A stretch of DNA of 64,000 nucleotides from a bacterium (GCA_963674965.2 CAXXFL010000001.1:672001-736000), one strand, 5' to 3'; shown: positions 1 through 64,000, counted from the first letter of the stretch. The notes: generated by a model not told the origin, from the sequence alone. Numbers and translations are program-made.

Positions 1-160
1 CGATTAATATAAGAAATATATGTTGTAAATAATATGATGGTATCCATTCCTTCTCAGAAATAATTTGTATAGCTATCGATTGGAATACTTCAAAAGACAT
101 TTTTAAAATGAACATATTATAAATACTGATAATTATAATGTTTGATATTATCTTTCTCAT
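1..160 (-). CDS. AT-rich hydrophobic protein, putative Rhs immunity protein (5' part; runs off the window)
   Basis: Hand-translated MRKIISNIIIISIYNMFILKMSFEVFQSIAIQIISEKEWIPSYYLQHIFLILI...; AGGAG RBS at 170-174; lies just downstream of the toxin-remnant stop; FEVFQSIAI...W.P resembles IEIFKTIAI...WP of 15207..15791. Confidence 0.7.
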   Translation of the reverse strand, partial: MRKIISNIIIISIYNMFILKMSFEVFQSIAIQIISEKEWIPSYYLQHIFLILI

Positions 161-559
161 AGCGTAATTCTCCTAATGATAGTTGAATGGTACTTCATTC
201 AACCCAAAGCCTCTCATCTTCCCAGGCTCGATTATAACAATCTAGTGTCCCCCAAATGCATTTATTTACAGAGGCGCCGCCTGAGCATTTTTTTCTTTCA
301 AGACCAAGTTTGTCCTGGTTCAGCGGGAAATGGAGTACCCCCGCTTTTGCTAAGTGAGTACGGCCTTCGCACTCACCCTCAAGATTCCGCCCTTCGGGCG
401 GGAGTTTTAAGAAGGCATTGGGGGTCTATCGTTTGATGAGTTTAGGCCGGGCGCTGAGGGTGTTCCCCAACGCCCTCTCATCAACGCGATGAGCCCCGCC
501 GGGCTATCCCTCGGCGGGTTGCTCTCCAGCAGTGCCCGCCTCTGTTTCACCCGGCAAGC

Positions 560-1516
560 TCAGGCTACTCCAACCGCCAACGCCATGTCAAGCCCGCCGC
601 GTTCGACCATCCGCCGCCGCTTCCGCTCTTCCCGCGCCGCTTCCAGCTTCAGGTCCCGAGCCGCCCAAATCTCCGCCTCCCGGCCAGCCAGTTTGTCCGC
701 CGGCGCAATGTAACCGATCGCGCTGTGCAACCGCACGTTGTTGTAATGCTCCACATACTCGCCCACGATCCGTTTGGCCTCATCCAAACTAAGCGGCGTC
801 TTCGGACGGATGCATTCCTTCTTCAGCGTTTGATACCACCGCTCCTTCTTGCCGTTGCTTTGCGGATAGTACGGCGAGGTCCGAACGTGCGTCATCCCGC
901 TCACTCGGATGAACTCCTTGAAATCCCGGGCGATGAACTGCGGCCCATTGTCCGAGATGATGCGAGGCCGAGCAGCCGGATACTTCTCCTTCGCCCGCTC
1001 CAGGATCACTTCAACCTCCCACTCCTTCATGCTCTCTCGAATGTCCCAGTGGACCAGGTAGCGGCTTTGGCCGTCAATCACGCTGAACAGGTAATAAAAC
1101 GTCCCGCAAATATTGATGTGGCTCACGTCAATGTGCCAGTGTTCATGCGGCCTTTCGGGCTGCTCGAAACCCGTGCCCTTCAGCGACGGCTGGCCCGAAA
1201 ACCGACCCAGCAAACCCGCTTCCGACAGCACCCGGTAAACGCTCGCCGGAGACACGCATACCAGATTCTCATCAAGCATCATGAACGCCAGCCGGCGGTA
1301 ACCCTCCAGCGGGTGATCGAAATGATAGCGGATGATCGCCTGCTTCTCCCAATCCAAAAGCCAATGGTCCCGAGGGACCTTGCCGTTGTGCTCGTTGGCC
1401 AGGCCGTAGCGCTTCTTCCAGTCGTAGTACTTCGAGCTCGATATCCCCAGCCAATCGATCAGACGGGCCGCCGGAAGCTCCGCGCGGGAAAGCCAGTAGC
1501 CGACGTAGTCAACCAC
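560..1516 (-). CDS. IS3 transposase OrfB (rve integrase core, DDE)
   Basis: WHIDVSHI, IISDNGPQF, PQSNGKKERW and YNNVRLHSAIGY motifs; in the -1 frame relative to OrfA. Confidence 0.95.
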   Translation of the reverse strand: MVDYVGYWLSRAELPAARLIDWLGISSSKYYDWKKRYGLANEHNGKVPRDHWLLDWEKQAIIRYHFDHPLEGYRRLAFMMLDENLVCVSPASVYRVLSEAGLLGRFSGQPSLKGTGFEQPERPHEHWHIDVSHINICGTFYYLFSVIDGQSRYLVHWDIRESMKEWEVEVILERAKEKYPAARPRIISDNGPQFIARDFKEFIRVSGMTHVRTSPYYPQSNGKKERWYQTLKKECIRPKTPLSLDEAKRIVGEYVEHYNNVRLHSAIGYIAPADKLAGREAEIWAARDLKLEAAREERKRRRMVERGGLDMALAVGVA

Positions 1517-1533
1517 CTCGTCCCGCGTGTCGG

Positions 1534-1576
1534 GGGGGACCCATGCGGCCCTCAGAGGTCCCCAAGCTCTTTTTTT
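1534..1576 (-). promoter_or_regulatory. Programmed -1 ribosomal frameshift signal of the IS3 element
   Basis: A-AAA-AAG slippery site (1576-1569) followed by a GGGGACC...GGTCCCC hairpin on the minus strand. Confidence 0.85.
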
Positions 1577-1860
1577 AACTTGACGTGGTCCTCCATCAGC
1601 TCTGAAATCACCTCGTCCTTCTTCCGAAGCTTGGCTTCCAGCGCCTCGATCCGCTCTGCCTCGCGCCGCTCCGGCCGGGAGGGCTGCCGTTCGAAGGCCG
1701 CCGCGCCGTTTTCAAAGAACTGCTTCTGCCAGTTGTAGAACTGGGTCGGCTGAATCCGCTCCTGCTCGCAAAGCTCCGACACTGCCACCTTGTCAACCAG
1801 GTGCCGCCTCAGCACCCGAACCTTCTCCTCCGCCGTAAATCTTCTTCGTCTCCCTTCCAT
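1552..1860 (-). CDS. IS3 transposase OrfA (HTH)
   Basis: RRFTAEEKVRVL...FYNWQKQF HTH_Tnp_1-like pattern with a coiled-coil tail. Confidence 0.93.
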   Translation of the reverse strand: MEGRRRRFTAEEKVRVLRRHLVDKVAVSELCEQERIQPTQFYNWQKQFFENGAAAFERQPSRPERREAERIEALEAKLRKKDEVISELMEDHVKLKKELGDL

Positions 1861-2119
1861 CGTCCCGCCTCCTTCTCGATATAACTATCCTCGCGGAGGC
1901 GTTCTCCATTTTCAACTGAGGCAGGACAAGTTGAATGATTGTATTATTAACGGCATCAGTGAAATCTGTTCCATCAGTCAGCATTGGCGCTATAATTGAA
2001 CCAAATAAAATTGTATCAGCCACCTGTAATTTTCGGGACCACGTCATTAGATGAAAATCATTAGTGAATTTATCTAGCACATGTGCCATAGCACTTGTAT
2101 TGCATGCTAATAAAATAAT

Positions 2120-3468
2120 GGGTCTTCCCAAGAATCTGTGGGTGTTCTTTGACATAGTTTAGTTGAAAAGCACGGTCGTTTCAGGCTAATAGGGTTATGC
2201 GAAAACAATCCTGAAGCCTGAAGGAGTCGACCGTGCTTGTAGAGAGTCTTGTACGAGAAACGCTTGGCGTCAAGGATCACAAGGTTAAGAGCGTCAGCGG
2301 AGACGCGGCGGGGCTTACGGTTCTTATGGATCGCAAGAAGCTTCGGAAGCTCACCTGCTCTTGTTGCGGCTCTCGATCTTGGGTTTACGACACGCTTGCC
2401 GAGAGGACCTGGCGTCATGTTCCGTTGTGGGGCATCCCCGTGACCATCGTTTACAGCCCGCGCCGGGTGAACTGCCCAAATTGCGGCGTCAAGGTCGAGC
2501 AGGTCCCGTGGGGAATGGGCAAAAGTCGGCTCTCCCTGCCGCTGATCATCGTGCTCGCCGCCTGGGCCAGGCTCCTGGCCGTCGGCGTCGTGGCCGACCT
2601 TTTCGGCTTGAGTTGGTCCACGGTGGGGGCGGCGGTCAAGCACGCGGTGGCTTACGGCCTCGAACACCGCGACGTTTCCGGCGTGCTTTACATCGGGATC
2701 GACGAGGTCTCTCGCAAAAAAGGCCACGTCTATCACACCCAGGTTTACGAGATCGGCAAGAGGCGGCGTCTTTTGTGGTCCGGAGAGGGGCGCAAGAAAG
2801 AGACGCTGGAACGTTTTTTCGATGAACTTGGCGAGGAGGGGGTTGCCGCCATCCAGGGCGTCTGTTGCGACATGTGGGCGCCTTACGTGGACGTCATCAA
2901 GGAGAAGGCGCCCAAGGCGGTCCTTGTTTTTGACAAATTCCACCTTGTCCGCCACTTGAACGACGCCGTGGACAAGGTGAGAAAAAAGGAAGCCGAGAAG
3001 CTCAAGGAAAAGGACCCGGAGCTTTTGAAGGGCACGAAATACATCTGGCTCAAAAACCCCTGGAACCTGACGCCCAAACAGAAACAGCGGCTTGGTTACC
3101 TGGAGAGCATGAACCTTAAGATCAACCGCGCTTACCTTCTCAAGGAGAGCTTCCGTGAATTGTGGTCCTATCAGAGCAAGGGTTGGGCCAAGCGTTATTT
3201 GAACAAGTGGTTCTGGTGGGCGACCCACTCTCGCCTGGAACCGATGCGTGATTTTGCCTGGCTTCTTCGCCGTCATGAGGAAGACGTCCTTAATTGGTTC
3301 AACGTTCCGATCGATAATGGGGCGGTGGAGGCAATGAACAACAACGCCAAGGCCATCAGTCACCGAGCCAGAGGTTACAGGAGCGAAAAATGGTTCACCC
3401 TGATACAATTACATTGCCTGGGTCAAATGCCCATGCCGGAATCCACCCACAGATTTGCGTAAGGAGCC
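2120..3468 (+). mobile_element. ISL3-family insertion sequence
   Basis: IRs GGGTCTTCCCAAGAATCTGTGGGTG / GGCTCCTTACGCAAATCTGTGGGTG (18/25); flanks AAAATAAT and AGATTTTT are not duplicated. Confidence 0.9.
2233..3462 (+). CDS. ISL3 transposase
   Basis: Zinc finger CSCC...CPNC; IGIDE, CCDMWAPY, FDKFH and NGAVEAMNN motifs. Confidence 0.95.
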   Translation: MLVESLVRETLGVKDHKVKSVSGDAAGLTVLMDRKKLRKLTCSCCGSRSWVYDTLAERTWRHVPLWGIPVTIVYSPRRVNCPNCGVKVEQVPWGMGKSRLSLPLIIVLAAWARLLAVGVVADLFGLSWSTVGAAVKHAVAYGLEHRDVSGVLYIGIDEVSRKKGHVYHTQVYEIGKRRRLLWSGEGRKKETLERFFDELGEEGVAAIQGVCCDMWAPYVDVIKEKAPKAVLVFDKFHLVRHLNDAVDKVRKKEAEKLKEKDPELLKGTKYIWLKNPWNLTPKQKQRLGYLESMNLKINRAYLLKESFRELWSYQSKGWAKRYLNKWFWWATHSRLEPMRDFAWLLRRHEEDVLNWFNVPIDNGAVEAMNNNAKAISHRARGYRSEKWFTLIQLHCLGQMPMPESTHRFA

Positions 3469-3533
3469 AGATTTTTTTCTCCAGCCAATAATGCCCCTAA
3501 TCAAAATCTAACGTTTTTTTGACTCCTTACGGC

Positions 3534-3561
3534 TTGACAAGTGAAAAAGCGGCCTTAAACT
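3534..3561 (+). promoter_or_regulatory. sigma70-type promoter
   Basis: TTGACA-16-TAAACT upstream of 3597. Confidence 0.55.
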
Positions 3562-3596
3562 CTTGGTATATTCAAAAAAGAAAGGAGAAAGAAAAG

Positions 3597-3776
3597 ATGG
3601 CGGACGAAAAATCATTCAAGGGAAGCAAGACGAATTTTGTTTGGGTCAAGGACAGGGCTGGAAACGAGTTCCTCTGCCCGGCCGGTTCTCTAAAGGATCC
3701 CAAGGACGCTACTGAGGCCGAGTTGGCCAACTGCGTTGACGACGCTACGGCGAGCGTGAACCCCAGAGGCGGATAA
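3597..3776 (+). CDS. Small hypothetical protein (59 aa, ends in RGG)
   Basis: AGGAG RBS, upstream promoter and downstream hairpin; MADEKSFKGSKTNFVWVKDRAGNEFLCP...NPRGG. Confidence 0.75.
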   Translation: MADEKSFKGSKTNFVWVKDRAGNEFLCPAGSLKDPKDATEAELANCVDDATASVNPRGG

Positions 3777-3798
3777 TACAAAAGAGAGATAACCCGGC

Positions 3799-3829
3799 CG
3801 AGTCTTGGAGAACTTGTTTCCAAGACTCG
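3799..3829 (+). terminator. Hairpin after the small ORF
   Basis: 11-bp perfect stem CGAGTCTTGGA/TCCAAGACTCG; weak U-tract. Confidence 0.5.
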
Positions 3830-4378
3830 TATTAATATTCCGGGAAAACCAGTCCGAAAAATCTCGAGTAGTCGGCTGAGTGCCCGGTTGCACGGGGTGG
3901 ACAATGCAATATTGTCCCCAATATTGCGTGGGCGGCGAAGCCCCGGGCTGATCGCTTCCGACGCCAATCGTATTGAAAGGCCTTTTTCAAGTGGAGGAGC
4001 TAAAAACAATCCGTACACATTATTTTAGAAATAGCAATACTCAGCCCTTGGCTACGCCACCAATGCATTTTGTAAAAATGCATGATGGGCCACCCTCGAT
4101 CGATTGTTTATGGTATATCTCACAATCTAATCTCTATAACAACGGATACTCAAGCGCCCGATGACCTGTTTCCCCAAGCGGGACGCCCGCGGTTTTTTCA
4201 AAACCTTGTGCGCCACCCGCCAAATGAAGATGGAAGATTCTCTAAACCTTTCCAGTGGAAAAGTCGCGCGCACCATCCACGGCTTGACCGGTTCGACTTG
4301 AACGTATATACAAGGTGGGAGAGGATGGATCAGCGTTCGTGATTTGACTTTAGCCGGCTTAAGGAAGGAGAGGAGAAG

Positions 4379-5566
4379 ATGAGACCTATATCCAGACGAG
4401 ACGCGATGAAGATGGGAGGGGCCGTAGCGGGAGCCGCCGCGATTTCTCCGCGGGTGGCGGCGGCGAGAAAAGAGCTTGACGCGGACCTTTACATTTTTCC
4501 GCCCGAGGGGCAGGACGGGAAGCGGGTGATCGAGCCGCCCCCTCCGTCCATCGTCGAGGACGGCAAAATACGGCTCGGCCATTTCACCGAGCCCTGCCGA
4601 GACATGAACCTTCTCGAGGCAAAGCTTTTCAAGGGAGGCGAGTTGACCGTCTCGGGCCGTCCCCGGCTGCAGGAATGGGTCGGCTTCGGCATGGTCCATG
4701 ACGAATGGTACTTCGGCTCCATCATCATGGACTTCAAGCTCCTTACCATCGCCAGCGTCTACGCTATAAACCGCAAGACCGGCGACTACTTCTCCCATGG
4801 CGGCTACGACGGCGGCGGCGACTCGCGCGTGGCCAAAACCACCTGGAACGACTCGACCTATATGCGCAAGAAGAACTTTTATCTCGAGTACCAGCACGAC
4901 CTAGGCCGCGGCCGCCACCTGATCATGATCGATATCAAGGGATCGGGCAAGAAGCCGGCCCTCAAGGGCGAACTGACCTTGAGCGAGGACCTCGATCACT
5001 TTCAGCCCCAGGTCATCAGCATGCCGTCGCCTCCAAAAAATTACATGTACACCCACAAGGCCAAGATGCCAACCGAGGGATACGTGACGGTGGGCGACCA
5101 AAGGCTTGAATATGCGCCCGAGCGCAACTTCTGCAATATGGACGAGCATAAGAGCTTCCCTCCCATGCCCGCGAGTTGGACTTGGGGCACGGCCGGCGGC
5201 AAAAGCGACGACGGGACCTTCATGGCCCTGAACGTATCCGACAACTCGATGATGGACGCCGAAAAGTGGAACGAGAACTGCGTCTGGGTGGACGGCAAGA
5301 TTTCCCTTCTCGGTCCGGTCGAGTGGGAGCACGACCCTAAAAATACCATGAAGCCCTGGCGGGTCCGGGAAAGGACCGGCAGGATGGAGGCGGAGTTTAT
5401 ACCAGAGGGGGGCAAGACCTTGAACCTCAGCCCCATCGGGATCAAGTATTACCAGAAATGCGGCGTTTTCTCGGGCTTCCTGATTGGTGACGACGGGGTA
5501 AAGAGGACGTTCAAGGATTTCTACGGCCCGGCCGAGAACGGGGCCTTCTTCAAGAAGAACGGATGA
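4379..5566 (+). CDS. Tat-exported DUF2804-like protein
   Basis: SRRDAMK twin-arginine signal; YTHK, WTWG and NENCVWVDG..PW motifs typical of DUF2804. Confidence 0.7.
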   Translation: MRPISRRDAMKMGGAVAGAAAISPRVAAARKELDADLYIFPPEGQDGKRVIEPPPPSIVEDGKIRLGHFTEPCRDMNLLEAKLFKGGELTVSGRPRLQEWVGFGMVHDEWYFGSIIMDFKLLTIASVYAINRKTGDYFSHGGYDGGGDSRVAKTTWNDSTYMRKKNFYLEYQHDLGRGRHLIMIDIKGSGKKPALKGELTLSEDLDHFQPQVISMPSPPKNYMYTHKAKMPTEGYVTVGDQRLEYAPERNFCNMDEHKSFPPMPASWTWGTAGGKSDDGTFMALNVSDNSMMDAEKWNENCVWVDGKISLLGPVEWEHDPKNTMKPWRVRERTGRMEAEFIPEGGKTLNLSPIGIKYYQKCGVFSGFLIGDDGVKRTFKDFYGPAENGAFFKKNG

Positions 5567-5577
5567 GGGGGGCCGGC

Positions 5578-5910
5578 TCAGCCCGCGATGGGGGATGAGT
5601 ACTCGGTCCCGTCCTCCTCGAAGGCGGTCACGCGGTTGAAGAGCTTAAGGCGGCCGCAGTCATAGGAGCAGTAAAAGGCCAGGGCCTCGCCCGGCTCGAT
5701 GGTCTGGACTCCGTGGGGGAAGAGGTAATCGATCATCTCTTTTCCGTGGGGTCCCTCGAGGAGGACCATGCTTTGCAGCCTGACCCTTTCGTCGCCCGAG
5801 TTACGGGCCGTGACCTCGAGGTTCATGCCGTTCATGGAACAGCACTTCATCTCCAGCACGTCCTCCACGAGGGAGTCCCGGTATAGTACTATCTGGACCG
5901 ACTTGGCCAT
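5578..5910 (-). CDS. Hypothetical protein (110 aa)
   Basis: MAKSVQIVLYRDSL... GC3-rich frame downstream of the acyl-CoA dehydrogenase; start chosen at ATG 5910. Confidence 0.65.
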   Translation of the reverse strand: MAKSVQIVLYRDSLVEDVLEMKCCSMNGMNLEVTARNSGDERVRLQSMVLLEGPHGKEMIDYLFPHGVQTIEPGEALAFYCSYDCGRLKLFNRVTAFEEDGTEYSSPIAG

Positions 5911-5966
5911 TGGGGTAGGTAAAGATGGGAACGCCCCGAAGGCCGAGGCGTTCCCTCTCGATCGGA

Positions 5967-7112
5967 TCAGGCCAGCTTGGTGCGGCTGATGATTTCCTTC
6001 ATGATCTCGTTGGTGCCGGCGAAAATGGCCTGGACCCGGCAGTCGCGGTAAGCGCGGGCAATGGGATATTCCTCCATGTATCCGTAGCCGCCGAAGAACT
6101 GGAGGCACTCGTCCACGATCCTCTTAAGCTGGTCCGTGGTCCAGTACTTGGCCATGGCCGTCTCGACGTCCACGTTCTTGTGTTCCATATGGGCCTTCAC
6201 GAGCTGGTCCACGAAGACCTGGCTCATCTCGGCGATGGTGTACATCTCCGCCATTTTGAATCGAGTGTTCTGGAAACGACCGATGGGACGGCCGAAAGCC
6301 TTGCGCTCGTTGATATATTCCTTGGTTAGCGAAAGGGCGCGCCATATTCCCGCGATGCATCCCACCGAGCAGACCAGCCTCTCCTGCTGTAGTTCCATCA
6401 TGAGTTGGAGGAACCCCTGGCCCTCCTGCCCGAGCAGGTTGGACTTGGGCACGCGGCAGTCCTCGAAGCTGAGCTCGGCCGTGTCCTGCGAGTGCCAGCC
6501 GATCTTCTCCAGGTTCTGGCCCTTTTTATAGCCGGGCGTCCCGGCCTCGATGACCAGAAGCGACAAGCCCTTGTAGGCGGGCTCGGCCTTGGTATCGGTT
6601 TTGACGGCCACGACCACCAGGTCGTTAAGGATGCCGTTACTGATAAAGGTCTTCTGTCCGTTGACGATGTAATGGTCGCCGTCGGACTCGGCGGTGGCGC
6701 GGATGGCCTGAAGGTCCGAGCCGGCGTCGGGCTCGGTCATGGCCACGGCGGTGATGATCTCGCCGGTGCAACAGCCGGGGAGCCATTTCTTCTTTTGTTC
6801 CTCGTTGCCGAAGTTCGAGATGTAGGGCACGACCACGTCGGAATGAAGATTGAGAGCGAAACCCGTTACTCCGTAATTGGCCAACTCCTCGATCTGGATG
6901 ACGGAATAAAGGAAGTCCACGCCCAGGCCCCCGTATTCCTCGGGCAGCCAGGGACAGACGAACCCGTTCTCGCCCGCCTTGGTCCAGATGTCGCGGTCTA
7001 CTATCCCCTTCTTTTCCCACTCCTCGTACTTGGGAACGATTTCCCTCTCGATGAACTTCCTGAACTGTTCGCGGAACATCTCATGTTCTTGCGTGAATAG
7101 GCCCCTTTCCAT
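5967..7112 (-). CDS. Acyl-CoA dehydrogenase
   Basis: AMTEPDAGSDL, NGQKTFISNG, QFFGGYGYMEEY and IFAGTNEIMK motifs. Confidence 0.97.
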   Translation of the reverse strand: MERGLFTQEHEMFREQFRKFIEREIVPKYEEWEKKGIVDRDIWTKAGENGFVCPWLPEEYGGLGVDFLYSVIQIEELANYGVTGFALNLHSDVVVPYISNFGNEEQKKKWLPGCCTGEIITAVAMTEPDAGSDLQAIRATAESDGDHYIVNGQKTFISNGILNDLVVVAVKTDTKAEPAYKGLSLLVIEAGTPGYKKGQNLEKIGWHSQDTAELSFEDCRVPKSNLLGQEGQGFLQLMMELQQERLVCSVGCIAGIWRALSLTKEYINERKAFGRPIGRFQNTRFKMAEMYTIAEMSQVFVDQLVKAHMEHKNVDVETAMAKYWTTDQLKRIVDECLQFFGGYGYMEEYPIARAYRDCRVQAIFAGTNEIMKEIISRTKLA

Positions 7113-7147
7113 ATTGCACCTCCTAATGAATTGCCGTTCAGTTTCAA

Positions 7148-7189
7148 ATAACGAACGTTACATATACCACGCCAAAAGGACCGTTTCAA
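7148..7189 (-). promoter_or_regulatory. sigma70 promoter plus palindromic operator of the acyl-CoA dehydrogenase
   Basis: TTGAAA-17-TATATG on the minus strand, immediately followed by TAACG-TT-CGTTA. Confidence 0.6.
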
Positions 7190-7614
7190 ATGAAAAATGA
7201 AGGCAACGCTGAAAAAACCAAGATTTGAGAGATAGAGGAAAGAAAGCCGTTCTGAGTCCAGATAATTGGCCCCAATGAAGAGTCACTCAGAAAATTTTAC
7301 GCTTGCCTCTTTATCCAAATGCCAAGATAGGCTACATTGAAGCGTATTGATCTCGATCGGCGGATGAACCGATAAAGAAATTTACGGAAGACTACGTTAG
7401 CGGAAAATTGCGAGGATGAGAGAGCAATAAACGATTTGAAGTTTTCTTTTGACGTCCGGGTTAAAGTTTTTAACCTGGCCTCGGGTTTGGCAAAGGATAA
7501 GGCCTTTTCCTTTACTAAACAAACCGTTTGTTTACAGGATTTTAAAATAAGTCCTGTGGCCGAAAAACGGCGCGAGGCAATGCCCCGCGCCGCCTGATTG
7601 ACTTGGATTGGTCC

Positions 7615-10143
7615 CTAGCCCGCTTTGGTCTCCTTCTTCGCGGCCCCTTTTCTCACCAGCGTCAGGGCCAGAATGACGATGAAAAACACCGCCGCGTTGC
7701 CGAAGAAGTCCCTGGCGCTCCAGCTCGATGCGTCGCTCATCATGCAACTGAGGTTAACGCTTCCGCCGGGGGAGTACCTCGAGCCGACCGCGAAAAGGGA
7801 AGCCTTGTCCGTCACGCCCGCCACCAGGTTGCCGTCACCGTCCTTGTTCGTGATGAGCTGGACCCAGTCCTGGGAGTCCTCGTCGTAGCGGTAAACGACC
7901 AGGTTGTCCTCGGCGGCCGTCGTGCCGTCAACAACGCCGTCGTCGTCCTCGTCCTTGTAAGAGATGACGATCGTCCCGTTGACCCCGCCAAGGTCGGTCT
8001 GGCCGTTCGTGAGAAGGACCTTTTTGAACTCCCCGAAATAGCCCGGCGTGGGGGAGGGAAGGTCCGAGTACTTCTCGGCGAGGCCAGCCGTGAGAACCAC
8101 CGCCGCGTCGCCGGAGATGGCCGCGCCGGAAATCTCGATCGAGGCGTACCCGTCGAAATTAAGCTCGGCGAAGACGGTGGAGGAATCCAGGGCGCGGCTC
8201 CCCGCCTGGTTGGCCGTCGAGACCTCGTATTCGTCCATGGAGTTCCGCGCAACGCCGGGCGCCGCCTCGGCCGGGATGAACTCGACCAGGAGGACCAGGT
8301 CATCGAAGTCCCAGTCCGACTGGCCCACGGGAAGGTCCTCGAAGCCGATGGTGTAGGTAAAGGCGTCCTGGCGCGACACGCGGGCGTACATCGAGTCCGA
8401 GTAGTGGTCGTAAACGCCAAGGCCCCAGGACTCGGCGTGGACCCGGATGAAGAAGTTCACCGTCTCGCCCGAGAGCACGGTGGTGGTCACCACCTTGCCC
8501 ACGTGCTTCAAGCTGTTTTTGATAAGGCGCTCCTCGATGGGCTCGGAAATCCAGACCTCGGAGGAGAGGGCGGCCGAGGCCTCGAGCAGGGTGGCCTTGA
8601 TCTTCCACTCGCCGCTGGGGGTGACTATTTGCCGGCAGCCTTCCTGGTCGGAGGGGTCGAGCGGGTCGGCCCCCGAGCAGACCTCCTCCCCGTCGAAAAC
8701 GCAGTCCCCGTCCGTGTCGGGATTAAGCGGGTCGGTGTAATAAATCCCCGTCTCCTCGCCGTCGGTCAGTCCGTCCCTGTCCGTGTCGCCCGTGGCCTCG
8801 AGCCGGCAGATGGACGAGCACCCGTCGCCGTCCGCCGTGTTCCCGTCGTCGCAGTTCTCGCCCCGCCCGATGCGGAAGTCGCCGCAGACGGGGAACTGGT
8901 AGTAGTTGTGGTTGAAGGTGGGAACGAGGCAATTGTCCTCCATAACCGAGCTTAACACGTCCGGCATGCCATCCAGGTTAAGGTCGATGACCAGACCCAT
9001 GCCGGGTTCCTCGTTTCCGGACACCGTGTAATACTTGACGTCCTTGAACCATCCGGCGCCGTCGCCGAGCAGGACCCGCATCTGGCTATAGTAGCGCGAG
9101 CGCACGGTGACGTCCTCGTTGCCGTCGTTATCGAGGTCGCCCTGGTCCATTCTGTAGCCGTAGTGTCCCGTGTCCTCGGCGGTGGAAAGAACGAAGATTC
9201 CGTTCCCCTGGTTTTTATAGGCGCGAACGAGGCTTCCGCCTGAGGTTACCACGTCCTTGTGGCCGTCATGGTCGAGGTCGATCACGCTAATGCCCGAAAT
9301 ATAGCGGTCGGAGTCCAGGGTCTGACTTAAAGAGGGGCCGGCTGACGTTCCGAAGTAGATTTTCAGGGACGGGCTGCCATAGGTTTGTGAGCTCGATCCC
9401 AGGATAAGGTCGTTGTAGCCGTCATTGTTTAAATCCGCAATGGCCGAGACCATGGTGTCTCCACCCGTGCTGATCGAGGAGTCCTGGGTAAAGTTGCCCG
9501 TCCCGTCACCGTGGTAAATCACGAAAACGTGAGTGTAGCGCGTGCCCACCACTATGTCCTCGAAGCCGTCATTATTGACGTCTCCCACTGAAACGGACCA
9601 GGGCCGGTCGCCGGGAATGAAGATATTGGCCAGAGTAAGAGTTCCGTCGCCGTTTCCGAAAAAGATATGCATCTGGTCGGAGTTGGCGTCCACCGTCACT
9701 ATATCGGCGAAATGATCGCCGTTGAGATTGCCCGAGGCCATCCAATACAAGTAACTGCCCATGGTATGCTGGTAGGTTGGGACAAGTACCCCGCCGGCGC
9801 TCATCAGGTAGACGTTAAGGTAAGCCGAAGAAGCCGTGCCCACCACCAGGTCTTCCAGTCCGTCGTTGTTTAGATCGACCGCCAACATTGGCCTTGGTTC
9901 TTGTCCAGAGTAGGTGATAATCGGACCCTCGACGACCATGTCGAAGGATTCCGTGCAGTCACCGGCGCAGCCGTCTCCGGGCAAGAGGTTGCCGTCGTCG
10001 CACTCCTCCCCCGGATCGAGTATGCCGTCGCCGCAAGCGTTGACGCCGCAGGTCGATGCCCTGGCCGAGGGAATCGAGAAGAAAAACACTATCGCCATAA
10101 CCATGGCGATTACCGAGAAAGGAAGAAATCTTTGCATTTTCAT
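7615..10143 (-). CDS. Secreted surface protein with Cys-rich DUF4215-like repeats, FG-GAP/VCBS propeller, Ca-binding DxDxDG repeats, DUF4114-like domain and C-terminal TM anchor
   Basis: Signal peptide; two CGDG..GEECDDGN..GDGC repeats; multiple DLNNDG.DL/DI motifs; GFEDL..SDWDFDD; C-terminal hydrophobic helix plus basic tail. Confidence 0.85.
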   Translation of the reverse strand: MKMQRFLPFSVIAMVMAIVFFFSIPSARASTCGVNACGDGILDPGEECDDGNLLPGDGCAGDCTESFDMVVEGPIITYSGQEPRPMLAVDLNNDGLEDLVVGTASSAYLNVYLMSAGGVLVPTYQHTMGSYLYWMASGNLNGDHFADIVTVDANSDQMHIFFGNGDGTLTLANIFIPGDRPWSVSVGDVNNDGFEDIVVGTRYTHVFVIYHGDGTGNFTQDSSISTGGDTMVSAIADLNNDGYNDLILGSSSQTYGSPSLKIYFGTSAGPSLSQTLDSDRYISGISVIDLDHDGHKDVVTSGGSLVRAYKNQGNGIFVLSTAEDTGHYGYRMDQGDLDNDGNEDVTVRSRYYSQMRVLLGDGAGWFKDVKYYTVSGNEEPGMGLVIDLNLDGMPDVLSSVMEDNCLVPTFNHNYYQFPVCGDFRIGRGENCDDGNTADGDGCSSICRLEATGDTDRDGLTDGEETGIYYTDPLNPDTDGDCVFDGEEVCSGADPLDPSDQEGCRQIVTPSGEWKIKATLLEASAALSSEVWISEPIEERLIKNSLKHVGKVVTTTVLSGETVNFFIRVHAESWGLGVYDHYSDSMYARVSRQDAFTYTIGFEDLPVGQSDWDFDDLVLLVEFIPAEAAPGVARNSMDEYEVSTANQAGSRALDSSTVFAELNFDGYASIEISGAAISGDAAVVLTAGLAEKYSDLPSPTPGYFGEFKKVLLTNGQTDLGGVNGTIVISYKDEDDDGVVDGTTAAEDNLVVYRYDEDSQDWVQLITNKDGDGNLVAGVTDKASLFAVGSRYSPGGSVNLSCMMSDASSWSARDFFGNAAVFFIVILALTLVRKGAAKKETKAG

Positions 10144-10216
10144 TTTTCTCTCCTTGCATTCAGCCTTGCCCTTTGGCTTTGATTAAAGAAAACTTTGGAT
10201 GAAAATTACTAGCCTG

Positions 10217-10245
10217 AAAATACCATCGTGATTTGCCTTTGTCAA
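10217..10245 (-). promoter_or_regulatory. sigma70-type promoter of the FG-GAP protein
   Basis: TTGACA-17-TATTTT with extended TG. Confidence 0.55.
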
Positions 10246-10325
10246 TTCTTTTTTCATAACGTCTTTTTTCACGATAATCGCGTCGCCTTGATTTTAATGG
10301 CCCATTAAAACTATGATTAACTCTC

Positions 10326-12371
10326 ATGGGCGAGCAAAACGGAAAAATCGTGAAAAATGGCGCGCGTCCCGAGATGACCCTTAAAGCCATACTGGTGGGC
10401 GTGGTAATCGGGATACTTTTCGGGGCGGCCAACGCCTACCTGGGACTGAAAGTGGGATTGACCGTCTCGGCCTCGATACCGGCCGCCGTGATGGGAGTGG
10501 CCGTCTTCGGCGCCTTGAGGCGCATGAGGCTGATGGGGCCTCCCACCATCCTCGAGAACAACATGGTCCAGACCGTGGGATCGGCCGGGGAGTCCCTCGC
10601 CGCTGGCGTCATCTTTACCGTGCCCGCCCTCATGCTCCTCGGGTTCAAGCCCCAGGTGCTCGAGATATTCGTGCTCGGGGCCGTGGGCGGCGTTATGGGC
10701 GTCCTTTTAATGGTCCCCCTCAGGAGCTATCTCATCGAGAAGGAACGGGGCAATCTGATTTACCCGGAGGGCACGGCCTGCGCCTCGGTTCTGGTCGCCG
10801 GGTCGGAGGGCGGGACCAAGGGCCGCCTGGTTTTCGCCGGTCTCGGGCTGGGCGCGCTTTTCGAGACCCTGGTAAGCGGGTTTAAGCTCCTCAAAGGCAC
10901 GGCCACCTTCCGGGTCCCCGGCTTTGCCAACGCCGAGGCGGGGGCCGACTCCTCGACCGCCCTGTTGGGAGTGGGCTTCGTGCTGGGTCCTCGGATCGCC
11001 GCCATCATGTTCGGAGGAGGGGCCCTGGCCTGGCTGGTGTTCATTCCCGCCATCAAACTCTTCGCCGGGGATTCGCCTCATCCGGTCTTTCCCGCCCAGG
11101 TCCCCATTTCCGAGCTCACGCCCCACCAGGTATGGCATAATTACATGCGCTACATCGGCGCGGGGGCCGTGGCCTTCGGAGGAGTGGTCACGCTGATAAG
11201 GTCCCTTCCCGTAATCTTTCAGAGCGCCTGGGCGGTCATCTCAAACCTTACTTCACCAAAGAACGAGGCCAGAAGGGAGCAAGGAGGAAAGAAGACGATC
11301 CGGGACCTTCCCGGCTGGGCCATAGGCTCGGGACTTATCGTCTGCGTCCTGGTCATGTGGCTGGCGCCCAGGTCCATGGCGCCGGGGGATATCATTTCCG
11401 CCTTCATGGCCGCTCTTTTCGGTTTCTTCTTCGTGGCCGTCAGCGCCCGGATAGTTGGACTTATCGGCTCCAGCTCGAACCCTATCTCGGGCATGACCAT
11501 CGCCGCCCTTCTGGCGACCTCGATTATCTTCAAGCTCCTGGGCTGGACGGGGGAGGAAGGACAGGCGGCGGCCCTGGCCGTGGGCGCCATCGTGTGCATA
11601 TCCGCCGCCATCGCGGGCGACACGAGCCAGGACCTCAAGACGGGTTTCCTCGTGGGCGCCACTCCCTGGCGTCAGCAACTTGGAGAGTTGGTCGGCGTCC
11701 TCACCTCGGCCGCCGTGATCGGCTTCGTGGTGCTGAAGCTCGACGAGGGAGTGGGTATCGGCTCGGCCGAGCTGTCCGCCCCTCAGGCCACGCTCATGTC
11801 CATGGTGGTAAAGGGCGTCTTAAGCGGAGACCTGCCATACTCGCTCGTCCTGATCGGGGTGGCCGCGGCAGCGGTGGTCGAGATTCTGGGCATCCCCTCA
11901 CTTCCCTTCGCCGTGGGCCTTTACCTTCCTTTCTCCCTTACGACCCCCATCATGCTCGGCGGCGCCGTCAGGTGGTCGATCGATCGGTCAAAGGCCAAGT
12001 CCGGGGCCGAGACTCCCAAAGAAACGGAAGATTGCGCCGATGAGGAGGTCTCCCAGTCGGGCGTACTTTTCGCCTCGGGTCTGATCGCGGGGTCGGCCTT
12101 CATCGGCATGGCCCTGGGGCTGGTCAAGTCCATTACCATTACTCCCGCCTTCGAGGAATGCCGGGCCGCCGGCGGCCTTGTCGGATGTATGCTCAAGTTC
12201 CCGGCGGAGTCCCTTCGCTCGGCCATCGAGGCCATGGCCGTCGGTCCCGAGTGGGCGGGGTCCATGGCGGACGCGGCCGCGGTCCTGGCGGTGCTCCTGG
12301 TGGGGGCCGCGCTTTATTTCGTCGCCTCCCGGCCGGGCCGAGGCGGCTCGCCGATGGGGCTTAAGGATTGA
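10326..12371 (+). CDS. OPT-family oligopeptide transporter
   Basis: AANAYLGLKVGLTVSASIPAAV, ILENNMVQT, YPEGTACA and QDLKTGFLVGATPWRQ motifs. Confidence 0.95.
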   Translation: MGEQNGKIVKNGARPEMTLKAILVGVVIGILFGAANAYLGLKVGLTVSASIPAAVMGVAVFGALRRMRLMGPPTILENNMVQTVGSAGESLAAGVIFTVPALMLLGFKPQVLEIFVLGAVGGVMGVLLMVPLRSYLIEKERGNLIYPEGTACASVLVAGSEGGTKGRLVFAGLGLGALFETLVSGFKLLKGTATFRVPGFANAEAGADSSTALLGVGFVLGPRIAAIMFGGGALAWLVFIPAIKLFAGDSPHPVFPAQVPISELTPHQVWHNYMRYIGAGAVAFGGVVTLIRSLPVIFQSAWAVISNLTSPKNEARREQGGKKTIRDLPGWAIGSGLIVCVLVMWLAPRSMAPGDIISAFMAALFGFFFVAVSARIVGLIGSSSNPISGMTIAALLATSIIFKLLGWTGEEGQAAALAVGAIVCISAAIAGDTSQDLKTGFLVGATPWRQQLGELVGVLTSAAVIGFVVLKLDEGVGIGSAELSAPQATLMSMVVKGVLSGDLPYSLVLIGVAAAAVVEILGIPSLPFAVGLYLPFSLTTPIMLGGAVRWSIDRSKAKSGAETPKETEDCADEEVSQSGVLFASGLIAGSAFIGMALGLVKSITITPAFEECRAAGGLVGCMLKFPAESLRSAIEAMAVGPEWAGSMADAAAVLAVLLVGAALYFVASRPGRGGSPMGLKD

Positions 12372-12444
12372 CGCGGGCGCGATATGGTAGTATAAATTTA
12401 ACGGATTATCGATCATCTTTTGCAAGGACAAGGAGTTCCATTCG

Positions 12445-12819
12445 ATGAAGCGGGTCATGCTGGTAGACGACAGCCCGACCATCATCCACGCGGCCTACGA
12501 CGAGCTCGAGGACCAGGGCTACGTCGTGGAGGTCGCCTATGACGGCAAGGAGGCCATCGATTACCTCAAGGACAACCCTGAGGACATGCCGGACCTGATC
12601 GTAATGGATATCGAGATGCCCAAGATGAGGGGAGACGAGGCCAGCAAGGTCATCAAGGCCAACCCCGCCTGGAACCACATCCCCATCGTGGCCCTTACCA
12701 GCGTCGACCCCGACAACGTGGCCGAAAGCCTTACCTATTTCGACAACTACATGATCAAACCCTTCGGCTTCGAACAGATGCTCTCCCTCGTGCAAAAAAT
12801 GATTGGCCCCGCCGATTAA
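12445..12819 (+). CDS. Single-domain response regulator (CheY-like)
   Basis: LVDD, MDIEMP, ALT and KPF motifs. Confidence 0.95.
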   Translation: MKRVMLVDDSPTIIHAAYDELEDQGYVVEVAYDGKEAIDYLKDNPEDMPDLIVMDIEMPKMRGDEASKVIKANPAWNHIPIVALTSVDPDNVAESLTYFDNYMIKPFGFEQMLSLVQKMIGPAD

Positions 12820-14091
12820 TAAATTTCTCGCGCTATTAAAAATCTTTGGCTCCGCCCTATAGTTGCATTGGACAATTAAAGACCTTGAAATTCAACTAAT
12901 TTAATTACGAATCCTCGGGGGCGGGGGTTACGTCTTATAATTGGGACAATAATGGCAACATGGCGGGGAAGGCGGGCCCCGAGGGGAGTTGGGTTTACGA
13001 GTGGACATGTGATAATAAGATGGAGAGGGCCGAGAAGGACGGCGCCCTCGAGGCGGAGTACGCCTACGATTACAGGGGCGAGCGGATAAGGAAAACGACT
13101 CCGGGGGAGAGCGTGAATTACCTGGTGGACAACAACAACCGCGCGGGATACTCGCAGGTGGCCCGCGAGACGGACGGCTCCGGCGCGGAGCTTGCCGCCT
13201 ACGCCTTCGGCGACGACCTCATCAGCCAGACCCGCGCCGGGGCGGTCTCCTTCTTCCACTACGACGGCCTCGGCTCCACCCGCGCCCTCACCTCCATCGC
13301 CGGAGACGTCACCGACGCCGTCACCTACCTCGCCTTCGGCCAAATCCTCGCCAGGACCGGCACGACCGAATTCTCACATCTCTTCACCGGCGAGGCCTAC
13401 GATTTCAATATAGGGCATTATTATCTGAGGGCGAGGTTGTATGATCCGGTGAACGGGATATTCGCTTCTCTCGATCCTTTCGAAGGCGCCTATTCAATTC
13501 CACAGTCCCTGCAAAAATATCTATACGCTTTTGGCAATTCTGTGAATTTATCAGACCCAAGTGGAAATATGCCAAGCTTAATATCTCTAATCGTTGCTCT
13601 TTCAATAATTACTATACTCGCGACTTCATGTACGGGCACTAACTCGAAAATGTTATCCTCGCTGGGAATTGCATATATTCATGGCCAGAGAAATAGTAAA
13701 GAAGATCTATTAAAAGCTTTACAAGATGATAAAATAAAATATGTTATTTATGTTGGGCACGCGCATCCAGGTGATGCAGCTACTGGTACAGCATGGCTCG
13801 TTATGGGTACTTCAACGCCAGGGGAACGTGTTACACGTGCGGATATAAAAAGTGCATTGTCAAGAAGAACGTCAAAAATAAAAGGGTTTGCCATATTTGC
13901 ATGCGGATGTTATTGGGTAGTAAAACATCTTGAAAATTTTACTGACCCTTCCAACAATTTATTGACATGGCGAGCATATATTCATATTAGCTTTGGAAAA
14001 AAAGGGTCTGGATATTTCAGAGATCAACTTGTTAGTCTAAGCAAGAACGAGCAGCAAGACCCATTCAGAACTGCATCGAATAATTTGATTA

Positions 14092-15086
14092 GAGCACTTA
14101 ACGATTGACATGACGTATTGATTGTGGTATTCTCTTGTCATGGGAATATCATCTTCAGAGATTCGCGAGCGGGCGCTTGCCGCCTATCAGACCGGCGATT
14201 ACACGCAATTGGAGGTCGCCGCCATCTTTCGGGTCAGTACGCGCACCTTTCAACGCTGGCTCAAGCAGTACCGGGAACATGGCTCGACCGAGCCGGGTAA
14301 ACGTGGCCACCGCGCCGCCGTTTATCGCGGCGCCGACCTTAAGCGTTTGGACGGCCTTATTGCTCGCCACCCGGACGCGACTCTTGATGAGTTGCGCGAA
14401 CTCACGGGCAAGTCGTGTTCCCTCATGGCGGTGCAGCGCGCCGTTGCGCGCTTGGGGTACAGCCTAAAAAAAAACGCTTTCGGCCAGCGAACAAAACCGG
14501 CCTGACGTGATCCATTCCCGCCTGGAGTGGAGCGCGGGTCCGATGCTCGGCGATGCTCGGCGGCTGGTATTCATCGACGAGTCTGGCGCCAAGACCAACA
14601 TGACCCGCCACCGCGGGCGGGGCCGCCGGGGCCAGAGAGTCCGTGATCACGCCCCCCATGGTCATTGGCATACCACGACGATGATCGGCTCGATTCGTTT
14701 TGACGGGCAGGTGAGTTGCATGGCGATCGAGGGTTCCGCGAACCGTGAGGTTTTTCGGTCTTACGTCAGGCACATCCTTGGCCCGACCTTGCGGCCGGGC
14801 GACGTGGTGGTCGCCGATAATCTCTCGGTGCACAAGGACGCCCAAAGTCGGGAGATTATCGAGGCCCTCGGCGCCCGCTTGGTGTTCCTGCCTCCGTACA
14901 GTCCCGATTTCAATCCGATCGAAAAGATGTGGAGCAAGGTGAAGAATCATTTACGCTCCGCCAAGGCGCGAACGCATCCTCGATTAATCGCGGCAATAAG
15001 CGAGGCATTATCTTCCATTACGGCCAGCGATGCTAAGGGCTATTTTTTTTCGTGCGGTTATACGACATTACAAACGTGAAGTGCTC
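14092..15086 (+). mobile_element. IS630-family insertion sequence
   Basis: IRs GAGCACTTAACGATTG / GAGCACTTCACGTTTG (14/16); TA duplicated at 14090-14091 and 15087-15088. Confidence 0.95.
14140..15079 (+). CDS. IS630 transposase split over two frames at an A9 run
   Basis: HTH N-terminal ORF, then LVFIDESG, VADNLSVH and LPPYSPDFNPIE; the frames join at A9 (14466-14474) to give KKTLSASEQNRPDV. Confidence 0.92.
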
Positions 15087-15206
15087 TAGCCATTTTAGCG
15101 AATTAAGCGAAAATGAGTGCCCAATTAACATCAATGATAACATTGCTCGTGATTATTGCTATGTTAGACACTGGGTTGATTACAGGCCCTGACCAAAGGA
15201 GGAGCG

Positions 15207-15791
15207 ATGATGGCGAAGGAAAAGAAAATAAGTTTACTTGATATATACTTTTCATTGAAGTTCATAATAATTATATACGCTATTATAGAAATATTTAAGA
15301 CAATTGCAATATCACTATCATATGCGACATGGCCAAAAGCTTCTAGCCATATAGGTTCATTATTTATTTGGCTACTGGCAAATATGGATTTTTTTACATT
15401 GTTTCCTTTAAATAGGATAGGGGTATTAATATCATTAAAACATCAATTATTTCTATCACTCATAATAATATTTATATTTTATTATCGTTATTATTTATTG
15501 GAATTGGAAGTTGAAATTAAAAAAATAAAGTATAACTCAATGATAATTAATATTTTTTATTTATCAATAATGGTCATTTTTATTATATATTATAACCAGG
15601 GTCTATTTACATACTTTCCTTTTAAAGACAATAGCTTTGGAAGTTATTTGCGAAAATACACTGAGATTATTACAGAAGGAAAGCCTCATTATGATAATAT
15701 TTTCCTTTCAGTATCGCTTATATTATTTACAACAATGGTATCTTCAGCACTCTATTATGTAAATAAAATATTAAAAACTAAAAAGCCGTAA
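15207..15791 (+). CDS. AT-rich multi-TM membrane protein, putative immunity protein
   Basis: AGGAGGAG RBS; starts 14 nt after the reconstructed Rhs stop; about 4-5 hydrophobic helices. Confidence 0.75.
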   Translation: MMAKEKKISLLDIYFSLKFIIIIYAIIEIFKTIAISLSYATWPKASSHIGSLFIWLLANMDFFTLFPLNRIGVLISLKHQLFLSLIIIFIFYYRYYLLELEVEIKKIKYNSMIINIFYLSIMVIFIIYYNQGLFTYFPFKDNSFGSYLRKYTEIITEGKPHYDNIFLSVSLILFTTMVSSALYYVNKILKTKKP

Positions 15792-15885
15792 AACAGCAAA
15801 TTGTAATGCATTGCTCATTATAAATAATGATTAAAATAAACAATAAATAGTAGAATGTTAAATAAGATATCAATTCCATAACGAG

Positions 15886-18291
15886 TTGGGGAGGAAGGTG
15901 GCCGAGGTGGACCAGGCGGGCGTGAGGACCGAGTTCCTTTACGACGAGGCGGGTAGCCTCATCGGCGTGGACGACGCCGAGGGGGGAGAGACCCGCTATG
16001 TATATGACGCGGGCGGGGACCTGCTCTCGATCGTCGATCCCAACGGGCACGTTACCTCCTTTACTTACGACGAGCTTGGCCGCAAGACCTCGCGGACCCT
16101 GCCCGAGGGCATGGCCGAGACGTGGGAATACCGGGACTGCTGCATGGCCTCGTCCCATACCGACTTCAACGGCCGGACCGTCATTTACGAGTTCGACGAG
16201 ATGAAGCGCGAGACCCTCCGGACCTATCCGGACGGCAAGACCATCGGCCGCCAATACAACGGCCGGGGCCAGCTCGTCCGCGTGATTTATATTGGCTACG
16301 AGTTCGGCGCGGGCGAGCCGTATCGGGACCGCGTCTTCACCTACGACGACGTCACCGGGCAGCTCCTCCGCGACGACAAGGAGGACGGGCAGTATATCGC
16401 CTATAAGTACGATATCGCCGGGGCCCTTATCGAGACGGCCTACTCGGGCGGGCACGTGGTGACCTACGCCCACGACGCGCTCGGCCGCCTCGCGACCGTG
16501 ACCGACGACAACGGAATCACGCAGTATGCCTACGACGCGGTGGGCAACCGAAAGAGCATGGCCTATCCGAACGGGACGCTGGCCACATACGAGTTCGACG
16601 AGTTGAACCGCCTGACCTACCTCGAGAACTCGGGGCCGGGCGGGCTGATATCGAGCTACGAGTACACGCTTGGCCCGGCGGGGAACCGGACGGGGATCAT
16701 CGAGCGCTACCGCGAGCCGAAGGAGGCGGAGGGCGACACGGCCGAGCGGCCGGTGATCGAGGACGAGTGCGCCTACGAGTATGACGACCTGTATCGGCTC
16801 ACCCGCGAGGCGCGGACCTCCCCCGAGCCCGACCGCACCTACTGGATCGAGTATGACTACGACGCCTTCGGGAACCGCCTCGAGATGAACGCGGGCGGCC
16901 TGGTCACTGCCTACGACTACGACGCGAACGACAGGCTCCTCACCGAGTCAGCGGCCTCGGGAGTCACGTCGTACGCGTGGGACGATAACGGCAACATGGC
17001 CGGCAAGACCGGCCCATCGGAAACCTGGGCCTACGAATGGGACCTCGAGAACAAGATGGCCCGCGCCGACAAGGACGCCGCCCTCGCCGCCGCCTACGCC
17101 TACGACTTCCGCGGCGAGCGCATATACAAGCGGACGCCCGACGGCGCCACCCGCTTCCTCATCGACAACAACAACCAGACCGGCTACTCCCAAGCCCTCC
17201 GCGAAACCGACTCGGAGCAAGTTGAAGAAGTGGCTTATACATTTGGAGACGATCTGATCAGTCAGGAAAAGGCCGCGGTCTCGTTCTTCCATTACGACGG
17301 CCTGGGGTCATCACGGGCGCTTTCCTCCAATTCGGGTACTACCACAAACGCGTTCTCCTATCTTGCTTTCGGGTCGGTTTTATCCGCTACCGACCAGACA
17401 ATTACTTCTCATCTTTTCACGGGAGACGCCTATGACTTTAATCTTAGATATTATTATCTAAGAGCCAGGCTTTACGACCCCGTTTCGGGAAGATTTGTAT
17501 CACACGATAAATATGGTGGCAGAGTATTCGAGCCAAAAAGCATACATAAATATATTTATACATATAACAGCCCAGAGAATTACACGGACCCATCAGGATA
17601 TTTTACTATATATGAAATAATGATTGCTATTGCGGTGATAACTATTTTAATTATAAGCGCCGTTTCATTGTTTTTTGGTGGGGAAGATTACGATTGTCCA
17701 TCTGGTCTTTGGGCAGGTGTAGATGCACATGTTGATGCCACGTTTCAATTAGGACCTATGGGGTTGCCTCTTGGAGCGGTTGGCGGTGCCATTATCAGTT
17801 GTGTAGGCATGCGGGCTTATTCAATTCATAAAGAAAGGCCCATATGCCCATTACTCATTGCCTGTGGCAATACTCCTGTAGGAATAGGAGCGGAAATAGG
17901 GATGAATTTAGTTGGTGCTTACATAGTCGGCGCTCATGATATTGATGAATTATCTGGATTATCAGCAAATCTCAGTTTTTCCGCAAGCCCTGGTGTAGCG
18001 GGGCCGGGACCATCCTTAAGCGCTTCCTGGGGCGAAGGCTGTAATGTTGTCATCACGGCGGGGCTTTCAGTTAGCGCGGGTGATATGCTAGCTCTCCAAG
18101 GCTGCTCTGCCTATGTTGATGAGAGGCTATGCAGATGGGAACCTTCATTAATGGGCAAAGCCTATGACAGGATGGCTGATTTCGTTTCATGTGCCACAAG
18201 TTCATGCCTTTTTGATAAGCTTTCATTTTATTCTTCAGGCGGGATGTATAGCCACTGTGACTATCATCCTGATCTTTGTGGTACGCATTAA
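15886..18291 (+). CDS. 5'-truncated (orphan) Rhs/YD-repeat protein with a Cys/Gly-rich C-terminal domain
   Basis: Numerous YD repeats, Rhs core, PENYTDPSG; begins mid-repeat with no RBS; GC drops sharply near the core end. Confidence 0.9.
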   Translation: MGRKVAEVDQAGVRTEFLYDEAGSLIGVDDAEGGETRYVYDAGGDLLSIVDPNGHVTSFTYDELGRKTSRTLPEGMAETWEYRDCCMASSHTDFNGRTVIYEFDEMKRETLRTYPDGKTIGRQYNGRGQLVRVIYIGYEFGAGEPYRDRVFTYDDVTGQLLRDDKEDGQYIAYKYDIAGALIETAYSGGHVVTYAHDALGRLATVTDDNGITQYAYDAVGNRKSMAYPNGTLATYEFDELNRLTYLENSGPGGLISSYEYTLGPAGNRTGIIERYREPKEAEGDTAERPVIEDECAYEYDDLYRLTREARTSPEPDRTYWIEYDYDAFGNRLEMNAGGLVTAYDYDANDRLLTESAASGVTSYAWDDNGNMAGKTGPSETWAYEWDLENKMARADKDAALAAAYAYDFRGERIYKRTPDGATRFLIDNNNQTGYSQALRETDSEQVEEVAYTFGDDLISQEKAAVSFFHYDGLGSSRALSSNSGTTTNAFSYLAFGSVLSATDQTITSHLFTGDAYDFNLRYYYLRARLYDPVSGRFVSHDKYGGRVFEPKSIHKYIYTYNSPENYTDPSGYFTIYEIMIAIAVITILIISAVSLFFGGEDYDCPSGLWAGVDAHVDATFQLGPMGLPLGAVGGAIISCVGMRAYSIHKERPICPLLIACGNTPVGIGAEIGMNLVGAYIVGAHDIDELSGLSANLSFSASPGVAGPGPSLSASWGEGCNVVITAGLSVSAGDMLALQGCSAYVDERLCRWEPSLMGKAYDRMADFVSCATSSCLFDKLSFYSSGGMYSHCDYHPDLCGTH

Positions 18292-18307
18292 AGAGGGAGA
18301 GTATAAG

Positions 18308-19180
18308 ATGATAAAAAAAATTGCCGCCATTTGCTTTCTATTTCTTTTTGTTATTGGTTGCAAAACAAATATCAACAAGCCCAAAAAGGAGCCAGAGATG
18401 GTTGAAATTCCAGCCGGAGAATACCATGTTGGCGCGTCCTTAATATCAATAATGAAAAATTGCAATGATGGCATGGATAATATATTAAAAATGAAAAGTG
18501 GATACTTAAATAAGCTTGTTTGTCGCCCAGATATATTTAAGATCGATTCTCCCGAAATAAAAGTAGACGCCGAATGTTATTTTATCGATAAGTATGAAGT
18601 TACAAGGAAGCAATATAAAGAATGTATTAGTGATGGTAAATGTGAATTTAATGGTGATAGCACGGAATTAGATTCAGATTTGCCTATGACGAATATCGAT
18701 TGGAAGCAGGCAAATACATATTGCATTTGGAGAGGAGCAAGACTGCCGACTGAGATTGAATGGGAAATTGCAGCAAGAGGGAAGACAAAGACTTTTTATC
18801 CGTGGGGAGATGATTTTTCTTGTGAAAAGGCGAGGTCTATGTATTGCCATGAAGAGATCGAACCAGGAAAAAGGGTTGCCCAAAAAGGTGGCTCCAACGT
18901 TTTTGATGAAAGTGAATTTGGAGTGATGGACATGTCAGGTAACGTGCAGGAATTTACTTCTAATAGATATTGTAAAAGAGATGAAAAAGAGAGAGAATCA
19001 GGATATTTCTGTCAATCATATGGATCTTATGTATCTATTAGAGGCTCATTTTATAACGGATTGCCTCATCAATCACTTGTGAGAAGAAGCATCGTTAAAA
19101 TTAAAAGTAATAATTCATTCACAGGATTCAGATGCGCAAGAAGCTGTGATGAAAAAGATAATGTGAAAAATAAAAATTGA
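18308..19180 (+). CDS. FGE-sulfatase (SUMF1/C-type-lectin fold) lipoprotein, putative immunity protein
   Basis: Lipobox FVIGC; FIDKYEVT, RLPTEIEWEIAARG, YPWG, DMSGNVQE and GFRCA motifs; AT-rich; 16 nt after the Rhs stop. Confidence 0.88.
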   Translation: MIKKIAAICFLFLFVIGCKTNINKPKKEPEMVEIPAGEYHVGASLISIMKNCNDGMDNILKMKSGYLNKLVCRPDIFKIDSPEIKVDAECYFIDKYEVTRKQYKECISDGKCEFNGDSTELDSDLPMTNIDWKQANTYCIWRGARLPTEIEWEIAARGKTKTFYPWGDDFSCEKARSMYCHEEIEPGKRVAQKGGSNVFDESEFGVMDMSGNVQEFTSNRYCKRDEKERESGYFCQSYGSYVSIRGSFYNGLPHQSLVRRSIVKIKSNNSFTGFRCARSCDEKDNVKNKN

Positions 19181-19288
19181 TGGTCAGATATATATAAACA
19201 ACGGGTAACTCACACATAGTCGAACTACACGATACGGGTCGCCGAAGACCGAGGATTAATTTAGAGCAAAAACATTAGGGGCTAAGGA

Positions 19289-19699
19289 ATGAAACTGAAA
19301 TCGTATTTATGGCTTTTGATCACTTGCGAGGCGCTAATCTTGCTCCCGATTTTCCCGGGCCTGGCCGAGGAGGACCCGGCGGTTACGGCGGGGGTCGAAT
19401 GGCTTCGGGGCGCGGCGGGTCCGGACGGCGGGTTCGGGGCGGTGGTTGACGCGCGGGGGTCGGGGCTGGCCGCGGCCGCCCTCGGCGCCCATGGGCACGA
19501 CGTCACGGACGCCGTCTCTTCCCTTGCCTCGATTTCGCCCGCCAACGCTGAAAAGGCGTCCTTTCTCCTCCTTGCCGCTCCCGAACCGACAAATGCCGCC
19601 CACCTCCTTTCTCTCCAACTCCCCGACGGCTCCTACGGCTCAGGGATCTTGGGAGCATACTTATCTCGCCTTTGTTTAAGGGCAGAGATGTGTTTATAA
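19289..19699 (+). pseudogene. N-terminal fragment of a secreted protein with prenyltransferase/squalene-oxidase-type repeats
   Basis: Signal peptide; GVEWLRGAAGPDGGFG and LLSLQLPDGSYG repeats; similarity and GC-rich codon use stop near 19640. Confidence 0.6.
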
Positions 19700-19716
19700 A
19701 AAAATCATCCGTTTCT

Positions 19717-20007
19717 TCAGGCGATGACCTCATAGGCCTCGATGCCGAGTCCGCCCTCGAGGAGGTCTTTTAGCTTGCCGGCGGCCGCCTGGAAATGGGC
19801 CGAGCCGGCGTGGGCCTGAAACGCGTCGCCGTCCTTGTACTTCTCGTAGACCATGAAAAGGGAAGGGTCCTTTTTCGAGCGATGGAAGGTATACTCGAGA
19901 GCGCCTTCCTCGTTTTGCTTGACCGCCTCGACCAGTTCCTTCATGACCGAAATAAGCTCGTCTTCTTTGCCGGACTTGGCCACGAGGTTTGCCGATATTA
20001 CTATCAT
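19717..20007 (-). CDS. Antibiotic biosynthesis monooxygenase (ABM) family protein
   Basis: E.GALEYTFHR..DP..FMVYEKY..AFQAH..SAHF pattern. Confidence 0.9.
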   Translation of the reverse strand: MIVISANLVAKSGKEDELISVMKELVEAVKQNEEGALEYTFHRSKKDPSLFMVYEKYKDGDAFQAHAGSAHFQAAAGKLKDLLEGGLGIEAYEVIA

Positions 20008-20238
20008 GATTCCTTCTCCAAATGTTTTTTTTCCGCTACGCGGCTGTTATTATTTTGGTACGATAGCGCGCCTCATGCAAGCGGGAGCGCCGAGGCCGCC
20101 ATTTCAGGTGAGTTCTTTTTCCGGGTAATGCGATATGGTCGGTGAGGAATTCGAGTTTTCGACTGGTCCCGCCTGGCGGGAACGTTTCCTCCCCCTCGGG
20201 TCCCGCGGTAGGGATCCGCGCCTGGGGAGGAGGATCGA

Positions 20239-20484
20239 TCAGCCGCCCAGGTCTATTCTCGCGGGCGGTTTCCTGAAATGCCTTTTGTCTTTTAATACGC
20301 GCGGCAATTTTCCAAAACCTCGGAGTCCGGGTTTTCCCTGGTACTCCTTGCGATGGCAAAGGTGGTCGCCAGGGCATTTTTTCCCATCAATTCCGCATTT
20401 CCCAAGGTCCTCGTCCCTTGGCTGCAAATACTGGACAAAGCTGTCAAGCATCCAGAATTCGCAGTGGCTGCATCTTCTTTCCAT
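20239..20484 (-). CDS. Small Cys-rich basic protein
   Basis: AGGAG RBS; CSHCEFW...GKC...C...CH. Confidence 0.6.
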   Translation of the reverse strand: MERRCSHCEFWMLDSFVQYLQPRDEDLGKCGIDGKKCPGDHLCHRKEYQGKPGLRGFGKLPRVLKDKRHFRKPPARIDLGG

Positions 20485-20624
20485 ATTTTTCTCCTTCTTA
20501 GACGTCAGCTTCATGAGGATTTATCTCCATATCGCCGATAGTAGGCGGTCCTTTCCCGAGAGGCCTGGGCCGCCTCTAATTTCCTATCGGCTCCCTTTGC
20601 ATTTTTCTTTAGTCTCCTTCCCGG

Positions 20625-23219
20625 TCACGCCGCCTGGCTGAAGACTATTCTGTTTTCAGCCTCGGGCGAGTCCACCAAGATCGAGTCGCCTTCCTTGAAA
20701 CGGCCCTCCAATATGGACCGAGCCAGAGGGTCCTGGATTTCACGTTGGATCGCCCGCTTTAAAGGCCGGGCCCCGTAAAGAGGATCGAACCCGACCCTGG
20801 CGATATAATCCTTGGCCCGATCGGTAATATCTATGGTCAAACCGCGCTCGGCCAGTCTCTTTGCCAGCCTGGCCACCTGGATATCGACGATGCTCTTGAT
20901 CTGGTCGAAGCCAAGGCTCGAGAAGACGATCACGTCGTCCACCCTGTTCAAGAACTCGGGCTTGAAGTGGTCCCGAAGTTCGTCCATGACCCGGTCGCGG
21001 ACTTTGTCCACCCCGCCCTCAGCCGCCTGGATAAGCCGGGTACCGATGTTGGAAGTCATTATTATCACGGTGTTTTTAAAATCCACGGTCCGGCCCTTGC
21101 CGTCGGTCAGCCGGCCGTCGTCAAGAATCTGGAGAAGGGCGCTCCACACGTCGGGGTGGGCCTTCTCAATCTCGTCGAACAGGACCACCGAGTAGGGTTT
21201 GCGGCGGACCGCCTCGGTCAGGTAGCCGCCCTCCTCGTAACCCACGTATCCGGGGGGCGCTCCGATCAGCCTGGCCACCGAGTGTTTTTCCATGAACTCG
21301 GACATGTCTATGCGGATCATGTTCTTCTCGTCGTCGAAAAGGAACTCGGCCAGGGCCCGTCCCGTTTCCGTCTTACCCACGCCGGTGGGTCCCAAAAAGA
21401 TAAACGATCCGATGGGCCTGTCAGGGTCCGACAGGCCGGAACGCGCCCTTCTTACGGCGTTGGATAACGCCAGCAGGGCCTCGTCTTGTCCAATAACGCG
21501 CATCCCCAGCCTCTCCTCCATTTTAAGGAGCTTCTGGAGCTCGCCCTCGAGCATCTTCGTAACGGGTATGCCGGTCCACTTGGAGACTATTTTCGCCACA
21601 TCCTCCGAGTCGACCTCCTCCTTGAGCATGGCCCGCTCGCTCTGTATACTCTTTAGATGCTCCTGCGCCGCGTTCAGGTTCCGCTCTTCCTCAGGAATTT
21701 TTCCATGCCTTATCTCGGCCACGCGGTTGTAATCGCCCACCCGCTCGGCTTTTTGTTCCTCGATCTGAAGCTCGTCGATATTGGCTTTAGCCTCCCGTAT
21801 GGCCTGGATCACCTCTTTTTCCTGCTTCCACGTGGCCTTGAGGCCGTCGCTCTCGGCGGTTATGTCGGCGATTTCCTTCTCGATTTTTTTAAGCCGCTCC
21901 CGGCACGCCTCGTCTTTTTCCTTTTTCATGGCTTCCCGCTCGATCTCGAGCTGGATTCTTCTCCTCTCGAGCTGGTCGATCTCGGCGGGCATGGAATCGA
22001 TTTCGATTCTAAGGACGGAGGCCGCCTCATCGATCAGGTCGATGGCCTTGTCGGGCAGGAACCGGTCGGTTATGTAGCGATGGGACAAGGTGGCCGCGCT
22101 GACAATGGCCCCGTCCATAATCCGGACGCCGTGGTGGACCTCGTATTTTTCTTTGAGCCCGCGCAGGATGGAGATGGTTTCCTCCACCGTGGGCTCGTCA
22201 ACCAGCACGGGCTGGAAACGACGCTCGAGGGCCGCGTCCTTTTCGACGTGTTTTCGGTACTCGTCCAGGGTGGTGGCGCCGATAGTGCGAAGCTCACCAC
22301 GAGCCAGGGCCGGCTTGAGCATATTCGAGGCGTCAATGGCCCCCTCCGCCGCTCCCGCGCCCACGATGGTGTGCATCTCGTCGATAAAAAGGATGATCTG
22401 CCCCTCGCTCTCGATGATCTCGTTGATCACGGCCTTGAGCCGGTCCTCGAATTCTCCCCGGTACTTGGCGCCCGCCACCAGGGCCCCCATGTCAAGGGCC
22501 ACCAGCCGCTTGTTCTTAAGGCCCTCGGGCACGTCGCCCGCGACTATACGCTGGGCCAGACCCTCGGCTATGGCCGTCTTGCCCACGCCGGGCTCGCCTA
22601 TCAGCACCGGGTTATTCTTGGTGCGGCGGGAAAGGACCTGCATGACCCGGCGGATTTCCTCGTCCCTTCCTATAACGGGGTCCATCTTGCCGCGCGAGGC
22701 TATGTCCGTCAGGTCCTTGGCGTACTGCTTGAGGGCGTCGTAGGTGTTCTCGGGGTTCTGGTCCGTCACCTTTTGGCCGCCCCTAAGCTGCTGAAGGGAC
22801 TTGTATATTTCGTCTTTAGTTACGCCGAGGCCTCGAAGTATCTCTCCGGCCGGTCCCTTGTCCTCAACGGAGGCGATCAAAACGTGCTCGGTGGAAACGT
22901 ACTTGTCGGAAAGCCGGTCGGCTTCTTTCTGGGCCGACTCGAACACCTGGTTAACGCGGGGCGAGATGTATACCTGGTCCGAGCTAACGCCCTGGACCTT
23001 GGGCATTTTGGCCAGCTTGCCGGCCAGTTCCTGACCCAGTTGGTTGATATTCACGCCCAGCTTCTGAAGAATGGGTATGACTATGTTCTTCTCCTGGCCA
23101 AGCATGGCCAGCATCAGGTGCTCGAGGTCAATCTGCTGGTGATCGTTCTCGCTCGCCAGGTTTTGCGCCTTTTGCAGGGCCTCCTGAGTCATAAGCGTCA
23201 TTTTGTCCATTCTTATCAT
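20625..23219 (-). CDS. clpB: ATP-dependent chaperone ClpB
   Basis: Clp N domain, two AAA+ modules ([16 protein letters not shown]), coiled-coil middle domain, 864 aa. Confidence 0.98.
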
Positions 23220-23534
23220 TTTACTTGTCCTCCTAGACTATACGTTCTTTATTTTCAATCAGTTATGCTTTTATTAAGTTTTCGTTCGCCCTCGGCTCCA
23301 GATAAGGCAAAAGGGCTGAAAGGCCCCTTTTTCGTTCGAGCGTTAGTTTTGTAATTCCCATTAAGATAAGGGTTTTAATAGTTCCACCGCGCGCGCGGCC
23401 CTTATTAGCCATGTTGTTTTTCAAATTGCCTCTTCGCCCTTTTGCCTCATCCGTTATTCTCGCTAAAAATATAATCATGAAATACCGTCTTTCAAGCTTT
23501 ACCGTCTTCTTCGGAGCATGGCCAGGTCCTTCAA

Positions 23535-24452
23535 TCATCGAAAGTGTCTAGCCAGCTCGGAGGCGTATTTTGTGCCCAGCTCCAGCCGGTTTGCCTTGAT
23601 CCAATCGCTAAGCCGGGTCGGGCAAAGAGGAGGGCGTTCAGAAACCAGCAGGTCATCCATCAGCCCGTCGATCTCATCTTTGGTAATGATCTTGTCACCG
23701 ACCATGGCCCCCGCTATCCAGGCGAAAGGAAGCGCCGCGTACCTGGGAAGGGGAACCAGCCTTGCCCCGCTTCCCACCGCTCTTTGAATGAGCCTTACCA
23801 TGTCCGCGTAGGCGTAGACTTCAGGACCAACCGCGTCGACCGTAACGTTGTCCCTGGATTCTCCAAGTTCGACCATTAGTCTAGCCAGGTCCTCGACGTA
23901 TACGGGCTGGAGGCGGTAATCGCCGCGTCCGAAAATCCCGAATAGGGGCAGCCGGCGCAAAAGATATGCGATGTTGTTGATCAGAATGTCCTCCTTCCCG
24001 AAGAGGACCGTGGGCCGGACAATGGCGTAGGAAAGGCCCGATCGCTCCAAAGTCCTCTCCAGGATGGCCTTGCCCCGGAAATAGGGCAATCGAGAATCGA
24101 GGGATGGATTGGAGATGCTGACGTGAACGAAGCGGGAAACCCCCGCCTCTTGGGCCGCCCATATCATATTCTGCGTATTGGCCACGGCCTGGCCGTAAGT
24201 GGTCGATCCATGATTGAACCTTACCCAGTAGGTATTGTACACGACGTCGATCCCCTCGAGGTCCTTGACCATCCTTTTCGGGTCATCAAAGGAATAGGGC
24301 CTGATGTCGATTTTTCCCTCGAAGGGGTCCCTTCTTTGTGGATGACCCGTGAAGGTTCGGACCTTTTCGTTTTTCTCGAGCAGTATTTTTGTGATGTATT
24401 TTCCGGAATAGCTTAGGGCGCCGGTTACGATGTTATGTTTTTTCTTATTCAT
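23535..24452 (-). CDS. NAD(P)-binding epimerase/NDUFA9-like protein
   Basis: VTGALSYSGKY, YFRGK and IVRPTVLFG motifs; start at ATG 24452 after GGAGG. Confidence 0.88.
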   Translation of the reverse strand: MNKKKHNIVTGALSYSGKYITKILLEKNEKVRTFTGHPQRRDPFEGKIDIRPYSFDDPKRMVKDLEGIDVVYNTYWVRFNHGSTTYGQAVANTQNMIWAAQEAGVSRFVHVSISNPSLDSRLPYFRGKAILERTLERSGLSYAIVRPTVLFGKEDILINNIAYLLRRLPLFGIFGRGDYRLQPVYVEDLARLMVELGESRDNVTVDAVGPEVYAYADMVRLIQRAVGSGARLVPLPRYAALPFAWIAGAMVGDKIITKDEIDGLMDDLLVSERPPLCPTRLSDWIKANRLELGTKYASELARHFR

Positions 24453-24497
24453 TTTTTTCCTCCTTGTCACTCCATAAACGTCAGAAGTTATGGAACA

Positions 24498-24513
24498 TTC
24501 AAAATTTATTGAA
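24498..24513. promoter_or_regulatory. TTC-N10-GAA palindrome, candidate operator of the adjacent regulator
   Basis: TTCAAAATTTATTGAA; similar site at 25181-25196. Confidence 0.5.
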
Positions 24514-24670
24514 ATATCCCGCCAAAAAAATGCCCCACGTCCAAAGCCATGAAATTTCATGAATGCTTTTACATATATAGGAGCCAAGGCGGAGGACATT
24601 GCCCCGGCGGTCACGCTTTGGGAGCGTGCTTCTCTTGGTTGTTTCGTCTGAGGTCAACTTTGGCCCCCTT

Positions 24671-25165
24671 TCAGCTTGCCCCGGCCAGGGACTCGAAAAC
24701 GCGCTTGGCCGTTTCCTCGTCGGCCAGTAGTTTCTCCGCGATGGCGTCCATGGTCGAGAGGAGCTTTTCCATTTCCTTTAATCTTTCAGTGACTTCCCCT
24801 CCTTCCGTTTCCCTGGACCTCAGCATTTCCTTGAGGGATTTCAAAAGGGGGTCCATCTCGCGGCGCTTCCTTTCCCGGGCGATGGCGAAGAACATGCTCC
24901 AGATATCGGGCGGGGCCTCGTAATAATCGCGCCTGTCCCCGGCCACGCGGACCCTGTGGACGACTCCCCAATTCCTCAATTCTTTAAGGCACATGCTGGC
25001 GTTGCCCCGGCTGATATTAAGGGTCTTGGCGATGTGGTCGAGGCTGATTGCCCCTTCCGAGGCGATAAGAAGGGCATGGACCCTGGCCATGGAGTTATTA
25101 AGTCCCCACAGGCTCCCCATATTTCCCCAGGACTCGATGAATTTTTCTTTAAGTTTTTGTTCCAT
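24671..25165 (-). CDS. GbsR/MarR-family transcriptional regulator
   Basis: WG.MG..WGLN.SMARVHALL, ISRGNASMCLKELRNWG and GDRRDYY motifs. Confidence 0.9.
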   Translation of the reverse strand: MEQKLKEKFIESWGNMGSLWGLNNSMARVHALLIASEGAISLDHIAKTLNISRGNASMCLKELRNWGVVHRVRVAGDRRDYYEAPPDIWSMFFAIARERKRREMDPLLKSLKEMLRSRETEGGEVTERLKEMEKLLSTMDAIAEKLLADEETAKRVFESLAGAS

Positions 25166-25180
25166 ATCATTTTCTAATTA

Positions 25181-25196
25181 TTCTGTATATTCTGAA
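25181..25196. promoter_or_regulatory. TTC-N10-GAA palindrome, candidate autoregulatory site
   Basis: TTCTGTATATTCTGAA 16 nt upstream of the regulator start. Confidence 0.5.
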
Positions 25197-25863
25197 TATA
25201 CACTATTGTCAGGCCCGCGTCAAGTACCCCCAGCAAACATTTCCACCAGTGAAAAGTACCACCGGTAATCTGGCCGCAACCATTTGGCCAGGCCATCGCG
25301 CCATTAAGGCGTAAACGCGGCGATACGGAAAACATGCCGTCATTCAAGAGAGCGATTTTTTCCAGAAAAGGGGCCATTGAAGTGGCTGGCTTTGGCCGGC
25401 TGATCTTCTCCCCACCATGGGCGGCTACGGCGGCGAAAGCAAACGACGGGATGGGCAACAAAGCGCCACCGTTAATTTCCTCAAGAAGAATTCCCGTGCT
25501 TCCAAGGATTGAAAGCCGCCGCGCGTTTTTCCGTCTTATGGTCCCGCATGGGGATTGACGTTCTGTTTTTACTTCCCATAACGATATTTTTGACCGTTCT
25601 TTTCCGGCTTGCCAGTCCATGTTCTTGATCTGATTGAAATTCTTTCTTCATTGGACATTTTTCGTTGGGTAATAGTCATTCTCATGGAACCCGTCTTTTA
25701 AGCCGGCCATTCGAATAACCAACGGCTTTTCCGAAAGCAGAGTTTGGCTTCTTCATTCAGCAAATGTCTCTCCACATCACTATTGTATTTCATGTGGCCA
25801 TGACAATGCATGTATATTATTCTCAAGTATGGAGATCGCCCCTTTCGCCCATTTACGTCAATT

Positions 25864-25995
25864 CCCCGCCTCATGGTCCTTGCCGAGTCCGCCTGGACCC
25901 CGGAGAGTAGAAAAGACTGGACCGACTTTAGATCGAGACTGGAATCGACCAGCGAAAAATATGAAGAAACGGGGACAGTCTTCGGCTGGTATTGA
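25864..25995 (+). pseudogene. C-terminal remnant of a GH20 beta-N-acetylhexosaminidase
   Basis: PRLMVLAESAWTPESRKDWTDFRSRL matches the GH20 C-terminal PR..ALAE..W...KDW..F..RL pattern; no upstream gene body. Confidence 0.6.
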
Positions 25996-26048
25996 GGAAA
26001 AGGATTTTCATCCAAGGAATAAGCCGGTTGCGGCCGGCGAAAAAAAAG

Positions 26049-26291
26049 TCAGCCTTGTTTTTTCATGCAGGCCTTGAGCCTGTCCTTGACGTCATCGGGC
26101 AGGTACGGTCCGGAGAGGGAACCCATCAGCCCGCGAGTGGCCTTTAAAGTCTCGACGCAGTTTTTACAGCAACCGCATTCCTCGAGATGACGGGCGACGA
26201 TCTCGGCCTCCTTCTTGTCCAGCTCGCCGTCAAGATATTCGGACATCTTCTCGAAGAGCTCTTTACAGTCGCGATGGTCGTGAGTGGCCAT
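26049..26291 (-). CDS. Zinc-finger (zf-HC2) anti-sigma factor, soluble
   Basis: C..L...MSEYLDGEL...HLEECGCC (HxxxCxxC); coupled to the sigma gene. Confidence 0.92.
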   Translation of the reverse strand: MATHDHRDCKELFEKMSEYLDGELDKKEAEIVARHLEECGCCKNCVETLKATRGLMGSLSGPYLPDDVKDRLKACMKKQG

Positions 26292-26878
26292 TATTTAGCC
26301 TCGAAATAATCTTTCAATTGGTTCCGGACGAAGGCCCGGGCACGGTGCAGTCTTATTTTTACGGCCTCCTCCGAGATGTCCAGGGCGTCGGCCGTCTCCC
26401 GAGTGGAAAGCCCCTCCACGTCGCGCATTATCAGCACGCCCCGGTTGGTGAGCGGCACCTCGGCGATGGCGCCCTCCAGGCGCGCCTTGAGTTCCTCGTT
26501 AAGAAGACGGTCCGCGGGATTGAATTCCCATTTCGAGGGAGTGACCTCCAGCATTTCCTCGTGGGTCGTCATGACGTCCTCGAGCCGAAGCTCACGCTGG
26601 CTGCCGCCGGCTTTACGATGCCGCTGGCGACAGGCGTTGCCGGCTATGCTGAACAGCCAGTTGCGAAGCTTCCCGTCCCCCCTGAATTGATGTATCTTTT
26701 CCTTGGCCGTTAAAAAGGTGTCCTGCAGGATGTCCTCGGCGTCCGGGTCCGAGCCGCACATGCGGCGGGCGTAACGGAAAAGCATGGGCGCGAAGGTCTC
26801 GACCATAACGTCGAAACCCTCGTCGTCCTCCTCGGAGATCAGGGTCAGTATACGTTTCTCGGCGTCAATTTCATTCAT
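26291..26878 (-). CDS. ECF RNA polymerase sigma factor
   Basis: DAEDILQDTFL, LRNWLFSIAGN and EGLSTRETA...VKIRLHRAR motifs. Confidence 0.95.
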   Translation of the reverse strand: MNEIDAEKRILTLISEEDDEGFDVMVETFAPMLFRYARRMCGSDPDAEDILQDTFLTAKEKIHQFRGDGKLRNWLFSIAGNACRQRHRKAGGSQRELRLEDVMTTHEEMLEVTPSKWEFNPADRLLNEELKARLEGAIAEVPLTNRGVLIMRDVEGLSTRETADALDISEEAVKIRLHRARAFVRNQLKDYFEAK

Positions 26879-26893
26879 GTCCGCGTCCTAATA

Positions 26894-26922
26894 AGGATAT
26901 GGCCTGTTCCGGTTCATGTCAA
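26894..26922 (-). promoter_or_regulatory. sigma70-type promoter of the ECF operon
   Basis: TTGACA-17-TATCCT. Confidence 0.55.
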
Positions 26923-27010
26923 GAATTGGAGTACATTGGAGCGCTCAGCGGCGATGAACCCGTAACGGCTATGAAAAAATTCGGACCGCCTATTCCGCCG
27001 GCGCTTTAAA

Positions 27011-27038
27011 GGAACCCCAATCTTCGGTTCATGTCAAA
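27011..27038 (+). promoter_or_regulatory. ECF-type promoter
   Basis: GGAACC-16-GTCAAA upstream of 27051. Confidence 0.55.
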
Positions 27039-27050
27039 GATAAAGTAAGG

Positions 27051-27770
27051 TTGGGAAAGAAAAAACAAAAATATGTTAGCCGGTTAATTCTGGCGCTTCT
27101 GGGTTTGGCCTTATTATCCCCTCCCGTCGGATATTACGCTTTTCTTTGCCATAGCCATAATAATAGCATGGAGTGGGTTGTTTCCGACCGTGACAATGAC
27201 GGCCTAACTTTACTGGAGGATCTGGACGCGGATGGCGACGGGAAAGATTTTCTCCATGACAAAGACTCGGACAACGACGGCATAAAAGACGCCGAAGAAG
27301 CGGCTATTCACGGAAAAAGCATGGAGGGAATCCCCACTGATTATTTAATGGGCAAATATTTCAATGTATTAGGCCGGATCGGTCGCGTCGTCTGCGTTGA
27401 CGTGCCCATTCAATCCTATCTTATGGCGGGTGCAAGTTTTCCAGCTCTATTAAAAAGAAGCGCGGCCTCTCATCCCGACTGGTTCGAAATCGATGAATCG
27501 AATAAGCCGGAAAATGAGTTTTTCTATCGGCGCGTCCGCAATTATTACGACCTGTTCACCCATCATCCCGGTTTGGAAATAGACCATAGCCCCCGAGTCG
27601 GAGATTGGGCATTTTATGGCCGCGGCCACGTCGCCCTTGTAGTATGGGTCGGAGAAGCGGGGAAATATTTCGCCATGGAGGCTTATTGGGAGGAGACCGA
27701 ACTCGCCGAGGACATAGCCATCGAGAATATCTGGGGACCTCCCGATTTCTTCGGAAGAGTAAAACGATAG
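27051..27770 (+). CDS. Membrane-anchored DUF1287-like (NlpC/P60-related) protein with DxDxDG repeats
   Basis: N-terminal TM; three DxDxDG motifs; VCVDV, RRVRN and GD.....HVALV motifs. Confidence 0.65.
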   Translation: MGKKKQKYVSRLILALLGLALLSPPVGYYAFLCHSHNNSMEWVVSDRDNDGLTLLEDLDADGDGKDFLHDKDSDNDGIKDAEEAAIHGKSMEGIPTDYLMGKYFNVLGRIGRVVCVDVPIQSYLMAGASFPALLKRSAASHPDWFEIDESNKPENEFFYRRVRNYYDLFTHHPGLEIDHSPRVGDWAFYGRGHVALVVWVGEAGKYFAMEAYWEETELAEDIAIENIWGPPDFFGRVKR

Positions 27771-27934
27771 GAAGGGTCCTTGCGCGAGCAAATAACGAAG
27801 GAGTTGATATTGCAAAATAGTATGTTAATAACTTTGACGATGCTCGCTACCGGTTGCCGTTTAAAGGGACGTTTAAAGTTGTAAAACATTCTTCCTTATG
27901 TTACAGTTATTTAGCGCGTAGTTGAGGGTCCAGG

Positions 27935-29212
27935 ATGGCTGAAGACAACCTGCAATTCATCATTGATAAACTTGGCCAGGCATGCCGGGAGCTTGGGTTC
28001 CTCGATTATATGCCCTCCCAAATGATCGGGCATTTCGTCAAGCAGGCCGTGACCTCGGCCTTTCATGAAAACGAGGTAAAGCTCGATCAGTTCTACCACT
28101 GGGTCAGAATGGAATACTCCGTTCCCGACCACGTCTTTTCCCGCGTCTTTACAACCCTGTCCGAGACGGCCCATAGAGTGGGCATTTCCGTTACCATGCC
28201 TCGTTCCTTCAAGCCCCGGTTCGACGAGAAGGTCAAGGAATGGCTCCGTTACGACGTGGGCGTGGAAGGCGAGCCCGACGCTCCGGCCCCCGCGCCGCCG
28301 CCCGCGGCCAGGGAGGACCGCGTGGGAATCGAGGACCTTATCGACTACGACGAGACGGGAGAGCTGGTGGTGGACCCGGGCGAGCTTATCGTGGGCGAGA
28401 TTATAGACGACGACGAAATCTCGGCTGAGGGCTATTCCGAGGAGGTGGTGCTCATTCCTCTCGAGGCCGAGGTGGTGGCCTACGACGACCTGGTCCCGGA
28501 GGAATACCCCGCGGAAAAGGGGCAACCGCCCCCCGCCCAAGCGCAAAGGGAGGAGGACCAATTGAAACTCGAGCTTCGGGAGTCGGTTCGTCAGGAGTTG
28601 CGCCGCGAGTTGTGGGACGAGGTAAGGCGGGAGGTGAAAGCCGATCTTTCCTCCGTGCTCCAGGCCGAGGCCGATCAAAAAGAAAAGGAAGAGGCGCCCA
28701 AAGGGACCGGGATGGTGGATCAACTCGCCATTATCAAGGCCCTGCGCGAGAGGCTCTCCCCCTCAATCCGGGAAAAAGTCATAAGCGAGTTCACCGCCCT
28801 GGCCAGGGCCCGCGAGGAAGAGGATAGAAAAAGACAACTCGAGGAAATGCTCGACGACCGTGACTTCTGCCTCGATCAAATCCGGGCCTTCCTCTTTCCC
28901 GACCAGCCCGCTTTATGGAAAAAGATCGAGCCCCTGGTCGATTTCGCCCAATGGCGCGACGTGATCAGGCTGCTGTCCGAGAACGAGAAGGCGGACGAAC
29001 TGGATTGGCTTACAAGGCAGCGCTCGATCATGCGGGAGGCCCTGCGTCTCAAGGCCGAGATAGGAGCGGAACTTGGCATCGAGCCCAACCGGCAAGGTCC
29101 CCGCCCCGCCATGAGCAACGCCCTGACCGGCGCCGACGAGATGCTCGACTTCGTCTTGAAAAACGTCTCCGATATTATTAGCGATAACGTGAATTCCCCT
29201 TTCGGCTCGTGA
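27935..29212 (+). CDS. Hypothetical protein with acidic linker and coiled coils
   Basis: 425-aa ORF with GC3-rich coding bias; no recognised domain. Confidence 0.75.
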   Translation: MAEDNLQFIIDKLGQACRELGFLDYMPSQMIGHFVKQAVTSAFHENEVKLDQFYHWVRMEYSVPDHVFSRVFTTLSETAHRVGISVTMPRSFKPRFDEKVKEWLRYDVGVEGEPDAPAPAPPPAAREDRVGIEDLIDYDETGELVVDPGELIVGEIIDDDEISAEGYSEEVVLIPLEAEVVAYDDLVPEEYPAEKGQPPPAQAQREEDQLKLELRESVRQELRRELWDEVRREVKADLSSVLQAEADQKEKEEAPKGTGMVDQLAIIKALRERLSPSIREKVISEFTALARAREEEDRKRQLEEMLDDRDFCLDQIRAFLFPDQPALWKKIEPLVDFAQWRDVIRLLSENEKADELDWLTRQRSIMREALRLKAEIGAELGIEPNRQGPRPAMSNALTGADEMLDFVLKNVSDIISDNVNSPFGS

Positions 29213-29280
29213 CCGTTCGACTCGAATCCCGGGCGTCCGCGTCATGGCCGCCCCCATTGACGTCTAACGTCGTAGCCGTA

Positions 29281-29907
29281 TTATCCGCAGCCGCCGGCTT
29301 TCTTGGCGGCCGGTCCAATTGACTTGACCTTTTTTTCGTACTCGCGGTGGGGGGCCTCGTGAGGGTCAGGGTCGGCCTCGGGCCGGCGCTGGCCCAGGGC
29401 GGAGGAAAACTCGTGCCTCATCGTATCGTCCCCCTCGGGCCTGGGCTTCGCGGCCGGGTCATTGTCCTGCCCGTAAACGTCGAGCCAGTAATTGATCCCG
29501 CCCTCGAGGATGTACAGGTTGGCCACGCCCCTGGCGGAAAGCAGCCTCCAGGCCAGGGTCGCCCTTTTCTCGTCGTTCGAGGTCAACACCAGGACCGTGT
29601 TCGGCGGCAGGCTTTTTGCCCACTTATAATCGCGCGCCTGGTCCATGGTCACGCGCTCGGCGTCGATGATATGGAACAGGTTAAAGTCTGCCTCGTCCCG
29701 AACGTCCAGGATTTTCACCGCCGCGTTGTCATTGTAGATAAGGTCGAGAAGCTCGCCCGGGTCGATCTGGACCTCACGCGATTTCAGCCTGGCCTCGAGA
29801 TCGGGCGCCATCCTGGCCGCCAGCTCGTCCGGCGTGGGCTGGCCGAGAAAAAACACCCCAATCCCCACGAGGACCGCGAAAACCGCCCCGCCTATTTTCC
29901 ATTTCAT
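29281..29907 (-). CDS. Membrane-anchored rhodanese-like protein
   Basis: ILDVRDEADFNLFHI and LYILEGGINYW; C-terminal GGCG. Confidence 0.88.
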   Translation of the reverse strand: MKWKIGGAVFAVLVGIGVFFLGQPTPDELAARMAPDLEARLKSREVQIDPGELLDLIYNDNAAVKILDVRDEADFNLFHIIDAERVTMDQARDYKWAKSLPPNTVLVLTSNDEKRATLAWRLLSARGVANLYILEGGINYWLDVYGQDNDPAAKPRPEGDDTMRHEFSSALGQRRPEADPDPHEAPHREYEKKVKSIGPAAKKAGGCG

Positions 29908-30509
29908 GACGCCCGCCCTCCCTCGCGCTCGGCGAAATAGGCCTCGATCTTTTCCGCGCCCACGAACATGGCAAGGGCCATGATCACCACGCCCACCACC
30001 ACCACGCCCGGGTCAACGCCGAAAAGGCCGTAAAGAGTCACCTCGCCGTAAGCGCCCGAGGTCTCCCAGAAGACGCGGTAGGCGTCAATGGTTTCCCCGA
30101 ACGCTATCATGCCCAGGCCGAGACCCAGGACGAAGAAGAGGCCGTCCAGCTTGAGGGTCGCCGCCGACACCAGGGCCGTGCCCGGACAATAGCCGCCGAT
30201 GACGAACCCGACCCCGAAGATAATGCCTCCCACTATTCCCGGCCAAAGATAGGTGGGGTTGACGAAAATCTTGCTCACGTTCATTAACCCCAGGGCGCCG
30301 GACAGGAAGATTAACAGCATGGCCGTGATGATGGCCGTGAACATGACCTTGAGGACCCGCATGTCCCGAAGATAAAACTGGGCGGCCAGGTTCCTCGAGT
30401 TGCCGAACCCGGCCCTCTCGAGGGCGAACCCGAAGCCTATTCCCGTGACCACGTACATGACGTTCTTCAGAACGTGTCCGATAAGTTCGTTCAGATCGAG
30501 GGGCGCCAT
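29904..30509 (-). CDS. YeeE/YedE thiosulfate transporter half-protein
   Basis: GFGFALERAGF, VLKVMFTAI and GGYCPGT motifs. Confidence 0.9.
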   Translation of the reverse strand: MAPLDLNELIGHVLKNVMYVVTGIGFGFALERAGFGNSRNLAAQFYLRDMRVLKVMFTAIITAMLLIFLSGALGLMNVSKIFVNPTYLWPGIVGGIIFGVGFVIGGYCPGTALVSAATLKLDGLFFVLGLGLGMIAFGETIDAYRVFWETSGAYGEVTLYGLFGVDPGVVVVGVVIMALAMFVGAEKIEAYFAEREGGRAS

Positions 30510-30519
30510 GGCTTCCTCC

Positions 30520-31038
30520 TTATCTCCAGAGCCTGCGGACGAAGTAGGCCATCATGTAGGCCCCCCCGAACACGGAGAACATGAAGGCCCAACTGCCGGC
30601 GGACAGGACCGCGCCTCCCGACAGGGCCTGGCTCGAGGTGCATCCTCTCGCGATCCGGACGCCGTAGCCCGCGATGGTCCCCCCGATGAGCGCCGCGACC
30701 CACCTGGTATGAACGCTTATATGGGGGCCCTTGAAGGTCTCGGGCTTGACCCGGCCCGCCAGCATTCCCGAGGCGAAGCCGCCGATCATGACCCCAATTA
30801 TCTCGAAGACCAGCCACGTGTCCAGGGGGTTGTCGCTTCCGCGCAGGAGTCCCACCAAATAGGCGTTCCTGTCCGTGTGGCCCGGCGCCACCAGGTCCAC
30901 GGCGGCGCTCACCAGTTTGGCTATCCCGCCCGAGGCCCCTAGACCGTGCCCGAACAAGAGATAGGAAAGGAAAAGCACCACGCCCAGCAAGACCCCCGCC
31001 GCGTAGGGGTTCATGTATTCCGATCGAGACCGCTCCAC
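30520..31038 (-). CDS. YeeE/YedE thiosulfate transporter half-protein
   Basis: NPYAAGVLLG, LGASGG and ARGCTSSQALSG motifs; GTG start after GGAGG (ATG 31014 is an alternative). Confidence 0.9.
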   Translation of the reverse strand: MERSRSEYMNPYAAGVLLGVVLFLSYLLFGHGLGASGGIAKLVSAAVDLVAPGHTDRNAYLVGLLRGSDNPLDTWLVFEIIGVMIGGFASGMLAGRVKPETFKGPHISVHTRWVAALIGGTIAGYGVRIARGCTSSQALSGGAVLSAGSWAFMFSVFGGAYMMAYFVRRLWR

Positions 31039-31039
31039 G

Positions 31040-31675
31040 TCAGCCCTCCTTCCCGTCATCGAGGTGGACTTCCTCGTAACCCAGGACCATGGCCTTGAGG
31101 TTCGAGAAAATCGTATGGCCCGTGGTTATCATGTACACGTGCACGATTAAAAAGGCCGCGAACATCCAGGCGCCGAAGCGGTGGATGGGACCGAGAAGCT
31201 TCAATCCGCCAAAGTACTCGACCCAGGCTGGATTGACCTCCGCGCTCAGCTTGAGAGCCCCGGTCACGATCATGAGGGGCAAGAGGACGTTCAGTATCAT
31301 GAAGTAGGTAATTTTCTGCAGGGGCAAGAGTCTTTTTTCCGGCGTCTTGTCGAAGGGATGGGGAGCGCCCACGAAGATGCCCCAGATATAATAGGTGGCG
31401 TGCCTTATGCCGAGAGTGAAAAAATCCTCCAGCCCGGGCACGTACCTTTTTAGAAGTCCGCCCGCCAGGTTGTAGAAAAGGGCCAGAAAGGCGTTGACCA
31501 CCAATATAACGCCCGCAAGATTGTGGAGGGTGACGGCCACCTTGAAGCCCGTTACCGAGAAGTTTCCCGCGTAGCTGATCTCGAAGCCGCTCATAATCAG
31601 GACGAGGACCGCTATGGCCTGGACCCAGTGCCAAATTCTTTCGTAGAACGAGTAAAACCAGACTTTCTTTTCCAT
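31040..31675 (-). CDS. Cytochrome b subunit (Ni-hydrogenase/thiosulfate reductase type)
   Basis: ERIWHW, TLHN, PLQKITY, IHR and IVHVYM; four TM helices with His ligands. Confidence 0.92.
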   Translation of the reverse strand: MEKKVWFYSFYERIWHWVQAIAVLVLIMSGFEISYAGNFSVTGFKVAVTLHNLAGVILVVNAFLALFYNLAGGLLKRYVPGLEDFFTLGIRHATYYIWGIFVGAPHPFDKTPEKRLLPLQKITYFMILNVLLPLMIVTGALKLSAEVNPAWVEYFGGLKLLGPIHRFGAWMFAAFLIVHVYMITTGHTIFSNLKAMVLGYEEVHLDDGKEG

Positions 31676-31679
31676 GGCG

Positions 31680-33878
31680 CTACTCCGCTTTCTTAATCCG
31701 GGAGGAGGCGAACCTTAGGGTCCCGTGGGCCGCCACGCCCAGGAACGACCCGATGACCGCGAGTATCCCAATCCAGTCGAGCCACTGTACTCGCTGGGTA
31801 CCATGGAGGTATAGGTTGCCCGGGTCCAAGGTGGGCGTGCAATAGACCTTCCCGTCCTTGCCCGTCTCGATCTTGCCGTGAAGCAATATCCTGGCGTCGG
31901 TCACCGGCCCTGGCTCAGCGGCTCCGGGCGCGTAATCCGAGAGCTTGACGTCCTGGATGGCCCTCGAGTTTTTCCCGTGGCAGCACTGGCAGCAGTGGAG
32001 GGCGTAGTCCCCCGAGGCGACCCCGTGGCTGAGCGTGTAAGGCTGTATCTCTCCCTTTATCCGGGGAGCCTTCACGCCGGCCGACTCGAGGAGTTTCTTG
32101 ATCGCCTCGACCTTGGCCGCCGAGCCGAGCCGGAGCTCGTTCTCCTCGAGCTTGCCGTCTCCATTTTCGTCCAGGGCCCGGACGTACTCGGGCCGATAGG
32201 TCCCGTCCTTTTCCAGGAAGGCGGCCTTGAGGTCGGCCTCGCGAACGGGTCTTTCCGGGTCTCCCTCCACCCAGAACCAGGAGGTGATGACGTTGTGCGG
32301 GCCGAGTCTGTATTCCCCGTCGTCCTCCTCATGCATGAGCAGCACGGGAGTGTATCCGTCGATAATCGACGCGGGATCGTTGACCCTTCCCCTTACTCCC
32401 CGGTGGGTAACCAGGGGCTCGCCGGCGCTATCGAGGAGGGTCCAGTCCGTGGACATCCGGGCCGGCGCCAGGACTCGCTGCACGTGGCAGGTCTGGCAAC
32501 TGAGCTTCTGGAAATGAAGCTTCTTGTATGGAAGGAAATCATGGCGGGCCTCGGCGTCGTGGCAGTCCCGGCAGTCCCGCATGCTTCCGTCCATGGCCCT
32601 GGCCACCGTGCCCTGGGCCGAGTGTCCCTTTGCCAGGTTGTGATCTGGCGTCTCGAGGTACTCTCCAAAGCCGAGCTTGCGGGCGTCGAACCTTAAATGA
32701 CCCGGCCTTTCATCGCCCGTCTCCTCGTTATACTCGGGGTTGTTCATCGAGTGGTGACAGTTCGAGCACTGGAGAAGTCTTTGAGCGTGAACGTCCCAGG
32801 GAAGATGAAGACTCTCCTTGCCCTTGAGGTTCATGCCCGAGCGGTCCACCGGGTCGGGCGAAAATATCTCGCCCGTCGTCTCCGTGCCCCAGTTGTCAAG
32901 GGAGTTCTCGAAAATAACCGGGTCGGAGCACCGGCAGGCGGAGCCATGGCAGATGCGGCAGTTGCCGCTGCGGGGGTCGGAAACCCGGAAATACTCGGGC
33001 CTTACGCTCCCGTCCTCGGCAAAGGCCTTGGCCGACCATTTAATCTCACCGCCATCCCTTTCCGCCACGCCCGACCCCAGCAGGGTGGCGGAGGAAGCCC
33101 AGCCAAAGCGGCCCTTTTTGATCTCGGCCACCCGCTGGGCGTTGTTCGGGTCCTTAACGTGGCACAGAAGGCAGTTAAGCTCCATCACCCCCGACTCTTG
33201 CCAGTTCCACGCCGCGGGCTTCCGGGTTATCGGGTCCAGGACAAAGGCGTCGGGATTCTTCGGGTCGTCCGCCCTCGTCTCGGTCAAGGGCCGGCCCGTG
33301 AACCGGCTTGTCACCGCCGGGCCGCCGCCCACGTGGCGCGGTCCCATTACCATGATCCAGTCGGCCGTGCCCATGTCGATCTCATCGAAGCCCTCGGGCG
33401 AGAGCGTCCTGTAAGTTAAGGGGTTCCATCTCCCGAACATGCCGGGACTTACGTCCCAGGCCCGGCCGCTCTTGGCCTGGCCGGGAGGGGTCAGCTCGTT
33501 AAGCCCAACTTGGGAGTGGTAGTTGTTCCTGGCGATATAATCGACGTTGTGGCAGCCCCCGCAGGTCGCGGCCAAGGAAAGAGGACGGCCGGACCTGATG
33601 ACGGGCTCCATATCCTCGTCCATGAGGATCACGGGAGGATGGATGGAAGGCGTCCTGGGCTCGGCCGCCTTCTCCAGGGATTTGAGAGTGAGAGGCGGAA
33701 ACAGCGACGACGGCCCCTCTTCAGCCGGCGGCGTCTGGACAGCGGCCGTGTCTCCGGCCACGACCTCGGCGGCGGCCTCGGCTACGGCCGGGGTCTCCAC
33801 GTCGGCGGAGGAAATCACCCATACGGCGGGGGCCAATACCAAAAGGACGACGATTATAAGGGTCAGTCGCGAATTCAT
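31680..33878 (-). CDS. Multiheme cytochrome c (7 CxxCH) with C-terminal TM helix
   Basis: CGGCH, CLLCH, CRICH, CSNCH, CRDCH, CQTCH and CQCCH; signal peptide. Confidence 0.92.
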   Translation of the reverse strand: MNSRLTLIIVVLLVLAPAVWVISSADVETPAVAEAAAEVVAGDTAAVQTPPAEEGPSSLFPPLTLKSLEKAAEPRTPSIHPPVILMDEDMEPVIRSGRPLSLAATCGGCHNVDYIARNNYHSQVGLNELTPPGQAKSGRAWDVSPGMFGRWNPLTYRTLSPEGFDEIDMGTADWIMVMGPRHVGGGPAVTSRFTGRPLTETRADDPKNPDAFVLDPITRKPAAWNWQESGVMELNCLLCHVKDPNNAQRVAEIKKGRFGWASSATLLGSGVAERDGGEIKWSAKAFAEDGSVRPEYFRVSDPRSGNCRICHGSACRCSDPVIFENSLDNWGTETTGEIFSPDPVDRSGMNLKGKESLHLPWDVHAQRLLQCSNCHHSMNNPEYNEETGDERPGHLRFDARKLGFGEYLETPDHNLAKGHSAQGTVARAMDGSMRDCRDCHDAEARHDFLPYKKLHFQKLSCQTCHVQRVLAPARMSTDWTLLDSAGEPLVTHRGVRGRVNDPASIIDGYTPVLLMHEEDDGEYRLGPHNVITSWFWVEGDPERPVREADLKAAFLEKDGTYRPEYVRALDENGDGKLEENELRLGSAAKVEAIKKLLESAGVKAPRIKGEIQPYTLSHGVASGDYALHCCQCCHGKNSRAIQDVKLSDYAPGAAEPGPVTDARILLHGKIETGKDGKVYCTPTLDPGNLYLHGTQRVQWLDWIGILAVIGSFLGVAAHGTLRFASSRIKKAE

Positions 33879-35335
33879 TTGTCCGTCCCTCCCGCCATGG
33901 AAACCACCCGCTTGCGAGATCGGCCTCCCACGTACGCCGGGTCTCCGTCATAGCCGAGGGCTTTCCAGTCCATTCCCCCCGAGTCCCCGTGGCAGTCCAC
34001 GCACTGGAGGGCCCTTTCCTTGGGAGCGATCATGTGCGAGAGCCTCCAATACATTTCCGTCTCCGTAAAGCCGAACTCGCCGCTGAAGGGAAGCCCCGAG
34101 GCCTCGCCCCCCAGCTCGGCCGCCTTGATCCAGTCGAAGTCGGTCCAGTAGCCGCCCTTGCCGACCGTCTTGGGAACAATGAGCCTTTTATACTTGACGT
34201 CGTAAGGCTGCTTGGCCCGGTGGACTTTAAAGGGCCATATCTTCGAGTTCGGGTCGCCGATGCTTCCAAGGGGGCGGTTGATCTGGGTGACCTTTTCCGG
34301 GTCGATGAGGTCGCCTTTCAGGTAGCGCTCCAAAGAGCCGTTAAACCAAAAGTATTCGGGCCGAAGGTTTTTGGCGTAAATGAAGCTTCCTTTTATCTTG
34401 AGATATTTATGGGGGTCGTCGGCGCCTATATCCTGGCCGGCGGTGGACCAGTCCCAGGCGACCTTGGTCGCCTCCTTGACAGCCATCTCCGGCAGGTGGC
34501 AGGTCTGACAGGCCAGGGCCTCGGTATGGCCGTCCAGCCTTTCATTGCCGTGCGGCTTGTCCGCGTGACAGGACACGCAGCCCACCTGGTTGGTATTCGT
34601 GGCGCTGACCGAGACCATACGGCCCGTGATTTTATGGTCCCTGGTTTTGTGGCAGTCGATGCATACCAGGTTCAGCCGGCCCATGTGAACGTCGATCCGC
34701 TCGACCGGCTTGGCCAAAGACCCGTCAAGGTCGCCGTGCTTGACCGCGTTTCCTCCCCCCCCGTTGAAATGGCAATAGCCGCAGTTGTCGCGGGTCGGGC
34801 GTCTCACGCTTTTTGCCGCGGCTAAAAGGTCCACGTCCTTGGGAGGGATTCCCGACTCGCCCTTGTCGTAGAGGCCGGAGCCGTCGTGGCAGACCAGGCA
34901 GTCAACGTTCTTTTTCACGGAAAAATCGAAGCTCGCGTCCTTCCATCCATAGCCCGCGTGGCACTTGGTGCATTTGGGCCAATTGCCCTCGATGCTGATG
35001 CAGAAGTTGTTGATAAGGTTGAGCTTGCCTATTCGGACCGGTTTGTCGTGGCCGGGGACTGTCTCCGGGTCGCCCAGCCAGTTCCAATGGGAGGTGGCCA
35101 TGACCTGGTCGGCCGCCTGAGGATGGCACTCGAGGCAGGCCATGGTAACCGACGGCCCGTCCTCGAACTTGTCCGCCTTATAAAGGTGGGCGTGGTTGGT
35201 GTGATCCGGGTATCTCGTTACGCCTCGCCAGGGATCGTCTCTGCCCGGCCCGACCTCCTCGGAGCACCCCAGCACAAGCGCCGCCCCCGCCAGGGAGACG
35301 GCCAGGAGCGCCATATAGATTTTTTTACGCGCCAT
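33875..35335 (-). CDS. otr: Octaheme tetrathionate reductase family cytochrome c (lipoprotein)
   Basis: 8 CxxCH; GKLNLINNFCI, CHAGYGW, GGGGNAVKHGDLD and KIWPFKVH motifs; lipobox LVLGC; start at ATG 35335 after AGGAG. Confidence 0.9.
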   Translation of the reverse strand: MARKKIYMALLAVSLAGAALVLGCSEEVGPGRDDPWRGVTRYPDHTNHAHLYKADKFEDGPSVTMACLECHPQAADQVMATSHWNWLGDPETVPGHDKPVRIGKLNLINNFCISIEGNWPKCTKCHAGYGWKDASFDFSVKKNVDCLVCHDGSGLYDKGESGIPPKDVDLLAAAKSVRRPTRDNCGYCHFNGGGGNAVKHGDLDGSLAKPVERIDVHMGRLNLVCIDCHKTRDHKITGRMVSVSATNTNQVGCVSCHADKPHGNERLDGHTEALACQTCHLPEMAVKEATKVAWDWSTAGQDIGADDPHKYLKIKGSFIYAKNLRPEYFWFNGSLERYLKGDLIDPEKVTQINRPLGSIGDPNSKIWPFKVHRAKQPYDVKYKRLIVPKTVGKGGYWTDFDWIKAAELGGEASGLPFSGEFGFTETEMYWRLSHMIAPKERALQCVDCHGDSGGMDWKALGYDGDPAYVGGRSRKRVVSMAGGTDK

Positions 35336-35660
35336 TAAGCGGCTCCTTAAAGAATTGGATGTGTAATTTGCTAAATAGCATACAAGGATATCCCAACGCA
35401 AGCATTGCGATAGATAAAGATGCAAATAGAGGAGGGAGGTTACGAATTTTCCGGTTGCCAGTCGAGCTGTCGGGGAAATAATAGCATTATCCCGGAGCTG
35501 CGCGGTGTTCATTCCGGGCCGGAGGTTCCTATAGTCCCAAAGGGGCGGCGGCCTGCCCATCCGGACAATTCCCTTTACGGAACTTTCCGTCCTGGCCCCA
35601 AAGGGGCGTAGGTCTAAAGCCCGTGGCGACAACCCTGGGGTAATGAATATATAAAAACCT

Positions 35661-36407
35661 TTACTTGGCCTTGCCCTGCTTGGCCACGGCGTCCATCTTG
35701 GCCTTGATGGCCTCCTGGTCGCCAAGGTAGTAGTGCTTTATGGGCTTTAGGTTCTCGTCCAGCTCGTAGACGAGGGGAACGCCCGTGGGTATGTTCAGGC
35801 CGACGATCTCCTCGTCCGATATGTCGTCGAGATATTTGACCAGGGCCCGCAGGCTGTTGCCGTGAGCGGCGATAAGGACCTTCTTCCCGCTCTTTACCGC
35901 CGGTCCAATTTCTTCTTTCCAATAGGGCAGAAATCTTTTTACGGTCAGCTCGAGGCTTTCCGTTTTCGGCACGTCCTCCTTGGAAAGGTCCGCGTACCTC
36001 GGGTCCTTGCCGGGGTAGCGATCATCGTCCTCCTCCAGCTCGGGGGGCGGTATCGAGTAGCTCCGACGCCAGACGAGGACCTGGTCCTCCCCATGCTTGG
36101 CCGCGGTTTCCGCCTTGTTCAGGCCCTGGAGCGCTCCATAATGCCTCTCGTTAAGGCGCCAGTTGCGGATGACCGGAATCCACATTAGGTCCATTTCGTC
36201 CTGGGTGATCCAAAGGGTTCGGATGGCCCTTTTCAGGACCGAGGTATAAGCCACGTCAAAGGTATAGCCTCCCTCCTTGAGGAGTCTGCCCGCCTCCTTG
36301 GCCTCGGCCACGCCCTTTTCCGTAAGGTCCACGTCGGTCCAGCCGGTGAACCTGTTTTCCTTGTTCCACTGGCTTTCGCCGTGCCTGAGAAGGACAACCT
36401 TATACAT
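35661..36407 (-). CDS. gpmA: 2,3-bisphosphoglycerate-dependent phosphoglycerate mutase
   Basis: [29 protein letters not shown] and AHGNSLR motifs. Confidence 0.98.
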
Positions 36408-36764
36408 TACATTCCCTCCTGAAGCTTTTTATCGCCGAGCGTCGAGTGAATCCATGCGATCGGCCGAGAAGCAAAACCGCGTTTCTCCCGAGCATATACA
36501 ATAGCTTGCCCCGGCGCCCTTTGGCAAGTCCAAATGGGCGCGAAGTTTCCCAATATCTCGATCCCGGACTTTTCGGGTCGCGGAATGTATGGCGGATACC
36601 GACGGCGATGAAATAGAAGCGGACTTTAATCGGCATGGCGATCTCCAAGACCCCGTCCAGGCCGATCGGCTGGTCCAAAACCCGCCACGCCGGCGGTTGA
36701 AAATCAAGGAAGCGATATAAATCCCTTTTCCAATCTTGCCTTCCTCGTGATAAATTATGGCGAT

Positions 36765-37637
36765 ATGGAATTCAATCTTACCTGGCCTGAAATGGACGGA
36801 TGGCTGCTGGGGGCCCTGGCCGAGGACATAGGCGGCGGCGACGTAACGACCGAGTGCCTCGCGGGTAAGGCGGACTATGCCCGCGTGGACTGGACGGCCA
36901 AGTCCTCGCTCGTGGTTTGCGGTCTGCCCGTTTGTTTCAGGACCTTCGAGTTGCTGTCTAAAGAATGCTCGGCGCTCTTCATGGCCCAAGAGGGGACCAG
37001 GGCCGAGCCCGGCCAGGTCGTGCTTTCCCTGGCCGGTCCGGCGGGGGCCCTTTTATCGGGCGAGCGCGTGGCCCTCAATATAGCCCAGCACTTGTCGGGC
37101 GTGGCCACCTCGACGGCGCGCTTCGTGGCCGCCGTCGAGGGAACGGGGGCCAGGATCGCGGCCACCAGAAAAACCATCCCCTATAACCGCCGCCTCGAGA
37201 AATACGCGGTGACCGTGGGTGGAGGCGTTCCCCACCGCTACGGCCTTGACGACGGCGTGCTGATCAAGGACAACCACATCGCCCTGGCGGGGTCCATCAC
37301 CCAGGCCGTCCAGCGCGCCCGGTCCTTGGCTCATCACCTTTTGAAGATCGAGGTCGAGGTCGAGAACATGGGCCAGGCCGAGGAGGCGGTCAAAGCCGGC
37401 GCCGACCTTCTCCTCCTCGACAACATGACTCTCGATATGCTCCGCGAGGCGGTCAAAACATTCAAGGGAAAAGTTATCCTCGAGGCCTCGGGCAACGTGA
37501 CCATCGACGTGGTGAGAAGCATCGCGGAGACGGGCGTGGATATCATTTCCACCGGAGCCATAACTCACTCGGTGATCGCGGCCGACGTCTCGGCCCGGCT
37601 CGCCCTTGCCTCGAGACCGGAGGCCGGCAAGGAGTGA
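36765..37637 (+). CDS. nadC: Nicotinate-nucleotide pyrophosphorylase (quinolinate phosphoribosyltransferase)
   Basis: ED...GDVTT, TRKT, LIKDNH, LLDN and EASG motifs. Confidence 0.96.
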   Translation: MEFNLTWPEMDGWLLGALAEDIGGGDVTTECLAGKADYARVDWTAKSSLVVCGLPVCFRTFELLSKECSALFMAQEGTRAEPGQVVLSLAGPAGALLSGERVALNIAQHLSGVATSTARFVAAVEGTGARIAATRKTIPYNRRLEKYAVTVGGGVPHRYGLDDGVLIKDNHIALAGSITQAVQRARSLAHHLLKIEVEVENMGQAEEAVKAGADLLLLDNMTLDMLREAVKTFKGKVILEASGNVTIDVVRSIAETGVDIISTGAITHSVIAADVSARLALASRPEAGKE

Positions 37638-38422
37638 AGGACCCTCTGGACAAGGCGTCCCTTACGAGAACGGGACGCGAGCTGGGGCATACGTTCGTGG
37701 TGAAGGAAGTCACCGGCTCCACCAACGACGACCTGCGAGGGATGGCCGAAAAGGGCGCGGCTCACGGAACGGCCGTCATCGCGGACCGGCAGGAAACCGG
37801 ACGGGGAAGGCTGGGAAGGAAATGGAGCGCCCCGTCCGGCTCGGGCGTCCTTATGTCCGTTCTTCTCCGGCCCGGTCCGGACGAGGCCTGGAGTCCGGGC
37901 CTGGTGACCCTGGCCGCGGGGGCCGCCGCGGCCGCCGCCGTACGGAATCTATGCGGGATCGAGGCCATGATCAAATGGCCAAACGACGTCCGGGTGCATG
38001 GCAAAAAACTGGCGGGCATACTGGCCGAGGCGGGGGGAAGGGGCAAGCTTGACTACGTGGTCCTGGGCATCGGGATTAACGTAAACCTCGCCGAGGATGA
38101 AACGCCGGAGGAAATCCGGCGGATAGCCACCTCGATTTCCATGGAGACGGGCAAGGATTATACTAGATCTTCCCTGGTCCACGCCTTTTTGGACGAGCTC
38201 GAGGCCCTGATCGATCCCGTCAGGCGAGGAGATAGCGGACCCGTGCTCTCGAGTTGGAAGTCCATGGCCGAGGTGGTCGGAAAGCGGGTTAAGGCCGAGG
38301 TCCCGGGCGGGACCTTTTTTGGCCGCGCCCTTGGCGTCCGCGAGGACGGAGCGTTACTGATACTGGAGGAGCCCGGCGGCGGCGAGCGCGCCGTGATCGC
38401 GGGCGACGTCACGATAATATAG
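37634..38422 (+). CDS. birA: Biotin-[acetyl-CoA carboxylase] ligase (no HTH domain)
   Basis: STND, GRGRLGRKW, IKWPND and KLAGIL motifs. Confidence 0.96.
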   Translation: MKDPLDKASLTRTGRELGHTFVVKEVTGSTNDDLRGMAEKGAAHGTAVIADRQETGRGRLGRKWSAPSGSGVLMSVLLRPGPDEAWSPGLVTLAAGAAAAAAVRNLCGIEAMIKWPNDVRVHGKKLAGILAEAGGRGKLDYVVLGIGINVNLAEDETPEEIRRIATSISMETGKDYTRSSLVHAFLDELEALIDPVRRGDSGPVLSSWKSMAEVVGKRVKAEVPGGTFFGRALGVREDGALLILEEPGGGERAVIAGDVTII

Positions 38423-38432
38423 GGGTAGGTTC

Positions 38433-39221
38433 ATGCTGGTATTTCTCGACGTTGGCAATACCAACACGGTCATAGGGTTGTTCGAGGGGGACGAGCTAAA
38501 GGTCAGGTGGCGTATACGCACGGGCAGGGGCGTCACGAGCGACGAGTACGGTATTTTTTTCAGCGAGCTTTTAAGGACCACTGACTTCGAGAAAAAGGAC
38601 ATCGAGGGAGTGGGAATAGCCTGCGTGGTCCCTCCCGTCCTTCCCTCTTTGATTGAATGGTCGAGGAAGTCGCTCGCCGTCGAGCCCATGGTCGTGAGTC
38701 CCGGCATCAAGACGGGCATGCCCATACACGTGGACAACCCCCGGGAGGTGGGCGCGGACAGGATAGTCAACGCCGTCGCCGCCTACGAAAGATACAAGAC
38801 GGCAGTGATTATCGTGGATTTCGGCACGGCCACCACCATAGACTTCGTTTCCTCGAGGGGGGTTTTCGAGGGCGGCATCATCGCGCCGGGCATGGCCATA
38901 TCCACCGAGGCCCTTTTCAAGAGCGCCTCGAAGCTTCCCCGCGTCGAGCTGATGAGACCTCCTCGGGTGATCGGCAAGAACACGGTCAACGCCATGCAAA
39001 GCGGCATCGTTTTCGGCTACGCCGGACTGGTGGACGCCCTTGTTGGGAGGATCAAAAAGGAGGTTTCCCTCGAGTGGCCGGACGAGCCGGACCCCGTCGT
39101 GGTGGCCTCGGGAGGATTGTCTTCCCTCTTTTCCGAGGTGGCGGAGACGATAGGAGAGATAGACGAGTTCCTCACCCTGCAGGGACTCCGGATAATCTAC
39201 GCCCGAAACCGCCAGGAATAG
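38433..39221 (+). CDS. coaX: Type III pantothenate kinase
   Basis: DVGNT, GADR and DFGTATT motifs. Confidence 0.97.
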   Translation: MLVFLDVGNTNTVIGLFEGDELKVRWRIRTGRGVTSDEYGIFFSELLRTTDFEKKDIEGVGIACVVPPVLPSLIEWSRKSLAVEPMVVSPGIKTGMPIHVDNPREVGADRIVNAVAAYERYKTAVIIVDFGTATTIDFVSSRGVFEGGIIAPGMAISTEALFKSASKLPRVELMRPPRVIGKNTVNAMQSGIVFGYAGLVDALVGRIKKEVSLEWPDEPDPVVVASGGLSSLFSEVAETIGEIDEFLTLQGLRIIYARNRQE

Positions 39222-39257
39222 GGGCGTACTGAAAAGTCCAGGCCGGGAGAAGTAATA

Positions 39258-40280
39258 ATGATTGACCTTAGAAGCGACACCGTAACCAGGCCCACCCCCG
39301 CCATGCGGGAGTTCATGGCCAAGGCCGAGGTGGGAGACGACGGATACGGCGATGATCCGACCGTCAATCTTCTGCAGGAAAAGTCGGCCCGCGTCACCGG
39401 CAAGGAGGACGCCCTGTTTCTTCCCTCCGGCACCATGGCCAACGTGGTGGCCATCATGTGCCACACCCGGCCCTCCGACTCGGTTATCCTGGGCAAGAAC
39501 GCCCATAGCTGGCTCTACGAGAGCGGAAGCATCGGGGCCGTGGCCGGCGTTCTTCCCATCATCGTGGGAGAGGACGGGACCTTTACCTGGGAAGACGTGA
39601 ACGCCAACGCCAAGGGCGGGGACGTGCACATGGCGCCCACTACCCTGGTGATGATGGAGAACACCCACAACGGCGGGGGAGGGATAGTATTTCCTCAGAA
39701 GTGGATCGTCGAGATATGCGAAAAGGCCGGCTTCTGGGGCATCAAGACCCATATCGACGGGGCCAGGATATTCAACGCCTCGATCGCCTCGGGAAAGCCC
39801 GCGGCCGAGCTTTGCGCGCCGGTGGACTCGGTCAGCTTCTGCCTTTCCAAGGGACTGGGCGCGCCGGTGGGATCGATGCTTTGCGGGACGCGCGATTTTA
39901 TCCTCAAGGCCAGGCGCTACCGCGAGCTTTTAGGTGGAGGCATGAGGCAGGTCGGGATAGTGGCGGCCGGAGGGGTTTGGGCCCTGGACAACCACGTCGA
40001 GCGCCTCGAGGAGGACCACGCCAACGCCATGGTTCTGGCGCGGGGCCTAAAGGATATTAAAGGACTGAGGGTCGACCTCGAGCGAGTTCACACCAACATG
40101 GTCTTCATTGGGCTGGAAAAGGATGGCCTCAACGCCTTCGAGTACGCGGCCCGGCTGGGAGAACTGGGCGTTAAGATCAACGCCATGGGCAAGGATTTCC
40201 TGCGCGCCGTGACTCACCTCGACGTGTCCTGGTCGGACGTGACCAGGGCCATAGATCTTTTCGAGAAGGCCCTCGCCTAG
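39258..40280 (+). CDS. ltaE: Low-specificity L-threonine aldolase
   Basis: [21 protein letters not shown] and [12 protein letters not shown] motifs. Confidence 0.96.
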
Positions 40281-40288
40281 GGCGGAGT

Positions 40289-40561
40289 TTACAGGACCTT
40301 AAACCACATCAAGAACCCGATAATAATAAAAAGACCGGCGGCGCCCTTTTCGAGATACTCGACCGGCGCGACCCTGGTCAGGGCCTCTCCGCCGAGCACC
40401 CCTATCAGGGTGACCAGCGTCAGGGCCAGGGCCGCGCCCAGGAAAACCGAGAGCGGCTTGCCCGTCTTCGAGGTCATGGATATGGCCGCAAGTTGGGTCT
40501 TGTCTCCCATCTCGGCTATGAACAAGGCGATAAAGGTCGCGCCGAAGGTCTTCCAGTCCAT
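40289..40561 (-). CDS. TMEM165/GDT1 (UPF0016) half-size transporter
   Basis: AEMGDKTQ motif, three TM helices. Confidence 0.93.
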   Translation of the reverse strand: MDWKTFGATFIALFIAEMGDKTQLAAISMTSKTGKPLSVFLGAALALTLVTLIGVLGGEALTRVAPVEYLEKGAAGLFIIIGFLMWFKVL

Positions 40562-40578
40562 CCTTATTTCCTTTCTCG

Positions 40579-41292
40579 TTACCTGTAGCCGTCAAGGCTG
40601 AACTTTCCAGCCTCCGTCTGGATGGCCACGTCATCCTCGACGATGAGGTCCCTGCTTTTCAAGCCAAGCTCGATCTGGACCAGCTTGCGCCTTCCGCCTG
40701 GACCGTCCAGGGCGTATCTTTTCCGCCTGAGGTAAAGCCCGGAAGACTCGGCCGCGTCAAGAAGACGCTTTTCCTCGTCCGCCGGATAAACGAAAAAAAC
40801 GAGCCCGTCGGCGGCCAGAAAACTCGAGGCCGACCGCGTCCACGAACCTATGGTCATCTCGATCTCGTGCCGGGCGATGGCCTTCTCGGGGTTGGGACTG
40901 TGACGCCCAGACTCCCTGGCGCGAAAAGGAGGATTCGTCGCGATCGCGTCGAATCGATAACCGCCAAGCTCGGGAAGACCGCCCGTCGCGTCGCCGCGTA
41001 TTATCTCGACTTTAGGACTGGTGGCGTTAAGCTCAGCGTTGCGCCGGGCCAACTCGGCCAGGCCCGGTTGTATCTCGACGCCCACCACCCGGCTCGGGTT
41101 GCCGCGGGCCGCGAGGATCAAGGCGATGACCCCCACTCCGCAGCCCATGTCCAGGACGCTCTTTCCCCTGATTTTTTCCAGCGCGAAGTCGGCCAGGAGA
41201 AGAGCGTCCACCGAGTACCGGTAGCCCTTCTTGTACTGGTATATCTTGAGTTCCCCGTGCAGGAGATCGTCAAAAGTCTCTTCCCGTTCCAT
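40579..41292 (-). CDS. tRNA1(Val) A37 N6-methyltransferase-like protein
   Basis: GYRYSVDALLL, LDMGCGVG, NPPF and ARHE motifs. Confidence 0.88.
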   Translation of the reverse strand: MEREETFDDLLHGELKIYQYKKGYRYSVDALLLADFALEKIRGKSVLDMGCGVGVIALILAARGNPSRVVGVEIQPGLAELARRNAELNATSPKVEIIRGDATGGLPELGGYRFDAIATNPPFRARESGRHSPNPEKAIARHEIEMTIGSWTRSASSFLAADGLVFFVYPADEEKRLLDAAESSGLYLRRKRYALDGPGGRRKLVQIELGLKSRDLIVEDDVAIQTEAGKFSLDGYR

Positions 41293-41403
41293 GCCGTCCC
41301 TTCCCAACGGCGCTTTCAGGATCAAAACGCCCGGGAGAGTTCATCTTGACCGATGTTCCGCTAGTCGTCAATTCAAGAGCGAGAAGAAAAAATCTGATTT
41401 TCG

Positions 41404-42588
41404 TCAGTCGTGCTCTCCTCTTTGGATTTCCCCTATGGTATCGAAGATGGCCTCGACGTTCGCCTGGGCCATGGTGCATTGTATCTCGTGGCTGGTTCCC
41501 AGTACGTGGCCGCCGCCTCGGCCTCCGGTTTGGTAGTTCGCGATTATCTCGGCGCGAAGTTCCTCGGGCGTCATGAATTCACCGCGCTGGACGTCGATGC
41601 CGGTAATAAAGGTCAGCTTGTCCCCGTACTCGGCGTGGGCCTTCTTGAAATCGTTTCCCGCCTTGGTCTGGAATGAATGGAGCATGTCCAGGCCGGCCTC
41701 CACGTAATGCTCGAGAAAGGGCCCCTGGTAGCCGCAGGAATGAAGACAGGCCAGGGCCCCCTCTTCATGAGCCGCGTCGATCAGCCGCTTTAAGTTCGGA
41801 TAGGTGAATTCCTTCCACATCTTCATCGAGATAAGGGGACGGTTGTCGTATCCATAGTCGTCCTCGATGAACACCACGTCCGCGCCGGCGCGAACGCTCC
41901 TTTTCGCCACCTCGACGTGGAAGTCGGTCCAGCGTCTCATGAACTCCAGCATCTCCTCGGGGTAGTCGATAAGGAAGGTCATGAACCTCTCCATACCGAA
42001 AAGGGACGTGGCCGTGAAATCCTGGCTGCCCCAAACCTCGGCCGCCACGCTCGCGTGGGGGTAGGATTTTCTGTAGTTCCTGAAGATCGAGAAATGGGCC
42101 TCCTTTAAAGGACTCGGGAAGCGGTAGTCGTTCGCGTCCCGGATGGTCTTGATGGCCGGCTCGACCATGTCCGGATAGATGCCGCTCCCCAGGGCGCGGG
42201 TCGCGCCGTAAAGGTCCCGCATGTGAATCCGGCCGCCGCGGCGGAAGAAAGTGGCGTAGCGCCAGGGCGTGGCAAAGGAGGCCAGCACCATGTCGGCCCC
42301 CAGCTCGAGGGAATAGGCGTTGGCCCAGTTAAAGGTGTGCACGTCGAAAAGAAGAGGGGCCAGCCTCCATATCTCGGCCGCGTTTTGCTCGCCGCCTTTT
42401 TTGTATCGGTCCCAGAAAAGCCGGGCCAGGGCGTTCCAGTGAGCGCGCGCCGCGGGCTTATACTCCGCCATAAGACGGCAGCCGGTATGGGCGTTGATCC
42501 AGACGAAGACGGGTACCCGGTCAACCGGGGCCCCCCTGGCCGTGAAGTGTATCCTCTCCCTGGAGGTCATGGAGCCGCTATTCGTCAT
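41404..42588 (-). CDS. Uroporphyrinogen decarboxylase family protein
   Basis: MTSRER...DRVP, EDDYG, LHSCG and G.IDVQ motifs. Confidence 0.85.
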   Translation of the reverse strand: MTNSGSMTSRERIHFTARGAPVDRVPVFVWINAHTGCRLMAEYKPAARAHWNALARLFWDRYKKGGEQNAAEIWRLAPLLFDVHTFNWANAYSLELGADMVLASFATPWRYATFFRRGGRIHMRDLYGATRALGSGIYPDMVEPAIKTIRDANDYRFPSPLKEAHFSIFRNYRKSYPHASVAAEVWGSQDFTATSLFGMERFMTFLIDYPEEMLEFMRRWTDFHVEVAKRSVRAGADVVFIEDDYGYDNRPLISMKMWKEFTYPNLKRLIDAAHEEGALACLHSCGYQGPFLEHYVEAGLDMLHSFQTKAGNDFKKAHAEYGDKLTFITGIDVQRGEFMTPEELRAEIIANYQTGGRGGGHVLGTSHEIQCTMAQANVEAIFDTIGEIQRGEHD

Positions 42589-42815
42589 TTATAGTACCTC
42601 CCGCGTTGATGGGTGCTATTATAATCGTTAATGAAATAGCAATGAAAGTATCGAGAAGCGGCCAGGTTGCGCTTCCATTATAAACGGGTGAAAATGGTCG
42701 TATAATATTTTTACCGCCAACGCGCGGCGGTATCATCTCATAGAAATTTATTTCGACGTTCGCGAGGCGGGCCGCCCTCCCGATTAATGACAAGATAGGT
42801 CAATAAATTCAGCTT

Positions 42816-43460
42816 ATGCCCGATAAATTCAAAGAAGTCTTCGACGTGAGCGTGACGCTCGGCGGGGGATCGGTCGATTACCCCGGCGATACTCCTTACG
42901 CGAGAAAGTCCCTTTGCGAGATAGGCCGGGACTGTCCTTATTCTCTTTCCAGCCTGACCATGAGCGCTCACTCGGGGACCCATATCGACGCCCCGTCCCA
43001 CTTCATCGAGAAGGGCAAGACCATCGACGAATACGAAGCCGGGGATTTCATGTTGCCCGCCCTGGTCGTCGACGCTCGGGGCAAAAGTGCGGTCACGCCG
43101 GAGACCCTGGCCGACGTAACGGTCCCTCCGGGATGGGCGCTTCTTTTCAAGACGGACAATTCCGAAAGCGGCTTGTGCCGGGGCGGGGTTTTCTCCGAGA
43201 ACTACGCGTTTATATCGCCCGCGGCCGCCCGGGCCTGCGTTGCGAAAAGGGCCGCCCTGGTGGGCCTGGATTATCTCACCATCGAAGAGCACGGCCGGGA
43301 GGATTTCGAGTCTCATCGGACGCTCTTGTCCGCGGGCGTCTTGATCCTGGAGGGCCTCGATCTAAGCGGCGTCTCTCCGGGAGAATATTCACTTATTTGT
43401 CCGCCTCTCAAACTGGGAGGCGCCGAGGCCGCGCCGGTACGGGCGGTCTTGATAAGGTAG
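42816..43460 (+). CDS. Cyclase family/kynurenine formamidase-like metal hydrolase
   Basis: HSGTHIDAPSH, ILEGL and AAPVRAV motifs. Confidence 0.92.
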   Translation: MPDKFKEVFDVSVTLGGGSVDYPGDTPYARKSLCEIGRDCPYSLSSLTMSAHSGTHIDAPSHFIEKGKTIDEYEAGDFMLPALVVDARGKSAVTPETLADVTVPPGWALLFKTDNSESGLCRGGVFSENYAFISPAAARACVAKRAALVGLDYLTIEEHGREDFESHRTLLSAGVLILEGLDLSGVSPGEYSLICPPLKLGGAEAAPVRAVLIR

Positions 43461-43469
43461 GACAAGGTC

Positions 43470-45857
43470 ATGAGTTACGACCACTATTACCAGTCCGTCT
43501 TGGAGAGCATGAACGAGCAGGTGTACGTTCGCGACCTGGACATGAACATCCTTTATATAAACCCGGCCGCCGAGAGGCTTACGGGCTGGTCCCTGTCCGA
43601 GGCCTTGAAAAAAAAATGTTATGAGGTTTTTGGAGACGAGGACCTTGTATGCAAAGCCGTGTGCCCGGTTGAAAAGGCCCTTTCCGACAAATGTGGCATG
43701 ATGCATCATGAGGGTGAATTAAAAAGCCGCTCGGGGAGACTCCATAAAATGCGCGTATCCATCGCGCCCTTTCGCGAGGAAGGCAAGGCCGGCGGCGCGG
43801 TGATTGTCCTCCAGGACGTCACCGACTTGAAGAACCTCGAGGAAACCCACGTCAAGACCCTGATCAAGCTGGAAAAGGAAATCGAGGCCGGCAAAAAGAA
43901 GGAACTCGAATTGAGGCGGGCCCAGGCAGTGGCCCGGGTAGGCAGTTGGCGACTTGACTTCGGAAGCAACGTCCTTACCTGGAGCGAGGAAACCTCCAGG
44001 ATGTTCGGCGTGGAGCCGGGGTCCCGTTTGAACTTGAGCGATTTTATCGAGTTGGTCCACCCCGAGGACCGGGAGCGGATGCAAGCCGCCTGGCGGGCCG
44101 CCCTTAAGGGCGAGGTCTACGAAACCGAGCACCGCGTCCTGGGTTTCGACCAGGAAATCTGGGTCCAGGAAAGGGCGGAAATATTCTTTAACGAAAAGGG
44201 CGAGCCGGTCGAGGCGGTGGGAACGGTATTCGACGTTACCCAACGAAAGCAGCTCGAGACCCTGCTCCAGTCCGAGAGTGACATGGCCTCGGCATGGAGT
44301 AAGAGTGGTTCCTTTTCGGAAAGGATGGAAATATGCCTTGTGGCCGCCATCCAGGCCTCGGGCATGGACTGCGGCGGCTTCTACCTTATCGATGAGAGCG
44401 ACCAAAGCCTCTCGCTCAAAGTGCACCGCGGCGTATCGGAGGAGTTTCTCAAGCGGGCCTCCCGTTTCCCCGCCGACTCGAACAACGCAAGGCTCGTGCG
44501 GCGAGGCGAGCCGGTTTACGCGCTTCACAGCGAGCTTCTTCTCCGGAAAGACGACCTCAACGTAAAGGAGGGCTTCAAGGCGGTCGCGATCGTTCCGCTC
44601 CTGTGCCAGGGCCGGACGTTGGGATGTCTGAACCTCGCCTCCCGCTCCATGAGCGCCGTGCCCGGCCACGTTCGCGCGGCCCTCGAGGGGATTGCCCGTT
44701 ACGCCGGCTCCTTCGTGGCCCAGGAGATCGAGGAGGAAAAAAGCCGCCAAAGCCACCGCGACCTGGAGGAGCTGTTCAACACCATCGAGGACATGCTGTT
44801 TATCCTCGACATGGAGGGCAATATTTTAGGGCATAACCGCATCGTGAGCGGACGCCTCGAATACGGCCAGGATGAACTGACGGGCCGTCACGTTCTGGCC
44901 GTTCACCCGGAGGACCGCCATGATGAGGCCCGGAGGGTAATCGCCGCCATGCTGGCGGGAAAGTCGGATATCTGCATGATCCCGCTCATCGCCAAAAGCG
45001 GACGCCTGATTCCCGTGGAAACCAAAGTCAAGCTCGGCCGCTGGGCCGGAAAGGAAGTCATCTTCGGGACCAGCCGGGACATTTCCGAGCGTCTTAAACT
45101 CGAGGCCGACCGCCTTGCCCTCGAGCGTCGCCTTCAGCAGATCGAGAAAGCGGAGAGCCTCTCCCGCATGGCGGGGGCCGTTGCCCACAACTTCAACAAC
45201 ATGATGATGGTGGTTGCCGGAAATCTCGAGATGGCTCAGATGGCGCTGCCTCCCGAATCCAAGGCGGCCGGCGAGATCGAGGAAGCCAGGAAGGCCGCGA
45301 GAAAGGCGTCGGAAACGAGCCGCCTCATGCTGACCTTTCTGGGCCAATCGTCCCGCCAGACCGAAATTCTGGACCTTTCGGAAACATGCCGAAAATGTCT
45401 GATCGAGGCCCGGGCCTCCTTGCCGGAAGGCATGGAACTGGAAGCGGACCTGCCCTCGCCCGGCCCCAGGATCACGGCCGATCCCACGCAGATTTGTCAA
45501 CTTATCTCCAATCTGGTCACGAACGCCTTCGAGTCCATGGAGGATTGTCCCGGCACGGCGCGTGTGACGGTCAATGAGGCCGAGGCGTCTGAGGTCCCCT
45601 CCCAGCGCCGTTTTCCTAAGGACTGGGCGCCCTCGGAAAAGCGCTACGCTCGCGTGTCGGTGTCCGACCGGGGTCGCGGGATGCAGGAGGAGATTATTGA
45701 CAGTATCTTCGATCCTTATTTCAGCGAAAAGTTCACGGGCAGGGGACTGGGGCTGGCCGTGGCGCTTGGAATAGCCAAGTCCTGCGACGGTTGCGTCACC
45801 GTGGACACAAAACCGGGGAAGGGAAGTCTGTTTCAGGTATTTGTGCCGCTCGCGTAA
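43470..45857 (+). CDS. Cytoplasmic PAS-PAS-GAF-PAS sensor histidine kinase
   Basis: AHNFNN H-box, NLVTNA, DRGRG and GRGLGL; no receiver domain. Confidence 0.93.
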   Translation: MSYDHYYQSVLESMNEQVYVRDLDMNILYINPAAERLTGWSLSEALKKKCYEVFGDEDLVCKAVCPVEKALSDKCGMMHHEGELKSRSGRLHKMRVSIAPFREEGKAGGAVIVLQDVTDLKNLEETHVKTLIKLEKEIEAGKKKELELRRAQAVARVGSWRLDFGSNVLTWSEETSRMFGVEPGSRLNLSDFIELVHPEDRERMQAAWRAALKGEVYETEHRVLGFDQEIWVQERAEIFFNEKGEPVEAVGTVFDVTQRKQLETLLQSESDMASAWSKSGSFSERMEICLVAAIQASGMDCGGFYLIDESDQSLSLKVHRGVSEEFLKRASRFPADSNNARLVRRGEPVYALHSELLLRKDDLNVKEGFKAVAIVPLLCQGRTLGCLNLASRSMSAVPGHVRAALEGIARYAGSFVAQEIEEEKSRQSHRDLEELFNTIEDMLFILDMEGNILGHNRIVSGRLEYGQDELTGRHVLAVHPEDRHDEARRVIAAMLAGKSDICMIPLIAKSGRLIPVETKVKLGRWAGKEVIFGTSRDISERLKLEADRLALERRLQQIEKAESLSRMAGAVAHNFNNMMMVVAGNLEMAQMALPPESKAAGEIEEARKAARKASETSRLMLTFLGQSSRQTEILDLSETCRKCLIEARASLPEGMELEADLPSPGPRITADPTQICQLISNLVTNAFESMEDCPGTARVTVNEAEASEVPSQRRFPKDWAPSEKRYARVSVSDRGRGMQEEIIDSIFDPYFSEKFTGRGLGLAVALGIAKSCDGCVTVDTKPGKGSLFQVFVPLA

Positions 45858-45943
45858 ACGGAGTTTATATTGGACGCGGTCACGCGCTAAAATGTGGATA
45901 CGACCTGGGCGCGTCGGCGCCTTTTCTTTTTCGGGGGGAGCAA

Positions 45944-46924
45944 ATGGACCATTACGGAAACATCGGAGTATTATTGGACGTTCCCGGCGTCAAGGTCGGG
46001 CATAAGACCGACGAGAGGGGCGGCACGGGAACGACGGTCATAATATTCGAGAAGGGGGCGACGGGTGGCGTGGACGTCCGGGGCATGGCCTCGGGCAGCC
46101 GGGAGACCCCGGCCCTCGATCCTCTTCACGTGACTTCCTCCTGCCACGCCCTCTGCCTCTCGGGTGGAAGCGCCTTTGGCCTGGCCGCGGCCGACGGGGT
46201 AATGAAATACCTGGCGGAAAGGAACATCGGCTACTTCGCCAGGGTGGCGGTGGTTCCCATCGTTCCGGCGGCCATCATCTTCGACCTTTCCTTCAAGGAC
46301 GTCAACGCCCGGCCCGACTCCTCCTTTGGCTACGAGGCCTGCCTGGACGCGGAGAAGGGCGAGACCAGCATGGGCTCGGTGGGAGCGGGCACGGGGGCCA
46401 CGGCGGGCAAGATTTTCGGGGTCCCCAACGCCACCAAGGCGGGCGTGGGAGAGGCCTCCATTACCACGCGGGACGGCGTCACCGTGGCAGCCCTGGCCGT
46501 GGTCAACAACCTGGGCGACGTGCTCGATCACGCAACGGGAGAGATAATCGCCGGGACCCGCGACCCGAAGACGGGCCGGTTCGTGGACACGGCGAAGACC
46601 CTGGCGGGCATGGCCGACTTCACGCCGCCCATGAGCGAGAACACCAACCTAATCGCGGTGGTCACCGACGCGGCCCTGGACAAGGCGGGCGCCAACAAGC
46701 TGGCCCGCATGGCCTCGGCGGGCATGGCCAGGACCCTCAGGCCCGCCCACTCGACCTTTGACGGCGACATGGTCTTCGCCTTTTCCTACGGCCAAAAAAA
46801 GTCCGACGTCAACCGGCTGGGGATCATCGCGGCGGACGCCGTAGCCATGGCGATCAACAGGGCCGTCATCGAGGCCGACGGACTGGGCGTTATTCCCGCT
46901 TATAAAGACCTGAAGAAAAATTGA
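45944..46924 (+). CDS. Peptidase S58/DmpA (P1) family
   Basis: VPGVKVGH, LSGGSAFGL, VGAGTGA, NTN and H...DGD motifs. Confidence 0.92.
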   Translation: MDHYGNIGVLLDVPGVKVGHKTDERGGTGTTVIIFEKGATGGVDVRGMASGSRETPALDPLHVTSSCHALCLSGGSAFGLAAADGVMKYLAERNIGYFARVAVVPIVPAAIIFDLSFKDVNARPDSSFGYEACLDAEKGETSMGSVGAGTGATAGKIFGVPNATKAGVGEASITTRDGVTVAALAVVNNLGDVLDHATGEIIAGTRDPKTGRFVDTAKTLAGMADFTPPMSENTNLIAVVTDAALDKAGANKLARMASAGMARTLRPAHSTFDGDMVFAFSYGQKKSDVNRLGIIAADAVAMAINRAVIEADGLGVIPAYKDLKKN

Positions 46925-46952
46925 GAATCCGGGCCCGGACGCGGGCCGCGAA

Positions 46953-47393
46953 TCAATTGGTGGATTTTCCCGCGGGAACGTATCCCAAACGGCGGGCGTT
47001 GGCCAGGTGCTCCTTGGACCTGATGGGGTCGTCCAGACGCTTGTAAACGACGGCAAGGTTGTAATGGGCCACGGCGTAATCCGGGTCGATCTCGAGGGCG
47101 GTCTTGAACATTTTTTCGGCCTTGGCGTATTCTTTTCTTCCCGCGTGAATCACTCCCTGGTTTTGATAGGCCACGGCCATGAAGTGCTCCATGTCCTTGA
47201 TCTGGATTTTCAGAAGCTTGATTATGTTCGTCCACTCCTTATAGGAGTCCTTGCCCGCCTCGAACTTGGCCTGGGCCGCCTCGAACTGCTTGACAGCGAA
47301 CCCGACCTTGTCGCCAAGCTCCTGGACGCGCATGGCCTTGCGGGTCACGTCCACGCGGCCCAGGGTTGCCTTCTTTTTTATCTCTTCACTCAT
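46953..47393 (-). CDS. Small TPR protein
   Basis: AYQNQG..A...F..ALEIDP..AHYNLA TPR pattern. Confidence 0.85.
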   Translation of the reverse strand: MSEEIKKKATLGRVDVTRKAMRVQELGDKVGFAVKQFEAAQAKFEAGKDSYKEWTNIIKLLKIQIKDMEHFMAVAYQNQGVIHAGRKEYAKAEKMFKTALEIDPDYAVAHYNLAVVYKRLDDPIRSKEHLANARRLGYVPAGKSTN

Positions 47394-47420
47394 CTGACGC
47401 GTTTTCTCCGCCGGACCGGA

Positions 47421-49136
47421 TCATGCCGCCGGTCCTCTTTCCCGGGTCCTTTTTTCCTCGGCCCAGGCGGTCATGGCCATGTCCGCGTATTTGATCGACT
47501 GCTCGTGGTCTCCCATTCCCGCGTGAATCGAGCTGAGCCGGGCGAACATCTCTCCCATGGCGTCCTTGTCCTCGATCTCCTCGCTCTCGTAGCCGCGAAG
47601 CGCGCCTTGAATCGAGGAAAGGGCCCTGTTCATCTCGCCCAGGGCCTGGTGCGCGATGGACATGTTAAACCAGGCCATGCTCGCGAGGGAGGGATCGTCC
47701 TTTTCCTCGAGCAGCTTGAGGCATTCTCCAAGCGACTCCTTGGCCGCCGGGTAGTCGCCGTTTTCCATCCGGGAAACGCCAAGATAAAAAGCGGCCCTGG
47801 CCCTTAGTTCCCCCTCCTGGCCGGACGCCTCGAGCGCGGCGGCGCAGTCGAGACAGGCATCCTCGGCCTTCTCGGGCTCGCCCGTGTCCAGCCGCGCCTC
47901 GGCCAGCTTGAGACAGGCCCAGGCCAGGTCCGGATGATTTCCTCCCTTGGATTTCTTCATCTCCCCGATGGCGTCCTCGAGGATGGCCGCGGACCTGGCG
48001 GGCATGTTGAACGACCTGTAGAGGTCCGCCAGGTCAATCATGCCCGAGGCGATCATCGAGTCGCCGACCCCGGCGCGGGACATGAGGTCCAGGGCCTTCT
48101 TCATGTCGGAGATGGCCTCGCCGCTCCGGCCGGTCCAGCGGGCCAAACGGGCCGATTCCTGGAGAAGCACGGCCAGGGCCAGGGGTTCCTCCTCGGGTGG
48201 AGGAAGGGTAGAGATGAGGTCAAGTATAAGGGACTCCGCCGCCGGGACCATGGCCAGCCCGACCATGGCGTCCGAAAGGCGCGAGGTGACGACGGCCATC
48301 GAGAGGTAAGGAAGGCACTCATCATTGGCCCGCTCGAGCCGGGATTCCCAGTAGCGCAGTTCCTCCTCCGGGTCTCGGCGGCACTGGTAGAAATCCGCGA
48401 TCCTGTCCGCCACCGCCACTAAAAGCTCGGCGTCGTCCCGCCTCCACGCCAGGTCGAGGGCCTGGTCGAAAAGCTCGATGGCCGCCTCGATATCTCCCAT
48501 CTCCTCCTTGATCTCGCCGCCGTTAAGGAGGCAGGTTATCTTGAAAGGCGCCCCCTCCGGGTTATTTTCGCAGGCCAGTATGGCCCGGTCCATGGCCGCG
48601 TCGGCCTTCTCGAGCCGTCCGTTATCGAAATGATAATTGGCGATCTCGTCCATGGCGTCGGCCAGGTCCTGGGAACTCATCTTCCGAAGCCTTTTTTCCA
48701 GGAGCCTCTCGGCCTCGGAGAACAAGCGCTCCGCTTCCTCGATCCCTCCCTCACGCGAGGTTATCCTGGCCAGCATGACGAGGGCCACAACGGGAAGCGA
48801 CCCCTTCCGGTCCATTTTGGAGAGGAGCCTGAGGCCAGGCTCGAAAAGCGCTCGGCTTTTCTCGTATTCTCCCACCCGGAACATGAAGGCGCCCAGGCTG
48901 GCCCGGGCCCGAGCGTGGACGCGGGCTTCCTTGAGGCCATGGCCGGAAAAAAGTCCAAACAGTCCCTCCCCCTTCTCGAGGGCCTCGTGCAGGTTTCCCA
49001 GCGACTCGGCCTCGAGCACGGAGTTCACGTAGTCCATGACCGCCAGGGAGGAACGCCTGTTCACGCCTTTCCTGATAAAAATATAAGTCAACGCGCCGAG
49101 CGAGACGCCGGCGGCGGCGGCGATAGGCCAGATCAA
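47421..49136 (-). CDS. Membrane-anchored multi-TPR protein
   Basis: N-terminal TM helix, tandem helical repeats, TTG start after GGAG. Confidence 0.8.
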   Translation of the reverse strand: MIWPIAAAAGVSLGALTYIFIRKGVNRRSSLAVMDYVNSVLEAESLGNLHEALEKGEGLFGLFSGHGLKEARVHARARASLGAFMFRVGEYEKSRALFEPGLRLLSKMDRKGSLPVVALVMLARITSREGGIEEAERLFSEAERLLEKRLRKMSSQDLADAMDEIANYHFDNGRLEKADAAMDRAILACENNPEGAPFKITCLLNGGEIKEEMGDIEAAIELFDQALDLAWRRDDAELLVAVADRIADFYQCRRDPEEELRYWESRLERANDECLPYLSMAVVTSRLSDAMVGLAMVPAAESLILDLISTLPPPEEEPLALAVLLQESARLARWTGRSGEAISDMKKALDLMSRAGVGDSMIASGMIDLADLYRSFNMPARSAAILEDAIGEMKKSKGGNHPDLAWACLKLAEARLDTGEPEKAEDACLDCAAALEASGQEGELRARAAFYLGVSRMENGDYPAAKESLGECLKLLEEKDDPSLASMAWFNMSIAHQALGEMNRALSSIQGALRGYESEEIEDKDAMGEMFARLSSIHAGMGDHEQSIKYADMAMTAWAEEKRTRERGPAA

Positions 49137-49279
49137 ATTATTATCTCCATCTAGAAATAATTTAACTCAATTTTTCCGGGTTTACATGTCGGCGGTCGAA
49201 TTTAGTCCGACCCAAACGGACGGGAAGCGCCTCGGCGTGGTGAACTCAATAACTATGAAGTACAAAAGGGCAAGTCCGG

Positions 49280-51040
49280 TTATCCGGATTCCTCGAGCAT
49301 GTCCGTCAATTCTATAACGTCTTCATCGATAACTTCCGCCTCGGATACCAGGGCCGCCAGCTCGGGCAACTCGGAGAAGCCGGTCCAGGCGTCCTCATCC
49401 CGCTGCACCTCCTCCTGCCCCGTCAGGTTGCCCGAGTCGAAAAGCTCCCCTATGGTCTCGAGCTTGACGGGCCCCAGTATTAGGCCGTCGGGGTAGCGGA
49501 TGCGGTAGCGCGAGTCCTGAGGCGCCTCCTGGATGGGCTCGAGGTCCTCGATAATCTCCTCCTCATCCGACGCCGGCTCAGTCTCGTCGTCCAGGCTGAA
49601 CTCGGTGCCGACCTCCTCGGGCTCGACCGCGGGCTCCTCCGGCTGGGGGGAAATCTCTTCCATGACCTGTCCGACTTCCTCCTCGTCCTCCTCGAACTCC
49701 ACTCTTTCTTGATCCGCGGACGAGCCGGGAAAATCGATTATGTCCTCCGCTTCATCGTCTTCGCCGCTCAGGTCCGGACCTTCCAGGCCTGGCTCCTCCG
49801 CCTCACCCTCGAGCTCGCCAAGGCCGGCCTGAAATTCCTCGTCGTCCTCGTCGGTGGATTCTTCGGACCCGTCTTCCGAGGTCAAATCGCCCTCATCCTT
49901 TTTCTCGTCCGAGAAGTCAGACGCGGGAAAGTCGATAATATCCTCTTGTTCCTCGTCGTCCTCTTCGGGCGCGGCGGACTCGGTCTCGTCTCCTATTTTT
50001 TCAACATCTTCTTCAAAGGCTTCTGCCTCGGCGGGACCTTCCTCCACCGTCTCATCTTGCCCTTGTTCCTCCTCGCCGATCTCATCTTCAGAGGCATCCT
50101 CCGAGGCCGACGGCTGGAAGTCTATTATCTCATCCTCATGTGGGGTCCCAGCCTCGGAGCGGACGGAGGAAAAATCTATGATCTCATCTTCATCAGGCTC
50201 GGACGGCTCCGGTTCATTGGCAACTGGTTCAGCTTGCGGCTCATCTTCTTGCGTCTCTTCATCGGGAATCGAAGCTTCCTCCTCGAATCCCTCGAGGTCT
50301 TCTCCTACATCCGCGTCCAGACCCGCTTGCTCGCCCGCCTCAGCTAAGTCTTCTCCTCGCTGATCCGGTTCCTCCGGCGGGGGAACGGCCGGCTCCGGAG
50401 GAGCGTCTTCCCCGGCCGGGGCAGGACCGGCTTGCCCGTCATCCTCCTGGCCGAAGGCCGCCATGAACGCCTCGTCCACCTTATCCTCCAGGCCGTCGGT
50501 GTCCATGATCTCCTTGAGAGCGGGAAACATTTCGGCCAGCTCGGGATAACTCATAAGCGGCTTGAAGGGGGAGTCGTCCCTCGATACCTCCTCGACTCCC
50601 TTGACGCGTTTCTCCCGGGCCAGGACCGAGACCGTCCTCAGCTTTATCGGTCCCAGCACCAGGCCGTCGGCGCTGCGTATGGTGTATTTCGAGTCCGAGG
50701 CGTCCTCCGGCTCGGGCTTGGACACGCCGTATTTGTTCTTGATATTGTCAACCAGCGAGTCGATCCTGCATTGGTAGCATATGGGATTTTTCTCCGCGGC
50801 GGGCTTTATGAAATCGTTGCCGCACTTGAGGCAACTAACCTTGACGGTTTCACTTTTCGAGGACGCCGAGCTTAAGGGAACGGGTTTGGGCGTCTCGACG
50901 GACTGGTCCACCAGGATATCCTCGGGAGCTATCCGGATAAGGTTCTGGCACTTTCCGCACTTGAAGGTTACGGGTTTTCCCGGATTCTTCTTGATGGATA
51001 TCTTATACTTGGCTTGGCATTGGTCGCAGTGGACTAGCAT
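49280..51040 (-). CDS. Zinc-ribbon / GYF-like / acidic low-complexity protein
   Basis: CDQC..CGKC and CLKC..CYQC; two copies of Y.IR..DGL.LGP.KL; long D/E-rich linker. Confidence 0.8.
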   Translation of the reverse strand: MLVHCDQCQAKYKISIKKNPGKPVTFKCGKCQNLIRIAPEDILVDQSVETPKPVPLSSASSKSETVKVSCLKCGNDFIKPAAEKNPICYQCRIDSLVDNIKNKYGVSKPEPEDASDSKYTIRSADGLVLGPIKLRTVSVLAREKRVKGVEEVSRDDSPFKPLMSYPELAEMFPALKEIMDTDGLEDKVDEAFMAAFGQEDDGQAGPAPAGEDAPPEPAVPPPEEPDQRGEDLAEAGEQAGLDADVGEDLEGFEEEASIPDEETQEDEPQAEPVANEPEPSEPDEDEIIDFSSVRSEAGTPHEDEIIDFQPSASEDASEDEIGEEEQGQDETVEEGPAEAEAFEEDVEKIGDETESAAPEEDDEEQEDIIDFPASDFSDEKKDEGDLTSEDGSEESTDEDDEEFQAGLGELEGEAEEPGLEGPDLSGEDDEAEDIIDFPGSSADQERVEFEEDEEEVGQVMEEISPQPEEPAVEPEEVGTEFSLDDETEPASDEEEIIEDLEPIQEAPQDSRYRIRYPDGLILGPVKLETIGELFDSGNLTGQEEVQRDEDAWTGFSELPELAALVSEAEVIDEDVIELTDMLEESG

Positions 51041-51260
51041 GTTATCAAAAGAAACATAGCAAAGCATTTAAGGGATTTCAACTCGGCTCCTATCAAGGGG
51101 AGGTCCTCGGAAGCGATTCGGGTCGGCCGGCCCTCTTACTTTGGACCTCGGCGAGCGCCCGCCTCGGGTCCGATTTTTTGCTATTTCGCTCAATTTATCC
51201 CGCGGGCGTTGAAATAGGTTGATAAAACGTTAATTATTATTAATAATGTAAAGCTGGACC

Positions 51261-52313
51261 ATGACGGTAAAAACGGAAATAAACGAGACCGACGGCGCGC
51301 TCAAGATTTTGCGTGAAGTGGGCAAGGCCCTGACCTCGACCCTTGAACTCGACTCGGTGCTGGGCGTGATCATGGACATGATCGCCACCCTTTACAAGCC
51401 CAGCGACTGGTCCCTGTTAATGGTGGACGAGGACACCAACGAGCTTTACTTCGCCGTGGCCGTGGGAAAGGCGGCGGAAAACCTCATGGACCTTCGCCTT
51501 AAAATAGGCGAGGGGGTGGCGGGCTGGGTCGCCATGCACGGAGAGCCGGTGGTGATCACCGACGCCTACAGGGACGAGCGGTTCGCCAAGTGGGTAGACG
51601 GCGACAGCGGCTTCAAGACCGACTCGATCGTTTGCGTTCCCCTGATCAGCAAGGGTCGGACCATGGGCGTTATCGAGCTGGTCAATTTCTCGAGCAGCTT
51701 CAAGGAGCGCGAGCGCCTCGAGTTGCTCGAGGCCATGGCGGACTTCGCGGCCATCGCCATCGAGAACGCTCGCTACGTCAACCGGGTCAAGGAGTTGACC
51801 ATCATCGACGACTGCACCGGCCTTTACAACGCCCGCCACATGCACGACCTTATCGACGCGGAGATCAGCCGGGCCAACCGTGAGGGCGGCAACTTTTCCC
51901 TGGTCTTTCTCGATCTGGACCACTTCAAGGAGGTCAACGACACCAGCGGCCATCTGGTGGGGTCGAGACTCTTGGCCGAGATCGGCAAGGTCCTCAAATC
52001 ACAGCTTCGGGCCATGGACTGGGCCGTGCGCTATGGAGGAGACGAGTTCGTGGTCATCCTGCCCCATACCAACCGCGATCAGGCCATGATCGTGGCCAGA
52101 AGATTGAGGAAGGCCCTGAACGAGACGACCTTTTTCACGCGGGAGGAACTCAATATAAAGGTCACCGCCAGTTTCGGCGTGGCCTCATATCCCGAGGACG
52201 CCGGGACCAAGGAGGAAATCCTCAAGCTCAGCGATCAGGCCATGTACAAGGTCAAGGACACGACTCGGGACGGGGTCCGCTCGGCGGCGGGCGAAACTTT
52301 CGCGGACGATTAA
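51261..52313 (+). CDS. GAF-GGDEF dinucleotide cyclase with Hypr signature
   Basis: DLDHFKEVND, GHLVGS, RAMD and RYGGDEF. Confidence 0.92.
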   Translation: MTVKTEINETDGALKILREVGKALTSTLELDSVLGVIMDMIATLYKPSDWSLLMVDEDTNELYFAVAVGKAAENLMDLRLKIGEGVAGWVAMHGEPVVITDAYRDERFAKWVDGDSGFKTDSIVCVPLISKGRTMGVIELVNFSSSFKERERLELLEAMADFAAIAIENARYVNRVKELTIIDDCTGLYNARHMHDLIDAEISRANREGGNFSLVFLDLDHFKEVNDTSGHLVGSRLLAEIGKVLKSQLRAMDWAVRYGGDEFVVILPHTNRDQAMIVARRLRKALNETTFFTREELNIKVTASFGVASYPEDAGTKEEILKLSDQAMYKVKDTTRDGVRSAAGETFADD

Positions 52314-52366
52314 GGGCGAGCGGGCCAATTGGGGCCGCCGTCTCGCTCGCCTCTCAGAGACTCCGA

Positions 52367-53269
52367 ATGCGGGAAAACTTTTACAAGCTCATCCTCGACA
52401 ACGTCCACGACGGGGTTTACTTCGTGGACCGTGAAAGACGGATCACCTACTGGAACAAGGGGGCCGAGCGCATCACCGGGTACTCGAGCGCGGACATGGT
52501 GGGCAAGCGCTGTTTCGACGATATCCTCAAGCACGTCAACGAAAAAGGCGTAAAACTCTGCCGGGTCGCTTGTCCCCTCGTCGAGGCCATGTCCTCCGGC
52601 CAGACCCGGGAGGACCACGTGTTCCTTCATCATCGCGACGGCCACCGGCTTCCCGTCCACGTCAGGGCCGTGCCGGTGAGGGATGAGGGCGGGTCGGTGC
52701 TGGGGGCGGTCGAGCTTTTCAGCGACGCGAGCAAGACCCTGGCCGACGTGAAACGGATCGAGGTCCTGAGCGAGATGTCGCTTCTGGACTCGCTGACCAA
52801 GATTGGAAACCGCCGTTATCTCGAGATCAACCTCATGTCCCGCTTCGAGGAGTTCAAGAGGTACGACTGGCCCTTTGGGCTTATTTTCCTTGACGTCGAC
52901 GACTTCAAGAAGGTCAACGACCAGTGGGGCCACGAGGTGGGCGACGAGGTCCTTTTCATGACGGCGGCGACCCTTATTAACAACGTGCGGTCCTTTGACG
53001 TGATCGGCCGCTGGGGTGGGGAGGAGTTTTTAATCATCCTGGTCAACGTCGGGCAAGGGGAAGTAGGCAAGGTGGCCAACAAGCTGCGCGTTCTTATCGA
53101 GAAGTCCGGGCTTTACATGGGAGAGGACATTATCGAGGTCACCGTCTCGATCGGGGCCACCATGGCCAGGCCGGGAGACGACGTGGAAGGGCTAATGAAG
53201 AGGGTCGACCGGCTCCTTTACCAAAGCAAGGAAAAGGGAAAAAACAGGGTCACGGCGGACTGGGACTGA
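52367..53269 (+). CDS. PAS-GGDEF diguanylate cyclase
   Basis: DVDDFKKVND, GHEVGD, RSFD and RWGGEEF. Confidence 0.95.
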   Translation: MRENFYKLILDNVHDGVYFVDRERRITYWNKGAERITGYSSADMVGKRCFDDILKHVNEKGVKLCRVACPLVEAMSSGQTREDHVFLHHRDGHRLPVHVRAVPVRDEGGSVLGAVELFSDASKTLADVKRIEVLSEMSLLDSLTKIGNRRYLEINLMSRFEEFKRYDWPFGLIFLDVDDFKKVNDQWGHEVGDEVLFMTAATLINNVRSFDVIGRWGGEEFLIILVNVGQGEVGKVANKLRVLIEKSGLYMGEDIIEVTVSIGATMARPGDDVEGLMKRVDRLLYQSKEKGKNRVTADWD

Positions 53270-53295
53270 ACGAGGAATTTTCACGGAGGATAAGT

Positions 53296-53610
53296 ATGCC
53301 GGTTTACGAATACAAGCATCTGGGCGAGACCTGCTCGCTGGGCGAAGAGTTCGAGTGGGAGCAGGGCATCAAGGAAGACCCGCTGGTCGTTTGTCCCGAA
53401 TGCGGGGGCAAGGTGAAAAGGCTGGTATCGGGAGCTTTTCTCAGTTTTCCCAAGACCTCCAGCGAACTGAAGGGGCAGGGTTTTACCAAGCTGGTTCGGA
53501 GGGACAAGGGGGTTTACGAGAACGTGACCGCCTCGGACAAGGAGAGCAAGATAGTCAAAATGGGCGAGTCGAGCACTTATCCTGATTTCAAGTCCAAGAT
53601 TGGAGATTGA
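53296..53610 (+). CDS. FmdB-family zinc-ribbon protein
   Basis: MPVYEY..., CPECGG.VKRLVS. Confidence 0.85.
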   Translation: MPVYEYKHLGETCSLGEEFEWEQGIKEDPLVVCPECGGKVKRLVSGAFLSFPKTSSELKGQGFTKLVRRDKGVYENVTASDKESKIVKMGESSTYPDFKSKIGD

Positions 53611-53618
53611 AGAAGCAT

Positions 53619-56600
53619 TTAATCCTCTCCCTGATCGGGCCCTCCCTCCAGTACCCGTTTCACCGCGTCGGCCAGCCTCTGCATGGAGAAGGGCTTTTTA
53701 ATGACGAGGGCCGCTCCCAGGGCCACCATCTCCTTGACCTCGGCGCCGTTGACCGCCCCCGAGCAGGCCACGATTTTAATGTCCGGCTTTATTTTCCTTA
53801 TCATCCGCATTATTTCCGGCCCGCTCGAGTTGGGAATTCTGGCGTCGATAATAGCCAGGTCCATGTCTTCCTTTTCGCGAGTTATTATCTCGGCCGCTTT
53901 TTGGGCGTCAATGGCCCCGAGGGCCTTATATCCCATCCGCCCGAGCAGGCGGGTGGTCACGTCCAGTATGGCCTCCTCGTCGTCGACCACCAGGATTTTG
54001 CGCTGACGATCATCCTTTTCGGGACGCCGGACCGGGTCCATATCCTTGCCTTTTTCCCGCCGGGCGGGCAGGAGGAGGGAGACGGTCCTTTTCCCATTTT
54101 GCGACTTGGCCAGGATGGCCCCTCCCAGAGCGCGGGCCAGAAGCGAGGCCGCGGCCAGAAGGGCCTCGTCGCCGCCGAAGTCGATCAACCCTATACGCTT
54201 CGAGTCAAGGGCTTCCTTGAATATCTCGAGGCCCTCGGGGCCGCCGTCGCTTTTAAAGGTGGCCCGGAAATACATGCCCGGGCCGGCGTCGAACCCTGAC
54301 TGGCTCAACATTTCCTCATTGACTTTATCGACCCCGGTCTCGACCTCGAGCCAGGCGTCCTCCATGTCTTCCATCAGGCCCCGGGCCATGGACGCGGCCA
54401 GGTTGGAGACTAAAAGCCGCAAGGCCGCCATGTCCGCGTTGATGAGTTCCTCGATCTCGGGAGTCTTTATCCGAACGAGCGGGCCGGCGGCAAGGGCCGT
54501 CTCCATTTCCTTGAGGGTTTCCCTCACGAGCGCGTCGGCGTTAACCGGGACCTTGTTCATGGTGGACGGGGACGTCGTTTCCTTGACCTTTTCGGTCCAC
54601 CGCGAGGCCTGGTCGGCCGCGGACCGCACCTTTTCCGCGCACAGCCTCGAGTCCGAGTCGTCCTCCAGGTCGCCGGCCAATATCTCAGCGTAGCCCTTCA
54701 TCACCGCCAGGGAATTATTGATCGCGTGCGCAACCGAGGACGACAAAACTCCCATGGACTCCAACTGAAGGGACCGGAAATAGGCTTCCCTCCCGGCCTC
54801 GCGCGCTCCGGCGGCGAGAAAGGGCTTTTCCTTGGGCCGGGATATCCCGTGGATGCCAGACAGCCGGCCTAACTGGTCCCTTAAAAGGGTGGCCCTGGTC
54901 TCGGTCCAAAGCACGCCCCCGCTCTTAGTATTAAAGCCAAGATCAAGAACGACCGACTCCTCGGGACTCTCGCCGGGCGCGCTCTCCCTTCTCAAGACCT
55001 CGGCGATCGATCGCCGGGCGGCGGCGGCCGACTCGGGCTCGAGGGCCTCCTCGACGCTCTCGTTCATAACCTCGTCGGCGGTGAAGCCCCGGAGGGCCTC
55101 GACGGACGGGCTGACGTACTTGGGCCTGAAGTCCATTCCCGTCACCCATATGAGGTCGACCGCGCTTTCCGCCAGGGCCCGGTATTTTTCCCTCGTTCGC
55201 ATGGCCTCGTCGCCCATCCTCACGCGCCCGGTCACGTCGTCCATGTGAACGATCACCCTGTCGGGGGGAACGAAGGCGTACTTGACCAGAAGGGTAAGAA
55301 TCATTCCGTCCTTTTTAAACTCGATCTCCTTCTCGAAACCGGTTTTCTCCCTGAAGGCCCGCTCGATCTCGGCGATCCTCTCGGGCTCGCGCTCGTAAAT
55401 TTCCCCGGCCTTCATTCCCACGTAATCGATGATGGCCCCGTCGGTGAACTTCATGGCCGCGTCGTTGTACTCGAGCAGGATGAAATCCTCTCCCTTTTTG
55501 CACCACGTAAAGGTCGGGGCGGGGATCGACTTGAAAAGGACCCTAGCTCTCTCCTCGCTCTGCCGCAGGGCCTTTTCCGCCTCGAGCCGGGCGGCCACGG
55601 CGGCAATATGGGACGCCACGCTCTCGAGGGCGTGCCTTACGTCCATGGCCGGCCGGCCGGGCCGGCTCGAGGAGAGGTGAAGTGAGCCGAGCACGCGCTC
55701 GCCCGTCCGCAGGGGAAGGATGACGATGGAATCGAGTCCCTCCTCGAGGCCCGCCCGGGCGGCGAAGTCGGGAAGGTCCGTGACGCGGCAGTAAAGCGCC
55801 GCCCCCTCCAGCAGGCCCCCCTCCGTCTCCTCCACGCGGGGAACGAAACGGACCGCGTCAACGAACTTGTCCGACAGACCCCGGTGAACCATAAGCTCCA
55901 GCACGTCCTTTTCATGGTCCACAAGATAAAGCCCGCCGCCCTCCATCTCGGATATCTGGATGGCCGCGCTGAGGGAATAGTCAAGGGCGGACTGGGCGTC
56001 GAGGCCCTGGCTGAGCATCATGCCCAACTCCCTTTGTATCTGCGCTATCCGAGAGGCCTTCTTGGCGGCCGAAATATCGCTGTTGACGCCGATCCACTTC
56101 GCCAGCTTTCCTTCATCGTCCCTTACCGCCACCCCCCGGCTGGAAATCCAGGCCCAGCTTCCATCCTTTCTTTTAAGCCGGTACTCGAGGTTGAAGTCGT
56201 CCTTTTTCGCCACGTGGTCGGCAACGGCCTTGATCACCTTTTCCTGGTCGTCGGGATGGACCACGTCTTTGGCCGCGACCACGTTGCGGGGAAACTCGCC
56301 CCGGCCGTAGCCGAGCATGCTGTCCACGTCCCCGAACCATTTGAAGTCGAAGGTGCGAGCGTCCCACTCGTAAATGGCGTCGCTGGCCACGTGGGCGGCG
56401 AGTCGAAACCTCATCTCCGACTCGCGCAGGGACTTCTCCATTTCCTTCCGGTCCGTCACGTCCCTGGTGATCACCTGGACGCCGAAGGGCTTTCCGTCCT
56501 TGTTCAGGAAGGTCACGTAATTCTCGAGCCACCTGTGGCCCTTGTCCCTGGTTTCGACCTCGACCTCGATGGGACCGGCCTCCTCGCCCCCGAGTATCTT

Positions 56601-58778
56601 GGAGAAAAGCTCCATGTTGTCAGTAATCTTGTCCTCGGGGATGACGCCCAGCTCCATAAAGGACTTACCGATTATCTGGTCCTTGGTCCATCCAGCCACC
56701 TCGAACTCGTTGTCGTTGAAGTCGATGATCCGGCCGTCGAGACCGATCAGGGTAATCATCTCGGGAGAGCGCTCGAACAGGGTCCGGTATTTTTCCTCGC
56801 TTTGCCTGAGAGCGTCGAGGGCGGCCTTGCTTTCGGTCACGTCGGTGTTGACCCCGATCCATTTGGTGGGAGTTCCAGACTCGTCGCGGAGGGCGAAGCC
56901 CCTGCTCTGAACCGTAATATAAGTCCCGTCTTTCTTTTTAACGCGGTACTCGGCCTCGAAGGGAGTGCCCTCCTCGAGGTGCCGGGCCACGGCCTCGAGA
57001 ACGCGGGGACGGTCGTCGCGATGGATTTGGGCGTTGTTGCCGTAAAAGTCGCGGGGAAACTGGCCGGGCTCGTATCCGAGCATGCCGTCAATGTCGCCGT
57101 ACCAGTTCATGCGCAGGGTCCGGGGGTCGGCCTCGTAAATCAGGTCGGTGGCGAGGCTGGCGGCTATGCGGAACCTTTCCTCGCTGGCCTCCAGCGCCGC
57201 CCTGGCCCTGCGGCGTTCCGAGATGTCGATGACGGTGGCCGCAATATATGACGATTCGCCTCGCCCTTCCTTGATCAAAATTGCGTTGACAAGAGCGGGA
57301 AAACGGGTCCCGTCCTTTCTCTCCAATAATATTTCCTCGGCGTTGAAGCTCTCCTCGGCGTTGACCTTGTTCCTGAGATCGACGGCCCGCTCAGGACCGA
57401 GAACGCGGAACAGGTCCCTGAAATTCATGCCCACCAATTCCGAGGCGGCGTACCCGAGCGCGTCCGCCATCGCTCCGTTGACGTAGGTGAAATCCCCTCT
57501 CGCGTCCACGATGCAGTTGCCCGTGCCGGACTGGTCGGAGATGGCCTTGAACTTTTTCAGTTCCTCCTCGGCCCGCCTCTTCGCGGTCACGTCCCGAGCC
57601 ACCGCCACGAACTGAACCGCCTTTCCGTTTTCGAATAACGGGGCCCCGCTGACGGATACGATCAGAAGCTCGCCCGACCGAGTGACCATCTCGTACTCGG
57701 CGCCCTGAATGGTCTCGCCCGACAAGACCCTGACCGCGTCCATGTAGGCCTTATCGAGGGAGCGGGGAGAAAATATCTTCATCTCCGTAAGATGAAGTCC
57801 AACCACCTCCTCGGGCGGGAAGCCGAAGACGCGTTTGCTCGAGGGAGAGGCGGCGGTAACGCGCAAATCGCCGCCCATGGCGAAGATCACGTCGGTCACG
57901 TTGTCGAAGTGGAGACGGAACTTTTCCTCGCTCTCGCGCAGGCCCTTCTCGGCCTCGATCTTTTCCGTAACGTCGAGAAAGGTGACAAGCGCGCACCTGC
58001 GGCCGTTGACCCAGGCCGAGCCGCCGGAGCAGTCCAGGACCCTCAAGGCCCCGTCCTTTCGTATGATCTTCGCCGAGAACTGGCCCGGCGGCTCTTTGTT
58101 CCCGATCCAGTCGCGGGAAAATTTTATTACCTTGCCAAGTTCCTCCGGCGCGAGCTGATTAAGCACGGCGCCGCCGGCGAGCTCCGAGAAGTCCTTTAGC
58201 CCGTAGGCCGCCACGGCCGCGGGGTTGGCGTAAATCATGCCCAGGTCCTCGTCGAAAACGAGGATGCCGTTTTGGGACTTGTCCGCGATCACTCGGAAAA
58301 GCTCGGGCCCTCCGGCAAGGTCGGCGGCGCCCGGGTCCTTGGAGGCAAGAGGGAGGGGGCGGCAAACGGCAATGCCCTTTCCACCCTCGACCATGAAGGG
58401 AATAAATAAAAGGATTACCTGCCTGGACGACCCGTTCGCGGCCAGGGAACATTCGATTTTATGGGGCAGACGAGACTCGAGGCAGGCGAGGATGGCGGAA
58501 TCGACGCGGCCCTTGCTTTCCGCGCCGGGGAATATCCTTTCCGCGATTTCCTCGACGCTTTGGTCGGGAAAGTCGAACTCGCGCCGAAAGGAATCGCTGA
58601 CCTCGATCAGTCTTTGCGCCTCGAAGACCAGAAGCGCGCCGCTCTCCCGGGCAAGATCGGGCAAGATGGACCGAAAGAAATCATCCCTCGAGATAAGGGG
58701 CGTTGAATAAGCTCCAGGGTCTGCCATTGATGTAGTACTCCCTTGGTACGCGCCCTCCGCGAAAAGGCGCTGAGCCAT
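53619..58778 (-). CDS. Large multi-PAS/GAF hybrid histidine-kinase-like protein with receiver domain
   Basis: Many PAS/PAC repeats, one GAF, AHAINN H-box, REC domain (VVDDE..IID..KKP); the true start may be ATG 58727. Confidence 0.9.
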   Translation of the reverse strand: MAQRLFAEGAYQGSTTSMADPGAYSTPLISRDDFFRSILPDLARESGALLVFEAQRLIEVSDSFRREFDFPDQSVEEIAERIFPGAESKGRVDSAILACLESRLPHKIECSLAANGSSRQVILLFIPFMVEGGKGIAVCRPLPLASKDPGAADLAGGPELFRVIADKSQNGILVFDEDLGMIYANPAAVAAYGLKDFSELAGGAVLNQLAPEELGKVIKFSRDWIGNKEPPGQFSAKIIRKDGALRVLDCSGGSAWVNGRRCALVTFLDVTEKIEAEKGLRESEEKFRLHFDNVTDVIFAMGGDLRVTAASPSSKRVFGFPPEEVVGLHLTEMKIFSPRSLDKAYMDAVRVLSGETIQGAEYEMVTRSGELLIVSVSGAPLFENGKAVQFVAVARDVTAKRRAEEELKKFKAISDQSGTGNCIVDARGDFTYVNGAMADALGYAASELVGMNFRDLFRVLGPERAVDLRNKVNAEESFNAEEILLERKDGTRFPALVNAILIKEGRGESSYIAATVIDISERRRARAALEASEERFRIAASLATDLIYEADPRTLRMNWYGDIDGMLGYEPGQFPRDFYGNNAQIHRDDRPRVLEAVARHLEEGTPFEAEYRVKKKDGTYITVQSRGFALRDESGTPTKWIGVNTDVTESKAALDALRQSEEKYRTLFERSPEMITLIGLDGRIIDFNDNEFEVAGWTKDQIIGKSFMELGVIPEDKITDNMELFSKILGGEEAGPIEVEVETRDKGHRWLENYVTFLNKDGKPFGVQVITRDVTDRKEMEKSLRESEMRFRLAAHVASDAIYEWDARTFDFKWFGDVDSMLGYGRGEFPRNVVAAKDVVHPDDQEKVIKAVADHVAKKDDFNLEYRLKRKDGSWAWISSRGVAVRDDEGKLAKWIGVNSDISAAKKASRIAQIQRELGMMLSQGLDAQSALDYSLSAAIQISEMEGGGLYLVDHEKDVLELMVHRGLSDKFVDAVRFVPRVEETEGGLLEGAALYCRVTDLPDFAARAGLEEGLDSIVILPLRTGERVLGSLHLSSSRPGRPAMDVRHALESVASHIAAVAARLEAEKALRQSEERARVLFKSIPAPTFTWCKKGEDFILLEYNDAAMKFTDGAIIDYVGMKAGEIYEREPERIAEIERAFREKTGFEKEIEFKKDGMILTLLVKYAFVPPDRVIVHMDDVTGRVRMGDEAMRTREKYRALAESAVDLIWVTGMDFRPKYVSPSVEALRGFTADEVMNESVEEALEPESAAAARRSIAEVLRRESAPGESPEESVVLDLGFNTKSGGVLWTETRATLLRDQLGRLSGIHGISRPKEKPFLAAGAREAGREAYFRSLQLESMGVLSSSVAHAINNSLAVMKGYAEILAGDLEDDSDSRLCAEKVRSAADQASRWTEKVKETTSPSTMNKVPVNADALVRETLKEMETALAAGPLVRIKTPEIEELINADMAALRLLVSNLAASMARGLMEDMEDAWLEVETGVDKVNEEMLSQSGFDAGPGMYFRATFKSDGGPEGLEIFKEALDSKRIGLIDFGGDEALLAAASLLARALGGAILAKSQNGKRTVSLLLPARREKGKDMDPVRRPEKDDRQRKILVVDDEEAILDVTTRLLGRMGYKALGAIDAQKAAEIITREKEDMDLAIIDARIPNSSGPEIMRMIRKIKPDIKIVACSGAVNGAEVKEMVALGAALVIKKPFSMQRLADAVKRVLEGGPDQGED

Positions 58779-59036
58779 GATCGATCGTTCTCCGGTAAAG
58801 GCGACTCTTAGCTCTCCGTCGGGAGAGTCCCGGTCTCCTTACGTCAGGGCCGCAGCTAATAGGCAAGGCCCTCTCGAATCCAAGTTAACGAGTCATCTAT
58901 GAGTATATTTCATGAATGAGAAAAATTCCAAATGAAATTTGCGCGCCAGGCGTATTCTTCTCCTCACACGTCATCCATGGCCTTAGTTGGCCGCTAAGCG
59001 CGCATGGACGATCGATCGCGGATTTAGGGCGCCGCG

Positions 59037-59064
59037 TTGACATGCCGCCGGCTCGTGATAAAAT
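59037..59064 (+). promoter_or_regulatory. Near-consensus sigma70 promoter of thx
   Basis: TTGACA-16-TAAAAT with extended TG. Confidence 0.7.
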
Positions 59065-59110
59065 CGAAAATAGGTTGATCGCAAATTTAATTATAGAAGA
59101 GAGGTATTAA

Positions 59111-59218
59111 ATGGGCAGGGGAGACAAAAAAACGAAAAAAGGAAAAATCTGGCGTCACTCTTTCGGAAACACCAGGCCCAAACAGGGCAAAAAGAAAGAC
59201 AAATCCGACGAGTCTTGA
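59111..59218 (+). CDS. thx: 30S ribosomal protein bTHX (35 aa; absent from the ORF track)
   Basis: MGRGDKKTKKGKIWRHSFGNTRPKQGKKKDKSDES; GAGG RBS; matches the THX G[KR]GD.[KR]T.[KR]GKI...S.G..RP pattern. Confidence 0.93.
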   Translation: MGRGDKKTKKGKIWRHSFGNTRPKQGKKKDKSDES

Positions 59219-59254
59219 AAATATATCAAATGGACCATTAAAATCCTTGAAAGC

Positions 59255-59292
59255 TTTTTCAGCCCCCACTTTCCGGCGGGGGCTGGAAAAAA
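59255..59292. terminator. Intrinsic terminator-like hairpin after thx
   Basis: TTTTTCAGCCCCC...GGGGGCTGGAAAA stem. Confidence 0.6.
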
Positions 59293-59502
59293 TTCCCGCA
59301 AGTAATCGCTCTCATCTCTTGAGCCGCCGGTTGCGGTTTTTTTCATGAGGTCTGTTGGTTCTTTCTTCCAGCGGGTTAATCGCGTTCCCTGATTCACGTC
59401 TCAGGCGTCGTTGACCGCGACGGGATTATGCTGTATTTTCAGTTTATTATCGTGAAAGATAAAGGCGCTTTTTTTTAGGCGCCTTAACTATCGGGATGTA
59501 AA

Positions 59503-60525
59503 TTGGGCGCTTCTCGCAAAATATACGTAGCTTTGGCGGCGTTTATGTCGGTGATCCTATTTGGGACCCTGGGATACGTGTTTCTCGAGGGGGCCGGCTT
59601 TCTCGACGCCATGTACATGACCATCATCACGGTGGCGTCGGTGGGCTACGAGGAGACCGTCGATCTCGACCAAAAAGGCCGCGTTTTCACGATGATCCTT
59701 ATCCTGGCCGGCCTTCTGACGTGGACCCTTTTTACCGTCAACCTGGTGGCTTTCCTGGTGGAGGGCGAGTTCCGCCGCCTTTTTCTTCACGCCCGGGCGA
59801 TGAAGAGGATTAGTAGAATGAAAAACCATTACGTTATCTGCGGGCTGGGCCAGGTCGGGACCTCGGCCCTCGAGGAGTTCATGGCCATCGGCGTTCCCTG
59901 CGTGGTCGTGGAAAAGGACACCCGGGTCATCGAGGACGTCAAGGAAAAGTATCCCGAGCTTCTCGTCATCCATGGAGACGCCACCAACGACGAGACCCTC
60001 GAGGCGGCCAACGTGCAGAAGGCAAGGGGACTGATGGCCGCGGCCGAGAGCGACGCGGACAACCTATTTATCGTGCTCAGTTCCCGCGCCAAGAACCGGG
60101 ACCTGGTTATCGTGTCCCGAGCCACCCGCACACAAAGCCGGGACAAGCTCCTTTACGCCGGCGCCAACCACGTGGTCATGCCCAACGTGACGGGCGGAAT
60201 GAGAATGGCCTCCCAGATGCTGAGACCGCAGGTGTGCGATTTCCTTGACGTCATGATGACCGGTACCAAGGAAATCCTCCGCATCGAGCAGGCCGTCATC
60301 GATAAAAGCTCGCCCCTGGCGGGCATGACCCTGGTCGACGCCTGCATCCCTCAAAAGACGGGCCTTTTAGTACTGGCCATCCTGCACAAGGACGGAACAT
60401 TCGTTTACAATCCCACCTCCATGGAAAAGATACTGGCCGAGGATACCCTGGTGGTGCTGGGCCGGGCCGACCAGATGCCCGCTCTCGGCAAGCTGATCGG
60501 GTCCAGGTCGGAGGCTAGCCGCTAG
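59503..60525 (+). CDS. Two-TM potassium channel with TrkA-N/TrkA-C (RCK) domains
   Basis: TM-pore(TVASVGYE)-TM, HYVICGLGQVG and GDAT motifs. Confidence 0.92.
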   Translation: MGASRKIYVALAAFMSVILFGTLGYVFLEGAGFLDAMYMTIITVASVGYEETVDLDQKGRVFTMILILAGLLTWTLFTVNLVAFLVEGEFRRLFLHARAMKRISRMKNHYVICGLGQVGTSALEEFMAIGVPCVVVEKDTRVIEDVKEKYPELLVIHGDATNDETLEAANVQKARGLMAAAESDADNLFIVLSSRAKNRDLVIVSRATRTQSRDKLLYAGANHVVMPNVTGGMRMASQMLRPQVCDFLDVMMTGTKEILRIEQAVIDKSSPLAGMTLVDACIPQKTGLLVLAILHKDGTFVYNPTSMEKILAEDTLVVLGRADQMPALGKLIGSRSEASR

Positions 60526-61183
60526 GCTTGCCCGTTTTCTTTCGAGGATCGATATACGCGGAATGGTCCGAGCCGGACATGGCCCGCAGTATGCCCACCA
60601 CCGACCTGGCCATGGCGTCTATTACCGCGTCACGCTCGAGGCCCGGGTCATGAGCGTACTCGTTTAAAATGGCCGTGACCGCCGCCAGGATGGCCCGTGA
60701 GGCCAGGCGCACGTCAAAGGGAGGAAGCCAGCCCCTGTCTATATGGTCTTGAAGGTCGCGGGTCTGCTCCTCGTGGTAAAGACGGCGCTCCTCCATGGCC
60801 AGTCGCCTCAACTCGGGAGGCATACGCTCGGTCTCTCCCGTCAGGAGCGAAAAGATCACCCGGTGCTTTTCCGCGAAGTTCATGAACTCCGTCACCGCCC
60901 GGACGTTGCGCTCCTCCAGGGAAACCGAGGAGGGAAGGTAGCGGACCTCGCGCAAAAAACGGCGAAGCGCCACGTGAGCGTCGTCCACCACCGCCGCGAT
61001 AAGGTCGTTCTTGTTCTTGAAGTGATGGTAAAAAGAGCCCACCGACGAACCGGCCCGCTCCGCTACCACGCGAACCGAAACCCCCTCGAAGCCCCGCTCG
61101 GAAATGATCTCGGTGGCGGCCCTTAACAGGTCGACCCTCGTGTGCTCTCCCCGGCTCTGCTTTTTCCTGCGCGTCTTCTCCAT
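60515..61183 (-). CDS. TetR/AcrR-family regulator
   Basis: GFEGVSVRVVAERAG.SVGSFYHHFKNK HTH; alternative start at 61219. Confidence 0.93.
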   Translation of the reverse strand: MEKTRRKKQSRGEHTRVDLLRAATEIISERGFEGVSVRVVAERAGSSVGSFYHHFKNKNDLIAAVVDDAHVALRRFLREVRYLPSSVSLEERNVRAVTEFMNFAEKHRVIFSLLTGETERMPPELRRLAMEERRLYHEEQTRDLQDHIDRGWLPPFDVRLASRAILAAVTAILNEYAHDPGLERDAVIDAMARSVVGILRAMSGSDHSAYIDPRKKTGKPSG

Positions 61184-61337
61184 CGATTTTCCTGGAACAA
61201 CGGTTCTAACATAAGCCATGGCCTGGAAGTTGTCAACGAGAGGTGGATGAAAGGCCCGTGATCCCGCGCGCCAAGCCTTTTGTTCCGGGCTTATAACAAA
61301 GCGCGCCGTCCGCGGGACGCGGGACCCGCCACCCGGC

Positions 61338-61379
61338 TTGACCGGCCGGCGGCTTCGTGTTAAATAGAACGAACGTTCT
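61338..61379 (+). promoter_or_regulatory. Promoter plus palindromic operator of the flavoprotein-carboxylase operon
   Basis: TTGACC-17-TAAATA followed by AGAACG-AA-CGTTCT. Confidence 0.65.
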
Positions 61380-61421
61380 GATTTACAAGAAGCGCCCCAT
61401 TAAGCTAACAAGGAGGAACCC

Positions 61422-62162
61422 TTGAAAATCGTGGCAATAAATGGAAGTCCCCGCAAGTGGAAGGGCAACACGGAAAGGGTCCTTAAACCTTTCCTCGAGG
61501 GGGCCAGCTCGGCGGGCGCCGAGGTCGAGGTCATTTACGTCAAGGAAAAAAACATAAAGCCCTGTCTTGGATGTAACTCATGCTTTCTCAAGACGCCGGG
61601 CCGCTGCGTGCAAAAGGACGACATGGCCGATATCATCGAGTCGATCCGCTCCAGCGACGTGATCGTACTGGCCTCTCCCATCTACGTTGGAGGAGTAACC
61701 GGCCAGACCAAGACCTTTCTCGACCGCCTCACTCCCTTGTCTCTTCCCTTTCTCGAGGTGGTGGACGGATACAGCGTCCATGAAAAACGGGAAGACTTCA
61801 AGCTTCGGGGGATCGCGTTCGTTTCTAACAACGGTTTTCACGAGCTATATCATTTCGACGACCTGATCGCGCACGTCAAGTCCGTGGCCAAGATGATGCA
61901 GACGGAATTTTTAGGCGCGATCTTAAGGCCCCATGGCGTAATTCTCGAGATGGCCGAGAAGCTCATGCCCGACAAGACGGCGGCCGTTTACGACGCGGCC
62001 CGCCGCGCCGGAGTCGAGTTGGTGGAAAAGGGCAGGGTCTCGGCCGAGCTCGAGGCCGAGGTGGCCCGGGAGCTTTTGCCTCGCGACTATTTCAACAAGG
62101 CGATGAACGATTATTTCCGCAAGGCGTGGGATGAAGCCGCGAAAGGCGAAACAATTAACTGA
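61422..62162 (+). CDS. Iron-sulfur flavoprotein / flavodoxin-family protein
   Basis: INGSPR..GNT, CLGCNSC..C and SPIY motifs. Confidence 0.9.
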   Translation: MKIVAINGSPRKWKGNTERVLKPFLEGASSAGAEVEVIYVKEKNIKPCLGCNSCFLKTPGRCVQKDDMADIIESIRSSDVIVLASPIYVGGVTGQTKTFLDRLTPLSLPFLEVVDGYSVHEKREDFKLRGIAFVSNNGFHELYHFDDLIAHVKSVAKMMQTEFLGAILRPHGVILEMAEKLMPDKTAAVYDAARRAGVELVEKGRVSAELEAEVARELLPRDYFNKAMNDYFRKAWDEAAKGETIN

Positions 62163-62190
62163 AACAAACAAAGGAAAGGCGGCCGATAAT

Positions 62191-63807
62191 ATGGACGTAA
62201 TCGAGACGAAAATCGACAAGTCCTCGGACGAGTACAAGAAGAACTTCGAGGACATGGCCGCGCTGGTCGAGGACCTTAACAAAGAGCTCGACCGCGCCTG
62301 GAACGAGCGCTCCGGGAAGTCCCTCGCCCGTCTCGAGGAGTCGGGCAAGCTTCCGGCCAAGAAGAAGCTCGAGCTTCTCCTGGATAAAAACACCCCCTTT
62401 CTCGAGCTTTGCCCCCTGGCGGCCAAGGACATGTACGACGGTAAAATCCACAAGGCCGGACTGGTCAAGGGCATAGGCGTGGTCTCGGGCAAGGAGGCGG
62501 CGATCAGCGTCAACGACGCCACCATCAAGGGCGGCTCGGCCTATCCCATGACGGTGAAAAAGATGCTTAGGGGCCAGACCATCGTCATGGAAAACCGCTT
62601 GCCCTCGATAAGCCTGATCGACTCGGCCGGCGCTTTCCTTCCCCTTCAGGCCGAGATATTCCCTGACTACGACGGGGGAGGCCGGGTTTTTTACAACCAG
62701 GCCATGATCTCGAAGATGGGCATCCCCCAGATCGCGGCGGTCATGGGACTTTGCACGGCCGGCGGCGCCTACGGCGTGGCCATGTGCGACGACGTGGTCC
62801 ACGTAAAGGGCCACGGGGCCATTTTCCTTGGCGGCCCGCCCCTGGTGAAGGCGGCCACGGGGGAGGAGGTGACGGCCGACCAGCTTGGCGGGGCCGAGGT
62901 CCATTGCGTCGAGTCGGGCGTGTCCGACTACATCGCGGAGGATGACGCCCACGCCATCGCCATAATCCGGAACATCGTGAAGAACCTTCCCCCCACCAGG
63001 AAGACCGAGCTGGCCATGGAGGACCCCGAGCCTCCGGCCTACGATCCCAAGGAACTTTACGGCGTGGTCAGCCCGGACCTTTCCAAGCCCTACGACATCA
63101 GGGAGGTGATAGCCCGGATTGTGGACGGCTCCAAATTCCTCGAGTTCAAGGAACACTACGGGACCTCACTCATCTGCGGCTGGGCCCACATCCACGGCTA
63201 CCCAGTAGGGATTTTGGGAAACAACGGCATCATCTTCTCGCAAGACGCCCTCAAGGCCACCCAGTTCATGCAGCTTTGCGACCGCCGCGAGGTCCCTCTC
63301 CTCTTCCTCCAGAACATCAACGGCTTCATTATCGGCAAGGCCTACGAGGAGGGCGGCATTACCAAGAACGGCCATAAAATGGTCAACGCCGTGTCCACCG
63401 TCTCGGTGCCCAAGTTCACGGTCATAGTGGGAGCGTCATTCGGAGCGGGCAACTACGCCATGTGCGGAAGGGCCTACTCGCCCCGCTTTCTCTATACCTG
63501 GCCCAACGCCCAGATCGGGGTCATGGGAGGGAAGCAGGCCGCGGGGGTGCTCGAGACCATAACCAACGACCAGCGCCAACGCCTCGGCCAGGAGCCCCTT
63601 ACCGAGGAGGAGGCCGCCAAGATAGTCGAGCCCATCATCGCCCGGGCCGCCGAGCAGGGAAACGCCTATTACGCCACGGCCAGGCTATGGGACGACGGGA
63701 TCATCGACCCCGCCAAGACCAGGGACGTGCTCGGGCTAAGCATCTCGGCGGCGCTGAACGCGCCCATCCGGGACGACAAGCTCGGGTACGGCGTGTTCAG
63801 GATGTAA
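62191..63807 (+). CDS. Acyl-CoA carboxylase carboxyltransferase subunit (methylcrotonyl/geranyl-CoA type)
   Basis: [27 protein letters not shown] and [11 protein letters not shown] motifs; ends GVFRM. Confidence 0.94.
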
Positions 63808-63817
63808 GGAGATGGCC

Positions 63818-64000
63818 ATGTTCAAAAAAATACTGGTGGCCAACCGGGGAGAGATCGCAAGGCGCGTCATTCACGCGTGCCGAGAGATGGGCGTCGAGAC
63901 CGCGGCCGTTTACTCCGAGGCCGACGAAAAGGCCCTCCACGTTCTCGAGGCCTCCGAGGCCGTGAGCCTGGGGCCGTCCGAGCCCTCTCAAAGCTATTTG
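63818..64000 (+). CDS. Biotin carboxylase subunit (partial)
   Basis: [40 protein letters not shown]. Confidence 0.93.

Follow-up and report, generated by a model that had tools for sequence, protein, structure and literature searches.

At the junction of a conserved Rhs shell and a variable toxin, in an orphan rhs-CT/immunity cassette, the predicted new N-terminus of the released toxin opens with a hydrophobic helix, FTIYEIMIAIAVITILIISAVSLFF, that resembles the start of a mature type IV pilin. The cassette lies in a 64,000-nucleotide stretch of bacterial DNA, referred to here as the window, whose relevant features are collected in Table 1. On balance, we favour the interpretation that this helix is a membrane-insertion or entry segment typical of one Rhs clade and chaperoned by the Rhs shell, and not a true pilin. 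A pilin-like start of a released Rhs toxin was not described in the literature searched.

Table 1. Features of the orphan rhs cassette and its surroundings, in window coordinates
Feature	Position	Strand	Basis
Orphan A, second Rhs fragment of the same clade	12960..14108	+	TIGR03696 54.9 bits
IS630-family transposase, two reading frames	14122..15079	+	HTH_Tnp_IS630 and other HTH matches; DDE_3 E 1.6e-36
194-aa polytopic membrane protein, GC ~0.21-0.26	15207..15791	+	Sequence, composition
Rhs core fragment, orphan rhs cassette	15886..17601	+	PF05593 E 9e-41, 11 stretches
Low-GC cassette (core end, helix, toxin, candidate immunity gene)	17300..19250		GC 0.33-0.50 vs ~0.65 in core
Rhs-associated core (aspartyl autoprotease plug), residues 492-571	17359..17598	+	TIGR03696 49.1 bits vs cut-off 32.5
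PxxxxDPxG[Y] autocleavage motif PENYTDPSGY	17572..17601	+	Sequence; scissile bond predicted between 17601 and 17602
Pilin-like hydrophobic helix FTIYEIMIAIAVITILIISAVSLFF, predicted neo-N-terminus	17602..17676	+	PF07963 and TIGR02532 sub-threshold, in register from Phe
Gly-/Cys-rich toxin domain, ~204 aa, 11 Cys, and stop codon	17677..18291	+	No family match
Candidate immunity gene, lipoprotein with FGE-sulfatase (SUMF1-like) domain	18308..19180	+	PF03781 E 3e-35

The open reading frame concerned (15886-18291, plus strand) encodes 801 amino acids and represents an N-terminally truncated Rhs fragment, whose core part has TTG as its first possible start, lacks a secretion domain, and carries RHS (YD) repeats recognised by both PF05593 (E 9e-41) and TIGR01643 (E 2.2e-33). 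It aligns to residues 2150-2708 of the main Rhs protein of the same genome (P0005, 2,900 aa) with 66% identity overall; because it begins inside the core, at the equivalent of P0005 residue 2150, it is an orphan, and it is 89% identical to another orphan, P0003. The cassette is a member of the Sec-type giant Rhs family of its own genome, with P0005 as the full-length parent. This parent combines a signal-anchor-like N-terminus with Transglut_core, Big_7 and DUF6531; no Pfam match to PAAR or VgrG was obtained in P0005 and the six neighbouring ORFs of its locus (L002), the single N-terminal signal-anchor was the only such element seen in place of a prePAAR-type transmembrane domain, and the T6SS sheath genes sit on another contig. 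As an orphan fragment, the window copy itself may never be expressed.

The original prediction had placed this junction at an Rhs autocleavage site, and the assignment proved sound, with a full PxxxxDPxG[aromatic] motif closing a core that scores above the TIGR03696 cut-off. DPSGY is encoded in frame by GAC CCA TCA GGA TAT (17587-17601) and followed by TTT (17602-17604), the codon of Phe573, with Glu at residue 577. The Arg/Asp/Asp positions are Arg528 (17467-17469), Asp541 (17506-17508) and Asp568 (17587-17589); both aspartates are invariant across the 12-sequence clade alignment A3, and Arg528 stands 13 residues ahead of Asp541, a spacing like that reported for the teneurin-like protein of PMC13018210. 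The ORF retains an intact junction and intact catalytic residues, and autoprotease activity is predicted. Published Rhs cuts come after the residue next to DPxG, namely at the Leu1342/Ala1343 bond in Rhs1, with catalytic Asp1338 (PMC8636562), and at the Leu1168/Ile1169 bond in Tse5, with Asp1164 (PMC10684867); in RhsA, with Asp1346, the reported density stops at Trp1350 (PMC8765631). Since these sites are cut at the analogous bond, we infer that the Tyr572/Phe573 bond would be cut and that Phe573 would become the N-terminus of the released toxin.

A further claim, that a pilin-like start lies right after DPSGY, is confirmed in the sequence: FTIYEIMIAIAVITILIISAVSLFF follows directly, with Phe at position 1 (F573), Thr at 2, a hydrophobic residue at 3, Glu at 5 (E577) and a hydrophobic run extending to F597. 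This is the arrangement of a type IV pilin or T2SS pseudopilin N-terminus (Phe or Met at +1 and Glu at +5, leading into some 20 hydrophobic residues), and in the same register. The curated models stay below their cut-offs on the window helix (PF07963, 10.7 vs 21.2 bits; TIGR02532, 11.3 vs 16.3), and all nine sub-threshold NCBIfam matches of the 41-mer are to pilin or pseudopilin families, aligned from the Phe. An HMM built from 10 pilins of the same genome was scored on 5,947 transmembrane-like segments, taken from six-frame ORFs with a minimum length of 100 aa. Behind the 10 pilins used for training (29.3-44.4 bits) came a paralogous Rhs C-terminus (12.9), an unrelated segment with a partial alignment (11.9) and the window helix (11.7; 12.7 bits in fixed register), which aligns from model position 1 and is thus one of the three highest-scoring hydrophobic segments outside the pilins. 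The hexamer F-[ST]-[LIVM]-x-E-[LIVM] was observed 62 times against 41.5 expected across 4.22 million residues (six-frame ORFs, 150 aa or longer). By reading of the listed matches, nearly all copies coupled to a hydrophobic 12-mer belong to pilins or to three Rhs C-termini, a restriction that counts against the membrane-insertion reading. A whole-genome TIGR02532 search gave 11 matches over cut-off, none of them an Rhs C-terminus.

The Phe1, Thr2 and Glu5 pattern with its hydrophobic run, which recurs in two paralogous cassettes, the uniformly pilin-type sub-threshold matches and the high rank of the helix in the genome all speak for true pilin mimicry, in which Rhs autoproteolysis would make a peptidase-independent mature pilin or pseudopilin N-terminus for the subset with F1 and E5; the genome also encodes pilins and one Peptidase_A24 (prepilin peptidase). 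We nevertheless judge mimicry unlikely, given the missed cut-offs and the variability described below. A pilin precursor has a short basic leader with Gly at -1, where prepilin peptidase cuts; in this ORF, 572 residues of Rhs core stand before the helix instead, with Tyr at -1 and Gly at -2 (the latter in 12/12 clade members), and the N-terminus of the helix would come from the predicted Rhs aspartyl autoproteolysis and not from prepilin peptidase. The helix also breaks at Gly-Gly 26-27 (GGEDYDC after residue 25), with no amphipathic continuation, a further point against mimicry. An AF2 model of the toxin, computed from a 4-sequence alignment, puts a helix at residues 4-25 only, with low confidence (mean pLDDT 30.7).

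Another reading is descent from a real pilin, whereby the cassette would have picked up the 5' part of a pilin or pseudopilin gene and the likeness would be a leftover that now serves no function. Recombination assembles Rhs C-termini, and this cassette is compositionally foreign, both of which would suit such a capture; yet neither a Gly at -1 nor a leader remnant is seen, Gly-Gly follows the helix where a pilin has its amphipathic second half, and an exhaustive search of representatives returned for the window toxin one match, an Rhs orphan, and no pilin-type homologue. In addition, P0007, the best pilin-like paralogue, found only itself in a word-indexed search (37 candidates, proteins of 123-392 aa), which was shallow and gives weak evidence of absence. 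Descent from a pilin therefore appears very improbable.

The likeness is not a one-off, as paralogous cassettes repeat it. Two orphan cassettes open with FTLMELL and FTLFELA in the register of the window helix, and F1, T2, [IL]3, E5 and [IL]6 are kept across the three although the helix has diverged elsewhere. This pattern suggests that selection acts on precisely the positions of the pilin signature, beyond the needs of a plain anchor, and it counts against the membrane-insertion reading. In one paralogous cassette of the genome, E5 is replaced by K. In this genome, 32 Rhs core ends exceed the TIGR03696 cut-off; among the 31 of them examined, a clade of six at 54.8-60 bits includes the parent P0005 and both window orphans. 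A hydrophobic helix directly follows the core in 6/6 of these members, whose pilin-HMM scores are 13.9, 12.7, 8.0, 7.0, 5.0 and 4.8 bits; the other 25 score at most 0.4 or have no match. Outside the genome, core-based or toxin-domain searches led to six clade relatives, five of which likewise open with a hydrophobic helix (P0002/L006, P0004, L005, L007 and L008), whereas L004 does not. We count this recurrence in favour of the membrane-insertion reading.

Conservation of F1 and E5 among homologues, on which the original prediction had staked its case, largely failed. The sole homologue of the toxin domain among 1.84 billion representatives, P0002, opens VSLMKL and so has V1 and K5, and more distant toxin relatives open WTVID and EYLLM, with D at position 5 in P0004 and M in L005. 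Counted from the cleavage site, position 5 is E in 5/12 members of the clade, K in 2/12 and another residue in 5/12, and in 5/12 the aligned S/T-L-I-E core is displaced one residue nearer to or further from DxxG. The pilin models fared no better on the residues that follow DPxGx: none of the 12 clade members passed a curated cut-off, at E up to 10 TIGR02532 matched 3/12 (best E 0.064) and PF07963 4/12 (best E 0.014), and a precomputed PF07963 match was present in 0/28 related Rhs proteins. Each of these results weighs against mimicry, including the Lys in place of E5 in both the only clear toxin homologue and a paralogous cassette. In L004 and L059, two clade members that start with FxLxE, an amphipathic stretch comes next and not a transmembrane stretch; the motif can therefore occur apart from the hydrophobic helix, a point against the membrane-insertion reading. 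Residues P1' to P6' differ widely from one related shell to another. By our own reading, P0004 shares with pilin helices a G14 and a Pro around position 22-23, a detail that would fit mimicry.

Beyond the clade, a hydrophobic start is a general feature of Rhs C-termini, several of them with nucleases that must reach the cytoplasm. In a wider sample, partly biased because P0008-P0032 were retrieved with a profile that included helix columns, a hydrophobic 19-mer begins at one of residues 1-4 in 24/59 distinct Rhs C-termini. Eight of the nine acidic residues at positions 2-12 of those 24 lie at position 4 (three) or 5 (five; binomial P 9e-6), and counting by lineage gives 5/6 at these positions (P 1e-3). 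A Ser or Thr stands three residues upstream of the acidic residue in most such C-termini, according to our reading of the alignments. Toxins with cytoplasmic targets are found behind such starts, with a CdiA-CT RNase A domain in L004 (73.6 bits) and Colicin-DNase and WHH in P0012; further such C-termini carry PT-HINT (P0020) or a weak EndoU (P0005), and three combine an F/M-S-x-x-E start with a nuclease or pre-toxin HINT domain. Nuclease and HINT domains held in a pilin topology would be useless, and their sharing of this start therefore counts against pilin incorporation. In other clades, glycine-zipper-like starts resembling membrane-active toxins were observed.

Searches for the junction itself yielded few further cases. 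A junction-profile scan found one locus in genome contigs and four loci in metagenome contigs, and a shallow word-indexed junction query returned two proteins among 79 candidates, a result that is weak evidence of absence. The clade survey in the organism's own phylum is small because the collection holds 13 species genomes there; a core match was found in 4/13, and the DPxGxF[ST]hxE DNA pattern in the own genome only. In 401 genomes of another phylum this pattern gave 19 matches vs 1 for the reversed control. Six of the 19 are the C-terminus of an unrelated ~340-aa family (...DP[KR]GWFS[LI]xE...), most others are short or non-Rhs frames, and only two are genuine Rhs junctions (L041, identical to L004, and L059). 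The enrichment is therefore no evidence for an Rhs feature and, with 17/19 matches outside Rhs junctions, was rejected as support.

The cassette follows the plan of Rhs polymorphic toxins, with a variable, compositionally distinct C-terminal toxin and a candidate immunity gene behind it. The toxin domain has no match in Pfam, NCBIfam, PADLOC or PDB (PDB sequence search, 0 at E up to 1), and ESM Atlas gave no usable match. P0002, the sole match of the exhaustive representative search (E 8.7e-20, 40% identity), is itself an Rhs orphan, and a C-x-x-G-x-W-x-G motif is common to the window toxin, P0002, L005 and P0004. The window toxin C-terminus appears, as judged from its residues, to hold one clear transmembrane helix together with Gly-rich stretches. 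The candidate immunity gene (18308-19180) follows the toxin stop after 17 nt and shares the low-GC block of the toxin, and the N-terminus of its product, MIKKIAAICFLFLFVIGC, shows a lipobox by eye. The immunity candidates beside homologous toxins are polytopic membrane proteins (271 aa in L006; 99 and 129 aa in L005), in keeping with membrane insertion. The window candidate is unlike them, a putative periplasmic lipoprotein, and this difference counts against the membrane-insertion reading; together with the Cys-rich domain, the lipoprotein would fit the periplasm-facing topology of a pilin and thus favours mimicry.

Upstream in the window, orphan A has DPSGN (13554-13568) followed by MPSLISLIVALSIITILATSC, with 8.0 bits against the pilin HMM. 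The IS630-family transposase sits between orphan A and the next gene, whose product has no family match in Pfam or NCBIfam and which is probably the orphan A immunity gene, split off by the IS. PADLOC returned no match for the toxin, both immunity candidates and the orphan A C-terminus. A PilY1/minor-pilin cluster lies ~8-10 kb from the contig-6 orphan array, and comparable pil genes are absent beside the parent gene and in the window. Genomic linkage to pilus genes was accordingly rejected, as the cluster is near only 1/3 clade loci and no consistent pil/gsp link exists, which also detracts from mimicry.

Under the membrane-insertion reading, the cassette would recombine into the parent gene, and the aspartyl protease of the shell would cut after DPSGY to give a toxin starting at Phe573. 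The first 25 residues would form a transmembrane-type helix, the standard first module of the released toxin in this clade, and the shell would keep soluble a toxin that is integral to membranes or crosses them, as shown for Tse5. Once set free, the toxin would insert its N-terminal helix into the cytoplasmic membrane of the target cell, where the helix would either anchor a periplasm-facing Cys-rich toxin, as in the window, or start the translocation of a nuclease, as in other clade members. The Ser/Thr-x-x-Glu capping box is a structural motif that opens helices, and F-T-x-x-E may represent a hydrophobic helix opened by such a box, one turn from the free alpha-amino group. The pilin likeness would then be a convergent answer to the burying of a free N-terminus in lipid, with no need for pilus machinery.

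The original prediction had listed several outcomes for the released fragment, of which anchoring in a membrane is the likeliest, whereas incorporation into a type IV pilus or T2SS pseudopilus, or the jamming of one or display by it, is disfavoured by the K5 homologue, the shifted register in 5/12 members, the nuclease C-termini and the want of a consistent pil/gsp link. For these outcomes the T4P/T2SS platform of the target or the producer would have to recognise the toxin, which would then be extracted, be built into a filament or jam it, a course of events that seems to us improbable. We place equally little weight on the version in which the toxin enters the inner membrane in pilin topology and the platform of the target engages it, is poisoned or positions it; the K5 and shifted-register members would, on that doubtful premise, have lost or changed their pilus dependence.

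A role in the producer is also rather unlikely. Here the helix would serve as interior packing or an anchor that holds the cleaved toxin in the shell, or would keep the toxin unfolded during Sec export. Its specificity to one Rhs core clade of the genome could reflect co-adaptation with the shell, and in RhsA the cleaved toxin is reported to be partly ordered inside the cocoon, with an anchor helix lining the inner wall (PMC8765631); that anchor helix, however, belongs to the N-terminal fragment and not to the toxin. The variable P1' to P6' residues of related shells, the length (~20-25 residues) and hydrophobicity of the helices, sufficient to span a bilayer, and the membrane-active appearance of the glycine-zipper-like starts point away from packing.

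Membrane insertion has parallels in several known systems. In Tse5 (PA2684) of Pseudomonas aeruginosa, the shell is reported to cut itself after DPxG[L] and to hold, chaperone and deliver an integral-membrane C-terminal fragment to the target membrane (PMC10684867). Unlike Tse5, which is linked to T6SS and VgrG, the family described here has a signal-anchor and Ig-like domains with no Pfam PAAR or VgrG match, and searches revealed no relation in sequence between the two toxins (no family or PDB match); a pilin-like start of Tse5-CT is not described in the text covered. CdiA-CT toxins are likewise described as bipartite, with an N-terminal entry domain for the target inner membrane and a variable toxin behind it (PMC11630599); these entry domains are folded, hijack specific membrane proteins and are not released by an Rhs protease, whereas one hydrophobic helix makes up the module here. 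In T6SS Rhs effectors, prePAAR domains similarly add transmembrane helices, implicated in crossing the target inner membrane, to the effector (bioRxiv 10.1101/2025.10.28.685041), but these domains form the N-terminal end of the full-length protein and require Eag chaperones, while the present helix opens the cleaved toxin. Teneurin-like, Sec-type YD-shell toxins share Ig-like domains, the Arg/Asp/Asp autoprotease and a small polymorphic C-terminal domain (PMC13018210), a likeness that rests on these features; in one such protein, the C-terminal domain is reported to inhibit growth only with a secretion signal, and no pilin-like start is described in the text of that source covered.

How an Rhs toxin leaves its shell and how its C-terminus reaches or crosses the target inner membrane are stated to be unresolved (bioRxiv 10.1101/2025.10.28.685041). 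If the helix is only a membrane anchor, it would be a modest extension of the Tse5 paradigm. A clade without a Pfam PAAR match in which the cleaved toxin opens with a hydrophobic helix, whether that toxin is of membrane/periplasm type or of nuclease type, points to a simple and testable delivery principle, a self-inserting neo-N-terminus. The recurrent charged residue one helical turn from the new N-terminus, together with the near-pilin signature of a subset, would offer a means of separating convergent biophysics from pilus hijacking.

The ORF at 15886-18291 (+), encoding 801 aa, contains 11 RHS-repeat stretches (PF05593, E 9e-41) and, at residues 492-571, an Rhs-associated core domain (TIGR03696, 49.1 bits; cut-off 32.5) terminated by SPENYTDPSGY. 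Immediately 3' of DPSGY lies the helix FTIYEIMIAIAVITILIISAVSLFF, followed by GGEDYDC and then by ~200 aa of a domain rich in Gly and Cys (the window toxin), for which Pfam and NCBIfam models returned no family match. The location and sequence originally reported for this junction are correct. Catalytic positions are filled by Arg528, Asp541 and Asp568, and both Asp residues are invariant in a 12-sequence clade alignment. In published accounts of Photorhabdus Rhs1, Leu1342 ends the shell and Ala1343 starts the toxin, with Asp1338 as the catalytic residue (PMC8636562); RhsA density is reported to end past Trp1350 of PxxxxDPxG[W/L/F], with Asp1346 (PMC8765631), and Tse5 cleavage is placed between Leu1168 and Ile1169, with Asp1164 (PMC10684867). 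Since the scissile bond lies four residues past the catalytic Asp in all three, the window ORF would by analogy be cleaved between Tyr572 and Phe573.

The ORF is an orphan fragment that starts within the core, its first residue aligning to residue 2150 of P0005, a 2,900-aa parent Rhs protein encoded on another contig, and it shares 89% identity across the core with the paralogous orphan P0003. P0005 carries a signal-anchor-like N-terminus, transglutaminase-like and Ig-like domains, DUF6531 and RHS repeats, with no PAAR match in a Pfam scan. GC content drops from ~0.65 to 0.33-0.50 between ~17300 and ~19250, a block spanning the core end, helix, toxin and downstream lipoprotein gene.

Features surrounding the Rhs junction in the window
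Feature	Coordinates	Setting
Orphan A, same Rhs clade	12960-14108	upstream of window ORF
IS630-type transposase, two frames	14122-15079	upstream of window ORF
Very AT-rich membrane protein gene	15207-15791	upstream of window ORF
DPSGY motif	17587-17601	end of core in window ORF
Helix	17602-17676	directly after DPSGY
FGE-sulfatase-domain lipoprotein gene	18308-19180	downstream of window toxin, in low-GC block

The transposase, located between orphan A and the membrane protein gene, has its HTH part (14122-14505) and DDE_3 part (14507-15079) in different frames; it either depends on frameshifting for expression or is a broken copy. In orphan A, the toxin has Met directly past DPSGN and reads MPSLISLIVALSIITILATSC (junction region 13554-13631). 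This stretch resembles the signal peptide of a lipoprotein, although its lipobox (LATSC) is loose and a basic n-region is lacking; an entire ORF may have been captured here, or the Met may mark an internal start. A contig-6 orphan, L001:3475-5225 (-), shares its core start point with the window ORF (...RKVAEVDQAGVRTEF, ~residue 2150 of the parent), and each is preceded by an AT-rich immunity-like gene that belongs to the cassette before it, which suggests one common cassette-formation mechanism. Transposase genes, of IS66 type and others, break up the contig-6 array. Both orphan loci have a DUF2804 gene a few kb away (window 4379-5566, E 7.6e-41; L001:13474-14628, E 2.7e-87), which may be coincidence or a piece of a duplicated segment.

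The helix scored 10.7 bits with PF07963 and 11.3 bits with TIGR02532, below the cut-offs of 21.2 and 16.3, respectively, and a genome-wide search found no Rhs C-terminus among the 11 TIGR02532 matches above cut-off (17.4-42.2 bits). All nine sub-threshold NCBIfam matches of the 41-mer at the junction were pilin or pseudopilin families, starting at the Phe. An HMM built from residues 1-24 of 10 of the genome's TIGR02532 pilins was scored on 5,947 TM-like genome segments, with training pilins reaching 29.3-44.4 bits. The best non-training segment was a paralogous Rhs C-terminus (12.9 bits), followed by an unrelated segment aligned to model positions 9-22 only (11.9 bits) and by the window helix, aligned from position 1 (11.7 bits); just four non-training segments attained at least 10 bits, two of them Rhs C-termini. 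Six-frame ORFs of at least 150 aa, 4.22 million residues in total, contain 62 copies of the hexamer F-[ST]-[LIVM]-x-E-[LIVM] (41.5 expected), mainly in soluble contexts, and copies followed by a hydrophobic run, as read by eye, belong almost only to pilins and three Rhs C-termini. Together, the HMM ranks and hexamer contexts indicate that the pilin resemblance is real and well above a generic-TM background. The pilin-like start at the Rhs junction is confirmed and statistically non-trivial. The interpretation attached to it held in part: a released payload would resemble a processed pilin, and membrane anchoring is likely. The helix itself fails as a pilin in membership tests, and curated pilin models class it as similar to pilins and not as a member.

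When 1.84 billion representatives were searched exhaustively with the 229-aa toxin, a single protein matched, P0002 (E 8.7e-20, 40% identity). P0002 is likewise an Rhs orphan, and at its junction DPTGL is followed by VSLMKLAMGFVIG, giving V1 and K5. A C-x-x-G-x-W-x-G motif is common to the window toxin and two more distant relatives, P0004 (start WTVIDTMM) and L005 (EYLLMNVL); core-based scans yielded the further clade starts EWTLASK (L007), GIIDFLV (L008) and, from a MAG, FSLVEMSAAES (L004). In the clade alignment, Gly occupies position -2 from the predicted new N-terminus in 12/12 sequences; position 5 past the cleavage site is E in five, K in two and another residue in five, the aligned S/T-L-I-E core being displaced by one residue in these last; one of the 12, L059, is a biased member retrieved by a pattern requiring the motif. 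At E up to 10, TIGR02532 matched 3/12 members (best 0.064) and PF07963 4/12 (best 0.014), and a precomputed PF07963 match was found in none of 28 related Rhs proteins. Strict conservation of F1 and E5 in homologues, the yardstick of the original prediction, therefore fails, given V1/K5 in P0002, the frequency of E5 and the register shifts. Among 19 matches to an Rhs-junction DNA pattern, six (L045, L048, L049, L050, L052 and L053, from genomes of another phylum) are ~340-aa frames with a C-terminal DP[KR]GWFS[LI]xE motif.

Within the genome, TIGR03696 has 33 matches, 32 above cut-off, of which 31 were examined, leaving out C2:17196 (truncated match, no motif) and C1:692803 (sub-threshold). The lowest-scoring group (54.8-60 bits) comprises six core ends, namely those of the parent, both window orphans and three contig-6 orphans, and in all six a hydrophobic helix directly follows the core. 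Their starts, with fixed-register pilin-HMM scores, are FTIYEIM (12.7), MPSLISLIV (8.0), FTLMELL (13.9), FNLIKLA (4.8), FTLFELA (7.0) and SLIEIMT (5.0); the remaining 25 core ends scored at most 0.4 or gave no match. Elsewhere in this genome, two long Rhs-orphan arrays on C2 (~79-100 kb) and C6 (~735-750 kb) lie behind giant Rhs genes (3,339 and 3,260 aa) and share at least eight identical C-terminal starts (e.g., DSNGM followed by QYGGPGY, and DGDGR by ESEFVSG), suggesting either that the segment was duplicated recently or that the assembly contains a repeat. The source lineage is sparsely sampled in the genome collection, with 13 species genomes in its class and 13 in its phylum.

To define what is conserved, 59 distinct Rhs C-terminal starts were collected from this genome, core-based loci and profile-retrieved Rhs proteins (the last group somewhat biased, because its query contained helix columns), excluding L059, duplicates and own-genome proteins already counted. 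A hydrophobic 19-mer begins within residues 1-4 in 24 of them, including two with Lys5 and five with F1. Acidic residues at positions 2-12 of these 24 fall at position 4 (three), 5 (five) and 8 (one); the concentration of 8/9 at positions 4-5 has P ~9e-6 if positions are equivalent, or P ~1e-3 by lineage (5/6), the number of independent lineages being an estimate. Ser/Thr usually stands three residues ahead of the acid (T2/E5, S2/E5, S1/E4). The S/T-x-x-E pattern is the classical helix "capping box", which we take this spacing to represent, and a hydrophobic helix opening with a capping box at a free N-terminus will resemble F-T-L-I-E-L with or without a pilus machine. C-termini of other Rhs clades (L010, L012, L016, P0018, P0032) often start with glycine-zipper-like hydrophobic stretches (e.g., SFMGFFSRIFGAIGAAIGAVIGGIIGG, NPIIGAIIGAIIGGIAGGII), reminiscent of membrane-depolarising glycine-zipper toxins.

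The genome has genes for pilins, a single prepilin peptidase and a T6SS sheath. Linkage of the Rhs clade to pilus genes was rejected as an association: the contig-6 orphan array has a PilY1/minor-pilin cluster ~8-10 kb away, with a GspG-like gene ~2 kb further, and it is the only locus so placed, with no pilus genes among the neighbours of P0005 and no pilus or T2SS genes among the 35 largest window ORFs scanned. On contig 6, the 163-aa product of L001:12596-13087 (-) clearly contains the domain of T2SS protein G (PF08334, E 1.1e-31). There is no G-F-T-L-I-E motif at its N-terminus, where a long basic leader instead precedes a Leu-rich helix.

The domains behind such starts bear on whether the payload enters or jams a pilus or pseudopilus, as originally proposed. 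Several C-termini with such starts carry cytoplasm-acting toxins: L004 has CdiA-CT RNase A (73.6 bits), P0012 (MSSIEM...) has Colicin-DNase and WHH domains, P0020 (FSMGEL...) has a pre-toxin HINT domain, and the parent shows weak PT-TG and EndoU matches. Toxins of this sort would gain nothing from a pilin topology, which places the head in the periplasm. True pilin mimicry, which would apply to the F1/T2/E5 subset and is favoured by retention of these signature positions over three diverged paralogous helices, seems improbable. Immunity candidates are polytopic membrane proteins adjoining homologous toxins and, in the window, the lipoprotein.

Literature searches on Rhs, polymorphic or antibacterial toxins together with pilins or membrane insertion yielded no description of a pilin-like Rhs toxin start. 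The pilin-like fold that has been proposed for the N-terminal region of a YD-repeat protein from Bdellovibrio, in a paper that also notes RHS genes near pilus genes (PMC3818213), is a different feature from the C-terminal toxin start of the window. The nearest mechanistic precedent is Tse5, whose shell is described as a chaperone of an integral-membrane toxin brought to the target membrane (PMC10684867). CdiA-CT toxins are presented as bipartite, with N-terminal entry domains (PMC11630599), and Sec-type teneurin-like YD proteins as having polymorphic C-terminal domains, one growth-inhibitory only with a secretion signal (PMC13018210). A preprint places the prePAAR TM domains of T6SS Rhs proteins at the opposite protein end and calls inner-membrane crossing of their C-termini an open question (bioRxiv 10.1101/2025.10.28.685041). 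On balance, the best and a somewhat likely explanation of the window helix is that a bipartite Rhs toxin uses it for membrane insertion or entry, a function that fits both the cytoplasm-acting toxins and the Cys-rich window toxin, which probably faces the periplasm.
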